The translations under genes and the position numbers were made by a program. A model generated the notes under the pieces. It ran no database searches and had not been told where the DNA came from. It saw nothing but the letters and a program-made list of their open reading frames with translations. From sequence record PV037725.1: a stretch of 64,000 bases of DNA. One strand, 5' to 3'. This document shows positions 1-64,000 of this stretch, one piece after another. The stretch's first letter is position 1; the number at the start of each line of letters is the position of its first letter.

Positions 1-13
1 GTTAGGAGCAAAC

Positions 14-430
14 ATGTTAGATTTGGCAAAAGTAAAACAGTGGTTGAAGGACAACGATATCCCAGATCAGTATTCCGTTAATAGCGGGATGTGTGAGGAG
101 TTTGCACAACACTTCAAGCAGTATATCCCCAACTCGGAGATGTATGGTGCAGAGGAGTTTGATGGTCCCGATACTGACCTCGCAGGGCATCTTTGGTTAT
201 ACGACGGTTCGCTGCATTATGATAGCGAATGCCTTGAGGGTGTAGCCGACTGGAAAGATCTTCCGTACTACAAGCGCCGCGTCATGTGGGAAATTCTGCG
301 TGAAGCAAATGCCGCCAACCCAACCAAACATACCGTGGTAGTGGCAAGTATGCCACGAGACTGCGATGGCTCAAGTTCGGTAATGCGTGGACACTGTGAT
401 GGTATCTACCCAATTCGTCAAGGAATCTAA
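14..430 (+). CDS. hypothetical protein with possible Cys-His-Asp (transglutaminase/papain-like) triad
   Basis: AGGAG RBS; motifs GMCEEFA, GHLW, HYD. Confidence 0.6.
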   Translation: MLDLAKVKQWLKDNDIPDQYSVNSGMCEEFAQHFKQYIPNSEMYGAEEFDGPDTDLAGHLWLYDGSLHYDSECLEGVADWKDLPYYKRRVMWEILREANAANPTKHTVVVASMPRDCDGSSSVMRGHCDGIYPIRQGI

Positions 431-432
431 TC

Positions 433-855
433 ATGAAAAAGCATAACCCCACTATCGTTTCTGTAACTGCCTCCAAAATCGACCCACGTGAAACCGATGC
501 CCGTAATCAGATCATGTGGTTGAAGACCCTGCCGGTCAATGCCGTACATAACAAAACCGCCTTCCTACAGATCCTGGGTGAAGACCAGCGGCGAGCTGTA
601 GACCGCTTGAAGACTTTGGCTGAAATGACACTGGGTGTTACAGTACCTGGTGTAACCAAAGACTTCCTGCGCGTGCGGGCCACTGAGGACGGTGTAGCTG
701 TTTCCTATATGGAGCACTTCCCTAAGGTCGAAGAGGATGAGGAGGAGCACTACAGTTCTATGTGTACCCAGAATTATCCACATGTAGTGGATGCTTTCCG
801 TTGCTTCCAAATGCGCATCGAGTCTGATCGACCGTCTCAGTCAGTACGGGTGTAA
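433..855 (+). CDS. hypothetical protein
   Basis: 140-aa ORF, AAGGA RBS, in operon. Confidence 0.7.
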   Translation: MKKHNPTIVSVTASKIDPRETDARNQIMWLKTLPVNAVHNKTAFLQILGEDQRRAVDRLKTLAEMTLGVTVPGVTKDFLRVRATEDGVAVSYMEHFPKVEEDEEEHYSSMCTQNYPHVVDAFRCFQMRIESDRPSQSVRV

Positions 856-856
856 T

Positions 857-1039
857 ATGAAAGACGTCATTCTGGTGATGTTGGTACTGATCACACTGTG
901 TGGTTGGGGTGTATGGGTATGTTCGTTGTTTACAACTAAATACGAATGGGATACCAGTAAAAAGGGTCTATGGTTATTTTTAGTTGCTGTGGGTCTTACA
1001 GCAACTACAATGACATGGTCGATTATCTACGGAGCTTAA
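857..1039 (+). CDS. small membrane protein (2 TM)
   Basis: ATG at 857 (MKDVIL); two hydrophobic segments. Confidence 0.6.
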   Translation: MKDVILVMLVLITLCGWGVWVCSLFTTKYEWDTSKKGLWLFLVAVGLTATTMTWSIIYGA

Positions 1040-1040
1040 A

Positions 1041-1268
1041 ATGATCAAGAACCCAGGAGATGGTATCTATCAATCGCGGTGTACTCATGGACCTAAGACG
1101 TTCTTTGAGCACCGCAACATCTATATCCAAGGGAATACCGTAAGGTTGGTTAACTCTGAACCTAAGGGTAGCCACATGTACAACTTCAGCTTTTGGTTTG
1201 AAGTAAATCAACTAGGTGAACGCCTGGGTGATCTTCCAGCCAACTTCGATATCCACAAGGACGCCTAA
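1041..1268 (+). CDS. hypothetical protein
   Basis: GGAG RBS; tightly packed ORF. Confidence 0.6.
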   Translation: MIKNPGDGIYQSRCTHGPKTFFEHRNIYIQGNTVRLVNSEPKGSHMYNFSFWFEVNQLGERLGDLPANFDIHKDA

Positions 1269-1726
1269 TGAGTTTCTTCCTTAAGATTAATGATGACAAG
1301 ATGGCCTTTGGTGGGATTCAGTCCATCCCTCAGGACTACGGTTTCATCTCTCAGACGCGCGGAAGAGTGTTTGTAGGTGACGATGGGGAGATCACTTCAC
1401 CAATAGGTATCTGGTCTATCGGATCGTCTGTACGGGCCAATCACGCGCTTGGTTACCTTCGACCGTTGAGTGTTATCCATGAGGATAAACTACTCTATCT
1501 TGCTGATAGTCGTGCAGATCTTCAGATCCTTGTAGCAACTGAAACTAAGTTGCATATTTACCAAGGTGGCAATCATACATGGTTACCTATTGAAGATGGG
1601 TTTCTTTACTTCGGGTTGAACGTACCGCGTGTAGACGCTGAGCAGTACATTGCCAGTATCGAGTGTGGTTGCTGCACACCAAAAGGACCTTGGTCTGTTA
1701 CTACCACCTACATCGAGCGTTACTGA
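1268..1726 (+). CDS. hypothetical protein
   Basis: TAATG stop/start overlap; 152 aa. Confidence 0.7.
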   Translation: MSFFLKINDDKMAFGGIQSIPQDYGFISQTRGRVFVGDDGEITSPIGIWSIGSSVRANHALGYLRPLSVIHEDKLLYLADSRADLQILVATETKLHIYQGGNHTWLPIEDGFLYFGLNVPRVDAEQYIASIECGCCTPKGPWSVTTTYIERY

Positions 1727-1733
1727 GGTGACT

Positions 1734-1910
1734 ATGCATCCACTTGTGATACTGTTCTGGGGTATTTGTATAGCTTGTTGGTTGACATGGTTAGGGTTAG
1801 CGTTTAAGTCTAACCTTCAAGGTAATGTACGTCGTGATGTACTATTGGCAGCCTTATGTTCAACAGGTGTGGCTACGTATGTTACATTAATCAGTCGACT
1901 ACCAACTTAA
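1734..1910 (+). CDS. small membrane protein (2 TM)
   Basis: GAGGTG RBS, ATG at 1734; hydrophobic. Confidence 0.6.
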   Translation: MHPLVILFWGICIACWLTWLGLAFKSNLQGNVRRDVLLAALCSTGVATYVTLISRLPT

Positions 1911-1986
1911 TTCTACTGGGTAGGTAGATCTAATGAGGGAGGGATGCTTTCCCTTCTTTATTCTTCTTTAATTAGGAATAGGACTA

Positions 1987-2217
1987 ATGCAACTACCACC
2001 AGACCAGACATTCTTTGATGTCGACAGGAGTGGGTACTGTTATCTACTGAGAGTGAAGTTCACCTTTAACAAGAAAGGAGAACTCGTAGAGACAATCATG
2101 CAGGTAACCCATCTGGGTAAACTTACCAAAAGAGAATACCTACTCAACTACGTAGGTTATGTAGTATGGCATCGTTGCTTCGAATCACAAGACATCAATA
2201 AACTAGGAACCGTATAA
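1987..2217 (+). CDS. hypothetical protein
   Basis: AAGGA RBS; 76 aa. Confidence 0.55.
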   Translation: MQLPPDQTFFDVDRSGYCYLLRVKFTFNKKGELVETIMQVTHLGKLTKREYLLNYVGYVVWHRCFESQDINKLGTV

Positions 2218-3122
2218 TGCTATCGTTCAAGACCTCTAAACGTCATAACACCGTCGAAGTAGCTATCGTCTATAAGAACATTAACGATCGTCATGCTTTC
2301 GAAGCTGAACTGAACCTTGTTCAAGAACTGAGTGTGCTTATGTCCACCAGTCGACGCATTCACAAATGGGCTGATGATCCAATCGTTCGACCTAATGTTT
2401 ATCTGGCCAATCCAGATAACTACTTCTCCAACATCATTCTGAAGTTCCCTATTCGCACTCGTGAAGAAGCCGAAGGCGATGTGTGGTGCTACAGCTATGC
2501 CGGTCTGCATGCGGTACTGTCTGAGATTGCAGCCATCTGCAAAAAGCATCGCAGTAACTTTGTCGAGTTCTCAGCTAAGCTGAACCTCGAGGCGATGAAG
2601 GCTCCGTGGGTACTGCCAGTTCATGGTAAAGGCGTCATCCTGCGTGAAGGTGCCCGCCAACTGAACTATCACGATATTCACTTACCACGTGTCGCTGTTA
2701 TTGGTGCATGTGAAGCCGAAGTTGTTCAACTGCTGGTATTGGGTGAAGATCGAGCAGTCAGTGACTTTAACAAGGTGTGGTGTCGCATGGCTGACTTCCA
2801 TCATACTTGGTTGACTAAGCAACACCCGTCACATCCTTACTTGGGTCGTGGTCCTAAATTGGATGTTTGTGAGTTGAAAAAGACCCACCCTAAGTTGAAC
2901 TGGCAGAACCTTGGGGTGTTTGCTTACCTGAAAGACATTGCTGGCAATTACCACTGGGAACAGTTGGGTGATATGCACAATGCCAAGTCGGTGGAGTACA
3001 TCCTTGATGTAGGTAATCACATGTTGAATACACCGATGCCTTTCGATAACACCAAACCGCTGACTGGTAACAATGTGTTCTTGAATGACCACTCTTACTA
3101 CAGTTTCGAATCGGCGATTTAA
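2217..3122 (+). CDS. hypothetical protein (distant paralogue of 3197..4087)
   Basis: 301-aa ORF, TAATG overlap; shared V-x-x-x-V-x-GE..A...RM segment. Confidence 0.75.
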   Translation: MLSFKTSKRHNTVEVAIVYKNINDRHAFEAELNLVQELSVLMSTSRRIHKWADDPIVRPNVYLANPDNYFSNIILKFPIRTREEAEGDVWCYSYAGLHAVLSEIAAICKKHRSNFVEFSAKLNLEAMKAPWVLPVHGKGVILREGARQLNYHDIHLPRVAVIGACEAEVVQLLVLGEDRAVSDFNKVWCRMADFHHTWLTKQHPSHPYLGRGPKLDVCELKKTHPKLNWQNLGVFAYLKDIAGNYHWEQLGDMHNAKSVEYILDVGNHMLNTPMPFDNTKPLTGNNVFLNDHSYYSFESAI

Positions 3123-3131
3123 GGCATAACT

Positions 3132-3155
3132 GGGGTTGTTAATACAACCCCTTTT
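3132..3155 (+). terminator. intrinsic terminator
   Basis: GGGGTTGT-TAAT-ACAACCCC followed by TTTT. Confidence 0.65.
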
Positions 3156-3160
3156 AAAGA

Positions 3161-3168
3161 TATATCAC
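3161..3168 (+). promoter_or_regulatory. early-type phage promoter variant (TATATCAC)
   Basis: TTTTAAAGATATATCAC matches the TTTAAAG.NTATATTAC context of the other early promoters. Confidence 0.5.
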
Positions 3169-3196
3169 ACTAAAGAATAACCACAGGAGCTGCACC

Positions 3197-4087
3197 ATGT
3201 CCAAGAACAAAACGTTTCACCACGTCTACCTGACCTTTGAAAACGATGAGCACCCACTCGTCGCAGAATGGTTTGCGAGCAAGGTCAATGACGCCTTTAA
3301 GCATGCTCGGGCTGGGTTGGCCGCTGGTGGTCTACGCAACCATACATTCGATATTGAAACCTTCGGCGCCAACACGATGTTGAAGTTGAGCTTCGTCACA
3401 AACTTCCTCGGTGACCAGCAGCTCTATACCTCGTTCATGGGTCACGTATTGAAGTTGATTGAATTCGCGTCTAAGTACGTTGAAATCAAAATGCACTTCG
3501 AATCGTCAGACACTCGACGTAACCGATTCATGTTGACTCATGACTTGGGTTTGCTGATCAACGGCGAAGCTCCAATCGAACTGCGTGGTGTCGGGAAGTC
3601 GGCCAAACTGTTGGATGCGTCGATCGTGGATATGTGGGTTGCTGGTGAACCCAATGCATGTCGTAAAGAAGTCGGTCGTATTCGTCGAATGATTCGCGAA
3701 GAGAACAACCATATCCGCGGGTTGGAATGGTTCGTTGAGAAGGTTCGCGTTTATATGCCAAAGGACGTTGCATTGTTTATCCGCACAGTGGATCAACCAT
3801 GTGGTCAAGCGGTATACGCTGATCGGACCTATTCGGTCAGTAGCTATAGTGACGAGCAACATGTCGTTTACCTCGATGCTGTAAAGGCAGGTAAGGTACC
3901 TGACGTATTCAACCTGCTACCGTCTAAAGACTGGAACTTCGATTTCATCGCGTTCATGGTTACCATGCTCGAAATCATCGATAACCGTCGTGAGGTGTTC
4001 AAGACTTATGGTGGTGCCGAAGTCGTTCCATATGAATTCATTCGGACTACGCTCGAAGATATCATCGATCGTGAAGCTATGGCATAA
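3197..4087 (+). CDS. hypothetical protein
   Basis: AGGAG RBS; 296 aa. Confidence 0.75.
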   Translation: MSKNKTFHHVYLTFENDEHPLVAEWFASKVNDAFKHARAGLAAGGLRNHTFDIETFGANTMLKLSFVTNFLGDQQLYTSFMGHVLKLIEFASKYVEIKMHFESSDTRRNRFMLTHDLGLLINGEAPIELRGVGKSAKLLDASIVDMWVAGEPNACRKEVGRIRRMIREENNHIRGLEWFVEKVRVYMPKDVALFIRTVDQPCGQAVYADRTYSVSSYSDEQHVVYLDAVKAGKVPDVFNLLPSKDWNFDFIAFMVTMLEIIDNRREVFKTYGGAEVVPYEFIRTTLEDIIDREAMA

Positions 4088-4124
4088 TAACAAAGAACAA
4101 TTTTGATTAAAGGACTTCCAGGCA

Positions 4125-4793
4125 ATGTATCAAGAATTAACGAATAATCACATCTTCATGCGTAAACTGTTGCTGCGTTATATGGCAGATTACACTAACT
4201 GCACGTCGGCACCGCCGACTGTGAAGTCTGGGTTCTTTGCTATCCACATGACTGATACTAATCAGGTGTGGTTGGGGGAAACGCAAAACTTTGCTGATGT
4301 GATTCGTCGGTTTCGTGCAAAGGGGTCTTTCGCGGATTGTGTTGAACAAGCCCGCGAACGAGGAGCTGGGCTGGAACTATGGTTGTTGACTCAACCACAA
4401 CGGTTCTCGGCCCAAAAGCTGGAAGATGAACTCTGGAAACTTGACCGTTTGGCCGAGCGTAAAGAGCGTGATCTGTCTGGTCCGGGTAAACTGTACTGTG
4501 TACGTCATGACGCGTCTCATGATTACTTTATCGTGTCAGAACGGACTGGCTCACCACCGAGTACTTTGCTCGGTAACTTCATGATTCGTCTGACTAACAT
4601 GCGTGGCACTACCCGCAACCAGATGCTCGACAAGTTCATTAATGAACAAGCTGAGGACATCCTGCGTGGACGTGGTTTCACCATTGCTGAGATCGACTCT
4701 TTTGATGATCGTGAAGACGAATGGTTGAAGCGTCAATGCTACATCGATAACTGCAAATACGGTCGCAACCTCAATTGGAACAACGTGGACTAA
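4125..4793 (+). CDS. degenerate tandem GIY-YIG-like protein
   Basis: KSGFFAIHMTDTNQVWLGETQNF resembles the GIY-YIG N-terminus; second GKLYCVRH repeat; ends in RNLN. Confidence 0.45.
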   Translation: MYQELTNNHIFMRKLLLRYMADYTNCTSAPPTVKSGFFAIHMTDTNQVWLGETQNFADVIRRFRAKGSFADCVEQARERGAGLELWLLTQPQRFSAQKLEDELWKLDRLAERKERDLSGPGKLYCVRHDASHDYFIVSERTGSPPSTLLGNFMIRLTNMRGTTRNQMLDKFINEQAEDILRGRGFTIAEIDSFDDREDEWLKRQCYIDNCKYGRNLNWNNVD

Positions 4794-4822
4794 TCCACCA
4801 ACTTTAATCTAGGAATACTACA

Positions 4823-5494
4823 ATGACTTCTAAAATCGTTAGCTTCCCTATCGTAGGGATGACCATGGTAATCAACCGTCTGACCGACTACACGGTTCAG
4901 CACTATTCTGGTTTGGCCGATGTTCCCCATTTGTGTGTGAAGGTACGTCACCACAATGGCTTTGCGTGGTTCGGTATCAGTATCATCGCCACTCAATGGG
5001 GTCGCCCACAGCAATGGAACGCCGCGACTGTGCGTGAAGTCAAGACTCAGTTCCTTGAGGCTATGGCACAGATCATCGATCTGGCTGAGATGGATTCCGA
5101 TGTGGATCTGTTGATGCGCAGTGTGCAAGATATCTGCTCGGCACGTAAGCGTCCTGTGATGTTCGGTGCAGGTAGCAACGAGTTTATCCAGATCAGTTCG
5201 ACCAACAACATGCAAATCGAACTGTATCGTGATGAGGTCAAGCCTGAGTCAGCTACTTACGGTGGTTACTTCCTGACTATCGAGTATGACGGTCAGACGT
5301 TCCCAGCCATGGTTTACCATCGCGGTATCATTGCTTACAACTACATCACCAAGGAAGCTGCTCTGGAACTGGTTCGTGCTGAACTGCTGATCAAGTTTCC
5401 AGAGTTCTTCCGTGACGTGGAGAAGTTGACGATCGCATACGACGAAATCATGCAGATCCCTCGTAACCGTAACAAGTGGGCTAAAGTGCGATGA
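4823..5494 (+). CDS. hypothetical protein
   Basis: 223-aa ORF with AGGA RBS. Confidence 0.75.
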   Translation: MTSKIVSFPIVGMTMVINRLTDYTVQHYSGLADVPHLCVKVRHHNGFAWFGISIIATQWGRPQQWNAATVREVKTQFLEAMAQIIDLAEMDSDVDLLMRSVQDICSARKRPVMFGAGSNEFIQISSTNNMQIELYRDEVKPESATYGGYFLTIEYDGQTFPAMVYHRGIIAYNYITKEAALELVRAELLIKFPEFFRDVEKLTIAYDEIMQIPRNRNKWAKVR

Positions 5495-5868
5495 AATCTC
5501 AGACGCTGGTAATCGACACTGTTCGTAACTGGCTTCCGAATTCACGTAGTCCTGAATGGGAGAAGCATTCCCTGGAAGGCTTTGATGTCATCACAGTTCT
5601 CTCTGACCCCGAATACCCTGGAATGGAAAAGATCCAGGGTAAGGTGATCTGGAATGAACTGGGTAAGATCGATGACGTGGACAATGCAGGGCGTAACCAA
5701 TTGATTAACACGGTCGCTCGTAAGTTTGCCAAAGCCACAGGTACTAAGTTCACTGGGGTCAAACACATCGACCAAATGACTTACCTTGATTTTAAAGGTG
5801 AGACTATCAATAACGTTGAAGGATTCGACTGGCTTGATATTGAGCTGGAAGTTGAAATCTTCGTTTAG
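5491..5868 (+). CDS. hypothetical protein
   Basis: ATGA overlap; 125 aa. Confidence 0.7.
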   Translation: MKSQTLVIDTVRNWLPNSRSPEWEKHSLEGFDVITVLSDPEYPGMEKIQGKVIWNELGKIDDVDNAGRNQLINTVARKFAKATGTKFTGVKHIDQMTYLDFKGETINNVEGFDWLDIELEVEIFV

Positions 5869-5878
5869 GAGTTACGGC

Positions 5879-6127
5879 ATGAAACTGATTAAAGCGCTCT
5901 TCATCTGTATAAATGGCCTATTGACCTTTCTGATCTTTGGTTCGATGTGGTTAACCCTGACGGCAGCGACCAACATGTATCGCGCTGGTGTTTGCTTCTC
6001 ATACCAGTGCACGCCTACGTTTGGTGGTACGGTTATGATGTTGATCGCAACTGGTGTTGTGTTTGCCATGCAGATCGGTGGTATCTGTTTGCTGGTTAGC
6101 AACATCAAGAAGATCTACAAGCATTAA
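5879..6127 (+). CDS. membrane protein (2 TM)
   Basis: AGGAG RBS, ATG at 5879; two hydrophobic helices. Confidence 0.7.
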   Translation: MKLIKALFICINGLLTFLIFGSMWLTLTAATNMYRAGVCFSYQCTPTFGGTVMMLIATGVVFAMQIGGICLLVSNIKKIYKH

Positions 6128-6144
6128 CGTAAAAGAATACGCGT

Positions 6145-6160
6145 TGTGCAATAGTATAGG
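6145..6160 (+). promoter_or_regulatory. putative late-type promoter
   Basis: TGTGCAATAGTATAGG resembles TGTGTAATACTATGTA upstream of the tRNA units. Confidence 0.45.
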
Positions 6161-6605
6161 ACACACGTGTTCTCCCATGATCGTTCGTCTTCTCTGACAC
6201 CCCACCCAATGATCATGGGCTCCCTATTCAGGATCATTGCTCAGGCAGTGAACCTAAAAGAACAGGGGTTCGCAGGGGCTATCTCTCTAACCAGGGTCCC
6301 CGTCACCATAAGCAGTAGGTTAGATGCCCTGCTCGAACCCCGCCTAAGCATAATGAACTTTCGGTATAGTGAAGCGTTCCCCCTTATTGACGGGAACGGC
6401 AAACCCATTAGGGTAGTAGGGGTCAACCAAGCCTCTGAACCGAAGCGCTGTGCCTCTGACTGGTACTCATTGGGATGGCGAAGTTATTGACGAAATACGG
6501 TGACTCCAGATCGAGCGCCCTATTAGAAGATAGCGACTGACAAAGTGATACCTCCTGAACTACGGGTGGTTGAGCTGGCCAGCACACAGTTGTCAGATTA
6601 AACCC
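6158..6605 (+). ncRNA. candidate large structured ncRNA A (~450 nt)
   Basis: No credible ORF; many perfect helices (6174-82/6211-19, 6265-72/6334-41, 6375-81/6392-98, 6537-43/6590-96) and loop-to-distal complementarities; flanked by promoter-like motif and terminator. Confidence 0.65.
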
Positions 6606-6607
6606 CA

Positions 6608-6638
6608 AGTCCCCTGCCGATGGCGGGGGGCTTTATTT
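6608..6638 (+). terminator. intrinsic terminator
   Basis: AGTCCCCTGCC-GAT-GGCGGGGGGCT followed by TTATTT. Confidence 0.7.
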
Positions 6639-6655
6639 CGTCTCAAGGAGTTTGT

Positions 6656-7102
6656 ATGAAAGTAATTAAAGAAGGTTCAGTGTATCTGGTTCATTCCGCG
6701 AGTGAGGTAGTAGCTGCCTGTCGTGCGTCTGTGCCGAGTCACGCATTGGATTATACCAATGACCAAATGTTCATGGAAGAAGCCGTATACGGTGACAAGG
6801 AGCTTCCTAAGACGTATCCGTACGTATTGGTCTGTAACTTTATCGACGATTCATGCTTTGCGCATATCGATGTCTACGGTATCTCCGCCGAACACTTCGA
6901 GAACCGTGGTGAAGGGGCTAAGGAACATTTGTTCCATTTCAATATTCGTCGAACTCAAAGCGCCTCACCTTATGCCGTCAGAGATTCCGCCTACCAAATG
7001 CCTGGTCGTGATATCCTCGAAGCCACGCTTAAAGTAGGTCAAACCTTCCATCGTGATGAAGAGTACGATCTGGAAATCCTCAACTGGAAACTGGTGCACT
7101 AA
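6656..7102 (+). CDS. hypothetical protein
   Basis: AAGGAG RBS, ATG at 6656; PKTYPY motif shared with next gene. Confidence 0.75.
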   Translation: MKVIKEGSVYLVHSASEVVAACRASVPSHALDYTNDQMFMEEAVYGDKELPKTYPYVLVCNFIDDSCFAHIDVYGISAEHFENRGEGAKEHLFHFNIRRTQSASPYAVRDSAYQMPGRDILEATLKVGQTFHRDEEYDLEILNWKLVH

Positions 7103-7103
7103 C

Positions 7104-7604
7104 ATGAAACGTCTTCCACAGTACAACGGCGGCATGCGGTCTAACATTTACAAATACCTCATCGAAAATGATGTTGAATTAAAGCTAGCTGTCGAAGAAG
7201 CCTGCATCGATATCGGTATGACGGTTACGGACCATGGGTATGGATTGGATGATGTACCTACAGACTATCCATACATCGCTCTGATCCACCCGGATGGAGA
7301 ATACAATCGAATAGACTACGCCTTTGTGGCAATGTCTGACTTCACTGAAAATAGCGAAGCTGGTAAATTGACTACCCTACTGGCATCGCTTTACAACGAT
7401 GACACCATGGCCCCGTGGATCGAGCGTCTTCATGATGCGCAACGTTCACGTGAACGCGAGGTAACATTCAGAGATCTGGACGATGGAAGTAATCCGGATA
7501 ATCAATATGCCGTCAACGATCATCAGATCCAGTATATCCGGGATAAAGGCTATAAGGTTCAATGGGAGAAGTACCCACGGTCTTACATAGTCTCGGGCTG
7601 GTAA
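7104..7604 (+). CDS. hypothetical protein
   Basis: ATG at 7104; PTDYPY motif. Confidence 0.7.
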   Translation: MKRLPQYNGGMRSNIYKYLIENDVELKLAVEEACIDIGMTVTDHGYGLDDVPTDYPYIALIHPDGEYNRIDYAFVAMSDFTENSEAGKLTTLLASLYNDDTMAPWIERLHDAQRSREREVTFRDLDDGSNPDNQYAVNDHQIQYIRDKGYKVQWEKYPRSYIVSGW

Positions 7605-7623
7605 ATTAATCAAAGGAGTATGC

Positions 7624-8322
7624 ATGACCATTTTTATTTGTGACGGTGAACACCTGTTAATGGATAAAGTCACCTTGCTTGAATATAAGCCTGGTGACTA
7701 TAACCTCAAGGCTCCCCCGAAAGGGGAGTTAGGTGGGCACTATGAGAACAAATCCAAGCTGACGCTGTTGGACCCTGAAAAGAGCGCTATGTCTTGGGGC
7801 GTGGGTATCAAGTTGTTTACCGGTGTGGGTACGATCGACCCTACGTGGGATAAGATCATGTACACCACTGGCGTCGACCTTCAGCATATTTTCACTGCCG
7901 ATATTTATTGGAAGTTCCTGAATCGAGATATGCGTTTAATCTGGCTAGATGCCGAGGATACCCTAAACCAGATTTACTTCGATGATACTGCACAGGTAAT
8001 GCGTGCCACTGAAGCTAAACAGGCCAAATATAAAGCAGGTCATCTGACCATCGAGGGTTATAACGCTGATGAGATTGTCGCATTCCAGCAAACGAACAAC
8101 GTTAAGTTGACGGCATTGGAAGCGATGGTATTCTCACAAACCCTTACCAATCGATTGGGGCGTCGTTTCGACTACTACCATATCCCTACTGGGAAGATCA
8201 AGTATGACTGCGACCTCAGTGATCGGCAGCGTGACATGATCATGGACAAAATCGAAGGGCGCATGAAGTTGGCTCGGCGTTATGAGTCGGTGTACTTACT
8301 GAATACCGCCGACGGAAAATAA
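7624..8322 (+). CDS. Ntn-hydrolase/HslV-like protein (divergent)
   Basis: AAGGAG RBS; begins M-T-I-F-I-C-D-G-x-x-L-x-x-D, like T-I-x-x-DG-x-x-LAAD Ntn proteins. Confidence 0.4.
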   Translation: MTIFICDGEHLLMDKVTLLEYKPGDYNLKAPPKGELGGHYENKSKLTLLDPEKSAMSWGVGIKLFTGVGTIDPTWDKIMYTTGVDLQHIFTADIYWKFLNRDMRLIWLDAEDTLNQIYFDDTAQVMRATEAKQAKYKAGHLTIEGYNADEIVAFQQTNNVKLTALEAMVFSQTLTNRLGRRFDYYHIPTGKIKYDCDLSDRQRDMIMDKIEGRMKLARRYESVYLLNTADGK

Positions 8323-8341
8323 ATAACTAAAGGAGTAGCTC

Positions 8342-8482
8342 ATGAAAGACATCGTTGGAGATCGACTCAAGAAACAGATTCAATCGCGACGCCGTGATCG
8401 CATGCATTATTTTCTGCTTTATGGCTTTCTTGCCATAAACGCAATTTACATCAGTAGCCAACTTATCAAGCATTTTATCTAA
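8342..8482 (+). CDS. small single-TM protein (46 aa, not in ORF track)
   Basis: AAGGAG RBS; MKDIVGDRLKKQIQSRRRDRMHYFLLYGFLAINAIYISSQLIKHFI. Confidence 0.6.
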   Translation: MKDIVGDRLKKQIQSRRRDRMHYFLLYGFLAINAIYISSQLIKHFI

Positions 8483-8490
8483 GGACGAAC

Positions 8491-8934
8491 ATGAGTACAC
8501 TGAATCCGATTCGAGTAGAGCACGAGGCTATCTACGGTTACTTTGTAGATCGTCAAGAGAATGGTCAATTCGATCGTTATAACCCGGACATGCAATCGTT
8601 CATCAACCGCGTATGGAACCAGAATCTCGGTACGGTAGCTGCTATGTCACATAGTGGTATTGGTGCCGACCTGACTAATGGTTTCGTTCAGTTCGTAGCT
8701 GGTGACCCCACAATGATGGTTCGTCTGCAATCGTGGCTGAGCGATGTCCGTGATGCGTTGCCGCGTAAAGATCAACCCACAATCGAGATCCGTAGTAAGA
8801 CCGTTCCTAAGAACGTACTTACTGGGGAAAATCCAGCTACTCATCATCTGACGGTTATGTTTCGATCCCCACGGTTCCATTCCAAGGATCAAGCTAATGC
8901 ATGGTGGAGTAATCTGGTCCAATCTTATAACTAA
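8491..8934 (+). CDS. hypothetical protein
   Basis: AAGGA RBS; 147 aa. Confidence 0.7.
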   Translation: MSTLNPIRVEHEAIYGYFVDRQENGQFDRYNPDMQSFINRVWNQNLGTVAAMSHSGIGADLTNGFVQFVAGDPTMMVRLQSWLSDVRDALPRKDQPTIEIRSKTVPKNVLTGENPATHHLTVMFRSPRFHSKDQANAWWSNLVQSYN

Positions 8935-8949
8935 GCATTGGAGCCTGCC

Positions 8950-9396
8950 ATGAAAGCAGTTTTGATTAAAGGCAATCCCCGGTTTACCCGTGTGGAAGAA
9001 GCCAAAGAGTATTACCGAGAGATCGCTGAGTTCATGGAAGGATTAAGCGTAGAAGTAATTGAAGACGAAGGTAAGCCTGAGACGTGTCCACCTAAGGCAG
9101 ACTTCTACGTAGCTCATTCACGTGGTTGCGATAGACGAATCTGTTTTGAAGGGCGGGGTAGTCCTGAGCTTTCTAGGTTCATCGAGTTTGGCGTACCTGG
9201 TGGAATAATTCATCCGGTGGATCAGGCATGGTGGGACGACGGTCGTAAAGGGATTCCACCACGTGAGCATTTCGTATTTACGGCTGACCAAAAACTGGCT
9301 ATCCAGAATATGGTTGATTTCATCCGTAAGGCTACCACCCCAGTACCGATTCAGCAATCTCGCCAGTCTGCATCACGTAGACCAGGTGTAAGGTAA
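8950..9396 (+). CDS. minimal alpha/beta-hydrolase-like protein
   Basis: GGAG RBS, ATG at 8950; nucleophile-elbow-like AHSRG motif. Confidence 0.45.
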   Translation: MKAVLIKGNPRFTRVEEAKEYYREIAEFMEGLSVEVIEDEGKPETCPPKADFYVAHSRGCDRRICFEGRGSPELSRFIEFGVPGGIIHPVDQAWWDDGRKGIPPREHFVFTADQKLAIQNMVDFIRKATTPVPIQQSRQSASRRPGVR

Positions 9397-9400
9397 CACG

Positions 9401-9434
9401 GCATAAAGCCCCTCCGCAAGGAGGGGCAATATGT
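9401..9434. terminator. bidirectional terminator, GCCCCTCC hairpin family
   Basis: GCATA-AA-GCCCCTCC-GCAA-GGAGGGGC-AA-TATGT between convergent genes. Confidence 0.8.
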
Positions 9435-9446
9435 TGTATTTCTTTT

Positions 9447-9869
9447 TTAGATCTGTTTGTCACGCTGAAGTTGTGAAGCCTTAGCCCACACCTTTTGCCA
9501 TAGGTCAACTCGCTCGCGAACTACCATTCCACCACCACGCACTACGTTTACATGTGGGTTGAGATCTGGGGAGTCTACACCTTCCAGTCGAAGGTTCTCT
9601 ATAAGCTCATCACAGCGTGATTGACCGAATGGGGTCAGTGACGGATAGAGGCGTTCCCAAAAGTCTTTGTAGAAGTCCACAGGTACCGACCAGCGCCACC
9701 CACGGTTACGCCAGTCAATTCGGAAGTAACGACGATAACCATGGAACCCACCGCCAGCGCGCCACATCTCATTACCGGGTTCGTTTACCAAACGTTCCAG
9801 TTGGATGGTGCCCAAAACTGGGAAGAAATAGAACAGGATATTACGGAAGCTTTCGATCAGTTGTTTCAT
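9447..9869 (-). CDS. hypothetical protein
   Basis: 140-aa ORF directly downstream of the radical SAM gene. Confidence 0.65.
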   Translation of the reverse strand: MKQLIESFRNILFYFFPVLGTIQLERLVNEPGNEMWRAGGGFHGYRRYFRIDWRNRGWRWSVPVDFYKDFWERLYPSLTPFGQSRCDELIENLRLEGVDSPDLNPHVNVVRGGGMVVRERVDLWQKVWAKASQLQRDKQI

Positions 9870-9876
9870 ATAGAAC

Positions 9877-10800
9877 TCACTTAAGGAATGTACCGCAGGA
9901 AGCCTTGACGTCGGTTCCTACGCGTGGTATCAGTTTTACCCTAGCATCGGGTAGGTGTCGTTGGATGAAGCCTTGTAGGTACTTTATATGCCCCTCTACA
10001 GGTTCTTTGGAGTAGTGACCTTCCGGTGGATTATACCGAACGATATTCCAGTTGACTGTAAGACGGAACTTTCGAATAGCTACGATTATTTCCAATACGT
10101 CAGCCATGGAATCATTCTCACCATCAATAAATGCATAGTGGATCTTTGGCGTCTTACCGGTGGTTAGCTGCCAGTTACGCAGTTGTCCCAAAGCATGCAA
10201 TGGGTGATCAGCTTTTGGTAACCATCGCTTACGGAACGTTGGGTTGAAACTATACGCCGAGTAATAGATCTCAGGATAAACTTCTGGATCATTGAAAATC
10301 TCAGTTAGGCTATAACCTTGCATCTCTTTAGGGAAGATAGTCGAGATCAAGAACTTAGCTTCCAAACCCCATTTTTCAGCCATACGTTTAAGACCACGAA
10401 GGATCTCGTCAGCATTCTCAAGGAAGTGCTTGTTAGCAAACGGTTCGCCACGGGCCATGAAATTGAAGTGTACCTTAGTAGCTGAACTACCTTGCTGGTT
10501 ATTACGAACTAGTTCGGCGTAATGGTCAAATACGCGTTCAGCTTGTTCGAAGTATTCCTGTACGGTAACGTCACGTAAATCAGTCTGACCAGTTGCCGTC
10601 AACCAGCACATCCTGCAAGCCTGCTTACAGCCCGTCTGAGAGCTTAGATAAACAATAAAGTAATCGTCTACCCTTTGCACGAAACGGGCCTCTAATCGCC
10701 CAGCATGGTCTTCAAACCGACGTTCGAAGTTAACAGACCGATCCAGCTCAGATCGATGTGTGGTATAGATCAAAGATGACTTATCCATTAGCAGCTTCAC
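9877..10800 (-). CDS. RlmN/Cfr-family radical SAM enzyme (atypical)
   Basis: SSQTGCKQACRMC (CX3CX2C), FMARGEP (cf. MGMGEP), C-terminal DVKASCGTF (cf. DIDAACGQL); alternative ATG at 10788. Confidence 0.85.
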   Translation of the reverse strand: MKLLMDKSSLIYTTHRSELDRSVNFERRFEDHAGRLEARFVQRVDDYFIVYLSSQTGCKQACRMCWLTATGQTDLRDVTVQEYFEQAERVFDHYAELVRNNQQGSSATKVHFNFMARGEPFANKHFLENADEILRGLKRMAEKWGLEAKFLISTIFPKEMQGYSLTEIFNDPEVYPEIYYSAYSFNPTFRKRWLPKADHPLHALGQLRNWQLTTGKTPKIHYAFIDGENDSMADVLEIIVAIRKFRLTVNWNIVRYNPPEGHYSKEPVEGHIKYLQGFIQRHLPDARVKLIPRVGTDVKASCGTFLK

Positions 10801-11050
10801 TCGACTTTAAGGTAAGGTTGTAACTGAATCCGGGTACTTCTTTGATCTCGATCAAGATCTCATGTGGACCCTTAGAATAAAAGTTAATGACTGGTTTGTA
10901 TGGGCTGAACCATTGATCGTAAACCATTTCGTCTAATGCTCTAACCAGATGGTAACCACGTTCGCAGAATAAAACACCGGCGAAATCATCACCGGTGTAA
11001 TAGTTTACCAATCGATCGATAGCATCATTTATCTCACTGATGCTTCTCAT
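10781..11050 (-). CDS. hypothetical protein
   Basis: 89 aa, in minus-strand operon. Confidence 0.65.
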   Translation of the reverse strand: MRSISEINDAIDRLVNYYTGDDFAGVLFCERGYHLVRALDEMVYDQWFSPYKPVINFYSKGPHEILIEIKEVPGFSYNLTLKSSEAANG

Positions 11051-11055
11051 AGGCT

Positions 11056-11370
11056 TTATCCATGGACTACCTCTGCATTAAGGATTGGTACTTTGAACCG
11101 TGGTTTGATTTTGATGTATGGACTGGAGCCCAATTCATCCAGAGTAAGGATCACCTGAATCTCTTTATCGCCTTTCGGGTTAACGCGAATACCGTTCCAC
11201 CCTGGGTAAGACTCGAACAAGCCTACTAACTCGCCCTTGATAATTCGGCAAGCTTGCAGTTGTGTCAGTTCAGGGTCTTCACGAAAGATACGATCTACTT
11301 CAGTAGTGATAGTAGCTGTCCACTTAGCTTCAGTCTCAGCCTTAAGTGCGACGATCTGTTCAATACTCAT
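11056..11370 (-). CDS. hypothetical protein
   Basis: GGAG RBS; 104 aa. Confidence 0.7.
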   Translation of the reverse strand: MSIEQIVALKAETEAKWTATITTEVDRIFREDPELTQLQACRIIKGELVGLFESYPGWNGIRVNPKGDKEIQVILTLDELGSSPYIKIKPRFKVPILNAEVVHG

Positions 11371-11381
11371 TTTTAACTCCG

Positions 11382-11885
11382 TTATTTAATCAAGATCACA
11401 AATGTATCAGGATGGAAGGTTTCAGCAACCCACTTATTAAATTCACCACGTTTCAGGTAACCTGAGCCTATGGTGAATTGTGCATCGTCAACTACCACGA
11501 AGCGCACATTCTTTTTGACGTCTTCGGGTAACTGTTCATTCCATTTCTCAATTGTACCTGCTGAAGATGGTACAAGTGGAAAATAATCAATTTCTTCACG
11601 ATTGGTGATTTCAATATACTTCTGATTCAAGGCGGCACGCATCTTCGTGTCCTTGGATATCAGAATACACTCATCTGGATGATTGGACATCCACTTGAGT
11701 GCACCTTGGGTAATACCGCATTGACGACCGGCCATCAAACCAATAGTTTTACAATCATTAACTTCCCAAGCTGGATCACTACTGCGCCATTCTTTACCCC
11801 AGCGGTTCCAGCGATCACGGGTAATGACTTCTAAAGCATCGATCATACCGACAATGTCAGCATAAGGTGTAATGTATTGACTCAT
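11382..11885 (-). CDS. degenerate P-loop/terminase-ATPase-like protein
   Basis: AGRQCGIT (Walker A-like, no Lys) and FVVVDD (Walker B-like). Confidence 0.5.
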   Translation of the reverse strand: MSQYITPYADIVGMIDALEVITRDRWNRWGKEWRSSDPAWEVNDCKTIGLMAGRQCGITQGALKWMSNHPDECILISKDTKMRAALNQKYIEITNREEIDYFPLVPSSAGTIEKWNEQLPEDVKKNVRFVVVDDAQFTIGSGYLKRGEFNKWVAETFHPDTFVILIK

Positions 11886-11955
11886 ATTTCATACTCTTTA
11901 GTTAAGTGTTTCAATCTAGGTGGCTTCACCTACACTATCATACCAGTGAGTATTT

Positions 11956-11995
11956 ATTAGAACCCATTTAACCACTATATTACATTGGTGAATCT
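11956..11995 (+). promoter_or_regulatory. early phage promoter (TATATTAC at 11976-83)
   Basis: ATTAGAACCCATTTAACCACTATATTACATTGGTGAAT; matches phiKZ early consensus and the other copies here. Confidence 0.8.
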
Positions 11996-12012
11996 AACCA
12001 AAGGAGTTTGTA

Positions 12013-12492
12013 ATGCGTAATGTAATCATGCTGGTTCTGGCTGTATTCGGTTTTACTAATATGGCTATGGCCACCACGACGAGTGATCCACAATATGTGT
12101 ATCAGTTTGATCTGAACGCTCCACGTGTTGAAACGTACATCACCAAGGAAGTATGCAACCAAGTGGGTCAAGCTGCCGGTTACATTCGAGATATGGTGGA
12201 TAAGGATCAATCTGATCGTCAGATTAAGTCTGTACTTTATAAATCGGTGATGTCGAATCTAGATGATAAAACAGGTGTAACGGTTTATCATCTGTTGCTG
12301 TCAGCTGGCTTCATTGACCAAGTACGTGAGATAAAGACCACCTCTTTCTATCGTGATATCCACGCAGCTGAGAAGTCGTTGAGTGTTAGAACCATTACTG
12401 ATGTCTGGGCTAATGCAACCTGCCAGACTTTGATTGGCACTACCATTAAAGAAATCCGCGTACTCCGTGTTAAGAAGGGTACACCCCTGTAA
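12013..12492 (+). CDS. secreted/periplasmic hypothetical protein
   Basis: AAGGAG RBS; signal-peptide-like N-terminus ending AMA. Confidence 0.7.
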   Translation: MRNVIMLVLAVFGFTNMAMATTTSDPQYVYQFDLNAPRVETYITKEVCNQVGQAAGYIRDMVDKDQSDRQIKSVLYKSVMSNLDDKTGVTVYHLLLSAGFIDQVREIKTTSFYRDIHAAEKSLSVRTITDVWANATCQTLIGTTIKEIRVLRVKKGTPL

Positions 12493-12493
12493 C

Positions 12494-12528
12494 GCAATAA
12501 AGCCCCTCCGCAAGGAGGGGCTTTATGC
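12494..12528. terminator. bidirectional terminator, GCCCCTCC family
   Basis: TAAAGCCCCTCC-GCAA-GGAGGGGCTTTA, U-tract downstream. Confidence 0.8.
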
Positions 12529-12544
12529 TGTTTCTTTTTTTTTG

Positions 12545-13066
12545 TTAAGCGGCTTCATTACAGATAACGAAACCGTCGAAGTTGATTACATCGGCAAGCC
12601 AATCATAAAACTTCGCCCTACGTACCAACTTAAAGAAAGCGTTGGTGTTCTGAATGTAGACTCTACTAATCGGGGAACCAAAGATATCGTAACCTGAACC
12701 GATATAATTAGCTAGTTCATTATGGGTGATTATCCGGCGAACAACACTCCGTGGTAAACTCGTGTCATCGCAGGTCTCACCTGTCATAATGTAGCGCCGG
12801 TTAAAGTTGTAACTACTCCGCAGGCTTTCCCTTACTGTTTGGTTAGGTACTACCAGAATAGCATCGTCGTACTTTAGGAAGTCTGAGTGTGTCCAGAAAG
12901 TAGCACCGCATTGTCGTGGGGCTTTAAAGGCTATAGTCTTGAAGTCACGCAACCATTTTGCTAGATCATCACGTAACCCGCAATCATCACGCATCTGTGG
13001 ACGTTTGTTGATCTGTTCAATCATGCCATCAACGAATCCCTGTATGGATTCAATATGTGGATACAT
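12545..13066 (-). CDS. degenerate P-loop/terminase-ATPase-like protein
   Basis: APRQCGAT motif; paralogue of 11382..11885. Confidence 0.5.
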   Translation of the reverse strand: MYPHIESIQGFVDGMIEQINKRPQMRDDCGLRDDLAKWLRDFKTIAFKAPRQCGATFWTHSDFLKYDDAILVVPNQTVRESLRSSYNFNRRYIMTGETCDDTSLPRSVVRRIITHNELANYIGSGYDIFGSPISRVYIQNTNAFFKLVRRAKFYDWLADVINFDGFVICNEAA

Positions 13067-13085
13067 TGTTATTACCTCTCATGCG

Positions 13086-13112
13086 AAATAAAACCCTCCC
13101 GAAGGAGGGCTT
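13086..13112 (-). terminator. terminator of the tRNA-Leu transcript
   Basis: Minus strand GCCCTCC-TTCG-GGAGGGT-TTTATTT. Confidence 0.75.
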
Positions 13113-13119
13113 AGGAATA

Positions 13120-13204
13120 TGGTGCCGGGAGCGGGGGTCGAACCCGCATGACCTTCGTCGGCGGATTTTAAGTCCGCTGCGTCTACCACTTTCACCATCC
13201 CGGC
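13120..13204 (-). tRNA. trnL: tRNA-Leu (TAA)
   Basis: Cloverleaf with long variable arm, anticodon arm GCGGA-CTTAAAA-TCCGC, GTTCGAC T-loop, encoded CCA. Confidence 0.95.
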
Positions 13205-13488
13205 GTTGTGTGCTGAGCGAACTCAGCACGACGGACTACACTGGTCCGTTGCAGCCCATGATACCTTGGGGAAGGGTGCTCTAAGATCATCAAGCGGATG
13301 GACCTAGAACCTGCATCGTCAGGCGTTCAGTCTATCAGGGTGCGGGTCAGCGATTTCCTCTAGGCTACTCTATTCCGATGTGTCGAGTAGATTCAACAAG
13401 GTCTATAGTTTAATCCACTATTCTGCAATCTTCGACCCAAGTTTGGGGGATTGGGGACAGGTTTCATGGACGAGTGTATTTCTACACA
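13205..13488 (-). ncRNA. candidate structured ncRNA B (~285 nt) upstream of tRNA-Leu
   Basis: GTGTA-GAAA-TACAC 5' hairpin; GTGCTGAG-TTCG-CTCAGCAC 3' hairpin; long-range 5'/3' helices; TATG at start; no credible ORF. Confidence 0.65.
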
Positions 13489-13507
13489 TACTATCTACAT
13501 CTGGGTA

Positions 13508-14083
13508 TTACTTTACCAAGTCGCCCCAGCGTGGATCGAATCCAATCAATTCTTCCCGTGTGAGTTCTCGGAGGCGCCATGCTTGAACTGTATCGTGCTT
13601 AATGGTGTCATCATATCCGGAGAACATGTAACCACCACGTCGATGTACAGCTTTGTCAATACCGATTTCAGCTTCTTCACCTGTTTGAATCAACACTGCG
13701 GACCGTTGAGTCTGACGGAAGCTACTGCGTTTAAGCCCCATTACCCGAAGTGGTGCGGATTCATAGTGTTTATGAATCTCAATAGCCGCAGGTAGTAACC
13801 GACGCAGCTCAAAAATGTAGCTATCGATTACATCCATCTTGTCAAGTTCGGCCAGCAATTCTTCTGGAAATGCGTAGAAGCCTTCATATGGGTGGCCACC
13901 TACATCGACTAGAAATCCAGTGGGTTCCAATCGAGCGTAAAAGTCATCATACGTAATACACTCTTTAAAGTGGTAGTCTGTAACACTATCAGGGTGCGCT
14001 GTGACTGTGATAGTCAGATCACCTTTGGTGAGTGTAATTGGGCCATTTTTATCAATGTAGCGACGTACAGTTATATGTTGCAT
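13508..14083 (-). CDS. hypothetical protein
   Basis: AAGG RBS; 191 aa. Confidence 0.7.
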   Translation of the reverse strand: MQHITVRRYIDKNGPITLTKGDLTITVTAHPDSVTDYHFKECITYDDFYARLEPTGFLVDVGGHPYEGFYAFPEELLAELDKMDVIDSYIFELRRLLPAAIEIHKHYESAPLRVMGLKRSSFRQTQRSAVLIQTGEEAEIGIDKAVHRRGGYMFSGYDDTIKHDTVQAWRLRELTREELIGFDPRWGDLVK

Positions 14084-14152
14084 GGTATTACCTTTTGGGA
14101 AGTGGCTTCGTCTTGGTGACGTGCCTTCAATAAATAACCTATGCGAGTATTA

Positions 14153-14749
14153 TTAACCTACAAACTTACGTGCATCTTTTTCGTTGTCATAGAAAGTACA
14201 GCTATAGTCGGACCATAGATTAGAAGAAGGATCATGTTTCCAACCTTTAGCTTTGTCACCCAACTGTTCTTTTAGGTTTGCTACAGCCTCTGAGAAACTA
14301 TAACCAACACCCTTACCCAGCAATCGTGCTTTCTCATGGTTCCCGTTGTCTTGCCAGCCTTCCATCCATACTTCAAACTCCCGTAGTTTCAATACGGTGG
14401 TTCGCTGTTCTTGCAGGACTTGTATGACTTGGTCAAAATCAGTGTAACCCAAAGAAGTTAGAGTGCGAATCAAAGCGCGTTGGGCTTCACCGTCTTTAAG
14501 GAGTTCCACTAGAGGTTCGTCAACAATCATCAGACCACCTAGAGCAATGATGTTGGCTAACTGCTGGACCTTCATCCATTCGCCTTTAGGATCGATTACA
14601 GGCTCTCCTGTAGGTGGTGGAGCATGTCGGTCAAGGATGATACCAGGTGGTTTGATGGTGTAGCGGGTCAAACGTTTAAATACGTTAGTATGGTCCAAGT
14701 TAACTTCGGTAGTAAAGTCTTGGTCCATGGGTGTAAAAGTCTGTGTCAT
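14153..14749 (-). CDS. hypothetical protein
   Basis: 198 aa; C-terminal WMEG...F.EA...YDNEKDAR module. Confidence 0.7.
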   Translation of the reverse strand: MTQTFTPMDQDFTTEVNLDHTNVFKRLTRYTIKPPGIILDRHAPPPTGEPVIDPKGEWMKVQQLANIIALGGLMIVDEPLVELLKDGEAQRALIRTLTSLGYTDFDQVIQVLQEQRTTVLKLREFEVWMEGWQDNGNHEKARLLGKGVGYSFSEAVANLKEQLGDKAKGWKHDPSSNLWSDYSCTFYDNEKDARKFVG

Positions 14750-14952
14750 ACTAAAAGGCCCTTTGGAATTATTTCTATAGTGGTGTCAGTTGCATCAATC
14801 CAAACGTCTTTACTGTTATGGATATCGGCGAAGCAAACCTTACCACAGCTACATTGATACAGGTTATAGTTGTAATCGGGTTCGATCTGCTGGTTGCGAT
14901 CGTCGCATCCAACATAGTCCATGGTTTCGCCACATCTACAAATTTTACTCAT
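14746..14952 (-). CDS. small zinc-ribbon-like protein
   Basis: CRC..C and CSC..C clusters; ATGA overlap. Confidence 0.6.
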   Translation of the reverse strand: MSKICRCGETMDYVGCDDRNQQIEPDYNYNLYQCSCGKVCFADIHNSKDVWIDATDTTIEIIPKGLLV

Positions 14953-15140
14953 GGGTTTCTGATCCCGTAATCAATTACACGATTGAGTTGTTCCTGGGTT
15001 GGAATACGTTGGCGATGACGTTCAGCGCATTCTTCATCGAATTTCTTTATGCGTAATCGCTGAGCTTCGATTTGTTCAGGTGTCATGGGTGGAGGTGTCC
15101 AACCACTACGACTTAACTCAATTAGTTTTTTAATAGTCAT
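14949..15140 (-). CDS. small paralogue array member 6
   Basis: MTIKKLIE...PTQEQLNRVI; ATGA coupling. Confidence 0.7.
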   Translation of the reverse strand: MTIKKLIELSRSGWTPPPMTPEQIEAQRLRIKKFDEECAERHRQRIPTQEQLNRVIDYGIRNP

Positions 15141-15310
15141 AGGCTGATCACCTTATTCAATAACTCTTCAGTGACGATCGAGTCATTGAATTCTTTAGAC
15201 AAACGTTTGTTGAGTTCTTGCATATTGTGTCGACGAATCTCTTCGAATGCAGCTTGTTCTTCTGGGGTATATTTGCTACGGGCTTGTTCGATCAGTTGCT
15301 CTAGTGTCAT
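15137..15310 (-). CDS. small paralogue array member 5 (57 aa, not in ORF track)
   Basis: MTLEQLIEQARSKYTPEEQ...VTEELLNKVISL; ATGA coupling. Confidence 0.7.
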   Translation of the reverse strand: MTLEQLIEQARSKYTPEEQAAFEEIRRHNMQELNKRLSKEFNDSIVTEELLNKVISL

Positions 15311-15471
15311 AGATCAATCACTCGATTTAACATCTCAGGTGTTACACGTTGGCGTTCAGCTTGCCGTTTTAATATTAAGGTCATCAGTCTAGTCCGAGCA
15401 CGTGTCTTACGTAGGAACTCTTCATGCGAACTATAACCCATAACTTTCCAACAGGTGGGTTCTCTAGTCAT
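15307..15471 (-). CDS. small paralogue array member 4 (54 aa, not in ORF track)
   Basis: MTREPTCWK...VTPEMLNRVIDL; ATGA coupling. Confidence 0.65.
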   Translation of the reverse strand: MTREPTCWKVMGYSSHEEFLRKTRARTRLMTLILKRQAERQRVTPEMLNRVIDL

Positions 15472-15647
15472 AGACTACAACTCCTATTTAATAGCTCATT
15501 TGAGGGTTGCTTCAATTGAGCTTTGCGTTCAAGCTCTTTATCAAACACATGTTGTCGTTCACGGACTGAGTCGATTCGAGCTTTTACTTCTGGGTCATTC
15601 ATATCAACTGACGTATCGGCAAGTTTGATGAGCGCGCTTAATGTCAT
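15468..15647 (-). CDS. small paralogue array member 3
   Basis: MTLSALIK...PSNELLNRSCSL; ATGA coupling. Confidence 0.7.
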   Translation of the reverse strand: MTLSALIKLADTSVDMNDPEVKARIDSVRERQHVFDKELERKAQLKQPSNELLNRSCSL

Positions 15648-15826
15648 AGTGTACACCTTCGATTAAGTAGTTCTTCATTTGGCACCAACCCACGTTCCAG
15701 TTCGACATAACGTCGATCCAGCTCGTCTAAACGAACCTGTGTTTCACGTAGCCGTTCCATACGTGCTGCGCGTGTCTCTTTTGAACGACGGTATTCGGTA
15801 AGATCCTGTATTGCCTTTAGGGTCAT
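15644..15826 (-). CDS. small paralogue array member 2
   Basis: MTLKAIQD...PNEELLNRRCTL; ATGA coupling. Confidence 0.7.
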   Translation of the reverse strand: MTLKAIQDLTEYRRSKETRAARMERLRETQVRLDELDRRYVELERGLVPNEELLNRRCTL

Positions 15827-15993
15827 AGAGTGCACCTCTTATTCAATACTTCTTCGGTCATTCGTTGGGCTACTTGCTGACGCAGTAATCTTAGGTTTAA
15901 AGCCTGCATGCGTTCACGGGCAATGTCATTACGCTTAACTGGATCGGGAGATACACGGTTCATAATTCGCTCAAGTAAGTTTTCTGATAACAT
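15823..15993 (-). CDS. small paralogue array member 1 (56 aa, not in ORF track)
   Basis: GAGG RBS; MLSENLLE...MTEEVLNKRCTL. Confidence 0.7.
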   Translation of the reverse strand: MLSENLLERIMNRVSPDPVKRNDIARERMQALNLRLLRQQVAQRMTEEVLNKRCTL

Positions 15994-16000
15994 TTTAACC

Positions 16001-16261
16001 TCAGTGCATCATCATGCTACCTACACAGTGACAATTGCATAGACAGATATCGTGGATATTACCATCTGGGTCGACGGCTTTCTCTGGTGCAGGAAATTCA
16101 CCCGACTGTTTAAATCGGCGCTTAGCCCAGTCCGAAGTAGAGTCTTGAATCTTAACTAACTTAGTGCCCGGCGGATAATGCTTCTCCAGGAACCCCTCAT
16201 GGAGTTTGCCGTCTTCAGTCATATACGGAGCACTACTATTATAGTTACAACATGCGATCAT
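16001..16261 (-). CDS. Cys-rich hypothetical protein
   Basis: GAGGG RBS; N-terminal CC and C-terminal CLCNCHC. Confidence 0.6.
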   Translation of the reverse strand: MIACCNYNSSAPYMTEDGKLHEGFLEKHYPPGTKLVKIQDSTSDWAKRRFKQSGEFPAPEKAVDPDGNIHDICLCNCHCVGSMMMH

Positions 16262-16312
16262 GATTAAACCCTCTGTTAGATATAGTAGTTGCATTGTAGT
16301 AAATCTTAGACG

Positions 16313-16340
16313 GCATAAAGAAACCCCGAAGGGTTTCTAA
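16313..16340 (-). terminator. terminator of the tRNA-Ser/ncRNA C transcript
   Basis: Minus strand AGAAACCC-TTCG-GGGTTTCT-TTATG. Confidence 0.75.
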
Positions 16341-16702
16341 ATACCACACGGCCCAACGAGCAGCTTCAGGATGCGATGGAGGACCTTCAAGTGTATAGTG
16401 GGGATCAGTGCGATCTTATCAATCACCGTATACCCCGAATTTGGGTGGGTTTTATTATAGTGAGCTAACCGCTATCCTCACTCCCAATCGTCGAAGGCTG
16501 GGGACCTCCGACTTACGCTAGGTCGAGCAGACATTCGTCCACCCTTCACTGGTCTAACTAGACCAATGTAAATACACTACAACACACTCTCCGGCGACTA
16601 CGGGTCTTTTCCCTCATCCTAAGGCCCAGGGTCTTCTCACGCTTACGAGGCGCTGGCACTATCGTAATTCGCATGTGTGTTGTATTCCCGTGCACAGGAA
16701 TA
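16341..16702 (-). ncRNA. candidate structured ncRNA C (~360 nt) downstream of tRNA-Ser
   Basis: No credible ORF; helices 16683-702, 16675-82/16580-87 (8 bp perfect), 16550-65, 16460-81, 16400-36. Confidence 0.6.
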
Positions 16703-16790
16703 TGGAGGTAAGAAAGAGATTTGAACTCTTGGGGCTATTACACCCTCTGGTTTTCAAGACCAGCGCATTAAGCCACTCTGCCACCTTACC
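16703..16790 (-). tRNA. trnS: tRNA-Ser (TGA)
   Basis: Anticodon arm CTGGT-CTTGAAA-ACCAG, long variable arm, encoded CCA. Confidence 0.95.
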
Positions 16791-16796
16791 GTAATT

Positions 16797-16882
16797 TGGA
16801 GCACACGACAGGATTCGAACCTGTAACCTCCTGCGATGATCTTTCACATCGTAGGACTCTATCCAATTGAGATTACGCCTGC
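16797..16882 (-). ncRNA. tRNA-like RNA with extended anticodon arm
   Basis: Acceptor stem, D-loop AATTGGATAGAG, T-arm ACAGG-TTCGAAT-CCTGT and CCA present; anticodon arm is 26 nt rather than 17. Confidence 0.8.
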
Positions 16883-16884
16883 TT

Positions 16885-16900
16885 TACATAGTATTACACA
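16885..16900 (-). promoter_or_regulatory. late-type promoter (TATG) of the tRNA-like/tRNA-Ser unit
   Basis: TGTGTAATACTATGTA, identical 16-mer to 17984-17999. Confidence 0.7.
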
Positions 16901-16953
16901 CTCGGTAATCTTTCGCATTCATTGATCTTGCTTCAGTTATATGGTCAATTACT

Positions 16954-17715
16954 ATGAAACTAAACGAGGACACGCCAGTGTTAGATATTTTATTAGCCGT
17001 ATCAGTAACTAAGTCCAGTGACGACTATCCACTGTCAGGGCCGGGTCCAAAATCATTAGTATTTGGAGATACCACACTCGGCTACTTTGGTGAGGTTAGT
17101 TCGGCAGACTTGATCACATTAGCCGATCTCCGAACTCAATTGAATTTTACAACAGGTACCAATTTCGGGAGCTGGAATGGGCAATGGATTAAGATGTATG
17201 TTGATCAAAAGGTCATATTCTTCCCCACAGCTAAGGTAGCCACTGACATCACATGGAATGACCTCTATAATAAAGGGTTGATCTATGGCATCGATGGAAA
17301 TGGTGCATACCCGAGTTCCACACCTACTAACCAACTCAAAGTGGTAACAGCTAAAGGTAGCAACTTTAAGGTCAGGTGTTTCAAAGCTTGTTCATCCGAC
17401 CCGTCAGGAATGGGTGGTATTGAAAACCTCGGTAATACAACAAATCCACTACTTTTAAATGGTGAATGGTATCGTGTTATTGCGTCAATCACTACACCTA
17501 AACTAACCTCGTATACCGGCATCTATCGACCGATATATACTCAAACAACTAGTATCTTACCAGTTGGTACGACACCCTATGCTTGGGCGCAGGAAACACG
17601 AAATCAAACATTTGTAACCAACGGTCTGACTGTTAACAATACTCAGGTTGCTCCATCTAACGTAAAAGCATCCGCTCTACTTGCTTGGTTACCGGTTCTA
17701 GAATTGGTTACTTAA
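16954..17715 (+). CDS. putative virion structural protein (phiKZ-like paralogue family)
   Basis: GPGPK.L..G....GYFGEV, W.K....K..F.P, C-terminal W.PVLEL; paralogue of 18012..18689. Confidence 0.6.
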   Translation: MKLNEDTPVLDILLAVSVTKSSDDYPLSGPGPKSLVFGDTTLGYFGEVSSADLITLADLRTQLNFTTGTNFGSWNGQWIKMYVDQKVIFFPTAKVATDITWNDLYNKGLIYGIDGNGAYPSSTPTNQLKVVTAKGSNFKVRCFKACSSDPSGMGGIENLGNTTNPLLLNGEWYRVIASITTPKLTSYTGIYRPIYTQTTSILPVGTTPYAWAQETRNQTFVTNGLTVNNTQVAPSNVKASALLAWLPVLELVT

Positions 17716-17717
17716 CA

Positions 17718-17751
17718 CCATAAAGCCCCTCCGTAATGGAGGGGCAATATT
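17718..17751 (+). terminator. terminator, GCCCCTCC family
   Basis: CATA-AA-GCCCCTCC-GTAAT-GGAGGGGC-AA-TAT. Confidence 0.75.
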
Positions 17752-17762
17752 TCGTTTTAGAT

Positions 17763-17793
17763 GGCATAAGAGAAAGCCGAAGCTCTCTCTTAG
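17763..17793 (-). terminator. terminator of the tRNA-Tyr/Asn transcript
   Basis: Minus strand AGAGAGAGC-TTCG-GCTTTCTCT-TATG. Confidence 0.7.
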
Positions 17794-17796
17794 TAT

Positions 17797-17872
17797 TGGC
17801 TCCAGGACCGTGACTCGAACACGGGACAAACACGTTAACAGCGTGCTGCTCTACCAACTGAGCTATCCTGGA
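17797..17872 (-). tRNA. trnN: tRNA-Asn (GTT)
   Basis: 76-nt cloverleaf, GCACG-CTGTTAA-CGTGT, encoded CCA. Confidence 0.95.
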
Positions 17873-17878
17873 ATAATT

Positions 17879-17962
17879 TGGTGGTTGGAGAAGGATTCGA
17901 ACCTTCGAAGAATCAACAAGGGATTTACAGTCCCCCGGCTTTGACCACTTACCTACCCAACC
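17879..17962 (-). tRNA. trnY: tRNA-Tyr (GTA)
   Basis: GGGGA-CTGTAAA-TCCCT, long variable arm, encoded CCA. Confidence 0.95.
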
Positions 17963-17983
17963 AGACGTAGGGCAATAGAGTCC

Positions 17984-17999
17984 TACATAGTATTACACA
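17984..17999 (-). promoter_or_regulatory. late-type promoter (TATG) of the tRNA-Tyr/Asn unit
   Basis: TGTGTAATACTATGTA. Confidence 0.7.
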
Positions 18000-18011
18000 T
18001 TAAGTATACTT

Positions 18012-18689
18012 TTACGCAAGTTCTATAACTGGGCGCCATCCACGATTCGTTGCAAAGCTCGACGCTGGGGAATGGGCGGTACTAATATTGTTGGCCCCGT
18101 TTCCTCGACACAGTACACCCACAGGTTCACCTGTGCTTGGCGCAGCTACTTCTTGACAGAGCTGTACTCCACCGGTCGTATACATACCAAGTTCTTCTGG
18201 AGTGAAGGCTACAAAATTAGGTAACGTTTGACTTGGCGGATCTACTGAACATACACGATACATTAAACGGTTGTATTCACTGCTCCATGTTTGTTCAGGG
18301 TCAGCTGCGTTGTTTACCCCTGTATATGGGTCAGTGTTGGAACCGTGCATAAGTCGAACTTTATACAGTCTACCCTTGATGGCTAACTTAGCTGTACCGA
18401 ATACCGCCCCAGTAGAATTTATACTGTCCCAACTTAGGTTGTAACGCAATGGTAATTTTGGAACAAACGTTGTTTTCCCACCATAAGAAAACTTTAACCA
18501 GTCCGTGGTGCTGTTAATAGATGTACCAGCCGAAAGTCCTATGGTGGCGGCTAGTACGTCACCCGTAATAAAATCTGTACCCGGTAAAGTACCATAGTAA
18601 CCGGCAGCTGAGTTACCAGCAACTAGTTGCTTAGGTCCAGGTAGGGTATCAATATACTCAGCCTGGGTTGTTAAAAGTGCCTCTATCAT
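18012..18689 (-). CDS. putative virion structural protein (phiKZ-like paralogue family)
   Basis: PGPKQL..G....GYYG, WLKF...GK..FVP, C-terminal GWRPVIEL. Confidence 0.6.
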   Translation of the reverse strand: MIEALLTTQAEYIDTLPGPKQLVAGNSAAGYYGTLPGTDFITGDVLAATIGLSAGTSINSTTDWLKFSYGGKTTFVPKLPLRYNLSWDSINSTGAVFGTAKLAIKGRLYKVRLMHGSNTDPYTGVNNAADPEQTWSSEYNRLMYRVCSVDPPSQTLPNFVAFTPEELGMYTTGGVQLCQEVAAPSTGEPVGVLCRGNGANNISTAHSPASSFATNRGWRPVIELA

Positions 18690-18733
18690 TGTAACACCCA
18701 TTTAATTTAATATGAACATATTATTGCATTGCG

Positions 18734-18767
18734 GCATAAACCTCTCCATTACGGAGAGGCTATATGT
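18734..18767 (-). terminator. terminator, GCCCCTCC family variant
   Basis: GCATA-AA-CCTCTCC-ATTAC-GGAGAGG-C-TATATG. Confidence 0.65.
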
Positions 18768-18771
18768 TTGC

Positions 18772-18984
18772 TTAGCGACAATGAAACGCCATTGGGTGTC
18801 TAACTGCTGCAACACATGGGACGTAGGGAATACCCTTCTCCTCACAGATCCGACGGTATTCCTTATCTGACGCGATAGCCGCTTGGAGCAGTTCTTCCAT
18901 ACGAATGCGTTTTTGCTTACGCTCTTCTGGGGTCTGGTTATCCATGGCTTCACGAATGCGTTGGAGATTGAGTACAGGTACCAT
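18772..18984 (-). CDS. hypothetical protein
   Basis: GAGGA RBS; TPEE..RMEEL segment loosely like the 15-kb array. Confidence 0.6.
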   Translation of the reverse strand: MVPVLNLQRIREAMDNQTPEERKQKRIRMEELLQAAIASDKEYRRICEEKGIPYVPCVAAVRHPMAFHCR

Positions 18985-18995
18985 GATGTTTCCTC

Positions 18996-19805
18996 TTAAC
19001 CCAAGAATACAAAGCGGGTATTGATACGACCAAGTCTGGCGAAGAGTCGATAGAGACTGTTCAGGTTGATCTGATCACTGTGGATATAACGAGCCACACC
19101 TTTAATGACTACCAAATTGAAGTTCTGCTGGAACTCTGGGATGTCTATTAAAGCATTTGCCAAGATACGTCCTTCTGCCAACCACTTAGTATCGCCGTAT
19201 GCATCACCTTCGATTTCTTCGTATTGAGCCGCATTAAGGAATTGCATTGCAGCACGAGTGTCGTTTGGAAAGAGGTTAATCACACCTTCCTCAATTACAC
19301 GACGTTGATTGTTAGCGATATCCATGAGTTGATTGAAGGCTGGTACGGGACTACCCTTCGCAGTGTCTTCATGATACTGGCTACCGTCAATTACAACCAT
19401 GTCATCACCATGGTGGTAATAAAGCCAACTCACAATGGAATGTTCAGCATCGCCGATAATGTCACCGCTGATAAATGTCGAGTCATCACGGAACTTAGTC
19501 CAGGCTGGCGCTTCACATCGTGTGACCGTATTGTCCAGATAAATTCCAGAATGGAACTTACGTGCAATTAGTTTTGCGATGGCTTCACCATGGGACAGAT
19601 CACGGTCGTCATTCGCTGCAACGCAGCTACCGTCATCATCGTTGATAAAGTAGTGGAAAAGGGCATCTACCCCTACTCGGTACTTATGTGCTACGCTGTC
19701 CACATCGGTTTCTAAGGCCTGTGCACCGTTACGGGTTTTACGTAAATATACTGGTTGATAGCTGGCTTCTTCTACTAATGTGCTTACTTCGGTTTTATTT
19801 GACAT
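18996..19805 (-). CDS. hypothetical protein
   Basis: AGGA RBS; 269 aa. Confidence 0.75.
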   Translation of the reverse strand: MSNKTEVSTLVEEASYQPVYLRKTRNGAQALETDVDSVAHKYRVGVDALFHYFINDDDGSCVAANDDRDLSHGEAIAKLIARKFHSGIYLDNTVTRCEAPAWTKFRDDSTFISGDIIGDAEHSIVSWLYYHHGDDMVVIDGSQYHEDTAKGSPVPAFNQLMDIANNQRRVIEEGVINLFPNDTRAAMQFLNAAQYEEIEGDAYGDTKWLAEGRILANALIDIPEFQQNFNLVVIKGVARYIHSDQINLNSLYRLFARLGRINTRFVFLG

Positions 19806-19900
19806 TTCTGTATCCTATTCCCCATTGGGATGTGGTATCAGTTTATAGTAGCGTGATTGCTACGTACCATTAACCTAACCAGTATACTTTCAGACGTCAT

Positions 19901-19937
19901 AAAACCCACAACCTAGTTAGACTAAGCCGTGGGTTTT
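19901..19937 (-). terminator. hairpin/terminator
   Basis: AAAACCCAC...GTGGGTTTT inverted repeat downstream of 19989..21479. Confidence 0.5.
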
Positions 19938-19988
19938 AAGAGGACTTACCAGAAAAATCAAGTAATTCAAGGTGTTACATATAATTGA

Positions 19989-21479
19989 CTATTTTGCAGA
20001 CGCTTCCATAATCATCAATGTACCACGTACAATACCATCAATGTTGTCCCAAGCATTTGAGAAACTACGATAGAACGATTCTTCAATGTTCTCAATACTC
20101 TCACCAATCTTCAGCGATAGTTCACGAGCACTACCCTGTAACTTAGCCGTCTCAGTTCCTTCTCGACCATAACGCAGTTTATCTGAATCGGTATACGCCA
20201 AACGATAAAGTCCGAAGGTGAATGGCGCGTCAGTTTGACGGCGATACTTAACTGCTTCCTCAAAGACAACCGCGGTAGTAAGTAGCGCCTTACCATCTAG
20301 AGCTTTTACATCACCTGGACCCCCCAGATTGAGTTCTTGAGCTTGATCGAATGTAGTTACCTTACGCACCTCAAACATATCCAGCAAAGCTTTTATCTTA
20401 GCTTCGTCACCACTGGACAATGCCTTGGTAAATTTACTAAGGTATTCAACTTCTTCTTTTACATACTGACTCAAAGATTTAAAAGAATTGGCATTGGTTT
20501 GTTTTACTTTATCAAACATAGCCTGGGGGTTTTTGGCAACGTCTATAAAGCTTTTAACTTTTACTTGAGTGTTGTCATTGAGTCGACGAGCCTTCACCCA
20601 CTCTGGATTACCGTACGTCGATTTAACTGCATCTACGGCTTCGTCGTATGCAGCGTTGATCTTAGGTAAGTCCTCGTAGTTACCACCGAACAGGTAACGA
20701 ATGGCACCCCAGATACCTTCGTTACTTGCTTGTAGTTTACTCACATGGCTTAGCGCCCCATCCACAACATCTTCCAGTGCCTGAGTTGCGTTTACCGGTT
20801 GATCGTCAATGGACTCTGTGGATACCTTAGTGGTGTAGCCCATCGACTCTAGGCCCACAGTCATGATACCGCGTGCAACTGGATCTAAGCCATCTGCACC
20901 TGCGGTGGTGATCTGCTCTTTATATTTTTCCAAGGTAACTTGGTTAGGTGTTGCGATTTTAATAGTCATGGTATTTCTAAATGCCTGTATTAGTAGTAGA
21001 CGACGATAGCCCTCTGGATTGTACTGCTCCATTCCGGGCTTAATCGTGATGGTACCTTTATAGTTACGCCCTGCATAGTTAGGTCCTACTATTCGGGTAA
21101 TGTAGGAGTTCAACCCTTTACCCGCCATAGCTAGTCTACGCATGTAATCTAGTGTTTGTTGGTCTGTAGACTTGAGGGTGTACAGATACCGTGACCCATC
21201 TGAGAACATCACGACTAACCAGTCTTCCCCGTGGTCATAACCACGTACGCTGGAGTTACCTCCAACGTTAGCATAGTCGAAAGTATGTCGATGAACTTCT
21301 AACAGTTCGGCCAATGCTGTTGGCGTTACGCCTAACTCATCGGCCAGTTCTTCGTCAGTGTCTTGCCAATAGCCTGAGGTTACATCTTCCCAGTATTGCT
21401 TGACTGTATCGAACGCATCTTCGTTGGAAATACCCCTAGGGCAAGTCAGTCGATCGATCAGTCTTTTCAGTGAGTCCAT
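19989..21479 (-). CDS. putative internal head protein with KTSC-like domain
   Basis: Repeated S/A/G-x-E motifs (SNE, GLE, STE, ALE, SNE) typical of phiKZ prohead-protease substrates; YANVGGNSSV..Y..G.D...V.F.DG..Y.Y...GLNSYI KTSC-like segment. Confidence 0.6.
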   Translation of the reverse strand: MDSLKRLIDRLTCPRGISNEDAFDTVKQYWEDVTSGYWQDTDEELADELGVTPTALAELLEVHRHTFDYANVGGNSSVRGYDHGEDWLVVMFSDGSRYLYTLKSTDQQTLDYMRRLAMAGKGLNSYITRIVGPNYAGRNYKGTITIKPGMEQYNPEGYRRLLLIQAFRNTMTIKIATPNQVTLEKYKEQITTAGADGLDPVARGIMTVGLESMGYTTKVSTESIDDQPVNATQALEDVVDGALSHVSKLQASNEGIWGAIRYLFGGNYEDLPKINAAYDEAVDAVKSTYGNPEWVKARRLNDNTQVKVKSFIDVAKNPQAMFDKVKQTNANSFKSLSQYVKEEVEYLSKFTKALSSGDEAKIKALLDMFEVRKVTTFDQAQELNLGGPGDVKALDGKALLTTAVVFEEAVKYRRQTDAPFTFGLYRLAYTDSDKLRYGREGTETAKLQGSARELSLKIGESIENIEESFYRSFSNAWDNIDGIVRGTLMIMEASAK

Positions 21480-21548
21480 AGCTGCACACCATTATAAATT
21501 AAACATATCATTAGGCGTCCTGTAAACCTAGCTTTTAAGTAAATGCGA

Positions 21549-21578
21549 AATAAAGCCCCTCCCGAAGGAGGGACGATA
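21549..21578 (-). terminator. terminator, GCCCCTCC family
   Basis: Minus strand TCCCTCC-TTCG-GGAGGGG-CTTTATTT. Confidence 0.75.
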
Positions 21579-21656
21579 TCGACCAACCAACACTAAAGGA
21601 GAGACCAAATCATGCAACACCAAGCACTCAATTGGGTAGTTAAGCAATCACTACAT
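21550..21656 (-). ncRNA. candidate ~105-nt sRNA
   Basis: TGCAATACTATGTA promoter (21652-65) followed by a UUCG terminator with no minus-strand ORF; contains CTCCTT. Confidence 0.4.
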
Positions 21657-21676
21657 AGTATTGCATAATTTATCTC

Positions 21677-21973
21677 TTAGACTTCCTTAGTGGCAAGTTC
21701 AGCAATGTAGTCTTTAATGATAGCTTCTAGTTCAGCTTCAGGTCGCCCATCTGCCCACCACTGATAATCATTAAAATGATTTACACAGCTATCGGTTATC
21801 ACCGTCTCGACGAACCATGCGCCAAACTTATGTCGGGTAACTAAGGTTACCCGTTTATCGTCAGGGTATAGGCTTTTGATGAATCGTGCCAGCTCATTAA
21901 TAACCTCACGGTTAGATGCAACTGGACCATTTGATCGTTGTGTCATCCATTGGGGTATCAGTTCATATAGCAT
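21677..21973 (-). CDS. hypothetical protein
   Basis: 98 aa, downstream of nrdB. Confidence 0.65.
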   Translation of the reverse strand: MLYELIPQWMTQRSNGPVASNREVINELARFIKSLYPDDKRVTLVTRHKFGAWFVETVITDSCVNHFNDYQWWADGRPEAELEAIIKDYIAELATKEV

Positions 21974-21986
21974 GTTAGTCTACCTG

Positions 21987-23147
21987 TTAGAAATCAACTG
22001 CGAATGTGGGTTGCTCATTCTTGGTATTGATCACGTTGACTTGGTATTGATTGTTGTCAACCTCTTGTGGGGACGTCTGGTTCTTCGACAAGTCCAAGTA
22101 TTCAGTCATGTAAGGGAGTGGATTCTTATCAGGCCATTCCAAGTCAAAGCCAGCTACTTCCAAGAACTCGGCACGCATCTCATCGGTGACGCCACCTTTA
22201 TGTCCAGTGAAGGTACCCGCAGCATTACCGTTAAACAGAACCCATTGGATCATCTTCTTCAGTGTAACGCCCGGCAATTCACGGCCTTCAGAGAACAGGT
22301 AGATCAACCAACGCACTTCGGACATGAGGATTTCCCAGAACATCTGAGAACATTCTTCTTTGGTTTGATCATAGGCAAGGCGCCCACGTTCAGTTTTCAA
22401 CAGAGCCTTGATTACTTCCTGACCGTACTGTGCATGGATCTCGAATTCGTCGATAGCGATCTTCTGAACACCCATCACGATCGGTTGGAACATACCCAAC
22501 TTACCGAGTGCGAAGGTTACAGCAAACGATGCCATGAACTGAACGCGTTCAAGGTAGTACAGAGCCATGAAGAACTTGAAGATCTTGTTGTACAGAGCTT
22601 GGTCATTAGGGATCTGACGAAGAGCATATGCATGAGATGCATCGTGAGCTTCACCCATGATCTTAGCAACGGTCACCAAACGCTCTTGTGCTTCTTCTAC
22701 ACGCAAGATCTCATCCAAGATAACCTGAGGGTCCTTGAAAGAGTTACGAACGATCTCGGAGTACGTCAGAGCGTGCAAGTCTTCGTTGTCGTTGATACGT
22801 ACGTAGCCAGCCCACACACGGGAGTCAGTTACTACTGGACCAAGGATGTTTACGATTGCACGCGAAGCAGTCGCGTCAGCTTCCCACTGCCATGCCAGAG
22901 TCTTGATCATCATGTCGTAGAACTGTTTATCACAGGTCTCGAATTCATGCAGGCAGTCGCCGTAAGGGAATTCGTTTTCATCCCAGTCCATACTACGTAG
23001 ACGTTTGTACAGATCGAACAGCGCAGGGTGATGGTTGTGAATCGAGTCAAACAGACCAGGTTCTTGACCCAGAATAATTTCCGGAGAATCGTAGTCGGTT
23101 TTGTTGTTGTTAAAGATCTTGATCGGTAGGTCTACTTTCTTGGACAT
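21987..23147 (-). CDS. nrdB: ribonucleotide reductase class Ia beta subunit
   Basis: Di-iron motifs EDLHALTY (with radical Tyr), LERVQF, DEFEIH; C-terminal QETE-like PQEVD. Confidence 0.93.
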   Translation of the reverse strand: MSKKVDLPIKIFNNNKTDYDSPEIILGQEPGLFDSIHNHHPALFDLYKRLRSMDWDENEFPYGDCLHEFETCDKQFYDMMIKTLAWQWEADATASRAIVNILGPVVTDSRVWAGYVRINDNEDLHALTYSEIVRNSFKDPQVILDEILRVEEAQERLVTVAKIMGEAHDASHAYALRQIPNDQALYNKIFKFFMALYYLERVQFMASFAVTFALGKLGMFQPIVMGVQKIAIDEFEIHAQYGQEVIKALLKTERGRLAYDQTKEECSQMFWEILMSEVRWLIYLFSEGRELPGVTLKKMIQWVLFNGNAAGTFTGHKGGVTDEMRAEFLEVAGFDLEWPDKNPLPYMTEYLDLSKNQTSPQEVDNNQYQVNVINTKNEQPTFAVDF

Positions 23148-23204
23148 TACTGGGCCTTTTGATTAAACGTGTTTGTCTGTATTAGATACAGCATCTGAGT
23201 AGAT

Positions 23205-23243
23205 TATTGAAAGTGTTTTAAAGAGTATATTACTACTGTGTAA
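23205..23243 (+). promoter_or_regulatory. early phage promoter (TATATTAC at 23226-33)
   Basis: TTATTGAAAGTGTTTTAAAGAGTATATTACTACTGTG. Confidence 0.7.
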
Positions 23244-23336
23244 TACCGTAGTACTCTTTATCACATCCCCGCTATGTGATGGTCTAAACTTTCAGAGGAT
23301 TCATTATGATCCATAATACAGCTTAAGGTAACAACT

Positions 23337-23669
23337 ATGTTTGCAAGACTTTGTACCACTGGTAAAGCAATAATTCCAACGGCCTCGTTGCAACACGACA
23401 TAAAGTGCATAGTGAACGGAATTACAGTTCCGTTCACTATGGCTAACGACGAGGTTCATTGCTTTGGACTATTCGACTCGTGTAATCGATTAATAGGCTA
23501 CTTCGGAAATCAAGGACTAGTCTCTGATTTACGTGATGCTACTTATATCGACGGGTTTATGGAACCGATGGCGACAGGCGTTCCAATAGGAAGCTATGTT
23601 AAATCGGTGTCCAAATATTACAAGTCTACTGACTGTAATATGTACTACAAAGTACGCACGTTACATTAA
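23337..23669 (+). CDS. hypothetical protein
   Basis: 110-aa ORF after the early promoter; weak RBS (AAGGT). Confidence 0.45.
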   Translation: MFARLCTTGKAIIPTASLQHDIKCIVNGITVPFTMANDEVHCFGLFDSCNRLIGYFGNQGLVSDLRDATYIDGFMEPMATGVPIGSYVKSVSKYYKSTDCNMYYKVRTLH

Positions 23670-23745
23670 CACGTAGTAAAAACTGTGGTGTACTGTTAGC
23701 GCAGTATACCACTCTACATATTATTGCAGTCCGAGTATTTCTTTT

Positions 23746-24342
23746 ATGTCTGAGCAATATTACCGTGTGAAGGTCGAGTGGCCTATACCGTACTGTGTTC
23801 GTGACTTGTTCGGTGTAACCGATCAGGTCCACACCATCTTCGACAGTCGTTTCTATACTACGGCAACTACACTTCGAGATGTCCATCTCGATATTCAGGC
23901 ACACCTTGCCAAGCATTACGCTGAGAAAGGCTTGAACGAGGCAGAAGACCTTGATGACCTTCAGTTGGATTTACCCGCCGACGAAGTACTTCAAATGTAT
24001 AATCGTACGTGCCAACCACACAGTTTCGAAGTTGAGGTGATCAACGATCCTGAGCAGGTCGATTTGATCACACGGGCAATCGAACAACGTGACATGGTTA
24101 GGCCTATCAGTCAGCTGATGACCCTGGGTCTCATACCTAAGCCCAGTAGTTGGAAGGCCCCAATGTTTGAGTTGGGTGAACACCATTACAATTTGGATCG
24201 TGCTGTTGGTAGAATACTACGTCCGTTCCAGCAGGATGATACTTTCGATATACTGAAAGAGCTGGTGGAAAAGGGTGATGCTTTAATCCGTGAACTGCAA
24301 ACCCATGCGCATTCCGTAATCAAACAAGTTAAAGGCGCCTAA
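23746..24342 (+). CDS. hypothetical protein
   Basis: 198-aa ORF. Confidence 0.7.
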   Translation: MSEQYYRVKVEWPIPYCVRDLFGVTDQVHTIFDSRFYTTATTLRDVHLDIQAHLAKHYAEKGLNEAEDLDDLQLDLPADEVLQMYNRTCQPHSFEVEVINDPEQVDLITRAIEQRDMVRPISQLMTLGLIPKPSSWKAPMFELGEHHYNLDRAVGRILRPFQQDDTFDILKELVEKGDALIRELQTHAHSVIKQVKGA

Positions 24343-24343
24343 C

Positions 24344-24742
24344 GTGACTAAGATAAAACAACTTCCGCTCGATGTTCTCAAGCGTGAACAGTTTGAAGAC
24401 AAGCGTAGTTATGAAAACGCTGTCTGGTACCTCACGCATCTGAACGACCTCGTGATGCTACACAATAGCGGGTACGTTCTGTTTGACGATGGCCGTCAGT
24501 TCGTCCCCGAGTTGCACGTAAGTTATTACACCGCGCAAGACGGGTTGCATGACGCGGATGAAGGTGAATTTGACAAAACTGGTGAAGTCAAATTCATCGG
24601 TTTCGGCACCTGGGGTGTTATCGGGTGTGCTCGCTGCCTGAAGAAAGGTCGCATCTATGTTTCCAAACGTGAAGCAAAGGGTGTACTCAAGGCAATAACT
24701 GTCGTACATAAGTCCGACTTCCATAAATTTCTGGATCTGTAA
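24344..24742 (+). CDS. hypothetical protein (paralogue of 24745..25152)
   Basis: EQF...RSY..A.W motif. Confidence 0.7.
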   Translation: MTKIKQLPLDVLKREQFEDKRSYENAVWYLTHLNDLVMLHNSGYVLFDDGRQFVPELHVSYYTAQDGLHDADEGEFDKTGEVKFIGFGTWGVIGCARCLKKGRIYVSKREAKGVLKAITVVHKSDFHKFLDL

Positions 24743-24744
24743 TA

Positions 24745-25152
24745 ATGGCTAAGCTCAAACTAATTAGTACTAAAGGTGTCACGGCCGAACAATTCGACGG
24801 TGTTCGCAGCTATGGCGCAGCTCTCTGGGCAATCGACATCTGCAACAAACTGATCGAACGTGCCAATCGTGGCGATATCATTTTCTCTTATGAGAATCTA
24901 GTGAAGCCTGAGTTCGAACTGCGTTGGGATAAAGACCTATTCCTGGGGCTCTATCTGAAAGATGATGAAGACGCTTGGGTTCATATCGTCGGTGACGTGC
25001 GTAACGCTGGGATACCGATTATACATGAGGGGATGGTAATTGATATGTCCCCAGGTAAGATCCACTGCACCAAGAAAGACATTCGTGAATTCTTCAAGCT
25101 GTGGCGCACTGCGAAAATTGTTGACGTCACGCGGGCAATTGATTTAGTATAA
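24745..25152 (+). CDS. hypothetical protein (paralogue of 24344..24742)
   Basis: EQFDGVRSYGAALW. Confidence 0.7.
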   Translation: MAKLKLISTKGVTAEQFDGVRSYGAALWAIDICNKLIERANRGDIIFSYENLVKPEFELRWDKDLFLGLYLKDDEDAWVHIVGDVRNAGIPIIHEGMVIDMSPGKIHCTKKDIREFFKLWRTAKIVDVTRAIDLV

Positions 25153-25164
25153 GTCCTGCCACAA

Positions 25165-25205
25165 CATTAGAAACCGTTTTAACGCTATATTACATTTGTG
25201 AATTA
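25165..25205 (+). promoter_or_regulatory. early phage promoter (TATATTAC at 25186-93)
   Basis: ATTAGAAACCGTTTTAACGCTATATTACATTTGTGAAT. Confidence 0.8.
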
Positions 25206-25229
25206 AACATCATCCCTAGGAGATACACC

Positions 25230-25733
25230 ATGGAACAAGTACAAACCCCAGAAGTTGCAGCTTTCGGTGAACTGAACAAGCGCATGAGTGTGCTGATCAG
25301 CAATACCGTACAACAAAAATTCGGTACTCCAGAAGAACGTAAGTTCATGACGGCCCTGACTGACGCCGGTCTCGAATCGGCTGAAGAGATGATCGTTCTG
25401 ATCAACGAAGGTCTGACTTACGAGATCTGGAAGGAATTCCTCGATCGTAAGAACAACCTCGAAGGTCCACTGGGTCTGTTCGAAAACGAAGCTGGTGACA
25501 TGGCTGCGATCATCGAAGAGTTCCGTGCTGGTGATTACCGTGCAGTCTACGAACAGTTCAAAACCGAAGGTGTGTTCACCGTCGAGACTGTCGAAAAAGA
25601 CATCCAGCTGCTGAAGGGTCGTAAAGAATGGGCTGAGCAAATGTGGGGTCGTGAAGACGAACACGCTAAAGCTGCTGAAGTCCTGGCTCAAGTAGCAAAA
25701 GAATCGGTTGACGCCCCAGGCGCCGACCAGTAA
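25230..25733 (+). CDS. acidic hypothetical protein
   Basis: AGGAG RBS; strong phage codon bias; Glu-rich. Confidence 0.8.
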   Translation: MEQVQTPEVAAFGELNKRMSVLISNTVQQKFGTPEERKFMTALTDAGLESAEEMIVLINEGLTYEIWKEFLDRKNNLEGPLGLFENEAGDMAAIIEEFRAGDYRAVYEQFKTEGVFTVETVEKDIQLLKGRKEWAEQMWGREDEHAKAAEVLAQVAKESVDAPGADQ

Positions 25734-25792
25734 TATCACTTAACACATCGGGGGTGTGAGTCCCCCACCTCAACTTAAACCAAAGGTGCTCT

Positions 25793-26317
25793 ATGACTAA
25801 TTCAACTACCAACACTCCGATCTTTGCTGACCTTGTCCAGAGCGCTATGCGCCTGGGTGTCAATCTCGCGACGGCCGCTTTCGAGAAACGCGACATTGGT
25901 TTCTTTGAAGCTGCGATCGCTGAGCAAGGGCGCCTGGTCAAACTGGCTAAGTACAACGTAGCCAACCGCCCAAGTTTCGATGAGTGGACTGTCAGCGCGT
26001 TGAAGGCCGATAGTGAATCCTTCATCCATGCCTACGACACCTCTGGTGAGATTGCTCGCCTGAACAATATCCTGTTCGGTGAACATGGCCGCGAATACTA
26101 CGAGCAATACGTAGTGCCTGCGTTCGATACCACCCCTGAAGAACTGGACGCTCATTTCAATACTCAGGTGACAGCGCTCACCGGTCTGGTCGAATTCATC
26201 AAAAATGATGACATCACTCAAGATGATGATAATGCAATGAGCGATATCGGTCAGCATCTGAATAAGATGTTGGATGAAGCCACACCCGAAGAGCTGGTTG
26301 CAATCCTGAAGAAGTAA
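25793..26317 (+). CDS. hypothetical protein
   Basis: AAGGTG RBS; 174 aa. Confidence 0.8.
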   Translation: MTNSTTNTPIFADLVQSAMRLGVNLATAAFEKRDIGFFEAAIAEQGRLVKLAKYNVANRPSFDEWTVSALKADSESFIHAYDTSGEIARLNNILFGEHGREYYEQYVVPAFDTTPEELDAHFNTQVTALTGLVEFIKNDDITQDDDNAMSDIGQHLNKMLDEATPEELVAILKK

Positions 26318-26325
26318 CTGTTACG

Positions 26326-26359
26326 GCATAAAGCCCCTCCGCAAGGAGGGGCACTATGT
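26326..26359. terminator. bidirectional terminator, GCCCCTCC family
   Basis: GCATA-AA-GCCCCTCC-GCAA-GGAGGGGC-AC-TATGT. Confidence 0.8.
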
Positions 26360-26373
26360 TGTTTCTTTTTTGC

Positions 26374-28668
26374 TTAGAGCGTGCAACCATCTGCGCCGCA
26401 GCTAGCTTGGTTACCCGAGTTATCAATTGCCGATTCCATAGCTTCCAAAGAAAGGTTAGCTGTGGTTTCAGTGTTGAAGTAGTAACGGGTTTTCATACCC
26501 ATCTTCACCATGTAGAAGTAGTCTTTAAAGAGTTCGTTAGAATCGATCTCTTCAGTACCTACGATACGACGATAAAGGTCAGCGGAGATACCTTGGTCTG
26601 TGAACTTCTGGAAGATCGCATAGCAATCGATCAGGTCCTTGGTTGGGATATCCCATGCAAACTGATACTTAACGGCAGGATCGTCACCATACGGGGCAGC
26701 CCAGTACAGGTGATTGTTCTGATCGTTCTTAGACAGAGTCAGTCGACGGATTGGATAGATACTGTTAGCACCACCCAAAGCTTTCGAGCTGGATTCACCA
26801 GGCATGTAGGCAACCAGTACCGAGTGAGCAATACCGCCGTTAGCGATTACTTCAGCACGCAGTTTCTCCCACGGGTAGGTGTAGTCGAAGCTGTTACCTT
26901 CTGGATCGATAATCGAATCAACGTTACGCTGATAGGTATCGATTGGCAACCAACCAGCAGGCCATTTGGTTTTGTGCATCCATGGGGCTAGGCCACGTTC
27001 TTTAGAGATCTCAATCGATGCTTTGATCAGGAAGTACATGTGGCGTTCAGCAATCCAGTGGATCTCACGCTTACCGGCATTGGAAGTGTAGTCCAAACCA
27101 GCTTTAGCCAGGTGAGTAGCCAGACCCATCATGCCAACACCGGCACTCATACGTTGCTTAGCTGTGAACTCCAAGTGTGGGATAGCGTAGGCTGAGTTCA
27201 GGATGCAGTAGTCGATCATCTTCAGCGCGTAGTAGCATACCTTGGCATACTCTTTATCGTTCTCAATGTTCTCAACGGACACAGCAGCCAGAGAGCAGGT
27301 AGCGATCTCACCACGACCATGGTCTTCTTGACTGATCAAGTCTTCCAAGTTGTAGTAAGGGGCAGTCGGTTCAGCGATTTCCATGCACAGGTTGGAACTG
27401 TGGATTGTATCTAGGAACGGAGTATGACGGTTCATCTCATCAATTTGACCAACGTAAGCTACGCCGGTTTCTTGTGCTTCTTTCAGTGAGCGGCGCAGAA
27501 TGTCACGTGCAGACATCCAGTGTTTGGTGAAGGACTCGTCTTGTTCATATTTCTCATAGAGTGCAATGAAGGCTTCCAGGTCTTTACCGTAGAACGCAGC
27601 GTGCAGGTCTGGAGCGGTGAATGGGTTGAATGCAAAGATTGGTTGGTCCAATGCCGCTTTCTTAGCAAAGAACTTGTTGGTCAGCATTGCAAAGTGCATA
27701 TCACGGTTGCGACGGTCTGGGGTAGACAGTGGGTTACGCAGACCTTGGATCATTTCGACTTCTTGGTCGAACGATTCAAAGAAGCAAGTTACTGCACCAC
27801 CACGACCAGCTTGTACGTTAGCCACAATGGATTTACCCATTGCATCGTAATACTTCTTCTTGCCATGGTGAGCAAACAAACCACCACGAACAGCATCACC
27901 TACAGCACGGGTCATGATGTTAACACCGATGCCCGCAGCCATCTGTGTCATTTTGTCGCCAATGTAGTTCCCCATAGCCAGCGAAGTACCATTATCACCG
28001 ACAGCAAAAAGGCAACAGCTAGCAAAACCACGGAGGCGAGTACCAAGGTTAATGTAGTTAGGAGTAGGCGCCGAAAGCTTCTTATAAGCAAACAGCTCAT
28101 AGAAATCACGAACGACTTGAAGACGCGTAGCTTTAGGCTCATTTTCAGCGAGCGCCATGGCCATACGCATGTACGTAAATTGTGGAGATTCATATTCAGC
28201 ACCAGTCACACGGTTGCCCAGAGCGTATTTCTTACGGATCTGATGCAGAGCAAAGTGAGGTTGTTCAAAGTCGAGTTCGTGTTTGATGAACTTCTCAAGC
28301 TTGAGGTAGTCTTGAGTGGTATACTTCAGTTTGACCATCAGGCCATCTTTCTGCATACGCGTGTGCAAAGCTTTAACTGTAGGGATACCATCAGTACCGT
28401 ACAGGTTCTTATGAATCCACACAGCGTACAGCCGACCAGCAAACAGGTAATGTGACCAAGTACGGTGACTCAGGGTGTTCTCGATCAACGCCATCTGGAA
28501 GTCTTGTGACCTTACAGTCTCAGGTAGCGCTTGAATGGTTTCCATCACAATGGAGGACCAATCCACTTTATCCTTGAGGTTCTCAGTACCCCACTCACAC
28601 CAACGGTTAGCTTTCGCCGGGTTGAAAGGTTCTTGAGTTCCATCTAGTTTAATAATGTTCTTGATCAT
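26374..28668 (-). CDS. nrdA: ribonucleotide reductase class Ia alpha subunit
   Basis: ASCCL, SNLCMEI (catalytic N-C-E), ATCSL, TRYY, C-terminal CGADGC. Confidence 0.95.
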   Translation of the reverse strand: MIKNIIKLDGTQEPFNPAKANRWCEWGTENLKDKVDWSSIVMETIQALPETVRSQDFQMALIENTLSHRTWSHYLFAGRLYAVWIHKNLYGTDGIPTVKALHTRMQKDGLMVKLKYTTQDYLKLEKFIKHELDFEQPHFALHQIRKKYALGNRVTGAEYESPQFTYMRMAMALAENEPKATRLQVVRDFYELFAYKKLSAPTPNYINLGTRLRGFASCCLFAVGDNGTSLAMGNYIGDKMTQMAAGIGVNIMTRAVGDAVRGGLFAHHGKKKYYDAMGKSIVANVQAGRGGAVTCFFESFDQEVEMIQGLRNPLSTPDRRNRDMHFAMLTNKFFAKKAALDQPIFAFNPFTAPDLHAAFYGKDLEAFIALYEKYEQDESFTKHWMSARDILRRSLKEAQETGVAYVGQIDEMNRHTPFLDTIHSSNLCMEIAEPTAPYYNLEDLISQEDHGRGEIATCSLAAVSVENIENDKEYAKVCYYALKMIDYCILNSAYAIPHLEFTAKQRMSAGVGMMGLATHLAKAGLDYTSNAGKREIHWIAERHMYFLIKASIEISKERGLAPWMHKTKWPAGWLPIDTYQRNVDSIIDPEGNSFDYTYPWEKLRAEVIANGGIAHSVLVAYMPGESSSKALGGANSIYPIRRLTLSKNDQNNHLYWAAPYGDDPAVKYQFAWDIPTKDLIDCYAIFQKFTDQGISADLYRRIVGTEEIDSNELFKDYFYMVKMGMKTRYYFNTETTANLSLEAMESAIDNSGNQASCGADGCTL

Positions 28669-28775
28669 TCGGGTATTTCCAGTTGAGTGTTTGGTATTGG
28701 TGGCAAAATAGATTCTAACATAAGGTGTATTGCTGAGTAGAATTAAAATCTAGAGTTTGGTTACCGCATATGGTT

Positions 28776-28803
28776 AACTCAATTTGTTTGAGATTTATAT
28801 TAC
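28776..28803 (+). promoter_or_regulatory. early promoter (TATATTAC at 28796-803) with CTCAA-N5-TTGAG inverted repeat
   Basis: AACTCAATTTGTTTGAGATTTATATTAC; near-identical to 57459-57486. Confidence 0.7.
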
Positions 28804-28842
28804 TATAGTGAACCAATCCTAACTATGGCGAAGAGGTGTAAG

Positions 28843-29346
28843 ATGGAAGCTAGTTTGTTCAAACGTCTTAAAGACAGTATGGTGCAATTCAACGTTGGTG
28901 ATATGCTCGATATTCCCCTTGGGCAATACATTGCGGCTAATGGAGATCCCACACAATTTGATCCACCTCCAGTATATCCAAGTAAGACTGGTCCTAACTA
29001 CACACTCATCTCTAAGTGGATGGTAGAGTTGGAGAAACTTAAACCCAATACACCTGAGCGCTGGCTTGCTGCTGGTAGGCTCTTGCAATACATGGGTTAC
29101 TCAGTTACTTGGAAAGGTGATGAACGCCCTGACGTTCACTGGATTAACACTGAGGGTAACGCTGAAGACGAAGCTAAGATGATTGATGATTTCTTCAATC
29201 GTGATTACCTTAGTGAACCGCGCCTTGATCTCTCCCACCTAAGTGGTGATGTGGCTTATGCCAAGATGCAGGAAATGTTGAATTGCTGGACTAACCCAGT
29301 CATCATCTGTGATTCCATTTCTCAAGATTCTACCGAGAAGTCCTAA
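28843..29346 (+). CDS. hypothetical protein
   Basis: GAGGT RBS before ATG 28843 (alternative start 28825). Confidence 0.7.
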   Translation: MEASLFKRLKDSMVQFNVGDMLDIPLGQYIAANGDPTQFDPPPVYPSKTGPNYTLISKWMVELEKLKPNTPERWLAAGRLLQYMGYSVTWKGDERPDVHWINTEGNAEDEAKMIDDFFNRDYLSEPRLDLSHLSGDVAYAKMQEMLNCWTNPVIICDSISQDSTEKS

Positions 29347-29377
29347 ATATGTAATGGTATTTCGTGAGGAACACTAG

Positions 29378-29707
29378 GTGGCTCTTTATTCTGCTTTACA
29401 GCCTCAAGTAGAGGCTAACCAATGGTTCATGAATGGTGATCACCCAGATGATCACACCATCAACCGTATCAACACAGGGCGCGTTGTAAAACGACATACC
29501 TGGTACAAGACAGACAGAGGCACATCTAAATGTAACTTCTGTGACGTACCCCTTAATGATCACGGTCTACTGGGTGATGCTACGGTATGTCCTGGTGACT
29601 ACGTAGTAACCAACCGTAATGAGAAAGGTCGTAAGATAAGCTACACCTTGCTCAAGAAAGAACTCTTCGAATACATGTATGGACCATACAAGGAACCTAA
29701 AGAATGA
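29378..29707 (+). CDS. conserved phage protein with CxxC and CPGDY motifs
   Basis: WFMNGDHP, CNFC...H, VCPGDYVV. Confidence 0.65.
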   Translation: MALYSALQPQVEANQWFMNGDHPDDHTINRINTGRVVKRHTWYKTDRGTSKCNFCDVPLNDHGLLGDATVCPGDYVVTNRNEKGRKISYTLLKKELFEYMYGPYKEPKE

Positions 29708-30240
29708 CATTCATCGCTAAACCTGCTGTACCAGATACCGAAGTACTGAACCACATTGGTCGTGATCTACTCGTCAAAGATGGCGATCAATTCAAATTGC
29801 AACGTAGTGTCAAATGGGTAACCTCTGAAGGCATGGTGCATGACATCACCTTCTCTCAGGCCGATGGTCTGTTGAACATCCTAGACTCGACTCGTGAGAC
29901 GCCACCTTGCTCACCGCTACAGTACCTGATTACCCACTATGGCATCACTGACCTGATTGAACATGGTAAGGATGAATGGGTTGTCCCTGAATACACTGTT
30001 GTCGTAATGCACAATAACAAGACTGTACGCTTTGAAGGGCTGTTGACTCGTACTGGTTACGTAGACAAAGAGTTCACCTTTGCCTTGGGTGGCTTTGACT
30101 TCATTCAACAACTCAGCCTGGCTCGCTGTATTGCTAGCCTGAGCAAAGAGTTCGAACCGATCATTGGTACCTTTGACTGTACGTACAAGTTCAGCTTTGG
30201 TCCTAAAGGCATTAACGTAACTACTGACATTGGTGTATAA
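29704..30240 (+). CDS. hypothetical protein
   Basis: ATGA overlap; 178 aa. Confidence 0.75.
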   Translation: MTFIAKPAVPDTEVLNHIGRDLLVKDGDQFKLQRSVKWVTSEGMVHDITFSQADGLLNILDSTRETPPCSPLQYLITHYGITDLIEHGKDEWVVPEYTVVVMHNNKTVRFEGLLTRTGYVDKEFTFALGGFDFIQQLSLARCIASLSKEFEPIIGTFDCTYKFSFGPKGINVTTDIGV

Positions 30241-30792
30241 ATGAAAATCAGCATGATTCTGGCTCGTGACATCGTAGGTGTAATCGGTGTAGGTAATACT
30301 CTACCATGGGACGTACCTGCGGATATGGCTATCTTTAAGATGGTTACAAAGGGTAAGACTGTGGTTATGGGTCGTAAGACTTGGGACTCCCTACCTAAGA
30401 AGCCACTACCAGGTCGAACTAACATCATTATCTCATCTGAATCAAAATTTAGTGAGGTTGTTGACGTTGACACCCTTAACCAATCGGCTAACGCCAAAGT
30501 TATCCTCACGGGTACAGTTGAAGATGCTATCAGCATAGCTAGAGCTGACGGCGCAGAAGAGGTTGTATTCATTGGCGGTAAGTCGATCTACGAACAAGTG
30601 GTTGGTATCGTTGACGAGATCCACCTGTCTGAACTGAATCTGTTTGCGGATATTGCAGCCAAAGGTAGTGTTGTTTACTACGAACAAGATTTTGAAGAGC
30701 TGGGCTTTAACGAGATCAGTTACGAGGAAGTATTTGATGATGGTGTTAACGTACTGGATTACATCCGCTACGCCCGACCACTGAATCGCTAA
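30241..30792 (+). CDS. folA: dihydrofolate reductase
   Basis: IG.GNTLPW, VVMGRKTWDS, PLPGRTNIIIS, FIGG..IY. Confidence 0.95.
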   Translation: MKISMILARDIVGVIGVGNTLPWDVPADMAIFKMVTKGKTVVMGRKTWDSLPKKPLPGRTNIIISSESKFSEVVDVDTLNQSANAKVILTGTVEDAISIARADGAEEVVFIGGKSIYEQVVGIVDEIHLSELNLFADIAAKGSVVYYEQDFEELGFNEISYEEVFDDGVNVLDYIRYARPLNR

Positions 30793-30796
30793 GACG

Positions 30797-30831
30797 ACAT
30801 ATTGCCCCTCCGTAATGGAGGGGCTTTATGC
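30797..30831. terminator. bidirectional terminator, GCCCCTCC family
   Basis: ACATA-TT-GCCCCTCC-GTAAT-GGAGGGGC-TT-TATGC. Confidence 0.8.
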
Positions 30832-30834
30832 TGT

Positions 30835-31293
30835 TTATTTTTTGTTGTATTCCGCAGTGAATACAGCTTTAAGTGCAGCCGGTGATGGCTTGGTAGGCTT
30901 AGAGTACAAGCGATAGGCGGTTACACCTATTTCAATAGCCTTGCGTCTGAACACGTTTACCTTAGACACACGCATTGCATCAAAGAAAATCTCGTCGACT
31001 TCCTTACGATTCAACTTACGTTTGTTAGTAGTCCAAGTCTCACACAGCTTATCGTGCAGTACAGCACACTGACCGTGTTTACCCCAAGCTGGAATCAACC
31101 ATTGTAGGAACTTAGGTACGCTCGCACCATCAGATAAATAACCGCGTTCAATTTCTACAATCTCATCATGGTCATGACTTGAGTAGAATGTGAAGCCTGG
31201 ATCAATCCAGTAGTATTTACCATTTAAAGCCTTAGATTCCTCTTTAGCTGGTGTGGTATGAAGTTCGGCTGAGAACGACGTAAATGTAGACAT
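30835..31293 (-). CDS. DUF1353-family protein
   Basis: GYLSDGASVP...AVLHD motif; follows the terminase. Confidence 0.75.
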   Translation of the reverse strand: MSTFTSFSAELHTTPAKEESKALNGKYYWIDPGFTFYSSHDHDEIVEIERGYLSDGASVPKFLQWLIPAWGKHGQCAVLHDKLCETWTTNKRKLNRKEVDEIFFDAMRVSKVNVFRRKAIEIGVTAYRLYSKPTKPSPAALKAVFTAEYNKK

Positions 31294-31307
31294 CTGAGTT
31301 ACCTTAA

Positions 31308-33500
31308 TTAAACAATGGCCCTTTGGCCAACAAACCTTGCTGGAGCATGGCGACTAGAATCACCAAACCGGTTACTGCGGATCTTACGAACGCGCTCATC
31401 GTGCACTTGCTGGATCATCGCGTCGATACCCATACCATGAGCCTCGTCAACATCGATCCAACGCGAGATGGCCCTTAGGCGCATTTCTAGCTTGGTTGCC
31501 AGCATGCGGTTAGGTTCACCTTTAAGGCGATCGATCAAGTCATCGAATTCTTTACGGTATTTAGCGTTCTGATTGTCACGGAACACTTCAACATTAGTCG
31601 GTTCAACATCTCGGGTCTTAGCCTTAATGAAGATCGTCTTAGGATTGATACCGTAGTAGTCAAGGTTCTGACCACGAATACAAGTCCAGTGCGCCAACAA
31701 CATAGATACCACCATGTCATCGTGTTCGTCTGAAGTATGGTCAATACGACCGTTCTTCAATACGAGTGCGAGCATCTCAGTAATGAGCTGTTTGTCGTTC
31801 ATGTTACGACCACCGATTGCAACCGAGTTACTCAGGGAATCCTTATACAAGGCATTACGAGAATAACGGCCACCACCGGAAGTGTTGAAACCGAAGTGAC
31901 GTTTGTAACGATCGTAGAACTGTGGAGTACGTTGTGATACAGGTGTAGTACGAACGATCTCGTATTCAGTCTCAAGGATGTTAGACTCATCCACAACCCG
32001 GTTAAAGATCCTGCGGAATGGATCAATCCCTTTAGAGTGCAAGATCAGGATAACGATGTCGATCAAACTGATACCAGTAGACTTACGTTCTGGAACCCAA
32101 GTGATGCCAGGGTATTTAATCAGTAGATCAGCAATGAAGGTTGCGAGTAAAGAAACCGAAGTCTCATTGAATCGACCAGCGAACAATACTTCATGTGTCT
32201 CAGCATCAATACCTACTAAGCCAGTGGCGTCAGTATCAGGGCCAAGCAATTCACTAGGGTCACAACCCATTACGACATGACACCTAGCCATACGGTCAGC
32301 AATCTCGTGCTTAGGAATGTACCAGCGAATCATGTAACCGTTTTCAGTGTGTTCGTTGTATTCAGAATCACGCATTGCTTCTTTAAGGATCTTCTTCTCA
32401 CCGTCAGTCAAAGGAGAACCCTCACCACCGACGGTCCAGATATTAAAGAAGTCTCGGTCAGCAATCTCACCACTCGATGCAGACTCACGTAGAGTACGAT
32501 ACAGCCACAAGTCATCACGACCTAATTGACGATGGTTAAACGAACCGTAGATCAGTGGGGTTTTACCTGTAGTCCCTTTCTCTACTACCAGCTCAACGGC
32601 CGCTTGGTTAGCCAGGTCAAAGTAAGACTCAGTCCAAATCGCCCCACCTGTCATGAACTTGTGGGCAAAGGCTCCGTCCCGTGTGGTTACGTTACCCGCA
32701 GTCGTTGTGAAGATGTTACCAAAGAACTGTCCTTGCCGTCGTGCAGCATCACGTGCTGCGGATGCACCCGCCATTGCTACCGGAAGACTTTCGAACATCC
32801 GACTAAGGTATGCAAATTCGTCGAACTGGATAATAGGTACAGTAAGACCACGACCCAGTCGGTCAGCGGCCATCTTGTCGTTACGTGCAACAGCAGTTTT
32901 GTAACGGTTATCCAGACGTACGCAAGTCAGGGTTTCGGAGTTGTCTGTGTCGTTCTTATCGATCATGTCGATATAGTCCGGCAAGAGTTCTCTCATTTGT
33001 TTTAGTCGCTCGATGTTAGCATCGCGCAACTTGGCATCTTTTGTGATCAAGTTGATTACAGTCTTGAAGCCCCAGATGAACATCAAGCCAACCATCAGGA
33101 CGTCCGTTGATACTGACTTACCGGTCTGACGTGGTTGGAGTAATCCAAAGTTAATGTGATTGAAGAAACTCCAGTACAGTGCAATGTTGCCACGATTAGC
33201 CAAGAACGGTGATGGTACCGGACCAGACTGTGGAATACGAGCAACTTCCCTAAAGTAATACCACGGGTTAAATTTACATTCGTAGGCGATTTTCGCCTTA
33301 GTCGTAAGATCCAAATTATCAGCGTATGGATCAACACCCGAAAGCTCTGGTTGTAATAAGGCCAGATGGAACTTCCAGTTTTTAACTTTGAGTTCATCGC
33401 GGTACAAGTGAGCTAACTTAAGGAAGGTGTCGTTTCTGGTATTAAAATCGGCATAGACTCGGAAGCGTTTCCAGTCAGACTCGAATAGAACAATATCCAT
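31308..33500 (-). CDS. terL: terminase large subunit (phiKZ gp25-like)
   Basis: Walker A QPRQTGKS, Walker B IIQFDE, nuclease GCDPS...DATG and HDDMVVS. Confidence 0.9.
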   Translation of the reverse strand: MDIVLFESDWKRFRVYADFNTRNDTFLKLAHLYRDELKVKNWKFHLALLQPELSGVDPYADNLDLTTKAKIAYECKFNPWYYFREVARIPQSGPVPSPFLANRGNIALYWSFFNHINFGLLQPRQTGKSVSTDVLMVGLMFIWGFKTVINLITKDAKLRDANIERLKQMRELLPDYIDMIDKNDTDNSETLTCVRLDNRYKTAVARNDKMAADRLGRGLTVPIIQFDEFAYLSRMFESLPVAMAGASAARDAARRQGQFFGNIFTTTAGNVTTRDGAFAHKFMTGGAIWTESYFDLANQAAVELVVEKGTTGKTPLIYGSFNHRQLGRDDLWLYRTLRESASSGEIADRDFFNIWTVGGEGSPLTDGEKKILKEAMRDSEYNEHTENGYMIRWYIPKHEIADRMARCHVVMGCDPSELLGPDTDATGLVGIDAETHEVLFAGRFNETSVSLLATFIADLLIKYPGITWVPERKSTGISLIDIVILILHSKGIDPFRRIFNRVVDESNILETEYEIVRTTPVSQRTPQFYDRYKRHFGFNTSGGGRYSRNALYKDSLSNSVAIGGRNMNDKQLITEMLALVLKNGRIDHTSDEHDDMVVSMLLAHWTCIRGQNLDYYGINPKTIFIKAKTRDVEPTNVEVFRDNQNAKYRKEFDDLIDRLKGEPNRMLATKLEMRLRAISRWIDVDEAHGMGIDAMIQQVHDERVRKIRSNRFGDSSRHAPARFVGQRAIV

Positions 33501-33538
33501 AACGGACCTCGGTTTTAAAGGTTATAGTACATATGATC

Positions 33539-33579
33539 ACATTAGAAGCCGTTTAAAGCCTATATTACTTTTGTGAATT
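33539..33579 (+). promoter_or_regulatory. early phage promoter (TATATTAC at 33561-68)
   Basis: ATTAGAAGCCGTTTAAAGCCTATATTACTTTTGTGAAT. Confidence 0.8.
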
Positions 33580-33602
33580 AATCACTTTGATAGGAGATCA
33601 AA

Positions 33603-33722
33603 ATGTACTATAACGAAGAATTGGGTCGTGAACAATCTGCAACCGAGGTTGTTTGTGGCATTGTTTTGGCGGTAGTTGTAGTGGGTACTGCTTGGGCATT
33701 CCTTGAATGGGCTTGTGAATAA
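33603..33722 (+). CDS. small single-TM protein (39 aa, not in ORF track)
   Basis: AGGAG RBS; MYYNEELGREQSATEVVCGIVLAVVVVGTAWAFLEWACE. Confidence 0.65.
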   Translation: MYYNEELGREQSATEVVCGIVLAVVVVGTAWAFLEWACE

Positions 33723-33736
33723 TAAAGGGGTTGTTG

Positions 33737-34345
33737 ATGGCTAAGTGTTACGAAGTCCCACCTCTGAAATCAAAGAAAGAGTGGGCGGAGTATCTGGACA
33801 GTCCTGCGGCATGGGCTTACTCCTATGCACCGAGAAAGAACTACATCAAGAAACATTCGTGGAGTATTCTTACCACTGAGGTTGCTCACCACCTAGGTAA
33901 GTTCCTAAGTATGTTTGACTTGGTGATTGAACCATTTGCTGGTACCGGTTATCTGGCACACCACCTGCGTGAAGCAAGTGGCCTCGGTAAACGCTATCGC
34001 GCGTATGATGCATGCTTGTCCCACTGGGATGAGGCAGAACGTCCGAACTATGGTTTCACGAAGTCAGGTGTATTCAACACCAATATCAAGAAAGCTGGTT
34101 GTGTGGTTATGTCTTGGCCTAACTACAATCAGAACTTGGCTTACCGTATTGCACGGAAGATGGTTTCTGGACAGTATCTAGTGTACCAAGGTGAAGGTTG
34201 GTCTGGTTGCACTGCCAACGATGAGTTCCATCAACACCTTGATGAGGCTTTCGAGGTTGTAAGTGGGCGTAGTTTTCTGGTCGACCAACATGGTCACCGC
34301 TGGCCAGGTATGTATGATACCTGGACAATCTATCGTAAAATTTAA
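33737..34345 (+). CDS. class I SAM-dependent methyltransferase
   Basis: Motif I EPFAGTG, AYD at end of beta2, SWPNY, GEG..GCT. Confidence 0.7.
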   Translation: MAKCYEVPPLKSKKEWAEYLDSPAAWAYSYAPRKNYIKKHSWSILTTEVAHHLGKFLSMFDLVIEPFAGTGYLAHHLREASGLGKRYRAYDACLSHWDEAERPNYGFTKSGVFNTNIKKAGCVVMSWPNYNQNLAYRIARKMVSGQYLVYQGEGWSGCTANDEFHQHLDEAFEVVSGRSFLVDQHGHRWPGMYDTWTIYRKI

Positions 34346-34355
34346 GGAGTTACAC

Positions 34356-34742
34356 ATGACTAAAGAACAGCGTGTTTCGCGGGAAAAAGCTGACATTCGT
34401 GATCGTTTGATCAAAGCGGTATTCGAGCCTTTGGCGCATACCCACGAAGATGCCATGGAATCGCAGATCGGTAAAACCTTCGAACATCTCGGACATCGGT
34501 GGTCTATTGATCGTACTTGCAGTATCTGGACTATCGCCTGCGCTGGCGCAAGTAACTGGAATGTCAGCTTTGATATCGATTGGCGTACTGATTCGTGTGG
34601 CCTGCTTTATAAAGCTATTGATACTTTTACGGTGGACTACGATATCATCGAAGATACCGCAATGCATCTCAAACAGGCTATTCAGTTTGTAGCTGACTTC
34701 CTGGCCACCTATAACCCGGACGGTACCCTTAAAGAGGATTGA
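34356..34742 (+). CDS. hypothetical protein
   Basis: AAGGAG RBS, ATG 34356. Confidence 0.7.
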   Translation: MTKEQRVSREKADIRDRLIKAVFEPLAHTHEDAMESQIGKTFEHLGHRWSIDRTCSIWTIACAGASNWNVSFDIDWRTDSCGLLYKAIDTFTVDYDIIEDTAMHLKQAIQFVADFLATYNPDGTLKED

Positions 34743-34744
34743 TC

Positions 34745-34849
34745 ATGAAACGTAAGAGCAGAGTACCTCAAGGAGAAACTAAATGGATTGCCCTGTTCTT
34801 ACTGGTCGATCTATTAGCCTTAGCGGTTATGCCGCTCGCATTTGTCTAG
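34745..34849 (+). CDS. small single-TM protein (34 aa, not in ORF track)
   Basis: GAGGA RBS; MKRKSRVPQGETKWIALFLLVDLLALAVMPLAFV. Confidence 0.5.
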   Translation: MKRKSRVPQGETKWIALFLLVDLLALAVMPLAFV

Positions 34850-34857
34850 GAGTTAAC

Positions 34858-35349
34858 ATGCACATTCAATACAACACCCCTGCACACCGGAAGCTGTTCA
34901 AAGAATTCATCAAGCGTTATGACGATTGTGATAAAGTTGAGAACATTGAACCACGTGTTCGTCAACTGAGTCAAATCGTTCGCGAGTCTGGATTGGGTGT
35001 TAGCGTCTGGAGTTGTGAAGGTCACGACGACGATATGTTCTGTCCATACACTGGTTACGTGATGTTTATGGCACGTAATCGGGATGCAGCTACTAAGCTG
35101 GTTGATGTATTCCAGCGCTGCTCCGCTTCAGTGGTGGATGTCCTTGGTTGGGAAGGACTACCTGAGATCGAGACCCCGTTGGCTTTCTTGGAAGAGGACA
35201 CCAGCTACCCGATTGTCGTCATCCGTAGTCCGTCTTTCACTACTGCTGAACAGGCCGATCAGTTCTGGGACATCGTTACACGTCGTACTTACAACCACCT
35301 CGTACATTACATGTCGGTTAACCCTGAATTTCAAAAGGAGTCTGCTTGA
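34858..35349 (+). CDS. hypothetical protein with TYW3/Taw3-like N-terminal motif
   Basis: AGGAG RBS; IEPRVRQLSQIVRESG..SVWSCEGH. Confidence 0.45.
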   Translation: MHIQYNTPAHRKLFKEFIKRYDDCDKVENIEPRVRQLSQIVRESGLGVSVWSCEGHDDDMFCPYTGYVMFMARNRDAATKLVDVFQRCSASVVDVLGWEGLPEIETPLAFLEEDTSYPIVVIRSPSFTTAEQADQFWDIVTRRTYNHLVHYMSVNPEFQKESA

Positions 35350-36047
35350 TGCGTGCACCTAAAATCATTGCTCTGGTAAAAGCTATTGCCTTGTCTCACG
35401 GTGTTAAAGTTGACAAGCTTCACGTAGGCTACGATGCAGCCATGGTAATGCATGGTCTGTTGACAGAGTGTGACAGCATCGAGCTGTTTGTCGATCAAGA
35501 TACCTGGTCAGAATTGGCCAAGTGGCACAAGCCATTGTTTGATTCGTTAGGTGGTCGATTGCAACTACCCAACAATGTTACAGTGGCAACCATAAGCGTT
35601 CTTGAAGTGGAGCACACGTGGGACACACGTTCTGAAGTACGGGTGGCCACACCTGAATCCCTGGAACTGGCGTACACGCGTTTCGTTGACAAGATGTACT
35701 CTTATCGCAACGGTCGCTTCGCGCTCGATAAGCAGTATGCTGAGCTGGCTGGTGTACATATTAATCGCAATCGACGTCTGCGCCATGACGCTAAATGCGC
35801 AGAGCTGAAAGGTCACGCTCAGTTCATCCTGGGTATCCCTAATTTGATGGGTGTTGTCAAACTGGGTATGGGTCTGACTGGGGATGAGACGATCGAAACT
35901 GAAATCAAAGATTCGAATCATCGCCGATGGCAGATCAAGCTGACTGCGCAAAGCTTGTCGGTACGTGAAGAAGTATTGTCTACCGCACGGGTTGGCGCAC
36001 ATTACATCTATAGTCTGGATAACATCCATCAGTTAGTACAGGCGTAA
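35349..36047 (+). CDS. degenerate nucleotidyltransferase-like protein
   Basis: GYDAAMVMHG....CDSIEL resembles the G-x-A...HG..T-x-DID Pol-beta-fold motif. Confidence 0.4.
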   Translation: MRAPKIIALVKAIALSHGVKVDKLHVGYDAAMVMHGLLTECDSIELFVDQDTWSELAKWHKPLFDSLGGRLQLPNNVTVATISVLEVEHTWDTRSEVRVATPESLELAYTRFVDKMYSYRNGRFALDKQYAELAGVHINRNRRLRHDAKCAELKGHAQFILGIPNLMGVVKLGMGLTGDETIETEIKDSNHRRWQIKLTAQSLSVREEVLSTARVGAHYIYSLDNIHQLVQA

Positions 36048-36050
36048 GTC

Positions 36051-36305
36051 ATGGGTTTGATGTACGTATTAAGTATGCTGACAACCTTCTCGGCCGCGTT
36101 CGTAAAAACGTTTCAACAACGTAATATCGTTCAAGGTCGGATGAAGTCAGCTTTCTTTATGTCCTGGTTAGTTACTGGTCTAGAGATCACAACGATTGGC
36201 ATTGTGGTTAAAGAAGGTTGGTACGTTTTATTCAGTGCAGGTCTAGGTGGCGCCATCGGAGTTGTAGGCGCTATGAAGATGCACTCAAAATTATTCAAGG
36301 AGTAA
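36051..36305 (+). CDS. membrane protein (3 TM)
   Basis: Hydrophobic; GLGGAIG motif; UPF0316-like. Confidence 0.65.
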   Translation: MGLMYVLSMLTTFSAAFVKTFQQRNIVQGRMKSAFFMSWLVTGLEITTIGIVVKEGWYVLFSAGLGGAIGVVGAMKMHSKLFKE

Positions 36306-36308
36306 GTT

Positions 36309-36812
36309 ATGACTAACAATGAACGCAAGATGGCACCTGGCCCAGTTCTGTCTGAATTGAGCTATTTGGAATTCCATCGCGAAAAAGGTGTGTTGGCAAA
36401 CGGTACCTATCGCGTTATCGAGCACGATGGTGAGATCAATTACGCCGTGCTCGGCGACTGTCGCGGGTTGTTGATGTTTGACATCGACTGGTATACTGAG
36501 GACGAGTATATTGGTTATCGCGAAAGTGATTCTCGTCTGAACTCCATCATGGATTTTGATCCTGACCTCGACGAAGATCTGATGGATTCCTGGGATATCG
36601 CGATGCACCAACCAATTGGAGTTAGCTTCCCACCCGACCAACACAACACTCGTGACCACAGCGACTACGCTATTAAAGGTAGTGACACTAAAACCCTCGG
36701 TGAGATACTACGTGAGTTCAAAGGTACTGACATTCGTCAGATGAATGAAGCCCAGTATGCCGAGCACTGTGAATCAGTTGAACAAAACCGTCGTGATGGA
36801 GTAACAATGTAA
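36309..36812 (+). CDS. acidic hypothetical protein
   Basis: AAGGAG RBS; 167 aa. Confidence 0.75.
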   Translation: MTNNERKMAPGPVLSELSYLEFHREKGVLANGTYRVIEHDGEINYAVLGDCRGLLMFDIDWYTEDEYIGYRESDSRLNSIMDFDPDLDEDLMDSWDIAMHQPIGVSFPPDQHNTRDHSDYAIKGSDTKTLGEILREFKGTDIRQMNEAQYAEHCESVEQNRRDGVTM

Positions 36813-37039
36813 TGCTGGTTGTCCCTAATATGCAAGTAGAAGTAACTCGTGGTTCGATCGAAAGCGTGTTGCTGGCTGGTGGTTGTGTTGGCTATCTCGG
36901 TACGGGTAACCCTCGTACCGTTTATGCCGTTGGTAAGCCAGATCACTTGGCTCAAATGGTTCAGCGTAAGGGCGTCACAGTAGTTGGCGAAATCCACAAA
37001 ACCCCTAAACTCTACGGTGTTACTAATGAATTGGTTTAA
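36812..37039 (+). CDS. hypothetical protein
   Basis: TAATG overlap; 75 aa. Confidence 0.65.
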   Translation: MLVVPNMQVEVTRGSIESVLLAGGCVGYLGTGNPRTVYAVGKPDHLAQMVQRKGVTVVGEIHKTPKLYGVTNELV

Positions 37040-37280
37040 GAAGTGGTTCCTTCGTCCGATCTACGTAACACTAAACGCGATCTCGTTGTTCCTGATGGCA
37101 GCTATGCTTGCTACCATTCTGGGGTGCTGGTACGTCGGTGTATCATGGGGTGAAACCTATACCATCATCAGGCCGTTCTGCACGCTTTACAGTTTACTGT
37201 TCCTTGGGGCATATTACCTTAAATGGGAATACGTCTATGGACCTCAAAAGAAACAGGAGTTGAAAGATGGTACTACCTAG
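37026..37280 (+). CDS. membrane protein (2 TM)
   Basis: ATG 37026; hydrophobic helices. Confidence 0.65.
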   Translation: MNWFKKWFLRPIYVTLNAISLFLMAAMLATILGCWYVGVSWGETYTIIRPFCTLYSLLFLGAYYLKWEYVYGPQKKQELKDGTT

Positions 37281-37569
37281 AAACGAACATCCGATGGGCA
37301 AAACTGAAATCGCAGCGAAGGTTGCTGCGCGTAAGGCTAAGTCCGAAGCATGGACCTTCATCGGTCACATTTTGAAGTTGATCGCCTGGTGGCCGCTGCT
37401 GATGATTATTACAGTGTCGATCGTAAGTTCGGCGTCACAGATCCTTTTACAGGACCTGACGGTGGATCAAAAGACGCTGTGGATTCTTACTCAAAACTGG
37501 CCAAGTCTCCTAATATGGATTGTTGCATACTACGGTATCCGTCGATCCGCAAAATATCTCGGATGGTGA
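37267..37569 (+). CDS. membrane protein (2 TM)
   Basis: AGGAG RBS; hydrophobic helices. Confidence 0.65.
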   Translation: MVLPRNEHPMGKTEIAAKVAARKAKSEAWTFIGHILKLIAWWPLLMIITVSIVSSASQILLQDLTVDQKTLWILTQNWPSLLIWIVAYYGIRRSAKYLGW

Positions 37570-37572
37570 AAC

Positions 37573-37764
37573 ATGAAATGGTTAAAATACAATTGGTTGA
37601 TGATCCTCCTTGACATCCGCTACGCTCGTAAGCTGGCGCATGTAAACCGTAATCGTTTCAAGTACGACAAGTATGGTCTTCAAGTAGCTCAACGTAAGGT
37701 AGTCCACCAATGGGCTAACGCTGAGCGTGATCGCATCTATCATTCCATCTATGGAGAAATGTAA
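37573..37764 (+). CDS. hypothetical protein
   Basis: 63 aa, in operon. Confidence 0.55.
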   Translation: MKWLKYNWLMILLDIRYARKLAHVNRNRFKYDKYGLQVAQRKVVHQWANAERDRIYHSIYGEM

Positions 37765-37955
37765 TGGACTTTAATTATCGCGTTAAAACACTGGGCTATA
37801 CCACCGACCAACTGCTGGCGATGGGCTTCAGTGTTAACACCTACGAGTGCCAACCCGGTGAACTCTGGGCTATCGCTTGTTCGGGTAGTTCGATGCGTAG
37901 TCTGATCAAGCGTCACAACCTGACCATCATCGGTCAACCAGAAGCAGTTCGCTGA
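37764..37955 (+). CDS. hypothetical protein
   Basis: GGAG RBS, TAATG overlap. Confidence 0.6.
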   Translation: MDFNYRVKTLGYTTDQLLAMGFSVNTYECQPGELWAIACSGSSMRSLIKRHNLTIIGQPEAVR

Positions 37956-38326
37956 TGGCGGGTAATTGGCGTGATATCGACTTCAACCTCCCTGCGGGTG
38001 AAGCTTTTGTAAAAGCCATTCGTGAGAAAGTAATGACCTGTCACCAAAACAAGTTACAGGTCATGAATATCCACCTCGGCTTCGAAGCTAATTACGTCGG
38101 CTATGGTCGTGTAGGTATTGATGACGTCGTAGCTAATGGTGGTATCGTTGCTTGGGGTGAAGGATTCACTGTCATCTGGTCTAACGAGTTCTGGGATGAT
38201 CGTAGTTTACCGATCAAGAAGATTCCAGTCTACAAGTTGGATGAGGAACAACGGGCGATGTACGACCAGAGGCTTGAAAAAGCACAACGCTGGATCATCT
38301 ACCCAACTAACTGGAAGTCGACATGA
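37955..38326 (+). CDS. hypothetical protein
   Basis: TGATG overlap; 123 aa. Confidence 0.65.
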   Translation: MAGNWRDIDFNLPAGEAFVKAIREKVMTCHQNKLQVMNIHLGFEANYVGYGRVGIDDVVANGGIVAWGEGFTVIWSNEFWDDRSLPIKKIPVYKLDEEQRAMYDQRLEKAQRWIIYPTNWKST

Positions 38327-38577
38327 TCACTACACGTACAGAAAAGCTGGAACAGTTGCTGACTGAAAACTGCCGTAAAGCCTTGGCTGAAATCGACGAG
38401 GTTATCCAAGCTCGCAGTGTCTACGAAACCGATTTAGTGGATGGAGATTTCGGATTTCCATTCCAGCTTAAAACGGAACTGGCTGCGGGTGAGGAAGTTC
38501 TGGTTAAAGAGGTATTGACTCTTGCCGGTTGGAAGGATGTCGAGCTAAGTAAATCCTGTGGTCACTTTTATTTCTAA
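38323..38577 (+). CDS. small protein, L-x-x-x-GW family
   Basis: EVLTLAGWKDV. Confidence 0.65.
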   Translation: MITTRTEKLEQLLTENCRKALAEIDEVIQARSVYETDLVDGDFGFPFQLKTELAAGEEVLVKEVLTLAGWKDVELSKSCGHFYF

Positions 38578-38587
38578 GGGGTAATGT

Positions 38588-38854
38588 ATGACAGATGTAT
38601 TTATGATGGTTGCAACTGTAGCCGTTCTCGCGATTGGTGGTCAAAGCACCTCCATCGAACCTAACTCCATCACGAGTGAAAAGATCCAGGTAGGTGGTGG
38701 GTTTGACCCCGAGGGTAAGTGCCGTATAGTGGAAGAAGCTTTCCATGAAGGTAATGGCCCTGTGATAACTCGTGGTAACAAACATATCAGTCGCGTGCAA
38801 TCACCGGGTGGTCGACACGTCATCGAAACCACAACTTTCTGCGTGGAGATCTAA
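38588..38854 (+). CDS. small secreted protein
   Basis: Signal-peptide-like N-terminus; two Cys. Confidence 0.6.
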   Translation: MTDVFMMVATVAVLAIGGQSTSIEPNSITSEKIQVGGGFDPEGKCRIVEEAFHEGNGPVITRGNKHISRVQSPGGRHVIETTTFCVEI

Positions 38855-38855
38855 C

Positions 38856-38996
38856 ATGTCTTGGGAAATCATCTGCTACAATGGCGATCGTTACAAATCG
38901 GATCGTAATGAATTGTTGACCACCTTCGTCGAACGTTGGAAGGTCGAACACAATCAGGTTGAAATTAACATCCGACAAGTCATTAACCACCATTAA
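38856..38996 (+). CDS. small hypothetical protein
   Basis: GGAG RBS, ATG 38856; 46 aa. Confidence 0.55.
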   Translation: MSWEIICYNGDRYKSDRNELLTTFVERWKVEHNQVEINIRQVINHH

Positions 38997-39006
38997 GGAT
39001 CTAATC

Positions 39007-39279
39007 ATGAGTACAACGGCATATCAAGTAATCCAGTACACTCGCTCACCGCTGGCACAACTGGCCCTACGTCGGGTACAGGGTGAGCTGGACCGGCTGA
39101 TTGAAGGTGGACCGGGTGAAACGTTCTACGATCTTCCAGTTGTTGTTAAGATGCCCGATGGGTTCACTGATAACGACATCTATGCGATCGTAGCCACGCT
39201 TGAGCACGATGGTTGGACTTCCGTCTATGTTTGTGGGGGTATTCTGTATTTCAACTTCCCACCAGTGAAGGGCGCTTAA
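39007..39279 (+). CDS. small protein, L-x-x-x-GW family
   Basis: AAGGA RBS; ATLEHDGWTSV. Confidence 0.65.
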   Translation: MSTTAYQVIQYTRSPLAQLALRRVQGELDRLIEGGPGETFYDLPVVVKMPDGFTDNDIYAIVATLEHDGWTSVYVCGGILYFNFPPVKGA

Positions 39280-39284
39280 GCAAC

Positions 39285-39491
39285 ATGGCTATCTCGATTC
39301 CAAAGAGCACGTTTTACCGCTTCACGTTTGACGATACACTGGGAACTCGCTACGGTCAGCAGTTCTATGATTACATGGGTTTGGAAAAGATCACTGACCC
39401 ATTCAACAAACTGTGGTGTGATCAGATGTATAATGCGTCTCATCACATCGCTAGACAAATGATTCTTACCGCGCTTGACCACGATAACTAA
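39285..39491 (+). CDS. hypothetical protein
   Basis: ATG 39285; 68 aa. Confidence 0.6.
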   Translation: MAISIPKSTFYRFTFDDTLGTRYGQQFYDYMGLEKITDPFNKLWCDQMYNASHHIARQMILTALDHDN

Positions 39492-39504
39492 TAGGTGTTA
39501 AACG

Positions 39505-39834
39505 ATGTACGAAAATCGAGACGATACCCTACCCCGCGCTAATGACGTAATGGGTCACTTCAAGCGTAACGTCAGGCTAGCTGCGCTGAATAAACTGCGT
39601 GACGCCTTCAAAGCTGGTTGGAGTTCACCCATTAAAATCACCAACCCGCTGGATTTCAAGATTGAGGTTTCTTTTGGAAGAACGCTACCTCTTGATGTAG
39701 TCGAGGCGGTCGAAGCCGAGTTGAAAGAACACGGCTGGACAAATTACACTATGGTTATTAAGAGCGTAGACGGGGTGGCGACACACAACCTAACTGTGCT
39801 GCTTAATCAAGAAGAGGCAGCTAAGTATGCCTAG
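39505..39834 (+). CDS. small protein, L-x-x-x-GW family
   Basis: AELKEHGWTNY. Confidence 0.7.
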   Translation: MYENRDDTLPRANDVMGHFKRNVRLAALNKLRDAFKAGWSSPIKITNPLDFKIEVSFGRTLPLDVVEAVEAELKEHGWTNYTMVIKSVDGVATHNLTVLLNQEEAAKYA

Positions 39835-40108
39835 TACTGACATTCCTGAATTGGTGCGGTTGATTAAGATCACCATGTCTAAGCCGCCACACCAGGATGT
39901 ATTCGATCCAGCGATTAAGCCGTACTGGCGAGTGGCCATGCCACGACATATGTCACCTGAAGATCAGATCGCATTGACGACAGGTCTTGGGTTGGTCGTT
40001 GGTCAATATCAGTTCTGTGGTAATACTGATAACAACGGTAAAACCCAAGTGCTTAAAATCCACGAAACACCACCCGAAGGTTACTACGATGGCAAAGAAA
40101 CTCAGTAA
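39827..40108 (+). CDS. hypothetical protein
   Basis: GAGG RBS; 93 aa. Confidence 0.65.
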   Translation: MPSTDIPELVRLIKITMSKPPHQDVFDPAIKPYWRVAMPRHMSPEDQIALTTGLGLVVGQYQFCGNTDNNGKTQVLKIHETPPEGYYDGKETQ

Positions 40109-40244
40109 AGCAAAACGTACCAACTTGGTTGCGATGGTGGCACAAGCCGCCTGGGAGCAAGGGCGTGACGAGCGCGCCCGGTTGTACTCGCAGGGTTTGA
40201 TGCGCGACTATCGCGGTCGTACCCGTCACCAAGTTATTTGGTGA
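40089..40244 (+). CDS. small basic protein (51 aa)
   Basis: MAKKLSKAKRTNL... Confidence 0.6.
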   Translation: MAKKLSKAKRTNLVAMVAQAAWEQGRDERARLYSQGLMRDYRGRTRHQVIW

Positions 40245-40247
40245 GTC

Positions 40248-40385
40248 ATGGCCAAGAAGTTAAGTAAGGCTAAACGTCGTAATCTCAGAACTTTGATCAG
40301 CGAGTCGTTGCAACGTAAAATCGAAAAGCAATGGCAAGCTTTTGAAGAGCGTCAAAACCGAGCCTACATGGCAATCTATTGTTAA
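40248..40385 (+). CDS. small basic protein (45 aa, not in ORF track)
   Basis: MAKKLSKAKRRNL...RAYMAIYC. Confidence 0.6.
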   Translation: MAKKLSKAKRRNLRTLISESLQRKIEKQWQAFEERQNRAYMAIYC

Positions 40386-40400
40386 CCTAGGAGAACTGTA

Positions 40401-40670
40401 ATGCTCCCTAAGAAAATGGATGTAATCCGTCAGTCATATGACGACTGGATGAAAGCTTTGGTCGTCACGTTGGGTGATCATTTGGCAAAGGCCGACTTCA
40501 GCAATGCAGCCAATGCCGATTGGTCAATGGTGTTCCATGTGGGTAAAGTACTCACTAGTCTGGAGCAATTCCAGATTCGCCATGAATTGGAAGCCGCTGG
40601 CTGGGGTTGCTCTGTGCGAACCCGAAACGTGTCCGAAGATTCCCTGGTCGTCTACATTCGTCTCAACTAA
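40401..40670 (+). CDS. small protein, L-x-x-x-GW family
   Basis: AGGAG RBS; HELEAAGWGCSV. Confidence 0.7.
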   Translation: MLPKKMDVIRQSYDDWMKALVVTLGDHLAKADFSNAANADWSMVFHVGKVLTSLEQFQIRHELEAAGWGCSVRTRNVSEDSLVVYIRLN

Positions 40671-40679
40671 GGACACACT

Positions 40680-41024
40680 GTGATTAATTACACCTTGATC
40701 GGCTGGACAGCTATCTGCATTGTTTCAATGCTGTTGGTTATCAGATTCTGGAAAGTGGGTATAGTCAGCAATAGTATTCCAGTCAAACGGTTGGAGTACT
40801 ATTACAAACGCTTCGCCCTGCGTCGGAAGTTTAAGAAGGCCGAGAGTATGTTGATGTGGCATACTTTCGGGTTAAGTTTCTTTGACATGGCTGGCGCACG
40901 CAAGCTGGGTATTCGGCAGTACGGATGTTTGGTTGAGCAGCACTTCAGTGAGCATAAGTGGCTGAACGCGCAGTATCAACCTTACTTCAGTGACCGCCTT
41001 GACATCGCCTCTCCGGTGACGTGA
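40680..41024 (+). CDS. N-terminally anchored membrane protein
   Basis: AAGGA RBS, GTG start; N-terminal TM. Confidence 0.65.
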   Translation: MINYTLIGWTAICIVSMLLVIRFWKVGIVSNSIPVKRLEYYYKRFALRRKFKKAESMLMWHTFGLSFFDMAGARKLGIRQYGCLVEQHFSEHKWLNAQYQPYFSDRLDIASPVT

Positions 41025-41057
41025 CATAAAGCCCCTCCGCAAGGAGGGGCGATATGC
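41024..41057. terminator. bidirectional terminator, GCCCCTCC family
   Basis: ACATA-AA-GCCCCTCC-GCAA-GGAGGGGC-GA-TATGC. Confidence 0.8.
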
Positions 41058-41073
41058 TGTTATTTTTTTTTCG

Positions 41074-42735
41074 TTACGGACCGCTACGAACGAAGATAGG
41101 TACGCCAGTCATTGCAAGCTGTAGATCAGTGTCGTACATCTCTTTGATCCACTGGATGCTCAACAGCTCACCCATGTTCAAATCATTGTTAACCGTCAAC
41201 ACTTGGTTCCACTGTTGTACACTGAACTTGTAATCCCCGTGAAGGAAGTGCAAGATAAAGTGAGTAGGTTCAGGAGCAAACTCTTCCACTTCAGTGTTGA
41301 TCAATGGTTCAGCATTGTAGTACATCTGTTGTAACCAACTAGTCAGACTGTTAGCCCCATTTTGCAGACGTAAGTTCCAGTTGTTAGCTGCCACGTATTC
41401 CAAGTCGGCTCGAAGACCACGTCCGTAAGACGAATCAACGTCTGGTCGTGGATACACGGCCCAGTTAGCATCGTTAGGACCAGCATTCAACAGAGCGATC
41501 TGGAATGTGGATACGTAACGGAATGGCGCAAAGCGACCATCTACTTCATTGAGGTTCACAGCGTAAGTCAATGTCTGCACTTCACCGTAAGCTCGTGGAC
41601 GATAAGGAGCCGAGTTAACCCCGAGTTCTACGTACGGTGTGACGTTATAGAAACGTGCACGATCCATGTTGTACAACCAGAACTCAAGGCGATAACCGAT
41701 AGCTGCGTTAACCCAAGTAGGGTATACGAACAGGCGGCAACTATAAGCACCGTCAGCAGCTACAGTACGAGCGATGTAGTTCTCAGTAATAGCTCGATCC
41801 GCAGAAGGGACCAACTGATAACTAATCTCATCATCAGCCAACTGATAACGTGCAGCCAGAGGGAACTCTTGACCTTCAGCGGTGGCGACGTAGTTCTCCA
41901 AGCCCAGAATGGTGAATGGCGCAGGGCCAACATCATAGCGAGCCTGTTGACCGCCACGATACTTCACCAGACCTTGCATCGGCAACGACTTAACCATGAC
42001 GTTGAGTGGGAACTCAATCACCTTAGGATCAGACGCAGAGATGAACGGGGAGGCCAGTTGGATACCTTCAACGTAACGTTTAGATTGGTCAGTCTGACGG
42101 AGTACTTCCGTATTCATAACCAACAACTGCGCGTAGGAGATCACACCTTCTTTGTCATCGTAAGCTACCAGGGTAACCCGCTCAGAGTCTTCAAGGTCTT
42201 CAGTCGAGAAACCAACCATTGGGATCTTAATGGTCGAAACCTTAGATCCAACGATAGTAGCTGACTCAACTGGAATGTATGGTCCCAAGAAGTCACCTGA
42301 CGAGTTGTAGAAGGCCGAGATCATCTTACCCGTTTCTTTATTGATATCACTACCTTTAAAGACAGCGTAAGACGAAACCATCGAGCCATAGAAGTGCAGT
42401 CGTGCATCGGGGGCCAGTACGTACGGCGTTACCGATGTATCAATGAAGCAACGATACGATTCAGAACTATAGCCTGGGCCAACACCAACCAGAACGTTTT
42501 CTTCACCATCGGGGTCGGTATGGGCTGGCCACTCAATTAATTCGAGCGTGGGAATCCAGGTACCTTGCTCAACGTCCGTAACACGTAGTTGTCCACGACC
42601 ATAGTCGATAACCATGTCATTGACGTTAACTACGTATTTATTTGTCTGGCCTGCGACCAAGACGATCTCATCGATATACCAAACCCGAAAGCCACGGTTC
42701 GGGTTATAGAAATCTGAGTTTTGATAATCAGCCAT
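41074..42735 (-). CDS. virion structural protein (phiKZ gp26-like)
   Basis: 553 aa; size and position in the conserved block divergent from the sheath gene. Confidence 0.65.
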   Translation of the reverse strand: MADYQNSDFYNPNRGFRVWYIDEIVLVAGQTNKYVVNVNDMVIDYGRGQLRVTDVEQGTWIPTLELIEWPAHTDPDGEENVLVGVGPGYSSESYRCFIDTSVTPYVLAPDARLHFYGSMVSSYAVFKGSDINKETGKMISAFYNSSGDFLGPYIPVESATIVGSKVSTIKIPMVGFSTEDLEDSERVTLVAYDDKEGVISYAQLLVMNTEVLRQTDQSKRYVEGIQLASPFISASDPKVIEFPLNVMVKSLPMQGLVKYRGGQQARYDVGPAPFTILGLENYVATAEGQEFPLAARYQLADDEISYQLVPSADRAITENYIARTVAADGAYSCRLFVYPTWVNAAIGYRLEFWLYNMDRARFYNVTPYVELGVNSAPYRPRAYGEVQTLTYAVNLNEVDGRFAPFRYVSTFQIALLNAGPNDANWAVYPRPDVDSSYGRGLRADLEYVAANNWNLRLQNGANSLTSWLQQMYYNAEPLINTEVEEFAPEPTHFILHFLHGDYKFSVQQWNQVLTVNNDLNMGELLSIQWIKEMYDTDLQLAMTGVPIFVRSGP

Positions 42736-42738
42736 CGA

Positions 42739-45390
42739 TTAAGTCCTCGTGATGTAAATAAATGGAGACAACTCCATCGGTTGCCGGAGATAAAGCTTCA
42801 GTACTCGAGTGTAGAATGTGTACTGATCATCGGTTAGGCCGATTGGGAGTGTGTTCCAATGTGGATAAACTCTCACATGGTTGGTATTGTATTCCCGGTT
42901 GAGGATATCAAACGGTTGCATCCACTCATACCCACGCATGTAATTCACGATGTCTTGATCTGAATACTGACCATTAATGAACGGTGGCTTCAAGGTACCT
43001 TTCACTAAATCGTAAAGCACTTTGTTAGAGAATATCGAGTAAACCAAGTAGGGTCTTTCGATGACGTCTACAAGCTCTCTGTCGCGTTTAGGGAAGTAGT
43101 AAGTCATAGCCTCACTAGTCCACTGATCGCGTTGATCATCGGCTACACGGGCCTCATAGTCGTTCTCAAACACGGTCTTGAGTACCACTTGCGGAGTTTG
43201 GATCTGATATGGTGCACCATTGCGGACATTGTCCATTACACGGCCACCAGCATCTTCCTCAAACACTACATCGTGATAATCCATGTATCGACCATCTACT
43301 ACAATCCGTTGCACTTTATGGGTGTGGATTTGATAGATCGAATCATTAGACAATACGTCGTATTCTACGAAGCCTAGTTCACCTGGTGGATAACGTTTCA
43401 TCTCAGGTGAGCAGAACCCAGTACCACGAGTCAGGATCGTTTGAATACCCGAGGTACTACGTGCCTCAAGGTTACTCACGGCAATCATCTTACCGTCATC
43501 CCAAAAGTCTAATCCGTAGATCATCGACTTGCGGTTCATGAACAGATCCAGTTCCCCGAAAGGAATCTCGAATGTCTTATTAACCATCGTACCGTTCTGG
43601 TTCTCAACTCCCGCGATTGCAAAGCGAATGATACCGGGGTTATCACCAAAGGTGAGTTCCTTCAGGTAGAAGTATTCATCTGTGCGAAGGTAACCTTGAT
43701 ACTGCGTGCTTGGTACGACCCAGTTCCAGACAGGGGCGTCTAGGTTGGTAGTGTCCAAGAAACCATACGTGTTACGATCTGGGGCATCAGTGATGTCAAC
43801 CCATTCACCCGTTGGAATGCCACCCCACACCTTACAGACATAAACTCTGAAGTTGTAATATGGATTAAGTTCAACGGGTTCATTACCATAGACGCCGTGA
43901 AGGTCATCTGAACCTTTACCTGTGATAGCCTCAACGTACTCACAGTCCGCGTTCACCACGTTGTAGATCTGGCCACCTTCTTGATAGTAATGACCCAACA
44001 GATAACCTGTGGAGTCATACTCAAACAACGTGACGTTACGCCAGAAGTAATACGCCAAGTCTACACGTCGTAACCCAGTGCCCGGATCTACATAAACCTT
44101 AGCTGGGTTATCATTCATCAACTTAGCACATTCGTGATAGCCGAAGACCTCCCCTGCAAAGTTCTGTGCATCGATCTTAGCCTGTGTGGTTAAGGCTGGT
44201 TCGTTGTACGTGATCGGGTAGATCTGCTTAGCTGGAGCTGCCATGAATTCAACGTAAGCTGCTCGCTCAAGGTTCTCTGCTCGCCAGATTGGGTTGTTAG
44301 CACCCGTGCCAGTCATGCACTGAAGAATGTTTGTATCCGACAGCTTATAGAGTTCCCAAATACGTGAAGAATCAGCTACCAGTGGACGAGCATACGCACC
44401 ATGACGGATGTACAGTTTAACGTACGTGTCACCAATGCCATCCCAACCTGGGTTCTCGGCGATGAGTTCCTGTACTCGTGTAACAGGCATGCTGTAATCA
44501 CGGTGGGTCAGTTGGCGTAACCAGATACCTTGGTTCTGATGGTAAGTCAGACCAGTGTAGTTACCTGGAGCGGTACCGTACTTAATGAGGTGCACAGTTA
44601 GGTCATCGAAGTAATCGATAACGTCGTCACTAGGACCTGGGTAGTGTAAGATGTACTTACGTTGCGTGTCTAACGTGGAGTTGAATACCGCTAGGTCTTC
44701 AATCTTTAGTTCAACTACTTTCTTAATGGACGCATCCAGAACGAAGTCGTAGTAGTCACCGGGTTGACACGTCACAATGGAGATCTCATTAACGGGTTTA
44801 CCGTTTACGAAATACATTGGGAATCCACCTTTAGCTGTAACCAGATCCATTAATTGAATCTGTAGCTGTCGAATAGCTGCGGCGCTAGCTGCACTACCGG
44901 AACGGGTTTCAATCCAATGCTTGCCTGCATCAACACTACGTGGAGAGTTAAAGTAGCCATTGTGGTAGAAGTGGATATAGAGGTTGTTATCGTCCAAGGC
45001 TGGGAAACGATCATTCAGTTTAACCGCAACCAACAGGTTGGATTTACTGGTAACCATCACGTAGGTTTCAGACATGCTATAACGAATACCGTTAGTTTGG
45101 TATACGTCGATCAACGTCAAGTCCTGCTGTGCCAAAGTAGCCAAGTTAATCCATACGTCCCGCTTACCGGGATAGCCTAAGTTGGCTGGGATCACTTGAC
45201 CAATTTGATAGATGTGATAGTAGTCTCGATTGTTGTTCGTCGGTAAGTAATACCGAGTCTGCTCAACAACGTAGTTACCCCGTACGCCGTAACGTGGGGT
45301 AACTTGTTGGAGTTTATACGAGTACTGTCGATCTACAGCAGGGTTTTGCCAGACGTTATCAATTGCATAGCGCAAGAGATAGTTATCCAT
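42739..45390 (-). CDS. virion structural/baseplate protein (phiKZ gp27-like)
   Basis: 883 aa; YAIDNVW.NP..DRQ N-terminus; synteny. Confidence 0.65.
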   Translation of the reverse strand: MDNYLLRYAIDNVWQNPAVDRQYSYKLQQVTPRYGVRGNYVVEQTRYYLPTNNNRDYYHIYQIGQVIPANLGYPGKRDVWINLATLAQQDLTLIDVYQTNGIRYSMSETYVMVTSKSNLLVAVKLNDRFPALDDNNLYIHFYHNGYFNSPRSVDAGKHWIETRSGSAASAAAIRQLQIQLMDLVTAKGGFPMYFVNGKPVNEISIVTCQPGDYYDFVLDASIKKVVELKIEDLAVFNSTLDTQRKYILHYPGPSDDVIDYFDDLTVHLIKYGTAPGNYTGLTYHQNQGIWLRQLTHRDYSMPVTRVQELIAENPGWDGIGDTYVKLYIRHGAYARPLVADSSRIWELYKLSDTNILQCMTGTGANNPIWRAENLERAAYVEFMAAPAKQIYPITYNEPALTTQAKIDAQNFAGEVFGYHECAKLMNDNPAKVYVDPGTGLRRVDLAYYFWRNVTLFEYDSTGYLLGHYYQEGGQIYNVVNADCEYVEAITGKGSDDLHGVYGNEPVELNPYYNFRVYVCKVWGGIPTGEWVDITDAPDRNTYGFLDTTNLDAPVWNWVVPSTQYQGYLRTDEYFYLKELTFGDNPGIIRFAIAGVENQNGTMVNKTFEIPFGELDLFMNRKSMIYGLDFWDDGKMIAVSNLEARSTSGIQTILTRGTGFCSPEMKRYPPGELGFVEYDVLSNDSIYQIHTHKVQRIVVDGRYMDYHDVVFEEDAGGRVMDNVRNGAPYQIQTPQVVLKTVFENDYEARVADDQRDQWTSEAMTYYFPKRDRELVDVIERPYLVYSIFSNKVLYDLVKGTLKPPFINGQYSDQDIVNYMRGYEWMQPFDILNREYNTNHVRVYPHWNTLPIGLTDDQYTFYTRVLKLYLRQPMELSPFIYITRT

Positions 45391-45402
45391 TGGACAGCAC
45401 CC

Positions 45403-46338
45403 TTAATCATAGTTGAGGTATTGTTGGGCAACCAGACCGAACGTCAGATCGGCGAACGACTTGAGTTCGTGTGGTCGGGCTACTTGTTCAGCGCGTTGCA
45501 TGATCTGCGTCTTACGATAGCTACGATCACCTACGGCCATGTACAGCATTGCGATGTAAGTCGGCAAGTGCTCCAAGGCTACACCTACGTTTTCACGTTG
45601 GGCAAAGAAGCTGTTGGATACGAGTAAGTAAAGGTCTTTGAACTTAAGTTCACCTGTACGTTCTTGACGAGACTTAGTGGACATCGCATGAATCAAGTCA
45701 TCGACGTTATTGAGTGGACCTACTTCAGAGATTACATCAACAACGAAGTCAGGTGGTACCCCAGTAATACGAGACACAACTGGCGAGAACTGTGTGCGAG
45801 TTTCAGGATTAGCTTCACCGAGTTCTGGCATCAGCATTGCGTAGTAATAGAATGCAGTAATCACATAAAGTGCTTGCATTGATTCTGGCGGTAGCTGATA
45901 ACGAGTAATCAAGGGACCACTCAACCAACGGTTAAACACTTTAGCTGGGAGGTCACCCAATCGACTGAATGCAGTTTCGTCACCCGTTAAGGTGGTAATG
46001 TTCAGGCTCAAACGAATGCATTCAAAACTCCAATCGTTGTTTGCAACCAAACGATATGTGCCGGACCGTGGTTCCATCTTGTAGTAACGTCGACCGTCAA
46101 TTAACAGCCTTGGTTTTCCAGGCTGTCCAAGATCGATATATTGTGTGAACAGCGGGATGTCCTCATGCTCCGAAGATGGAGTCACAAAGTAGCAGTCCTT
46201 AATGGTTACACCGTTAGGAGTTTTGACCGGAGGGAATGGCAGACTCAACTCAGCCTTAAGTGCCTCCTTCCGTAATTTATCCAGAAACGTCTGGGTATAG
46301 GTGCTACAGATTTTTGTTTGATACGGTAGTAAGATCAT
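45403..46338 (-). CDS. virion structural protein (phiKZ gp28-like)
   Basis: 311 aa; divergent from the sheath gene; ALEH.PT motif; synteny. Confidence 0.6.
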   Translation of the reverse strand: MILLPYQTKICSTYTQTFLDKLRKEALKAELSLPFPPVKTPNGVTIKDCYFVTPSSEHEDIPLFTQYIDLGQPGKPRLLIDGRRYYKMEPRSGTYRLVANNDWSFECIRLSLNITTLTGDETAFSRLGDLPAKVFNRWLSGPLITRYQLPPESMQALYVITAFYYYAMLMPELGEANPETRTQFSPVVSRITGVPPDFVVDVISEVGPLNNVDDLIHAMSTKSRQERTGELKFKDLYLLVSNSFFAQRENVGVALEHLPTYIAMLYMAVGDRSYRKTQIMQRAEQVARPHELKSFADLTFGLVAQQYLNYD

Positions 46339-46469
46339 TACCGCCTCTCCTTCTTTAGGTAGTAAAATTAAACTAGTGTGCTCAATCTGTTTAATAAATA
46401 TGATTGACTGTTAGTAAAACACTCATAACATCGAGTTTTAAAAGCTCCATACTTGGGAGAACCAAATAG

Positions 46470-48569
46470 ATGGCAACTTTCACTAACGCAACACCACGGG
46501 TTGTTTTCAGTGGTATTCGCGACCGTAGCCGTCGGGCTCTGATTCGTCCAGACGAAACTTACGCTCAACACACCCCTTTGCTTCGTCTCTTCACCGAGAC
46601 TGGTCCAGAAGCCACCACTTATGTTGGTGACACTGATGACGGTTTTGCCGGTATCTATGGTCAGCTCTCGCTTGACCCACGGAGCAAATTCTTTAACCAG
46701 CAATCTCTGCTTGCTCTGAACCTGTTAGGTCAGGGTAACGGTTTTTATGTAAAGCGTCTGCGTCCTGAAGATGCCGGTAACCCAGCACGTATCATTGTTG
46801 CTATCGACATGGTTCGTGATATGGTCCCACAACAAATCACTCGCTTGAGTGGGTTTGTATATCCAACTACGACTACCCTTGCTGGCGCCTCCTCGGCGGT
46901 GACCTTGGCTGACGTATTGGTTGAAGGCTTCAAAGCCCGGATCACTCTGATTCTGGACAATGATGCTGAAGTAGGTACCCAGCGCGTTCTGCCTGGTAAC
47001 ATGACCTCCTCGATCGATGGTACACAATCCACTATGTATCCGCTGTTTGAGCTGCCAGCCAGCTTCTTCGGTACACTGGGTAATAACCTCGGTGCTCGCG
47101 TATGGTGCCCTACCTCCGCTGACATCGAAGGCTATGATGAAGCCACTACCGATAAGTTCGATACTCGTCTGTTCAACTTCCAGTTCGTAGAGCTGATGGA
47201 AGGTTCTAATACCCCAACCGTCGTTAAGACTGCTCTGGGTGAAGACTACGTTCAAGTGTCGTTCAATCAGGGTGTTTGGTCTGAGGCTAGCGATCGTGAC
47301 CTGTACGCAGGTGATGTATTGATTCAGTCGTACGAAGACGATGGTATCAGTTCGGGTCAAACCCCACTGTATTCCCCATTCAGCCAGATCTACATCTACG
47401 AAGACGAAATCGCTCGTGTTCAACAACTGATCTTCGATTCGGAAATGTTGGCTAACCCAGCCTTCGTCAATCTGATCAAAGGTCCAGGTCAAATTGACTT
47501 CCTGACTATGTTGAATCTGGATGGTGATCCGTACATGACTATCCAACTCGAAGGGGCTCTGGATGGCGGTGTACTGCTTGGTAAGAATGCTACTGTATTC
47601 GCTTCTGGTGGTCTTGACGGTACTACCGATTTCGACGAGTACGTAAAACTGGTTGATATTCAGAACACCAACTTCGGTCAACTGGATGATCAGTACGAAG
47701 ACGTTGCGCGTTATCAGTTCGGTTTCCTCTACGACACTGGTCTGCCGATGGCTTCGAAGTACAAGATGATGCAAACTCTGGCTAAACGTCAGGATCTCAT
47801 CTGTATGTTCACGACCTACATCGAGACTGATACTCGTGCTCTGTCCACTGGTGACGAAGTATCGCGTACTATCGCTCTGATGACCCGTCTGAAGGCATTC
47901 CCTGAATCGACTCTGTACGGTACTCCGGTAGCTCGTGCACAGATCGTTCTGCAATCTGGTAAGTTGATGGCTGGTGGTTACTCTAAACGAGTTCCTCAGT
48001 TGCTCGACACTGCGATGAAGTGGGCTATCTACGCTGGTGCTGGTAACGGTATCCTGCGACCTGGTTTCGAAATGGACGTAAGTCCTAACAACCAAGTGAC
48101 CTTCATTAAAGGCCTGAACGTACCGTTCTTCAACGCACGTACTGCTAGCAACATCTGGCAGAACGGTGGTACTTATTCGTCTACCTACGATAAGCGTCGT
48201 CAGTACTATCCTTGCCAACGTTCGGTATACCTGGACGATACATCGGTATTGCTGTCTCCACTGACTGTAAACATCTGCTGTGTGATCATGCGTTTGATTC
48301 ACCGGATTCACGCCAAGTTCTCTGGTAACGCCACGCTGACTAAAGAACAGCTGGTAGCTCGTTGCGACCAAGAGATCCTTGACCAAACTCGTGACTTGTT
48401 CGGTGCCCGTGTGGACATTACTCCGCAAACGGAAATCACTGCGGCCGACGACCAGAATGGCTTCAGCTGGACCTGTACTGTAACTGTTGCGGCTAATAAC
48501 CCACGTACAGTAATGGACTTCAAGCTTGAGACGGTTCGTCGTGAGACTGTCACCGCTGCAACGGTTTAA
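46470..48569 (+). CDS. tail sheath protein (phiKZ gp29-like)
   Basis: 699 aa; [15 protein letters not shown] start, GG.DG motif, YDTG.P, sheath-like C-terminus. Confidence 0.85.
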
Positions 48570-48607
48570 CGCCGTTGCATCACGGATAATCCACTAGAGG
48601 AAAAAAT

Positions 48608-49483
48608 ATGAAACGCTATTCTGATCCAATGGCTCCCGTAACTGGCTATGGTGCTGGTGGTTCCAAGAACACCATCAACTTGGCGCAAGCTGGTACAGAT
48701 GTATTCCGTCCAGACTTGGCTAACCTGGCTAGTAACACTCCGTACGTGAGTCGTAACGTTGTTCCGTTCCTGCTGGAGGCGCCTCGGTTCTTCCAGTACG
48801 CCAAAGACCCTAACCAACTGGTTCGCTCGTTGAAGGCTTTGGTTGAGAACCATGTTCGGACTATTGACGGTCTGCAACAAACCATTCAGGTTGATACCGC
48901 TGACGCCCCTTGGGGTGGTTCGGGTGAAGCAATCCAAGTGGGTACTAACGTAACTCGTGCTCGGTCTAACCCTTCGCTGGGTTGCTGGGAACTGCAAGGC
49001 CGTGCCATCCAACGTTTCCTGAAATGGTGGATCACTTACGGTATTGCTGACGAGAACACCAAGGTTCCACGTATCGTTGCTGAAGGTAACGTACCGGTTG
49101 AGAAATACGATGCTACCTTCTACGGTGCAACCATTCTCTTCGTTGAACCAGACCCGACTTTCCAAGACGTGGTAAGTGCATACCTGTGTACTAACATGTT
49201 CCCACTGTCGACTGGTCCTTGGGAATCCCGTAAGGATGCTGCTCAGATTGGCCAGAACCTTGATCTCTCGATTGAGTTCGCTGCCATGACCGACGTATCT
49301 GAAGGTGTAATCTCTTACGCTCGTGAACTGTTCCAACGCTTGAACATCCGTGGTATGAACCCTAACTCCCAGCGTACCTGGACTGAAGGTATCTCCGCTG
49401 ACGTACAGCGTGCTACTAATGGTCTGCGTCAACAACTCGAGACTTCGGCTTCGAACCGTGTAACTTACAACGGGGTTGACTAA
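48608..49483 (+). CDS. tail tube protein (phiKZ gp30-like)
   Basis: 291 aa directly after the sheath; LLEAP.FF, FVEPDP, LCTNMFP motifs. Confidence 0.8.
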
Positions 49484-49725
49484 TGGCCAATTCGTATCCG
49501 CTGAAACCTATTGAAGCTACACAGTACCTTGGTAAGTCACCTTCGGCGGTTACGGATGAGTCTGCCAAGTACAAAGCCATGCTTGGTTTCCAAGCAGCTT
49601 CCGCTGATGTTGGATTGTTCTATCAGTTAAACCAATCGGCCACAGCAGTCTCTGAATCAGAAGCTGCTAATGGTAATACGGTTAACGGACAGACTCCAAT
49701 CGAAGCAAACGCGATGTACGCTTAA
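49483..49725 (+). CDS. small hypothetical protein, co-transcribed with the tube gene
   Basis: TAATG overlap; 80 aa. Confidence 0.65.
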   Translation: MANSYPLKPIEATQYLGKSPSAVTDESAKYKAMLGFQAASADVGLFYQLNQSATAVSESEAANGNTVNGQTPIEANAMYA

Positions 49726-49729
49726 GACA

Positions 49730-49765
49730 GCATAAGACCCCGACCGTAAGGCCGGGGCTTTATGT
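49730..49765. terminator. bidirectional terminator, family variant
   Basis: GCATA-AG-ACCCCGACC-GTAA-GGCCGGGGC-TT-TATGT. Confidence 0.7.
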
Positions 49766-49767
49766 CG

Positions 49768-50331
49768 TTACACTGCTTGTGTGAGGTACCAGGAGTTTTC
49801 CATAGCGATGTCTTGTGGAATACCTTGTGACATCAGTGAAGCCACGCGTGCACGATAGTGTTTACCGCGAGCTACTTCATTGCTCATTACATTCAACTTA
49901 GGTTCACTAAGAATCATGAGCTGCATGTTGGTCAGACCTCGGTCACGGTACTTAGTAGTCATCTCATAGAGGCTGTTACCCGTTTTTTCCATGACCATGG
50001 CCTGGATATTAGCGATCGTATTTTCTGGATCTGGGTCATTAGCATCAACATCTATTTTGAGAGTCTTGTATTCTTCCCAGAGTGAGCGTGCCCAGAAACT
50101 TGCAATAGTCTTACCTGAATCAGACAACACGTAAGCGTTGCCCGTTACTGGATAAGTGATGCAAGTATGTTCGCCATCGCGATAACCTGTTACAGTGACT
50201 TGTGGTAGCCCTGTGTGTGGATCATGGCCGAACTCAAAGGTATCCCCTGCGTCCACCACGATCATCTTAAAACCTTTGCCGACGTCCGAATCGGCTTTAT
50301 CTTCACCGGACATGATTTTGATTGCGTACAT
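49768..50331 (-). CDS. hypothetical protein
   Basis: AAGG RBS; N-terminal ...GNAYVLSDSGKTI domain. Confidence 0.7.
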   Translation of the reverse strand: MYAIKIMSGEDKADSDVGKGFKMIVVDAGDTFEFGHDPHTGLPQVTVTGYRDGEHTCITYPVTGNAYVLSDSGKTIASFWARSLWEEYKTLKIDVDANDPDPENTIANIQAMVMEKTGNSLYEMTTKYRDRGLTNMQLMILSEPKLNVMSNEVARGKHYRARVASLMSQGIPQDIAMENSWYLTQAV

Positions 50332-50394
50332 CGTTATTACCTTTCTAGTAGTAGTAGTGTAGCGACGTTGCTACAAATCATGTCCAGCTAAGTA

Positions 50395-51639
50395 TTATTT
50401 CGTGTAATAGTTTTTCGTTAAAGCTCTCAGCATAATGTAAAGCATAAGCCCGGTCCGTGTAGACGCTATCTGCCCCGCATGGCGTGAGTTAGTTGCATTC
50501 TTCACGATGGCATCGCCCATGTCACGAATCGTCAGGACGCGCACGTCAGACGTCTTAGGAGCCATTACCAGTAACCGTACACGAGTAATGAGATCTTTAA
50601 GGTCATTCTGGCGTTGAACCGATGCCTTAATAGACTGCATGTATTCGAATGTGTACAACAAGCATTCGTCTACGAACTTAGTCAAGTCTTTAGATCTTGG
50701 TTGGCTAAAGTTACGAGCTAAGAACTCTAGGGACGTAACCAACATCTGGGAAGGCATGGTGTGCATAGCTGATTCAATGATCGGTAACAACTCAGGTTTA
50801 ATCAAGTTGTCCTTGTTCGTACAGACCCCGTGCATGTAAGTGAGGTAGGTACGATAACCGTTTACCTTATCGCGCAATGCCATTTCACCGTCAGTGTTAA
50901 CCATCATGTCAGACGTGGTCCGAATGGTTACACCTGAGTTCAACACAGTGATGTACATACCGTAGTATTTGTTGATAAGTTCACGAATACGAGTTTGAGT
51001 GTCCGTTACAACTCGACGCATCCAATACTCTTCATCAACACCCGGCTTGTCATGCAACAATGGTCCATAGATCGAATGTGGATCAATGATACCCTCAGCA
51101 CGATCCTTTACCAACTTACCCCAACTACCGATCGTCTTAATGTCGAACTTGTAGTTGAGCTGTGCAAAGGTCGCCTCCATTACTTCACGGCGTGCTGGGT
51201 ATTTAAACCGGCGTACTAACAACGAGGTAATGTATTTGTAGTGCAGGACTTGGAATGCATGTCGACATGCTTCATGGACAGTCCTGAGTGGGATACCGGT
51301 AGCTTTCATCAGACGTTGGGTAATGTAACCTGGAGTGTAGTTCATCACGTCTGATGCTACCTTCTGGTTCTTAGGATCAACACCCTCAGCCCGTTGGAAA
51401 TCGTACTGGAGCATATCTTCATCAATACCCAATACGTCTTCAAACCAAAGCTCACGGTCAGTGTCATAGAAGTACACTGGGTTAACGCCCATCAACACAC
51501 CACCGAAGAAGGCGGAGTGGTCTTCGTTACGATTCATGAATCGGATCGAGTACTCGACGATTCTTTTGCATAGAGCTGCGTCGAACTTAACATCTTTGAA
51601 ATGTTCATCTAGCACCTCCATCATTGTTTGCTTAGCCAT
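50395..51639 (-). CDS. conserved phiKZ-like core protein (gp32-like)
   Basis: 414 aa; N.N.DH..FFGG...GV motif; synteny. Confidence 0.7.
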   Translation of the reverse strand: MAKQTMMEVLDEHFKDVKFDAALCKRIVEYSIRFMNRNEDHSAFFGGVLMGVNPVYFYDTDRELWFEDVLGIDEDMLQYDFQRAEGVDPKNQKVASDVMNYTPGYITQRLMKATGIPLRTVHEACRHAFQVLHYKYITSLLVRRFKYPARREVMEATFAQLNYKFDIKTIGSWGKLVKDRAEGIIDPHSIYGPLLHDKPGVDEEYWMRRVVTDTQTRIRELINKYYGMYITVLNSGVTIRTTSDMMVNTDGEMALRDKVNGYRTYLTYMHGVCTNKDNLIKPELLPIIESAMHTMPSQMLVTSLEFLARNFSQPRSKDLTKFVDECLLYTFEYMQSIKASVQRQNDLKDLITRVRLLVMAPKTSDVRVLTIRDMGDAIVKNATNSRHAGQIASTRTGLMLYIMLRALTKNYYTK

Positions 51640-51683
51640 GACTATAGTCTCGTTTGATTAATCAGATGATTAGGCTTTGTAGT

Positions 51684-51724
51684 TATTAGAACCCGTTTAA
51701 AGCGTATATTACATTTGTGAATCA
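51684..51724 (+). promoter_or_regulatory. early phage promoter (TATATTAC at 51705-12)
   Basis: ATTAGAACCCGTTTAAAGCGTATATTACATTTGTGAAT. Confidence 0.8.
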
Positions 51725-51757
51725 AGCACAATCAATCTTATCTAAAGGAGCTTTACC

Positions 51758-52084
51758 ATGGAATATGTTTTTGATACTATCGACGAATTGGAAGCCGAAG
51801 TCATTCGTCGCGCACGCATTGAGTTGGTCAATCAGAACGTTCCTCGGCATGAGGAAGTGCGTCTGGATCTGACCTGCCTCGGTCTGCTGCGTTCGGTACG
51901 TATCACTGACGAGCGTTTGAACAGCTACAGCAATCGTATTGTCGAAGGTACTACTTTCTGGTCCATCTCCCATGAGGGTGATGCGAACCACGAGTATTGC
52001 CCGTCGTGCAATTCCGCTGGGATGTTCGATCTCAAAGGTGTGTACACTAAGAGCTGCAATTCCTGCGGCTTTCGGCATTCTTAA
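51758..52084 (+). CDS. IRRAR-family protein with C-terminal zinc ribbon
   Basis: AAGGAG RBS; EVIRRAR; CPSC...CNSC. Confidence 0.7.
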   Translation: MEYVFDTIDELEAEVIRRARIELVNQNVPRHEEVRLDLTCLGLLRSVRITDERLNSYSNRIVEGTTFWSISHEGDANHEYCPSCNSAGMFDLKGVYTKSCNSCGFRHS

Positions 52085-52099
52085 CTAGAGGATCTAAAA

Positions 52100-52396
52100 A
52101 TGTTTGAGCACGAGTACGTTACCGATTACCTTGATGCACCCGTAGTAGAAAAGCGGTTCACTAAGGGTGAAAACGAAATCAAGACTTTTGAGTCGAAGGC
52201 TTTGATGGAGAAGGAAATTATCCGTCGCGCACGGGCTGTCATCGGTTTCCGTGGCATCAAGAATCCAGATCGGGTGAAGATCAATTGCACTATGTTTAAT
52301 ATGATTCGTTCGCTAACCGCGAGCGATGACGACCTGGCGGCGTGGGGCCGTATGGTGGCGGAAGATACGTTGTACTGGGATATTGAGTATTTCTGA
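52100..52396 (+). CDS. IRRAR-family protein
   Basis: GAGGA RBS; EIIRRAR. Confidence 0.7.
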   Translation: MFEHEYVTDYLDAPVVEKRFTKGENEIKTFESKALMEKEIIRRARAVIGFRGIKNPDRVKINCTMFNMIRSLTASDDDLAAWGRMVAEDTLYWDIEYF

Positions 52397-52408
52397 TTAG
52401 GAGGCGTA

Positions 52409-52708
52409 ATGTTGAAGCGTTCTAAAAATAGCATATTGGAAATGTTCGTCGCTATCAATCACCTGTATGTTAACTTGCAGAGTGACGCGGACAAAGAACT
52501 TGGCATCGAGATAGTTGGTCATGCGTTGACCCTTCAGGACATCCCTGAGACTATATGCCTGTTATTCCAAGTGGATAACAATGGCGGTGTGGTCATCCAG
52601 AAGTACGATTACGTTGATGACGTTGAACGGCTGGTGGAAAAGGAGTGGTTCAGCATGCGTGATATGCCAGGTATCGAAGACTACATCATTAAATCTTTTG
52701 AACTGTAA
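52409..52708 (+). CDS. hypothetical protein
   Basis: AGGAGG RBS. Confidence 0.7.
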   Translation: MLKRSKNSILEMFVAINHLYVNLQSDADKELGIEIVGHALTLQDIPETICLLFQVDNNGGVVIQKYDYVDDVERLVEKEWFSMRDMPGIEDYIIKSFEL

Positions 52709-52722
52709 CTAAAGGAATTAAA

Positions 52723-52926
52723 ATGCAAGACTCTGAGTATCTGGCAGGATTAGACATCGATAACATCGTCATGCCTGAAACCCATGAAGATGTACCGGTG
52801 TTCCGCACTAGGCGTCAATGGAAACGACACATGGTTAACGTGCATAACGCTCAGTACCTTGATCGCAAAGGTGAGTCTCTCGAAGAGAAGCTTGCTTCCG
52901 TCCACGCCTTAATCAATCAGTTGTAA
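52723..52926 (+). CDS. hypothetical protein
   Basis: AAGGA RBS; 67 aa. Confidence 0.65.
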   Translation: MQDSEYLAGLDIDNIVMPETHEDVPVFRTRRQWKRHMVNVHNAQYLDRKGESLEEKLASVHALINQL

Positions 52927-52936
52927 GGGGATTACC

Positions 52937-53176
52937 ATGGGTCCATTTATCAATGGTGACGAACGTATTCACTTTAATAGTGAACTGGTGAACCCACCAA
53001 TGTCTAACGGTGAGCGGAAGAAAATGATTGCACGGGAGCATAACCGGGCTTATAATGCCGGTGAACCAACCCATGAAGTCGAGTCTCTGGAACAATCGGT
53101 GCGCCGTACTGTTCTGGGGTTCCAGGAAGCTCTGGGTAGCGGTAAACCCAAAAAAGCTAAGCGGTGGGGAAAATGA
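52937..53176 (+). CDS. hypothetical protein
   Basis: AGGGG RBS; 79 aa. Confidence 0.6.
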   Translation: MGPFINGDERIHFNSELVNPPMSNGERKKMIAREHNRAYNAGEPTHEVESLEQSVRRTVLGFQEALGSGKPKKAKRWGK

Positions 53177-53466
53177 TCGGTAACCCAGGATTGGTACGTT
53201 TTGTAGAACTCGTTGCATTCCTTAATCAAAACACCGAGTATGAAGAACTCGAGCTGGTTAAGCATGCGTTCCTACCAAACCGCTGGTGCATCGGTATTGC
53301 CGATAAAAGTCGGTGGGTGCAAGCAGCCGTAATCAATGACGGTTATGTACTCGAAATTGATTACATGCTTGAGGGTACCGGTCATCGTACCATCGCGGTA
53401 TTTGATGAGGGGTCAATCGCCAAGAGAGTACTGTCGTACCTGCGTAAAGAAGTCGAATCGATTTAA
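53173..53466 (+). CDS. hypothetical protein
   Basis: ATGA overlap at 53173. Confidence 0.65.
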   Translation: MIGNPGLVRFVELVAFLNQNTEYEELELVKHAFLPNRWCIGIADKSRWVQAAVINDGYVLEIDYMLEGTGHRTIAVFDEGSIAKRVLSYLRKEVESI

Positions 53467-53493
53467 ATATTTCTAGTTACAGGAGTAGCTAAC

Positions 53494-54069
53494 ATGGGTA
53501 ACGCAACTATCTTCGCCAAGGCATTCCGTGAGTGTGGTATCGGCGGTCGCTTCAGTAAGTTTCAAATCGTTCAATCGCATGATTGGTTTGAAATGATCAA
53601 TGTCGATCGTATTGAAGACTCTCGGTTTTGCTTTAAGTCTTACGATCGTTTGGATAATCGTAAGTACCGCCTAGTGTCGGCGGGCGCAGCAGGGTTACTC
53701 CATAAGGATGATCCACAGTGGGTAACGCATTTCCAGACTGCCCAAAAGGTAATAGCGAAAATCGTAAGCCGTGATAACAATCGCGGTGAGAATCGTTATT
53801 ACATCGATGACGTGCACCACTCGGTCTTTGTGGTTAACAGGATGTTCGTCATTGAGGTTACGCCCGTATTACGTCATGCTCCGGAAGTATCGAGCTATGG
53901 CGTGTACGACTTCCTGGCCGATTACTACCAGCATGAGTTGAATGACACATCGGTGGTAACTGTGTGGTGCAAATATGGGAAAGTGGTTGTCAATGTTGAT
54001 GGAGCGTTTGTATTCAACTCCCTACTCACCGTTGACGAATTCAATGAACAATATGGAGTATGCGTATGA
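53494..54069 (+). CDS. hypothetical protein
   Basis: AGGAG RBS; 191 aa. Confidence 0.75.
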   Translation: MGNATIFAKAFRECGIGGRFSKFQIVQSHDWFEMINVDRIEDSRFCFKSYDRLDNRKYRLVSAGAAGLLHKDDPQWVTHFQTAQKVIAKIVSRDNNRGENRYYIDDVHHSVFVVNRMFVIEVTPVLRHAPEVSSYGVYDFLADYYQHELNDTSVVTVWCKYGKVVVNVDGAFVFNSLLTVDEFNEQYGVCV

Positions 54070-54443
54070 ACCTCTACATTAAGCGTGACCCGCTCGTTCT
54101 CCAAGCCGATGAGTTCTTGCAAGTACTGGAGAACAGTCTTCGTGATATCGGTGAAGGTGTTGCTCGTGATTTCATCCACATGGACCGTACTCACTGCGGT
54201 ATGAAATTCACTTATGCTGTGCGTACGGTTGAGTTCGAACAACGTGGTACCGCTGATGAGTTTTGGCTCATCATGTCTCGTGGTACTAAGGGTACGATTT
54301 CATCGTCGTTTCTGGCCAAGGATGAAGAACTCATCGAAGCTATCAATGTAACACTGAACTGGTTGATTCATCAGGAGTTCAGTACCACCAACCACGTCGA
54401 GCTTACAGCTGCTCTGGCCAAGGAAGCGAGTAAATATGAATAA
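54066..54443 (+). CDS. hypothetical protein
   Basis: GGAG RBS, ATGA overlap. Confidence 0.7.
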   Translation: MNLYIKRDPLVLQADEFLQVLENSLRDIGEGVARDFIHMDRTHCGMKFTYAVRTVEFEQRGTADEFWLIMSRGTKGTISSSFLAKDEELIEAINVTLNWLIHQEFSTTNHVELTAALAKEASKYE

Positions 54444-54774
54444 GCCAAAGCTGGTGATGTCCGCAGATATGGCTGCCGAGTATGCGTTGGTTCAAGCAGT
54501 TGAATATGAGCTGGGTCAGATGCCATGCACTGGTCCAGTTGAGGTACAACTGCTGAACCTCAGTCGGTTGACCTTTCGCCATGGTGATCGTGAAGTCGGG
54601 GTGAACGTACCAAACAACGGTAGCTATCACCTGTACTCGACGGCACCAGGCCATGGTTTGATCGGTGTGGTATTCGACAGCACTAAGGTAGAAGCGGCTG
54701 CTGAATACATCTGCCGTTTCGTACTCTTCGGTTTTACAGAAGCAGTACCCCAGGAGAAAAGTAAACATGATTGA
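54436..54774 (+). CDS. hypothetical protein, REV.V-N family
   Basis: REVGVNVPNNGSY. Confidence 0.7.
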   Translation: MNKPKLVMSADMAAEYALVQAVEYELGQMPCTGPVEVQLLNLSRLTFRHGDREVGVNVPNNGSYHLYSTAPGHGLIGVVFDSTKVEAAAEYICRFVLFGFTEAVPQEKSKHD

Positions 54775-55117
54775 TACCTGTCTGGAAATGTCGAACCCCA
54801 TGAAGAGTGGGTTCTTACTCACCCGTGAGGTGGAATCACAGTTGTATGGTCTACGCTGCTCCAAAAACGGTGTGGGTTTTGAGATCCGTTTCAGCCTGGG
54901 TGACGGTTATCAATCGTACCGTTCGGGTAACCGTGAAGTTTCAGTGGAGGTATCCCATAATGGGAACTACTCCATTGACTTTCTCGAGGATGGTGCGCTC
55001 CATCCAAAAGAAGGTTACTTCACCAAAGTGAATCTACTCGGTGAAGCCCATCAGGTAGCGCGCCAAATCATCGAGTTCCTCTATCCGGTACATCTTGCCA
55101 AAACACAAGGAGTATAG
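54767..55117 (+). CDS. hypothetical protein, REV.V-N family
   Basis: AGGAG RBS; REVSVEVSHNGNY. Confidence 0.7.
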   Translation: MIDTCLEMSNPMKSGFLLTREVESQLYGLRCSKNGVGFEIRFSLGDGYQSYRSGNREVSVEVSHNGNYSIDFLEDGALHPKEGYFTKVNLLGEAHQVARQIIEFLYPVHLAKTQGV

Positions 55118-55118
55118 A

Positions 55119-55436
55119 ATGTCCCGTTTTCTGTTTAGCTCGACCTTTTCATTTATTGCCCAGTTGGTTGATTGGTTCATCCATAATGAACCGGCCAGTC
55201 AGCGTGTTGGTGAGAAGCGTGTGTTGGTACATGTTATCACCGATGGTGTCCGATTCAATAACCTGGCCAAGGATCGTGAGATCCACGTAACCGTTTCAAA
55301 TAAAGACGTGCGTATTTGTTTTTATTTGGATGGTGTATGGCATGCAGGTTTGGACGTCTATGTCACTACAGTTGATATCGACCAGATCGGTAAAGCTGTA
55401 GTTGACTTCTTCAATCAACCCGAGGTGGCGCAATAA
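55119..55436 (+). CDS. hypothetical protein, REV.V-N family
   Basis: AAGGAG RBS, ATG 55119; REIHVTVSNKDV. Confidence 0.7.
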   Translation: MSRFLFSSTFSFIAQLVDWFIHNEPASQRVGEKRVLVHVITDGVRFNNLAKDREIHVTVSNKDVRICFYLDGVWHAGLDVYVTTVDIDQIGKAVVDFFNQPEVAQ

Positions 55437-56179
55437 TGGCACACGTACATATCCGCACTGTAACATCCCATGCCGAGCTGGTCCGTGCAATGGTCCCACA
55501 GTTCATCGATACTGTTGAAGGTATGGGTGAAGATCTGTTCATCAATAACGTTAAAGACGGTATTGAGTTCGCAACTGGTGACCGTCGTCGGGTGGCAATG
55601 GTAACTGGACACAACATCTCAGATAACTGTGTTCGCATTACCTGGATCGAAACGTTTGAGGGTGACACAAAAAGCTGGGAAGAGGACATCACCACTCATA
55701 GTCTCGAATCACTGTTTGGTGTGGTTGAAGCCATGGTGCGCTTTGTCTGTGACGGTGTGTGGCCAGGCTTCTGCACACGTCATCGTAAATCTAAACCTCG
55801 GGTGACGCAGTTTAAAGACGACAAGCCTTACGGTACGGTTGACCTGGTGGTACTGATCAGTTCCAGTATGGAAACCATGACACTCTATCAAGAGTACATG
55901 GATCGGAAGTGGAGTTACGTCCAAGACATGGGTGGCTACATGCACACGATCGGTCACATCAATGATCGACCTATCTGCATTTCGCCAATGATCCACAAGG
56001 TCGCTGGCCTGAACGTGTTGTACGTCGAAGCTAACACCTCATTGATTGACTGGGAAATGATTGAAGATTGGGTTCGTGAGGTAACTGGGAAACCGGACAT
56101 TCGAATCCAGAACTCCCCTACCAATTTTTGCGGCGATATCTTAAGTAAGCTTCGTGAGTGTGCCCAAGAGCGTAAGTAA
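55436..56179 (+). CDS. two-domain hypothetical protein
   Basis: TAATG overlap; N-terminal half resembles the preceding family. Confidence 0.7.
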   Translation: MAHVHIRTVTSHAELVRAMVPQFIDTVEGMGEDLFINNVKDGIEFATGDRRRVAMVTGHNISDNCVRITWIETFEGDTKSWEEDITTHSLESLFGVVEAMVRFVCDGVWPGFCTRHRKSKPRVTQFKDDKPYGTVDLVVLISSSMETMTLYQEYMDRKWSYVQDMGGYMHTIGHINDRPICISPMIHKVAGLNVLYVEANTSLIDWEMIEDWVREVTGKPDIRIQNSPTNFCGDILSKLRECAQERK

Positions 56180-56191
56180 CGGTGTTTAATT

Positions 56192-56235
56192 GAGTACCTC
56201 CACCTTCGGGTGGGGGTTACTCCTTTTCTTTTTTT
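56192..56235 (+). terminator. intrinsic terminator
   Basis: GAGTA-CCTCCACC-TTCG-GGTGGGGG-T-TACTC followed by U-tract. Confidence 0.8.
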
Positions 56236-56272
56236 GCCGTATCATGTGTACTCTCAATACCTAGAGGTCATC

Positions 56273-57094
56273 ATGAGCTGCTGTACTCCTAGAGATAAAC
56301 CTGATTCTACTATCCCATTTGAACAGATGGGTTGTCCTTGTGACACTTGGGCGCACTTGAAAGATATGTTTGTATATCTTAAAGATGAACGCGCTGGCGT
56401 GGTACCATGTGTACCCACTCAATTTACCGTACAGTGGAGTTTCATTGATGCGATGACTTATATGTATTCGGTCACTGATGTTTTGACTGGTGAAGTAATT
56501 GAATACAGTGTTGCTAAGGACTATGTTCGAGAAACCGCCCTGGACGCATTTGAGCGCGATTGGCGTACAAGGGAACTCATGTATAATCGTGGAGTTGTTT
56601 GTGCCCTGAACGATCTCCTAGAGGCCATGGAAGACCTTAACCCAGCTATACACTACAAGTTAGAACGAAAGGTTGACGAAGGTTACATTATTCATAAACC
56701 CATCGAACGTGAGTTGGGGGTTGTGGTATTCAAAGTTGAGTACCATGTTGTCCATCTTAATGAACCGGTTAAGGATAAGTTGGAATTCCAACTACGCTAT
56801 CCAGACAACAAGATCGAATTCCCTCAAGAGCTGATCAGTGATGTTGCATACGGCACGAATGTACTCGTTCGGAGATTCCGTAAGATCGGTGTGCGCTTTG
56901 AAGGGATTGTCAGCGAAAGGGTAAAAGACTTTGAGCGCTTTTCAGTAATCGGTTTTAGTTATCGTGATCATGATACTGCTAACGTAATTAAGATCAGTTA
57001 TCAAGACATGGACCTCAATGACCCGACCCTTCGAACCTATCACGAATACTACACTAAACAAGGTCCACAAAATGGCTATTACCACTGCAAGTAA
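56273..57094 (+). CDS. hypothetical protein
   Basis: GAGG RBS, ATG 56273. Confidence 0.7.
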   Translation: MSCCTPRDKPDSTIPFEQMGCPCDTWAHLKDMFVYLKDERAGVVPCVPTQFTVQWSFIDAMTYMYSVTDVLTGEVIEYSVAKDYVRETALDAFERDWRTRELMYNRGVVCALNDLLEAMEDLNPAIHYKLERKVDEGYIIHKPIERELGVVVFKVEYHVVHLNEPVKDKLEFQLRYPDNKIEFPQELISDVAYGTNVLVRRFRKIGVRFEGIVSERVKDFERFSVIGFSYRDHDTANVIKISYQDMDLNDPTLRTYHEYYTKQGPQNGYYHCK

Positions 57095-57419
57095 ATATGA
57101 GTTTGATATCGTGGCTACGGCTACTACGCTCAAGATCCCACCTAACGTACTCAAGCAAATCATTCAAAAGTTGTTTGGTATGGAAGGTTGGCGTTTGATC
57201 CCAGACACCATTAGCTTCGTAGAAGTAGCTAAGGCTTTCACGGGCACAGCTGCACCAGTAGGTCCTGTGATCATTAACGGCGAAGACACACTCACCATTG
57301 GTGTCCGCCAAGGTCAAGGTACAGACGTTGCCACAACCCAAGCTTACATCTGTAAGGCAGCTAAGACTGTATTTGATCTCAGTCCCTGGGCTTCCCAGAT
57401 GGATGCAAGTTTGAAATGA
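57072..57419 (+). CDS. hypothetical (possibly structural) protein
   Basis: ATG 57072; 115 aa. Confidence 0.65.
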   Translation: MAITTASKYEFDIVATATTLKIPPNVLKQIIQKLFGMEGWRLIPDTISFVEVAKAFTGTAAPVGPVIINGEDTLTIGVRQGQGTDVATTQAYICKAAKTVFDLSPWASQMDASLK

Positions 57420-57454
57420 CATATTGCCCCTCCCGTAAAGGAGGGGCTTTATGC
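57419..57454 (+). terminator. terminator, GCCCCTCC family
   Basis: ACATA-TT-GCCCCTCC-CGTAAA-GGAGGGGC-TT-TATGC. Confidence 0.75.
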
Positions 57455-57458
57455 CGTC

Positions 57459-57486
57459 AACTCAATTTATTTGAGATTTATATCAT
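57459..57486 (+). promoter_or_regulatory. early-type promoter with CTCAA-N5-TTGAG inverted repeat
   Basis: AACTCAATTTATTTGAGATTTATATCAT; near-identical to 28776-28803. Confidence 0.6.
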
Positions 57487-57518
57487 GTTTGTGTAATCCA
57501 ACCAATGAGACTGTAAAG

Positions 57519-57800
57519 ATGACAACTATCGCTAAGATCATTCGTAAAGCAAATAAGAAAGCTGCCCGTCAAGCCGATAAAAAGGCTCGCGCTCAGATTG
57601 TAGCCGAACACAACTTGGCTTTTGACTATAAGAAAGTGGTTGAAGCTGAAAAGAAACCAGCATTCGTGGCAATTGATGCTGAGTCGTGGAACAGTCCTTT
57701 CCGTGGTGACATCAATATCCCCACACCTTCGTTGGGTGAGATGTTTATGGTAACTGATCGTCGTCGTAAAGAAACAGTTGTAGTACCAAAAGGGGTTTAA
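57519..57800 (+). CDS. basic hypothetical protein
   Basis: ATG 57519; Lys/Arg-rich N-terminus. Confidence 0.65.
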   Translation: MTTIAKIIRKANKKAARQADKKARAQIVAEHNLAFDYKKVVEAEKKPAFVAIDAESWNSPFRGDINIPTPSLGEMFMVTDRRRKETVVVPKGV

Positions 57801-57801
57801 G

Positions 57802-58017
57802 ATGGTAAGGGCTTGGAACAAACAACGCAAGTTTACTGAAACAGCGCCACATCGTAAAGCGTTGGCTAAGCGGTATAACCCACCTAAGTTCCATCGCAAG
57901 ACGTGGTATTGCAAAGATAGTGACTTCGGCTATCAGATGGCAAAAGGTATCTACTGGTCGGAAAGATTTCATCCTCGTCCAGTTATCGAATATTCCAGTT
58001 GGTCTTTACAGGGGTAA
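57802..58017 (+). CDS. basic hypothetical protein
   Basis: AAGGGG RBS; 71 aa. Confidence 0.55.
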   Translation: MVRAWNKQRKFTETAPHRKALAKRYNPPKFHRKTWYCKDSDFGYQMAKGIYWSERFHPRPVIEYSSWSLQG

Positions 58018-58021
58018 GGTT

Positions 58022-58477
58022 GTGAGCATTAAAGATCATTTGTATACACCAGAAGAAGCTACTCGACAACATAACGCCGGTACTGATATCGGTCGGGGTA
58101 GTGAACTCAGTTTTGGGTTCCGTGCATGGATGCCAGCAGTTACCATTCAAGGTAATGATTACAGTCTGGCTTACGAGAACATCACTGAAGACCACATCAA
58201 GGGTATTCCTGTAAAGCGGGATGACCGAGTGATCGGATACATTGAGTCCCTTAAGGATGGTTTGGCTACACTAAAACTAAATGAGGGTGAGACGCTAGAA
58301 CTCTCACCAGAACCTTCCGTTAGTATATCGGTGGGTAAGGTTGGGTTTATCGGTGAAGGACTCGAGGGAGCAATGCTGGAGTCTTTGGATCGTACTGTGG
58401 GTAGAGCACTGCGACCTATTGAACCGTTTGTAAAAGAAATGGCCCAAGGTGGCAACTATGAAGGAGTTAAGCAATGA
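58022..58477 (+). CDS. hypothetical protein
   Basis: AAGG RBS before GTG 58022 (ORF open from 57920). Confidence 0.6.
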   Translation: MSIKDHLYTPEEATRQHNAGTDIGRGSELSFGFRAWMPAVTIQGNDYSLAYENITEDHIKGIPVKRDDRVIGYIESLKDGLATLKLNEGETLELSPEPSVSISVGKVGFIGEGLEGAMLESLDRTVGRALRPIEPFVKEMAQGGNYEGVKQ

Positions 58478-58632
58478 GTCGAGTCAGTAAAGGTAAAGTA
58501 CGATACCTCAAAGGTCTGTACTGGGTCCGCTGTAAGGTGACATTCACGATCACTGACCTTTCGGATGTCTTACTAGACCCGATTGACCAACTACCAATGC
58601 GTATGCTGTTTACAGAGAAGGGTCCAGTATGA
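58474..58632 (+). CDS. small hypothetical protein (52 aa, not in ORF track)
   Basis: AAGGAG RBS, ATGA overlaps at both ends; MSRVSKGKVRYLKGLYWV... Confidence 0.6.
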   Translation: MSRVSKGKVRYLKGLYWVRCKVTFTITDLSDVLLDPIDQLPMRMLFTEKGPV

Positions 58633-58955
58633 ATAAGCCTGCTACTGAAGACGCCATGTCGTGGATGAGTCGGCATATGACTCCAAAGCTTTTTGAACGT
58701 GCCCGTGCATTAAGTGCTCGGTTGCGTGATGCCATCTTGTTACGGGATTCTCAACCGAAGCCCGAGCCTGGATACTGGGATGGAGTGCGTAAGCTAGACA
58801 GTGATGCGGATCTTGAGATCATGATCAACATTCAAGAAGTGGCACCCAATGCCAGGTATCTAACCATGCATCGTAATAAGCCACGTCCAGCTAGTACTGA
58901 AAACCTCTACTACATGGTTGACCTTCCAAAATTGCCGGCCGCGCCCGTCAGTTAA
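58629..58955 (+). CDS. hypothetical protein
   Basis: ATGA overlap; 108 aa. Confidence 0.65.
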   Translation: MNKPATEDAMSWMSRHMTPKLFERARALSARLRDAILLRDSQPKPEPGYWDGVRKLDSDADLEIMINIQEVAPNARYLTMHRNKPRPASTENLYYMVDLPKLPAAPVS

Positions 58956-59137
58956 TCTTGGTTAAAAGCAATTAGCTTCAATCGATTAGATTTATCTAAT
59001 CTTAATTTGTTATTTCTAAAGTTATTTAGTATAATAAATAGTATATTATGAGGGGGGTGCCTTGGTGGCCCCCGAATAATATTCCTTATTCTTAGTATAG
59101 CGTTAAGCTATACGAAATATGCCCTCAAGAGGTCTGT
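58956..59137. other. AT-rich intergenic region with several inverted repeats
   Basis: GATTAGA-TTTA-TCTAATC, GGGGG..CCCCC, GTATAGC-GTTAA-GCTATAC, CCTC-AA-GAGG. Confidence 0.6.
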
Positions 59138-60490
59138 ATGGCTTATTACCGTGTGAGAACCGGAAACCGTGAAAGTATCGTTGAATACGATCAACCGATG
59201 TCCTTCGTAGGGGAGATCTACAAAGATCGACTCGTAGGGGAGTGTGACGAATACGGTAACCTTCGTGATGTCTACATCAGTCCAGAACTAGAAGCAGCCT
59301 TAGCTAAAGCCGGAGAGGAGTTTATTCGACTCTATCCAGAATATGCTAATTCAGCTCAACGTGCAGAAGAGTTCACTAAAATGTTGGAACCTCAAAAGGT
59401 ACTCCATCCTGAAGAGTGTGGTATCACTCAAGTGCTACCTTACATTGCGGTGATGAAAGAAGTTCATGGTCGTGTAGCCAAACCTCTACCAGCTACTCAT
59501 ACCCTCAAAGAACTACTTGAGTGTCTACCTAGCTCACAGGTACGGTGGAGTGATATTAAACCATTACCTGAGTTCTATCCTGGCTTAAAGCGAGATCTTA
59601 CCGTAGAGGGTGATGTTGTAGAGACTCCAATTACCGTAGAGGAACCAGTAGTGACTAAACTATCTCCAATTGAAACTATCCTAGCCAGAGCAGTTAATAG
59701 TGTCCCAATGCGTCACCTGACTGATTTTGGTGCTACCGAAGCAGTTAAGTATCTATTTGACAAAGTGGGGCCACAAGGGTTTAATGGACTGAACTATTCC
59801 AAGTGGATCATGGATCACGGTAATAGTAATACTTACGATCTGCTGGAAGCCCTGCAAACCACTACCACAATCCCATTGGAGAAAGCTTACCCTCTTAGTG
59901 ATGCTGAACACGCACGTTTGGTAGCGTATATTGGTAAGATCAATTCCACTATGATTGCCAATGGTTTCGACCCACACTTCGTAACACCCCCTGAAGTATG
60001 GCAGTCACAGAACGTATTCACTCCTGGATACAAGAGTGCATTTGAAATAGCTCAAGAACAAAACCCAGGACTTACCTACGACGAGTGGACTGAATCAATG
60101 CGCCCACCCAAAGTGGTAATGGACCCGAATGATCCTAATCCATTGAACCTCACTTTTGATCCGGAACAAGTACTCAAAGACTTGCGGAGGAGTCTACTCG
60201 TTGCATTGGATGACTTCCAGGCTAAGGTGAATAAGTCCTATGGCTGGTTTGATCATCTGGGTGAAGCCCGGATTAGGTTGATTGATAAACAATTCAAACA
60301 TGCCCGCAAGTATGTTAAGCAACTCGTCAATCGTTTGACTGCACCTGGTGACAACGCCGACATGGTGTTCCTCGACGGTACGGCGACTGACGAATTAGGG
60401 TTCCTGTTCCGTAGTCAAAATGACTCCGACTGGAAACGTCATTTCGCTGTTAAGTTTGTAAATGACAACTGGATTGTCGTGGAGCATTGA
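59138..60490 (+). CDS. hypothetical protein
   Basis: GAGG RBS; 450 aa. Confidence 0.8.
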   Translation: MAYYRVRTGNRESIVEYDQPMSFVGEIYKDRLVGECDEYGNLRDVYISPELEAALAKAGEEFIRLYPEYANSAQRAEEFTKMLEPQKVLHPEECGITQVLPYIAVMKEVHGRVAKPLPATHTLKELLECLPSSQVRWSDIKPLPEFYPGLKRDLTVEGDVVETPITVEEPVVTKLSPIETILARAVNSVPMRHLTDFGATEAVKYLFDKVGPQGFNGLNYSKWIMDHGNSNTYDLLEALQTTTTIPLEKAYPLSDAEHARLVAYIGKINSTMIANGFDPHFVTPPEVWQSQNVFTPGYKSAFEIAQEQNPGLTYDEWTESMRPPKVVMDPNDPNPLNLTFDPEQVLKDLRRSLLVALDDFQAKVNKSYGWFDHLGEARIRLIDKQFKHARKYVKQLVNRLTAPGDNADMVFLDGTATDELGFLFRSQNDSDWKRHFAVKFVNDNWIVVEH

Positions 60491-60491
60491 T

Positions 60492-60758
60492 ATGATGTCA
60501 ATGAAGTGCGGTACCTGTTACCAAATGCCTTGTGTATGTTACCGTATCGGAAGGCCAGGTCGGTTGTCTGAATACGAACTGCAACAACTCAGCAATGATG
60601 AACTGACTGAACTACTGGTATCGGTTAGTAAGATCGTCAAAGAACGTTTAACGGTCGTGCGTACGTCCAGCTCTACTACCACCACTCCAATCTCCATGCA
60701 TAACCTCCGACCCAACTTGGGTGAGTTTGCAGCACCTGAGGAAACAAAGAATGCCTAA
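60492..60758 (+). CDS. hypothetical protein with N-terminal CxxC/CxC
   Basis: GGAG RBS; CGTC..MPCVC. Confidence 0.6.
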   Translation: MMSMKCGTCYQMPCVCYRIGRPGRLSEYELQQLSNDELTELLVSVSKIVKERLTVVRTSSSTTTTPISMHNLRPNLGEFAAPEETKNA

Positions 60759-60924
60759 TCACAATGTCGGTCGAGTTGTAAATGTAAACGCTTGGATGCA
60801 AGACCATCTGTCTCTGGGTGGGCGATTGGAATTGGTGATCCAACGTGATGGGAAAGCTGTACTTGACTTCCTACCTAGTGAAGCACAAATCGCTGAAATC
60901 AAATCGAAACTAGAAGGAAAGTAA
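60751..60924 (+). CDS. small hypothetical protein
   Basis: GAGGA RBS, ATG 60751. Confidence 0.6.
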   Translation: MPNHNVGRVVNVNAWMQDHLSLGGRLELVIQRDGKAVLDFLPSEAQIAEIKSKLEGK

Positions 60925-60925
60925 C

Positions 60926-61435
60926 ATGGGTGTATTGAAAGCCACTGAACAGACCATCTCCGATACGTTGTCTGCATGCCGTGAACCCTTCACTGCTGAT
61001 GAACTGTTCCAGAACTGCGCAGCTGATAAGATTCCAGTGCCGTACCATCAGTGCAAGGTGTTGGCTGAGATCTCTCGGGAAACTATCAGTCGTGGTGGTT
61101 TCTACAATATCCTTACCCGTAAGGATGGCGGTAATGTACTGACGTTCTTTAACAGTCAAGGTGAACTGTTGAATGCTGTAGCGTTGAACAAACCTGAGAT
61201 CGCTAAGGATCGTAAGATTCCTAAGTTGAACTGGCTGAAGCGCTATTTCGGTAACATCGGTTATGCACCTGATCGAATTGAGATCAAGTACATCCAACGA
61301 ATCATCGAGTCACACATCCGTGATGGTGGTAGTTGGACAACCGCGTTGAACGACAACACTGTGATCTTCGTGTTGAAAATACACGGTCAAGTGAAGTCGC
61401 ACATGGAATTCCATCGGGAGGCTCGCGGTGAGTGA
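60926..61435 (+). CDS. hypothetical protein
   Basis: AAGGA RBS; 169 aa. Confidence 0.7.
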   Translation: MGVLKATEQTISDTLSACREPFTADELFQNCAADKIPVPYHQCKVLAEISRETISRGGFYNILTRKDGGNVLTFFNSQGELLNAVALNKPEIAKDRKIPKLNWLKRYFGNIGYAPDRIEIKYIQRIIESHIRDGGSWTTALNDNTVIFVLKIHGQVKSHMEFHREARGE

Positions 61436-61757
61436 ATCTGGTATTGCGATCGATCCAGTTTCTAAAACAGTGGTGTTGATTGGCGTAGACTTGATTCAAA
61501 GGCTGCTAACCTATTCAACCGGTGTCTATACCCTGTCGGACTTCAATCGTATCGCTACCACCATTGTGCGCCACTCCGGCGCACATTATGGCGCAAGCCT
61601 CGATGGAGTGACCGACGATGAATGGTGCCTGGCTACAATGACGGTAGAAGACAGTAGGTTGCTTGCGAGTTATCTCAAAGATCCTGCTGCTGAAGTATCC
61701 ATGATGGACTTCAGTTATCCTGTCAAACCAACTGCGGTTAAGAAACAACTGCACTAA
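61428..61757 (+). CDS. hypothetical protein
   Basis: GGAGG RBS, GTG start. Confidence 0.65.
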   Translation: MSESGIAIDPVSKTVVLIGVDLIQRLLTYSTGVYTLSDFNRIATTIVRHSGAHYGASLDGVTDDEWCLATMTVEDSRLLASYLKDPAAEVSMMDFSYPVKPTAVKKQLH

Positions 61758-61825
61758 CCCTATGTGATTAATTTACCCGAGGTACGTATACTGTGTTGAA
61801 ACCGTATAATTTTGAGGAACCAAAG

Positions 61826-62773
61826 ATGCCTACTAAAGTTTGTCTGATCTTCGCTGGTGGTGCAGGTCTGAACATCGCCACCAAGCTGGTTGATCTGGGT
61901 GATATCGTACATTGCTTCGATACTGGCGACAAGAACGTTGTTGACGAGCACCGTGCAGTCAATGTTACTCTGACTAAAGGCACTCGTGGTGCAGGCGGTA
62001 ACCGTAAGGTAATCCTGCCGTTGGTCCGTCCACAGATCCCTGCTCTGATGGATACCCTCCCTGAAGCTGACTTCTACATTTTGGCTTATAGCCTGGGTGG
62101 TGGTTCTGGTTCAGTATTGGGTCCGCTGATTACTGCTCAACTGGCTGATCGCAAAGCGGCGTTCGTTAGCTTCGTAGTCGGCGCAATGCAATCGACCGAT
62201 GTGCTGGGTAACGATATCGATACCATGAAGACCCTCGAGTCTATCGCGGTTAAGAAAGGTACGCCAGTCGTAGTCAACTACACTGCTAACGCCCAAGGTC
62301 GCACCTTCGATTCAATCAACAATGAAATTGCTGAGAAGATCCGCAAGGTAGTATTCCTGGTTAATCAAAACCATGGTCGCCTGGACGTGCACGACGTAAC
62401 CAACTGGGTTCGGTTCAATGACAAGCATGACTATCTGATCCCACAAGTATGTGAACTGCACATCGAAACCGCTCGTAAAGATGCAGAGAACGTACCTGAG
62501 GCCATCTCGACGATCAGTCTGTATCTCGATGCAGCTAAAGAAGTTGCGTTCGGTACCCCGATCTATCGTAAGGCTGGTATCATCAAAGCTGATGATCTCG
62601 ATGCCACCGATGAGCAGATCCACTTCGTCATTAACTCCGTGGGCGTGACCGAGATCATGAAAACGATCACTGACACCAAACTGGAGATGACTCGTCAACA
62701 GTCTAAGTTCGCACAACGTAGCCCAATCCTCGACGCTGATGATAACGTCGATGAAGACTGCATGGTAGTTTGA
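61826..62773 (+). CDS. phuZ: phage tubulin PhuZ
   Basis: MPTKVCLIFAGGAG, GAGG, tubulin signature SLGGGSGS, T7 loop LDVHD, acidic C-terminal tail; GAGGA RBS. Confidence 0.95.
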   Translation: MPTKVCLIFAGGAGLNIATKLVDLGDIVHCFDTGDKNVVDEHRAVNVTLTKGTRGAGGNRKVILPLVRPQIPALMDTLPEADFYILAYSLGGGSGSVLGPLITAQLADRKAAFVSFVVGAMQSTDVLGNDIDTMKTLESIAVKKGTPVVVNYTANAQGRTFDSINNEIAEKIRKVVFLVNQNHGRLDVHDVTNWVRFNDKHDYLIPQVCELHIETARKDAENVPEAISTISLYLDAAKEVAFGTPIYRKAGIIKADDLDATDEQIHFVINSVGVTEIMKTITDTKLEMTRQQSKFAQRSPILDADDNVDEDCMVV

Positions 62774-62777
62774 TTAA

Positions 62778-62805
62778 TAGCCCCTCCTTCGGGAGGGGTT
62801 TTATT
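62778..62805 (+). terminator. terminator, GCCCCTCC family
   Basis: GCCCCTCC-TTCG-GGAGGGGT-TTTATTT. Confidence 0.8.
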
Positions 62806-62821
62806 TCGCTTAGGAGTTAAC

Positions 62822-63103
62822 ATGAACGACAATGATGATATCTTCAATGAAAGTTTCGCTCCACCTCCATCGTGGAAACCTAAAAGTAAATTCGAATTCT
62901 GGCAGGGCGATAAGATCCACTTCAATGGCACAACGTTTCATATCTACCGGGCCACAGTAGACTATGTAACGATCATGATCCGCAAGATGGATGTTGATGC
63001 AAACCTGATGCAGTTCATGGATACGCAATACGATGCCGTTTATATTGGTCCAATGATTGAATGGACTGACGGTGTACACGTTACCTTTAAAAGGAAAGCC
63101 TAA
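62822..63103 (+). CDS. hypothetical protein
   Basis: AGGAG RBS; 93 aa. Confidence 0.7.
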
Positions 63104-63104
63104 G

Positions 63105-63413
63105 ATGGCGTTGTTCCGCGTAGATAACACCGAGTTTGACGTTGGTGAGTATTCCCATGAGCGTATACTCTGGCTCGACGTATTAGTCCGTGGGGAACGG
63201 ATGTTTAGCGAACCGGTTCAATTGACAAATCAACCCTACGGTAAAAAGCTGGTGGAGTTGATCCGTAAATCAGAAACTACAGTTGAAGTCGTGTTCAATT
63301 CACAATTACACACCCCTGGTCATCGATACGATCATACTGTCGATTTGATCTTGCGTGATGAGGGTACTAAAGCAATTGCTTCGGCATTCAGTGTGAATAT
63401 TTTCAAAGAGTGA
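63105..63413 (+). CDS. hypothetical protein (paralogue of 63410..63796)
   Basis: AAGGA RBS, ATG 63105. Confidence 0.65.
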   Translation: MALFRVDNTEFDVGEYSHERILWLDVLVRGERMFSEPVQLTNQPYGKKLVELIRKSETTVEVVFNSQLHTPGHRYDHTVDLILRDEGTKAIASAFSVNIFKE

Positions 63414-63796
63414 GGTGCAGTGTGTTTGCATGGATTAAGAACTGGCTTAACCCTACGGTTCCAGAAGTTGTGCCTGAACCACCGCCAGTTAAAATCTGGC
63501 GCTTTATGCCAATGCATATCCTCCTACCCCAGACACTTGAATTGGGTGAAGGTTATTCGATCTTTGTTTCGGTCAACAACCAACCGATAGCCAAGTATTT
63601 TGATATAGTTGCACTGGGTGCCAACTTCACTCGAACCTGTAACTTGCTGAACTACGGTAGCGATACAACTGTGTTGAACTTCAATAAGCCGTTGAATCTA
63701 CGTTGTGATCCAGGTGTGGTGGACATTGATATTGTCCAAGATAATGCAATCGTAGCCAGCTTTAAAAACATCGAAATTGACCACGACTTTAAATGA
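63410..63796 (+). CDS. hypothetical protein (paralogue of 63105..63413)
   Basis: GTGA overlap; SDTTV..FN..L and VD...Q..AI.AS shared. Confidence 0.6.
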   Translation: MRCSVFAWIKNWLNPTVPEVVPEPPPVKIWRFMPMHILLPQTLELGEGYSIFVSVNNQPIAKYFDIVALGANFTRTCNLLNYGSDTTVLNFNKPLNLRCDPGVVDIDIVQDNAIVASFKNIEIDHDFK

Positions 63797-63804
63797 GGTG
63801 ATCT

Positions 63805-64000
63805 ATGAGTAACTGTAAAGAAGGCGAAGGCCGTACCAAATTTGCACCTATTATCTTTACCAGTGCTGCCTTGGCAACCCATCGGGATTGGCAGGTATTG
63901 CTCATTGGTGATAATGACGTACTGATCGCCGAGATTGGCCGTGTAGGTGAGTGCAGTCCAGGTCAAGATGTTGAAATTGAAAAGTGGGCTAGACATGGCC
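63805..64000 (+). CDS. hypothetical protein, truncated by window end
   Basis: GAGGTG RBS; MSNCKEGEGRTKFAPII..., open to the window edge. Confidence 0.6.
   Translation, partial: MSNCKEGEGRTKFAPIIFTSAALATHRDWQVLLIGDNDVLIAEIGRVGECSPGQDVEIEKWARHG

Follow-up and report, generated by a model that had tools for sequence, protein, structure and literature searches.

An array of six translationally coupled PHROG 20797 paralogues in the Pseudomonas jumbo phage Viktualia

The window analysed here is a 64,000-nucleotide stretch of the genome of Pseudomonas phage Viktualia (PV037725.1; 322,655 bp), a giant, or jumbo, phage related to 201phi2-1. Positions 14949-15993 of the window hold, on the minus strand, six ORFs of 54-63 aa each, all of them labelled "hypothetical protein" in GenBank (CDS0158-0163) and here called A to F in the order of translation. 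Re-reading the sequence confirmed the coordinates given in a preliminary description of this DNA and the identical CTATGA overlaps by which the ORFs are chained; at all five junctions within the array, the stop codon TGA overlaps the following ATG. The same description held that an ORF track had missed three of the genes, which is consistent with a 60-aa cutoff, as A, D, and E fall below 60 aa. The unit and its flanks, read along the minus strand, are as follows.

16314-16338, minus strand: terminator-like hairpin (16319-16338) with TATG directly after it (16314-16317)
16001-16261, minus strand: 86-aa ORF rich in Cys and His that opens the unit, 7 nt before A
15823-15993, minus strand: paralogue A, 56 aa, pI 10.7, tail TEEVLNKRCTL
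15644-15826, minus strand: paralogue B, 60 aa, pI 9.1, tail NEELLNRRCTL
15468-15647, minus strand: paralogue C, 59 aa, pI 6.6, tail SNELLNRSCSL
15307-15471, minus strand: paralogue D, 54 aa, pI 10.8, distinct EPTCWKVMGY N-terminus
15137-15310, minus strand: paralogue E, 57 aa, pI 5.1, tail TEELLNKVISL
14949-15140, minus strand: paralogue F, 63 aa, pI 9.5, extra YGIRNP tail after the motif
14746-14952, minus strand: 68-aa Cys-rich (CxC...CxC) ORF, outside the PHROG 20797 family, coupled to F
14153-14749, minus strand: 198-aa ORF, phrog_26055, counterpart of 201phi2-1 gp448

The coupled chain runs past the array, with F joined to the 68-aa ORF through a CCATGA overlap and the 68-aa ORF joined to the 198-aa ORF through GTATGA. 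Pfam and PHROG searches gave no match for the 68-aa ORF, which has a dN/dS of 0.086 and is absent from a variant, X16. The 198-aa ORF was not found beside the arrays of phages D6, Psa21, and RVTF4, and the genes downstream of the array vary among phage clades. At the other end, the 86-aa ORF (dN/dS 0.021) has a homologue upstream of the Psa21 array. The terminator-like hairpin closes the upstream tRNA-Ser/RNA unit, and alignment shows the hairpin/TATG block to be identical in the related phage L006; the operon promoter probably lies at this block or just downstream of it. The early TATATTAC promoter, present ahead of six operons on the plus strand of the window, is missing from the array operon, whose neighbours include virion-protein paralogues as well as tRNA genes, so middle or late expression fits the array better than early host takeover. 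The RNA evidence, drawn from assembled contigs only and from a 2,301-nt stretch compared with them, is one 161-nt metatranscriptome contig (run X19) that is identical to window positions 15594-15754.

All six proteins match the 54-position profile of PHROG 20797, with E-values from 5e-4 (D, 5.3e-4) to 3e-12 (B, 2.9e-12 over the full length), and they match a family HMM built here at 6e-14 to 2e-28; they are thus genuine paralogues, as had been proposed. Pfam and NCBIfam gave no family relative for them. The motif (V/P)-T-x-E-L-L-N-(K/R)-x-x-x-(L/I) stands near the end of every one of the six, and the earlier claim of a shared C-terminal motif holds well beyond Viktualia: loss of the motif in homologues had been named as a possible refutation, and it is kept in 171 of 176 distinct homologues, 156 of which stop on a hydrophobic residue right after it and 15 of which carry an F-type extension. 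When all 5,006 stop-to-stop ORFs of at least 30 aa from the whole 322,655-bp genome were searched with a 13-residue tail HMM, only the six ORFs were recovered (E 1e-5 to 1e-8; next-best E 0.81), and the tail was not found on larger proteins of Viktualia among these ORFs. Elsewhere, too, the family stands alone: its members among 1.84 billion representative proteins form 95 clusters, almost all of them 43-67 aa long and with no fusions to larger proteins. Conserved positions are spread along the whole chain (L6, I7, R26, R28, D/N33, and L36, plus the tail). The N-termini had been described as diverged, which applies to D; the other five share an N-terminal helix of the pattern M-(T/L)-(L/I/S)-x-x-(L/I)-(I/L/Q). 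Measured against a relative of about 87% identity, dN/dS lies between 0.009 and 0.14 (F, 0.055; C, 0.086 against L006; E, 0.14), and the A protein is unchanged in L006 although 20 nucleotides differ. On comparative grounds, then, the genes are real, and each copy tested is under strong purifying selection.

One alternative is that the conserved motif is mainly a DNA or RNA signal, be it a recombination site, an internal TATG late promoter, or the site at which ribosomes bind and restart for the next gene. The Shine-Dalgarno site of each following gene falls within the K/R-V/R-I/C codons of the motif, those of B, C, D, and F within its K/R-V/R codons, and every junction contains TATG, the late promoter consensus of phiKZ (PMC4666361). 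However, the Leu, Lys, and Arg codons of the motif differ synonymously between copies while the residues stay constant, dN/dS is far below 1, and the motif is retained where no gene follows or overlaps it (the F type, 201phi2-1 gp449, RVTF4 member 2, and pf16 gp101). An internal TATG promoter at each junction was rejected because a transcript starting at the G would leave out the AUG of the gene that follows. The idea that the motif is primarily a nucleic acid signal is therefore already largely refuted, and we hold it to be very improbable. A single long frameshifted gene or polyprotein was likewise ruled out, since every unit starts at an ATG of its own, mostly with a separate Shine-Dalgarno sequence, and single-copy relatives exist. 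Shine-Dalgarno pairing upstream of the starts is strongest for B (-9.4 kcal/mol) and weakest for E (-3.1 kcal/mol), which leaves the suggestion that the proteins are made in equal amounts unsupported.

In a phylogenetic tree, every Viktualia paralogue clusters with counterparts from other phages, three clades being well supported (A, 99/95; D, 99/94; F, 94/88), which indicates that the duplications are old. The counterparts in 201phi2-1 are gp449 for B (58% identity) and gp450 for D; these belong to the same PHROG 20797 family and occupy the same position beside tRNA genes, although 201phi2-1 has two copies and Viktualia six. The literature searched yielded nothing on either gene, and neither is mentioned in the 201phi2-1 transcriptome paper (PMC11512511). 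The six ORFs are one polycistronic, translationally coupled run of old paralogues from PHROG 20797. Same-locus arrays of two to six copies occur in nine related genomes or contigs; those of 201phi2-1, D6, Psa21, RVTF4, L006, and L011-L013 have the same junctions, and every jumbo relative has tRNA genes on either side of its array. Wherever A is present it takes the first position, and the F type, wherever present, is the terminal member; E is the most frequent type in the family. Array content differs between close relatives (A-C-E-F versus the full set of A to F). L006 lacks both B and D, each gap being an exact cassette, and in the contig of run X16 the segment corresponding to window positions 15546-15822 (nearly all of B and the 5′ part of C) is swapped for 96 other bases. 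Comparison of these genomes indicates that the array evolves by in-register gain and loss of whole genes, for which the near-identical 3′ ends and NTATGA junctions would supply the homology for cassette recombination. Some members (P0019, Psa21 member 2, and L013 member 4) are chimeric, with the N-terminal half of one subtype and the C-terminal half of another.

Single-copy members are found in one 810-kb metagenome contig and in the T4-like Pseudomonas phage pf16 (Chakrabartyvirus, 158 kb). The pf16 protein, gp101, is a full-length E-type member with the same tail (E 1.6e-22); its gene has an orientation of its own and stands between those for RNase H and DNA helicase, with neither an array nor an overlap junction. 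As pf16 is T4-like and has no phage nucleus, the family is not bound to that structure. A pattern scan of 185,579 genomes yielded no cellular or bacterial relatives, a weak negative given that it used E-type peptide patterns only. As far as these searches reach, the PHROG 20797 family is restricted to phages.

AlphaFold2 models of two paralogues, E (pLDDT 86.7; helices 3-11, 16-44, and 48-56) and D (pLDDT 91.3; helices 7-10, 16-40, and 45-48), suggest that the approximately 57-aa proteins fold as a short helix, a long Arg-rich helix, and a second short helix, the last of which bears the almost invariant motif. The tail would then be the third helix of a compact short-long-short unit and may be no more than a structural element of the fold; R28, E48, and N51, which are polar and conserved, could make intramolecular contacts that merely hold this fold together. 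Given also that homology extends over the entire protein, the C-terminal end is not a tail on unrelated bodies, and the preliminary picture of a conserved tail on variable bodies was overstated. Foldseek searches of the PDB with the E and D models gave no match, an exhaustive VIA-align search gave a flat plateau at Z 4.3-5.0, a sequence-profile search of the PDB reached a best E of 0.39, the sole BFVD match was 201phi2-1 gp449 itself, and the ESM Atlas gave no usable match.

Among the best compact matches were the dimeric SARAH domains 4oh8 and 4hkd (MST1/2 and RASSF5), which have a short helix followed by a long one of similar length (Z 4.4-4.5; rmsd 1.9-2.5 over 45-50 residues). These scores lie within the flat plateau, alongside those of dozens of coiled coils; the sequences are 8-18% identical, and SARAH is a eukaryotic domain found inside larger proteins and without the third-helix motif. 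The likeness is one of shape only. In a monomer, the middle of a predicted 29-residue helix cannot be buried by the 9-residue helix on either side of it, and the paralogues might bind each other, the exposed mid-helix pairing in an antiparallel, SARAH-like manner into homo- or hetero-oligomers whose joint supply would be secured by translational coupling. The mixed net charges of the six (-3.4 to +5.6) and the tight chain of five overlaps also speak for such pairing. The variable membership in close relatives and the existence of single copies make an obligate hetero-complex of fixed composition unlikely, and with structural Z scores in an uninformative plateau we regard mutual binding as distinctly unlikely to be the main function.

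The Arg-rich central helix also raises the possibility that these are small nucleic acid-binding proteins in which this helix contacts RNA or DNA, working with the surrounding tRNA/structured-RNA cluster, for instance in the role of RNA chaperones or regulators. Four of the proteins have a basic pI (9.1-10.8), R26 and R28 are conserved within the Arg/Lys-rich helix, the arrays of the jumbo relatives keep their place between tRNA genes, 5d23 is among the plateau matches, and 4 of 62 members show weak matches to STPR, an Arg-rich DNA-binding repeat (best E 3e-4). On the other hand, E is acidic and C is neutral, the pf16 copy lies far from tRNA genes, and the structure searches turned up no known fold for binding RNA or DNA. 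The STPR repeat (PF21107; best E 2.9e-4) was rejected as an assignment, its matches falling below the Pfam gathering score and including none of the six window proteins. Nucleic acid binding is, in our judgment, an unlikely account of the family.

The preliminary description had suggested inhibitors, antitoxin mimics, or adaptors; of these, antitoxin mimicry, or a role as toxin-antitoxin components, would agree with the small size, helicity, and tight gene coupling. Unlike what such a role would lead one to expect, no toxin family occurs among the neighbouring genes, the downstream genes differ by phage clade and are not conserved with the array, Pfam, NCBIfam, and PADLOC give no antitoxin-family match, and the E-type pattern scan of bacterial genomes gave no family member. 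Neither an adjacent toxin nor an antitoxin-family match, by which a type II system would be recognized, is present at the array, and we consider an antitoxin role extremely improbable. The PADLOC 'Cyclase' profile PDLC00779 gave no match in the six window proteins and weak ones in 10 of 62 homologues (best E 0.0018); re-scanned in one member, the match scored 11.6 bits and fell on the N-terminal helix, and we treat it as noise.

With about even confidence, we favour the view that the locus is an array of old paralogues from a phage-only helical family acting as small accessory binding modules with a common partner. The proteins would be non-enzymatic and encoded among the accessory genes of Pseudomonas phages. 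A conserved face formed by the central helix (R26/R28/D33/L36) and the C-terminal helix would contact one partner shared by all members, and the variable N-terminal helix, loop, and net charge would confer specificity on each paralogue. Since the family occurs in a nucleus-forming jumbo phage as well as in a T4-like one, the partner is probably a host factor. Homodimers are compatible with this binding-module view. Against this view, A, D, and F are very strongly conserved, unlike arms-race genes, and the promoter and neighbourhood of the operon point to middle or late expression more than to early host takeover.

In a more elaborate version, which we think quite improbable, the array is a recombination-shuffled adaptor library in which the invariant C-terminal helix docks every member on one receptor, which might be a phage hub or a host machine such as a protease, a chaperone, or a polymerase, and the variable parts bring clients. 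Through its variable N-terminal helix and surface charge, each member would recruit its own client or block its own site, in-register NTATGA cassettes would permit quick swapping of adaptors, and the chimeric members would be traces of this shuffling.

The binding-module view invites comparison with anti-CRISPR-type accessory or counter-defence arrays, which likewise consist of small non-enzymatic proteins in tandem, vary in presence and absence between close strains, and are spread across unrelated phages of one host genus. Members of anti-CRISPR-type loci are usually mutually unrelated and often lie beside an HTH regulator gene, whereas all members of the Viktualia array are paralogues of one fold and no HTH regulator neighbour was seen.

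The preliminary interpretation as a whole is thus partly supported and its underlying observation confirmed. On present evidence this is a family already clustered in PHROGs and not a new kind of system. Jumbo phages abound in tiny genes that are unannotated or labelled "hypothetical," and here comparative evidence shows six such genes, each some 57 codons long, to be real, under selection, and modular. The fold predicted for the family is simple and its end motif nearly invariant; with natural presence/absence variants and a single-copy T4-like relative as well, the family may offer a tractable way into a new phage-host contact in Pseudomonas.

Over 14700-16300 the sequence matches Pseudomonas phage Viktualia (host P. 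syringae; 322,655 bp) at 100% identity; among named phages, its closest relatives are the jumbo phages 201phi2-1, D6, Psa21 and RVTF4. The preliminary description of six coupled minus-strand ORFs at 14949-15993, here A to F from the 5′ end, is borne out in its coordinates and overlaps: the genes lie head to tail, encode 54-63 aa and share CTATGA at all five junctions. Three had been reported as missed by the ORF track, which reflects no more than a 60-aa cutoff that A, D and E do not reach; GenBank annotates all six, each as a hypothetical protein. Translational coupling reaches beyond the six genes originally described, the chain of overlaps extending past F through CCATGA to a 68-aa Cys-rich ORF and then through GTATGA to a 198-aa ORF.

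Features of the array operon (window coordinates, equal to PV037725.1 record coordinates minus 62,000)
16314-16338, minus strand, terminator-like hairpin (16319-16338) and then TATG, closing the upstream tRNA-Ser/RNA unit
16001-16261, minus strand, 86-aa Cys/His-rich ORF that opens the operon and ends 7 nt before A
15823-15993, minus strand, gene A
15644-15826, minus strand, gene B
15468-15647, minus strand, gene C
15307-15471, minus strand, gene D
15137-15310, minus strand, gene E
14949-15140, minus strand, gene F
14746-14952, minus strand, acidic 68-aa ORF containing two CxC pairs, coupled to F and to the next gene

The 86-aa ORF contains six Cys, with a C.C.C.C...H pattern at its C-terminus, and has a dN/dS of 0.021; Psa21 has a homologue of it, 31% identical, upstream of its own array. 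The 68-aa ORF, which may be zinc-ribbon-like, has a dN/dS of 0.086 and no family match, and is precisely missing from the variant in metagenome run X16. Genes A to F are real coding genes under selection. Relative to L006, a 323-kb metagenome contig ~87% identical to Viktualia in the flanks, dN/dS is 0.009 for A, 0.086 for C, 0.14 for E and 0.055 for F, and the A protein is unchanged despite 20 nucleotide differences over 171 nt. Direct evidence of expression is thin: a 161-nt rhizosphere metatranscriptome contig, which could reflect DNA carry-over, is identical to 15594-15754.

The six proteins are paralogues of one recognised but uncharacterised family, each matching phrog_20797 (function unknown; E 5e-4 to 3e-12) and none having a Pfam, NCBIfam or meaningful PADLOC match. 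Among all 5,006 stop-to-stop ORFs of at least 30 aa in the whole Viktualia genome, a family HMM found exactly A to F (E 6e-14 to 2e-28; next best 3.3) and an HMM of the 13-residue tail likewise found only these (E 1e-5 to 1e-8; next best 0.81), which rules out chance; the tail HMM placed the tail on no larger Viktualia protein. A word-based search returned 60 homologues of 54-75 aa, and a profile run exhaustively against 1.84 billion representative proteins returned 95 clusters, nearly all of 43-67 aa, with a few N-terminal extensions and no case of the family module inside a larger protein; one member, a 519-aa repeat protein, was a false positive. In three metagenome gene calls, P0062 (143 aa), P0066 (111 aa) and P0069 (89 aa), the module forms the C-terminal part. 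Their long N-termini probably reflect start codons called too far upstream, true N-terminal fusion being the alternative. The most informative positions across 176 distinct sequences are M1, L6, R28, T46, E48, L50, N51, K/R52 and L56, and I7, R26, D/N33, L36, V/P45 and I/C54 are also conserved. The C-terminal motif is conserved in homologues, the absence of which the preliminary description had named as grounds for rejecting its reading, 156 of the 176 having a hydrophobic end residue directly after it and a further 15 an F-type extension. The picture of a conserved tail on variable bodies is half right, because homology runs along the whole chain.

Part of the motif is dual-coded with the next ribosome-binding site, since the Shine-Dalgarno sequence of the following gene (e.g., AAGAGGTG, GAAGGTG, TAGGAG or AAGGTGA) lies within the K/R-V/R-I/C codons. 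The predicted energy of pairing with the 16S 3′-end lies between -9.4 kcal/mol (before B) and -3.1 kcal/mol (before E), and the earlier suggestion that the six proteins are made in equal amounts is not supported. This dual coding raises the question of whether the motif is mainly a nucleic-acid signal, which we consider very unlikely: its Leu, Lys and Arg codons vary between copies while the residues stay constant, and it persists in members lacking a following family gene or an overlap, namely the F type, 201phi2-1 gp449 (CTG TGA), the second RVTF4 member (CTC TAA) and pf16 gp101. TATG, the core of the phiKZ late promoter with transcription starting at its G (PMC4666361), is found in every junction. 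We rejected internal promoters at these sites, as a transcript from that G would lose the AUG of the next gene. On these three grounds, the conserved entity is the protein.

Related genomes and contigs carry arrays of this kind at the same locus, amid tRNA genes, with two copies in 201phi2-1, five in D6, four each in Psa21, RVTF4 and L006, five in each of contigs L012 and L013, and four plus one apart in contig L011; L015, a fragment of 35 kb that differs little from 201phi2-1, has one copy within the part examined. Junctions are mostly NTATGA, the A type is first wherever present, and the F type, where it occurs, always closes the array. A maximum-likelihood tree places every Viktualia paralogue with its counterparts from other phages (support 99/95 for A, 99/94 for D and 94/88 for F; B, C and E groupings are less resolved), so the duplications are older than these phages and A to F did not arise by recent copying. 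Whole cassettes are the units of turnover. The L006 array is A-C-E-F and lacks B and D precisely from junction to junction, loss seeming the likelier direction because both have 201phi2-1 counterparts (gp449 and gp450); a wastewater contig from X16 has 96 other bases in place of nearly all of B and the 5′ part of C, and run X1 has all six genes at ~98% identity. The 3′ ends are nearly identical between copies (e.g., AGGTG.AC.CTATGAC, common to A and B) and would provide homology for in-register recombination. Apparent subtype chimeras, P0019 (E-type N-half, F-type tail …YGIRYP) and member 2 of Psa21 and member 4 of L013 (both B-type N-half …EYRRS…, E-type tail), suggest recombination within genes as well as at junctions.

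The array has no fixed partner gene, because the genes downstream differ between clades: gp448/gp447-like genes in Viktualia and 201phi2-1, and one to three ~240-aa paralogues directly after the array in D6 (L003 158-2346), Psa21 (L004 1606-2313) and RVTF4 (L005 1485-2941). The latter, 23-56% identical to one another and unrelated to the Viktualia 198-aa gene, are a second variable paralogue set at this locus. Upstream, 16314-16338 probably serves as terminator and promoter in one, since the hairpin, TATG and ~25 nt are identical in L006 and thus more conserved than the ~87%-identical coding flanks. The 64-kb window contains six copies of the phiKZ-type early promoter core TATATTAC (11976, 23226, 25186, 28796, 33561 and 51705, all plus strand). 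Each closely precedes a plus-strand ORF and none stands before the array operon; the core can serve to mark early operons in Viktualia. Promoter classes of 201phi2-1 mirror those of phiKZ, with a tRNA-Leu under a middle promoter, and the text of the 201phi2-1 transcriptome paper makes no mention of gp449 or gp450 (PMC11512511). The array operon may perhaps be expressed in the middle or late period.

The family extends beyond nucleus-forming jumbo phages: pf16 and an 810-kb contig each carry one copy. In pf16 (158 kb, T4-like) this is gp101 (L009 3489-3674), between RNase H and DNA helicase genes; its orientation is opposite to both neighbours, like a moron gene. The metagenome contig (L007, JGI Ga0609862_0000018, 809,879 bp) has its copy at 4001-4174 among many small unknown genes, flanked by short proteins of 205 and 174 aa with only a GmrSD_N/DUF262 domain; the contig has no DNA match to any phage record and may represent a huge phage, a chimera or a prophage region. 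Every named carrier is a phage of Pseudomonas. Scanning 185,579 genomes of bacteria and archaea for sequence patterns found no relative, a limited negative as the patterns were of the E type only.

AlphaFold2 predicts helices at 3-11, 16-44 and 48-56 for E (family alignment; mean pLDDT 86.7, pTM 0.51) and at 7-10, 16-40 and 45-48 for D (own sub-alignment; pLDDT 91.3), the same layout although the D N-terminus differs; confidence peaks at 94-97 in the central helix and drops to its minimum of 70-75 at the C-terminal end. Solved structures gave no match by sequence or by Foldseek, and an exhaustive structural aligner gave a flat plateau (Z 4.3-5.0) of coiled coils including dimeric SARAH domains, a lead for dimerisation and not evidence of it. 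Self-assembly of the paralogues appears rather improbable. We speculate that the proteins are non-enzymatic binding modules of the Pseudomonas phage accessory genome, one conserved face contacting a common partner, probably a host factor since pf16 carries a copy, and the variable N-terminal helix, loop and charge (-3.4 to +5.6 across A to F) conferring paralogue-specific properties. RNA or DNA binding through the Arg-rich helix is unlikely though conceivable, and antitoxin mimicry is scarcely credible.

The genetic description alone is near certain: a real, selected, phage-restricted family of ~57-aa proteins, predicted to be three-helix, in an array of translationally coupled old paralogues remodelled cassette by cassette. 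Binding-module function alone is tentative, possible rather than probable, and the overall statement that such a family in a coupled array serves as accessory binding modules is evenly poised. PHROGs already contained a cluster for the family, its genes were annotated as hypothetical, and a literature search found no publications on it; the array anatomy, old subfamilies, cassette turnover, dual coding of motif and ribosome-binding site, predicted fold and pf16 copy are new. The system belongs with the families of small accessory genes that large phages carry in tandem, and its interest would be greater if a common docking partner were found.
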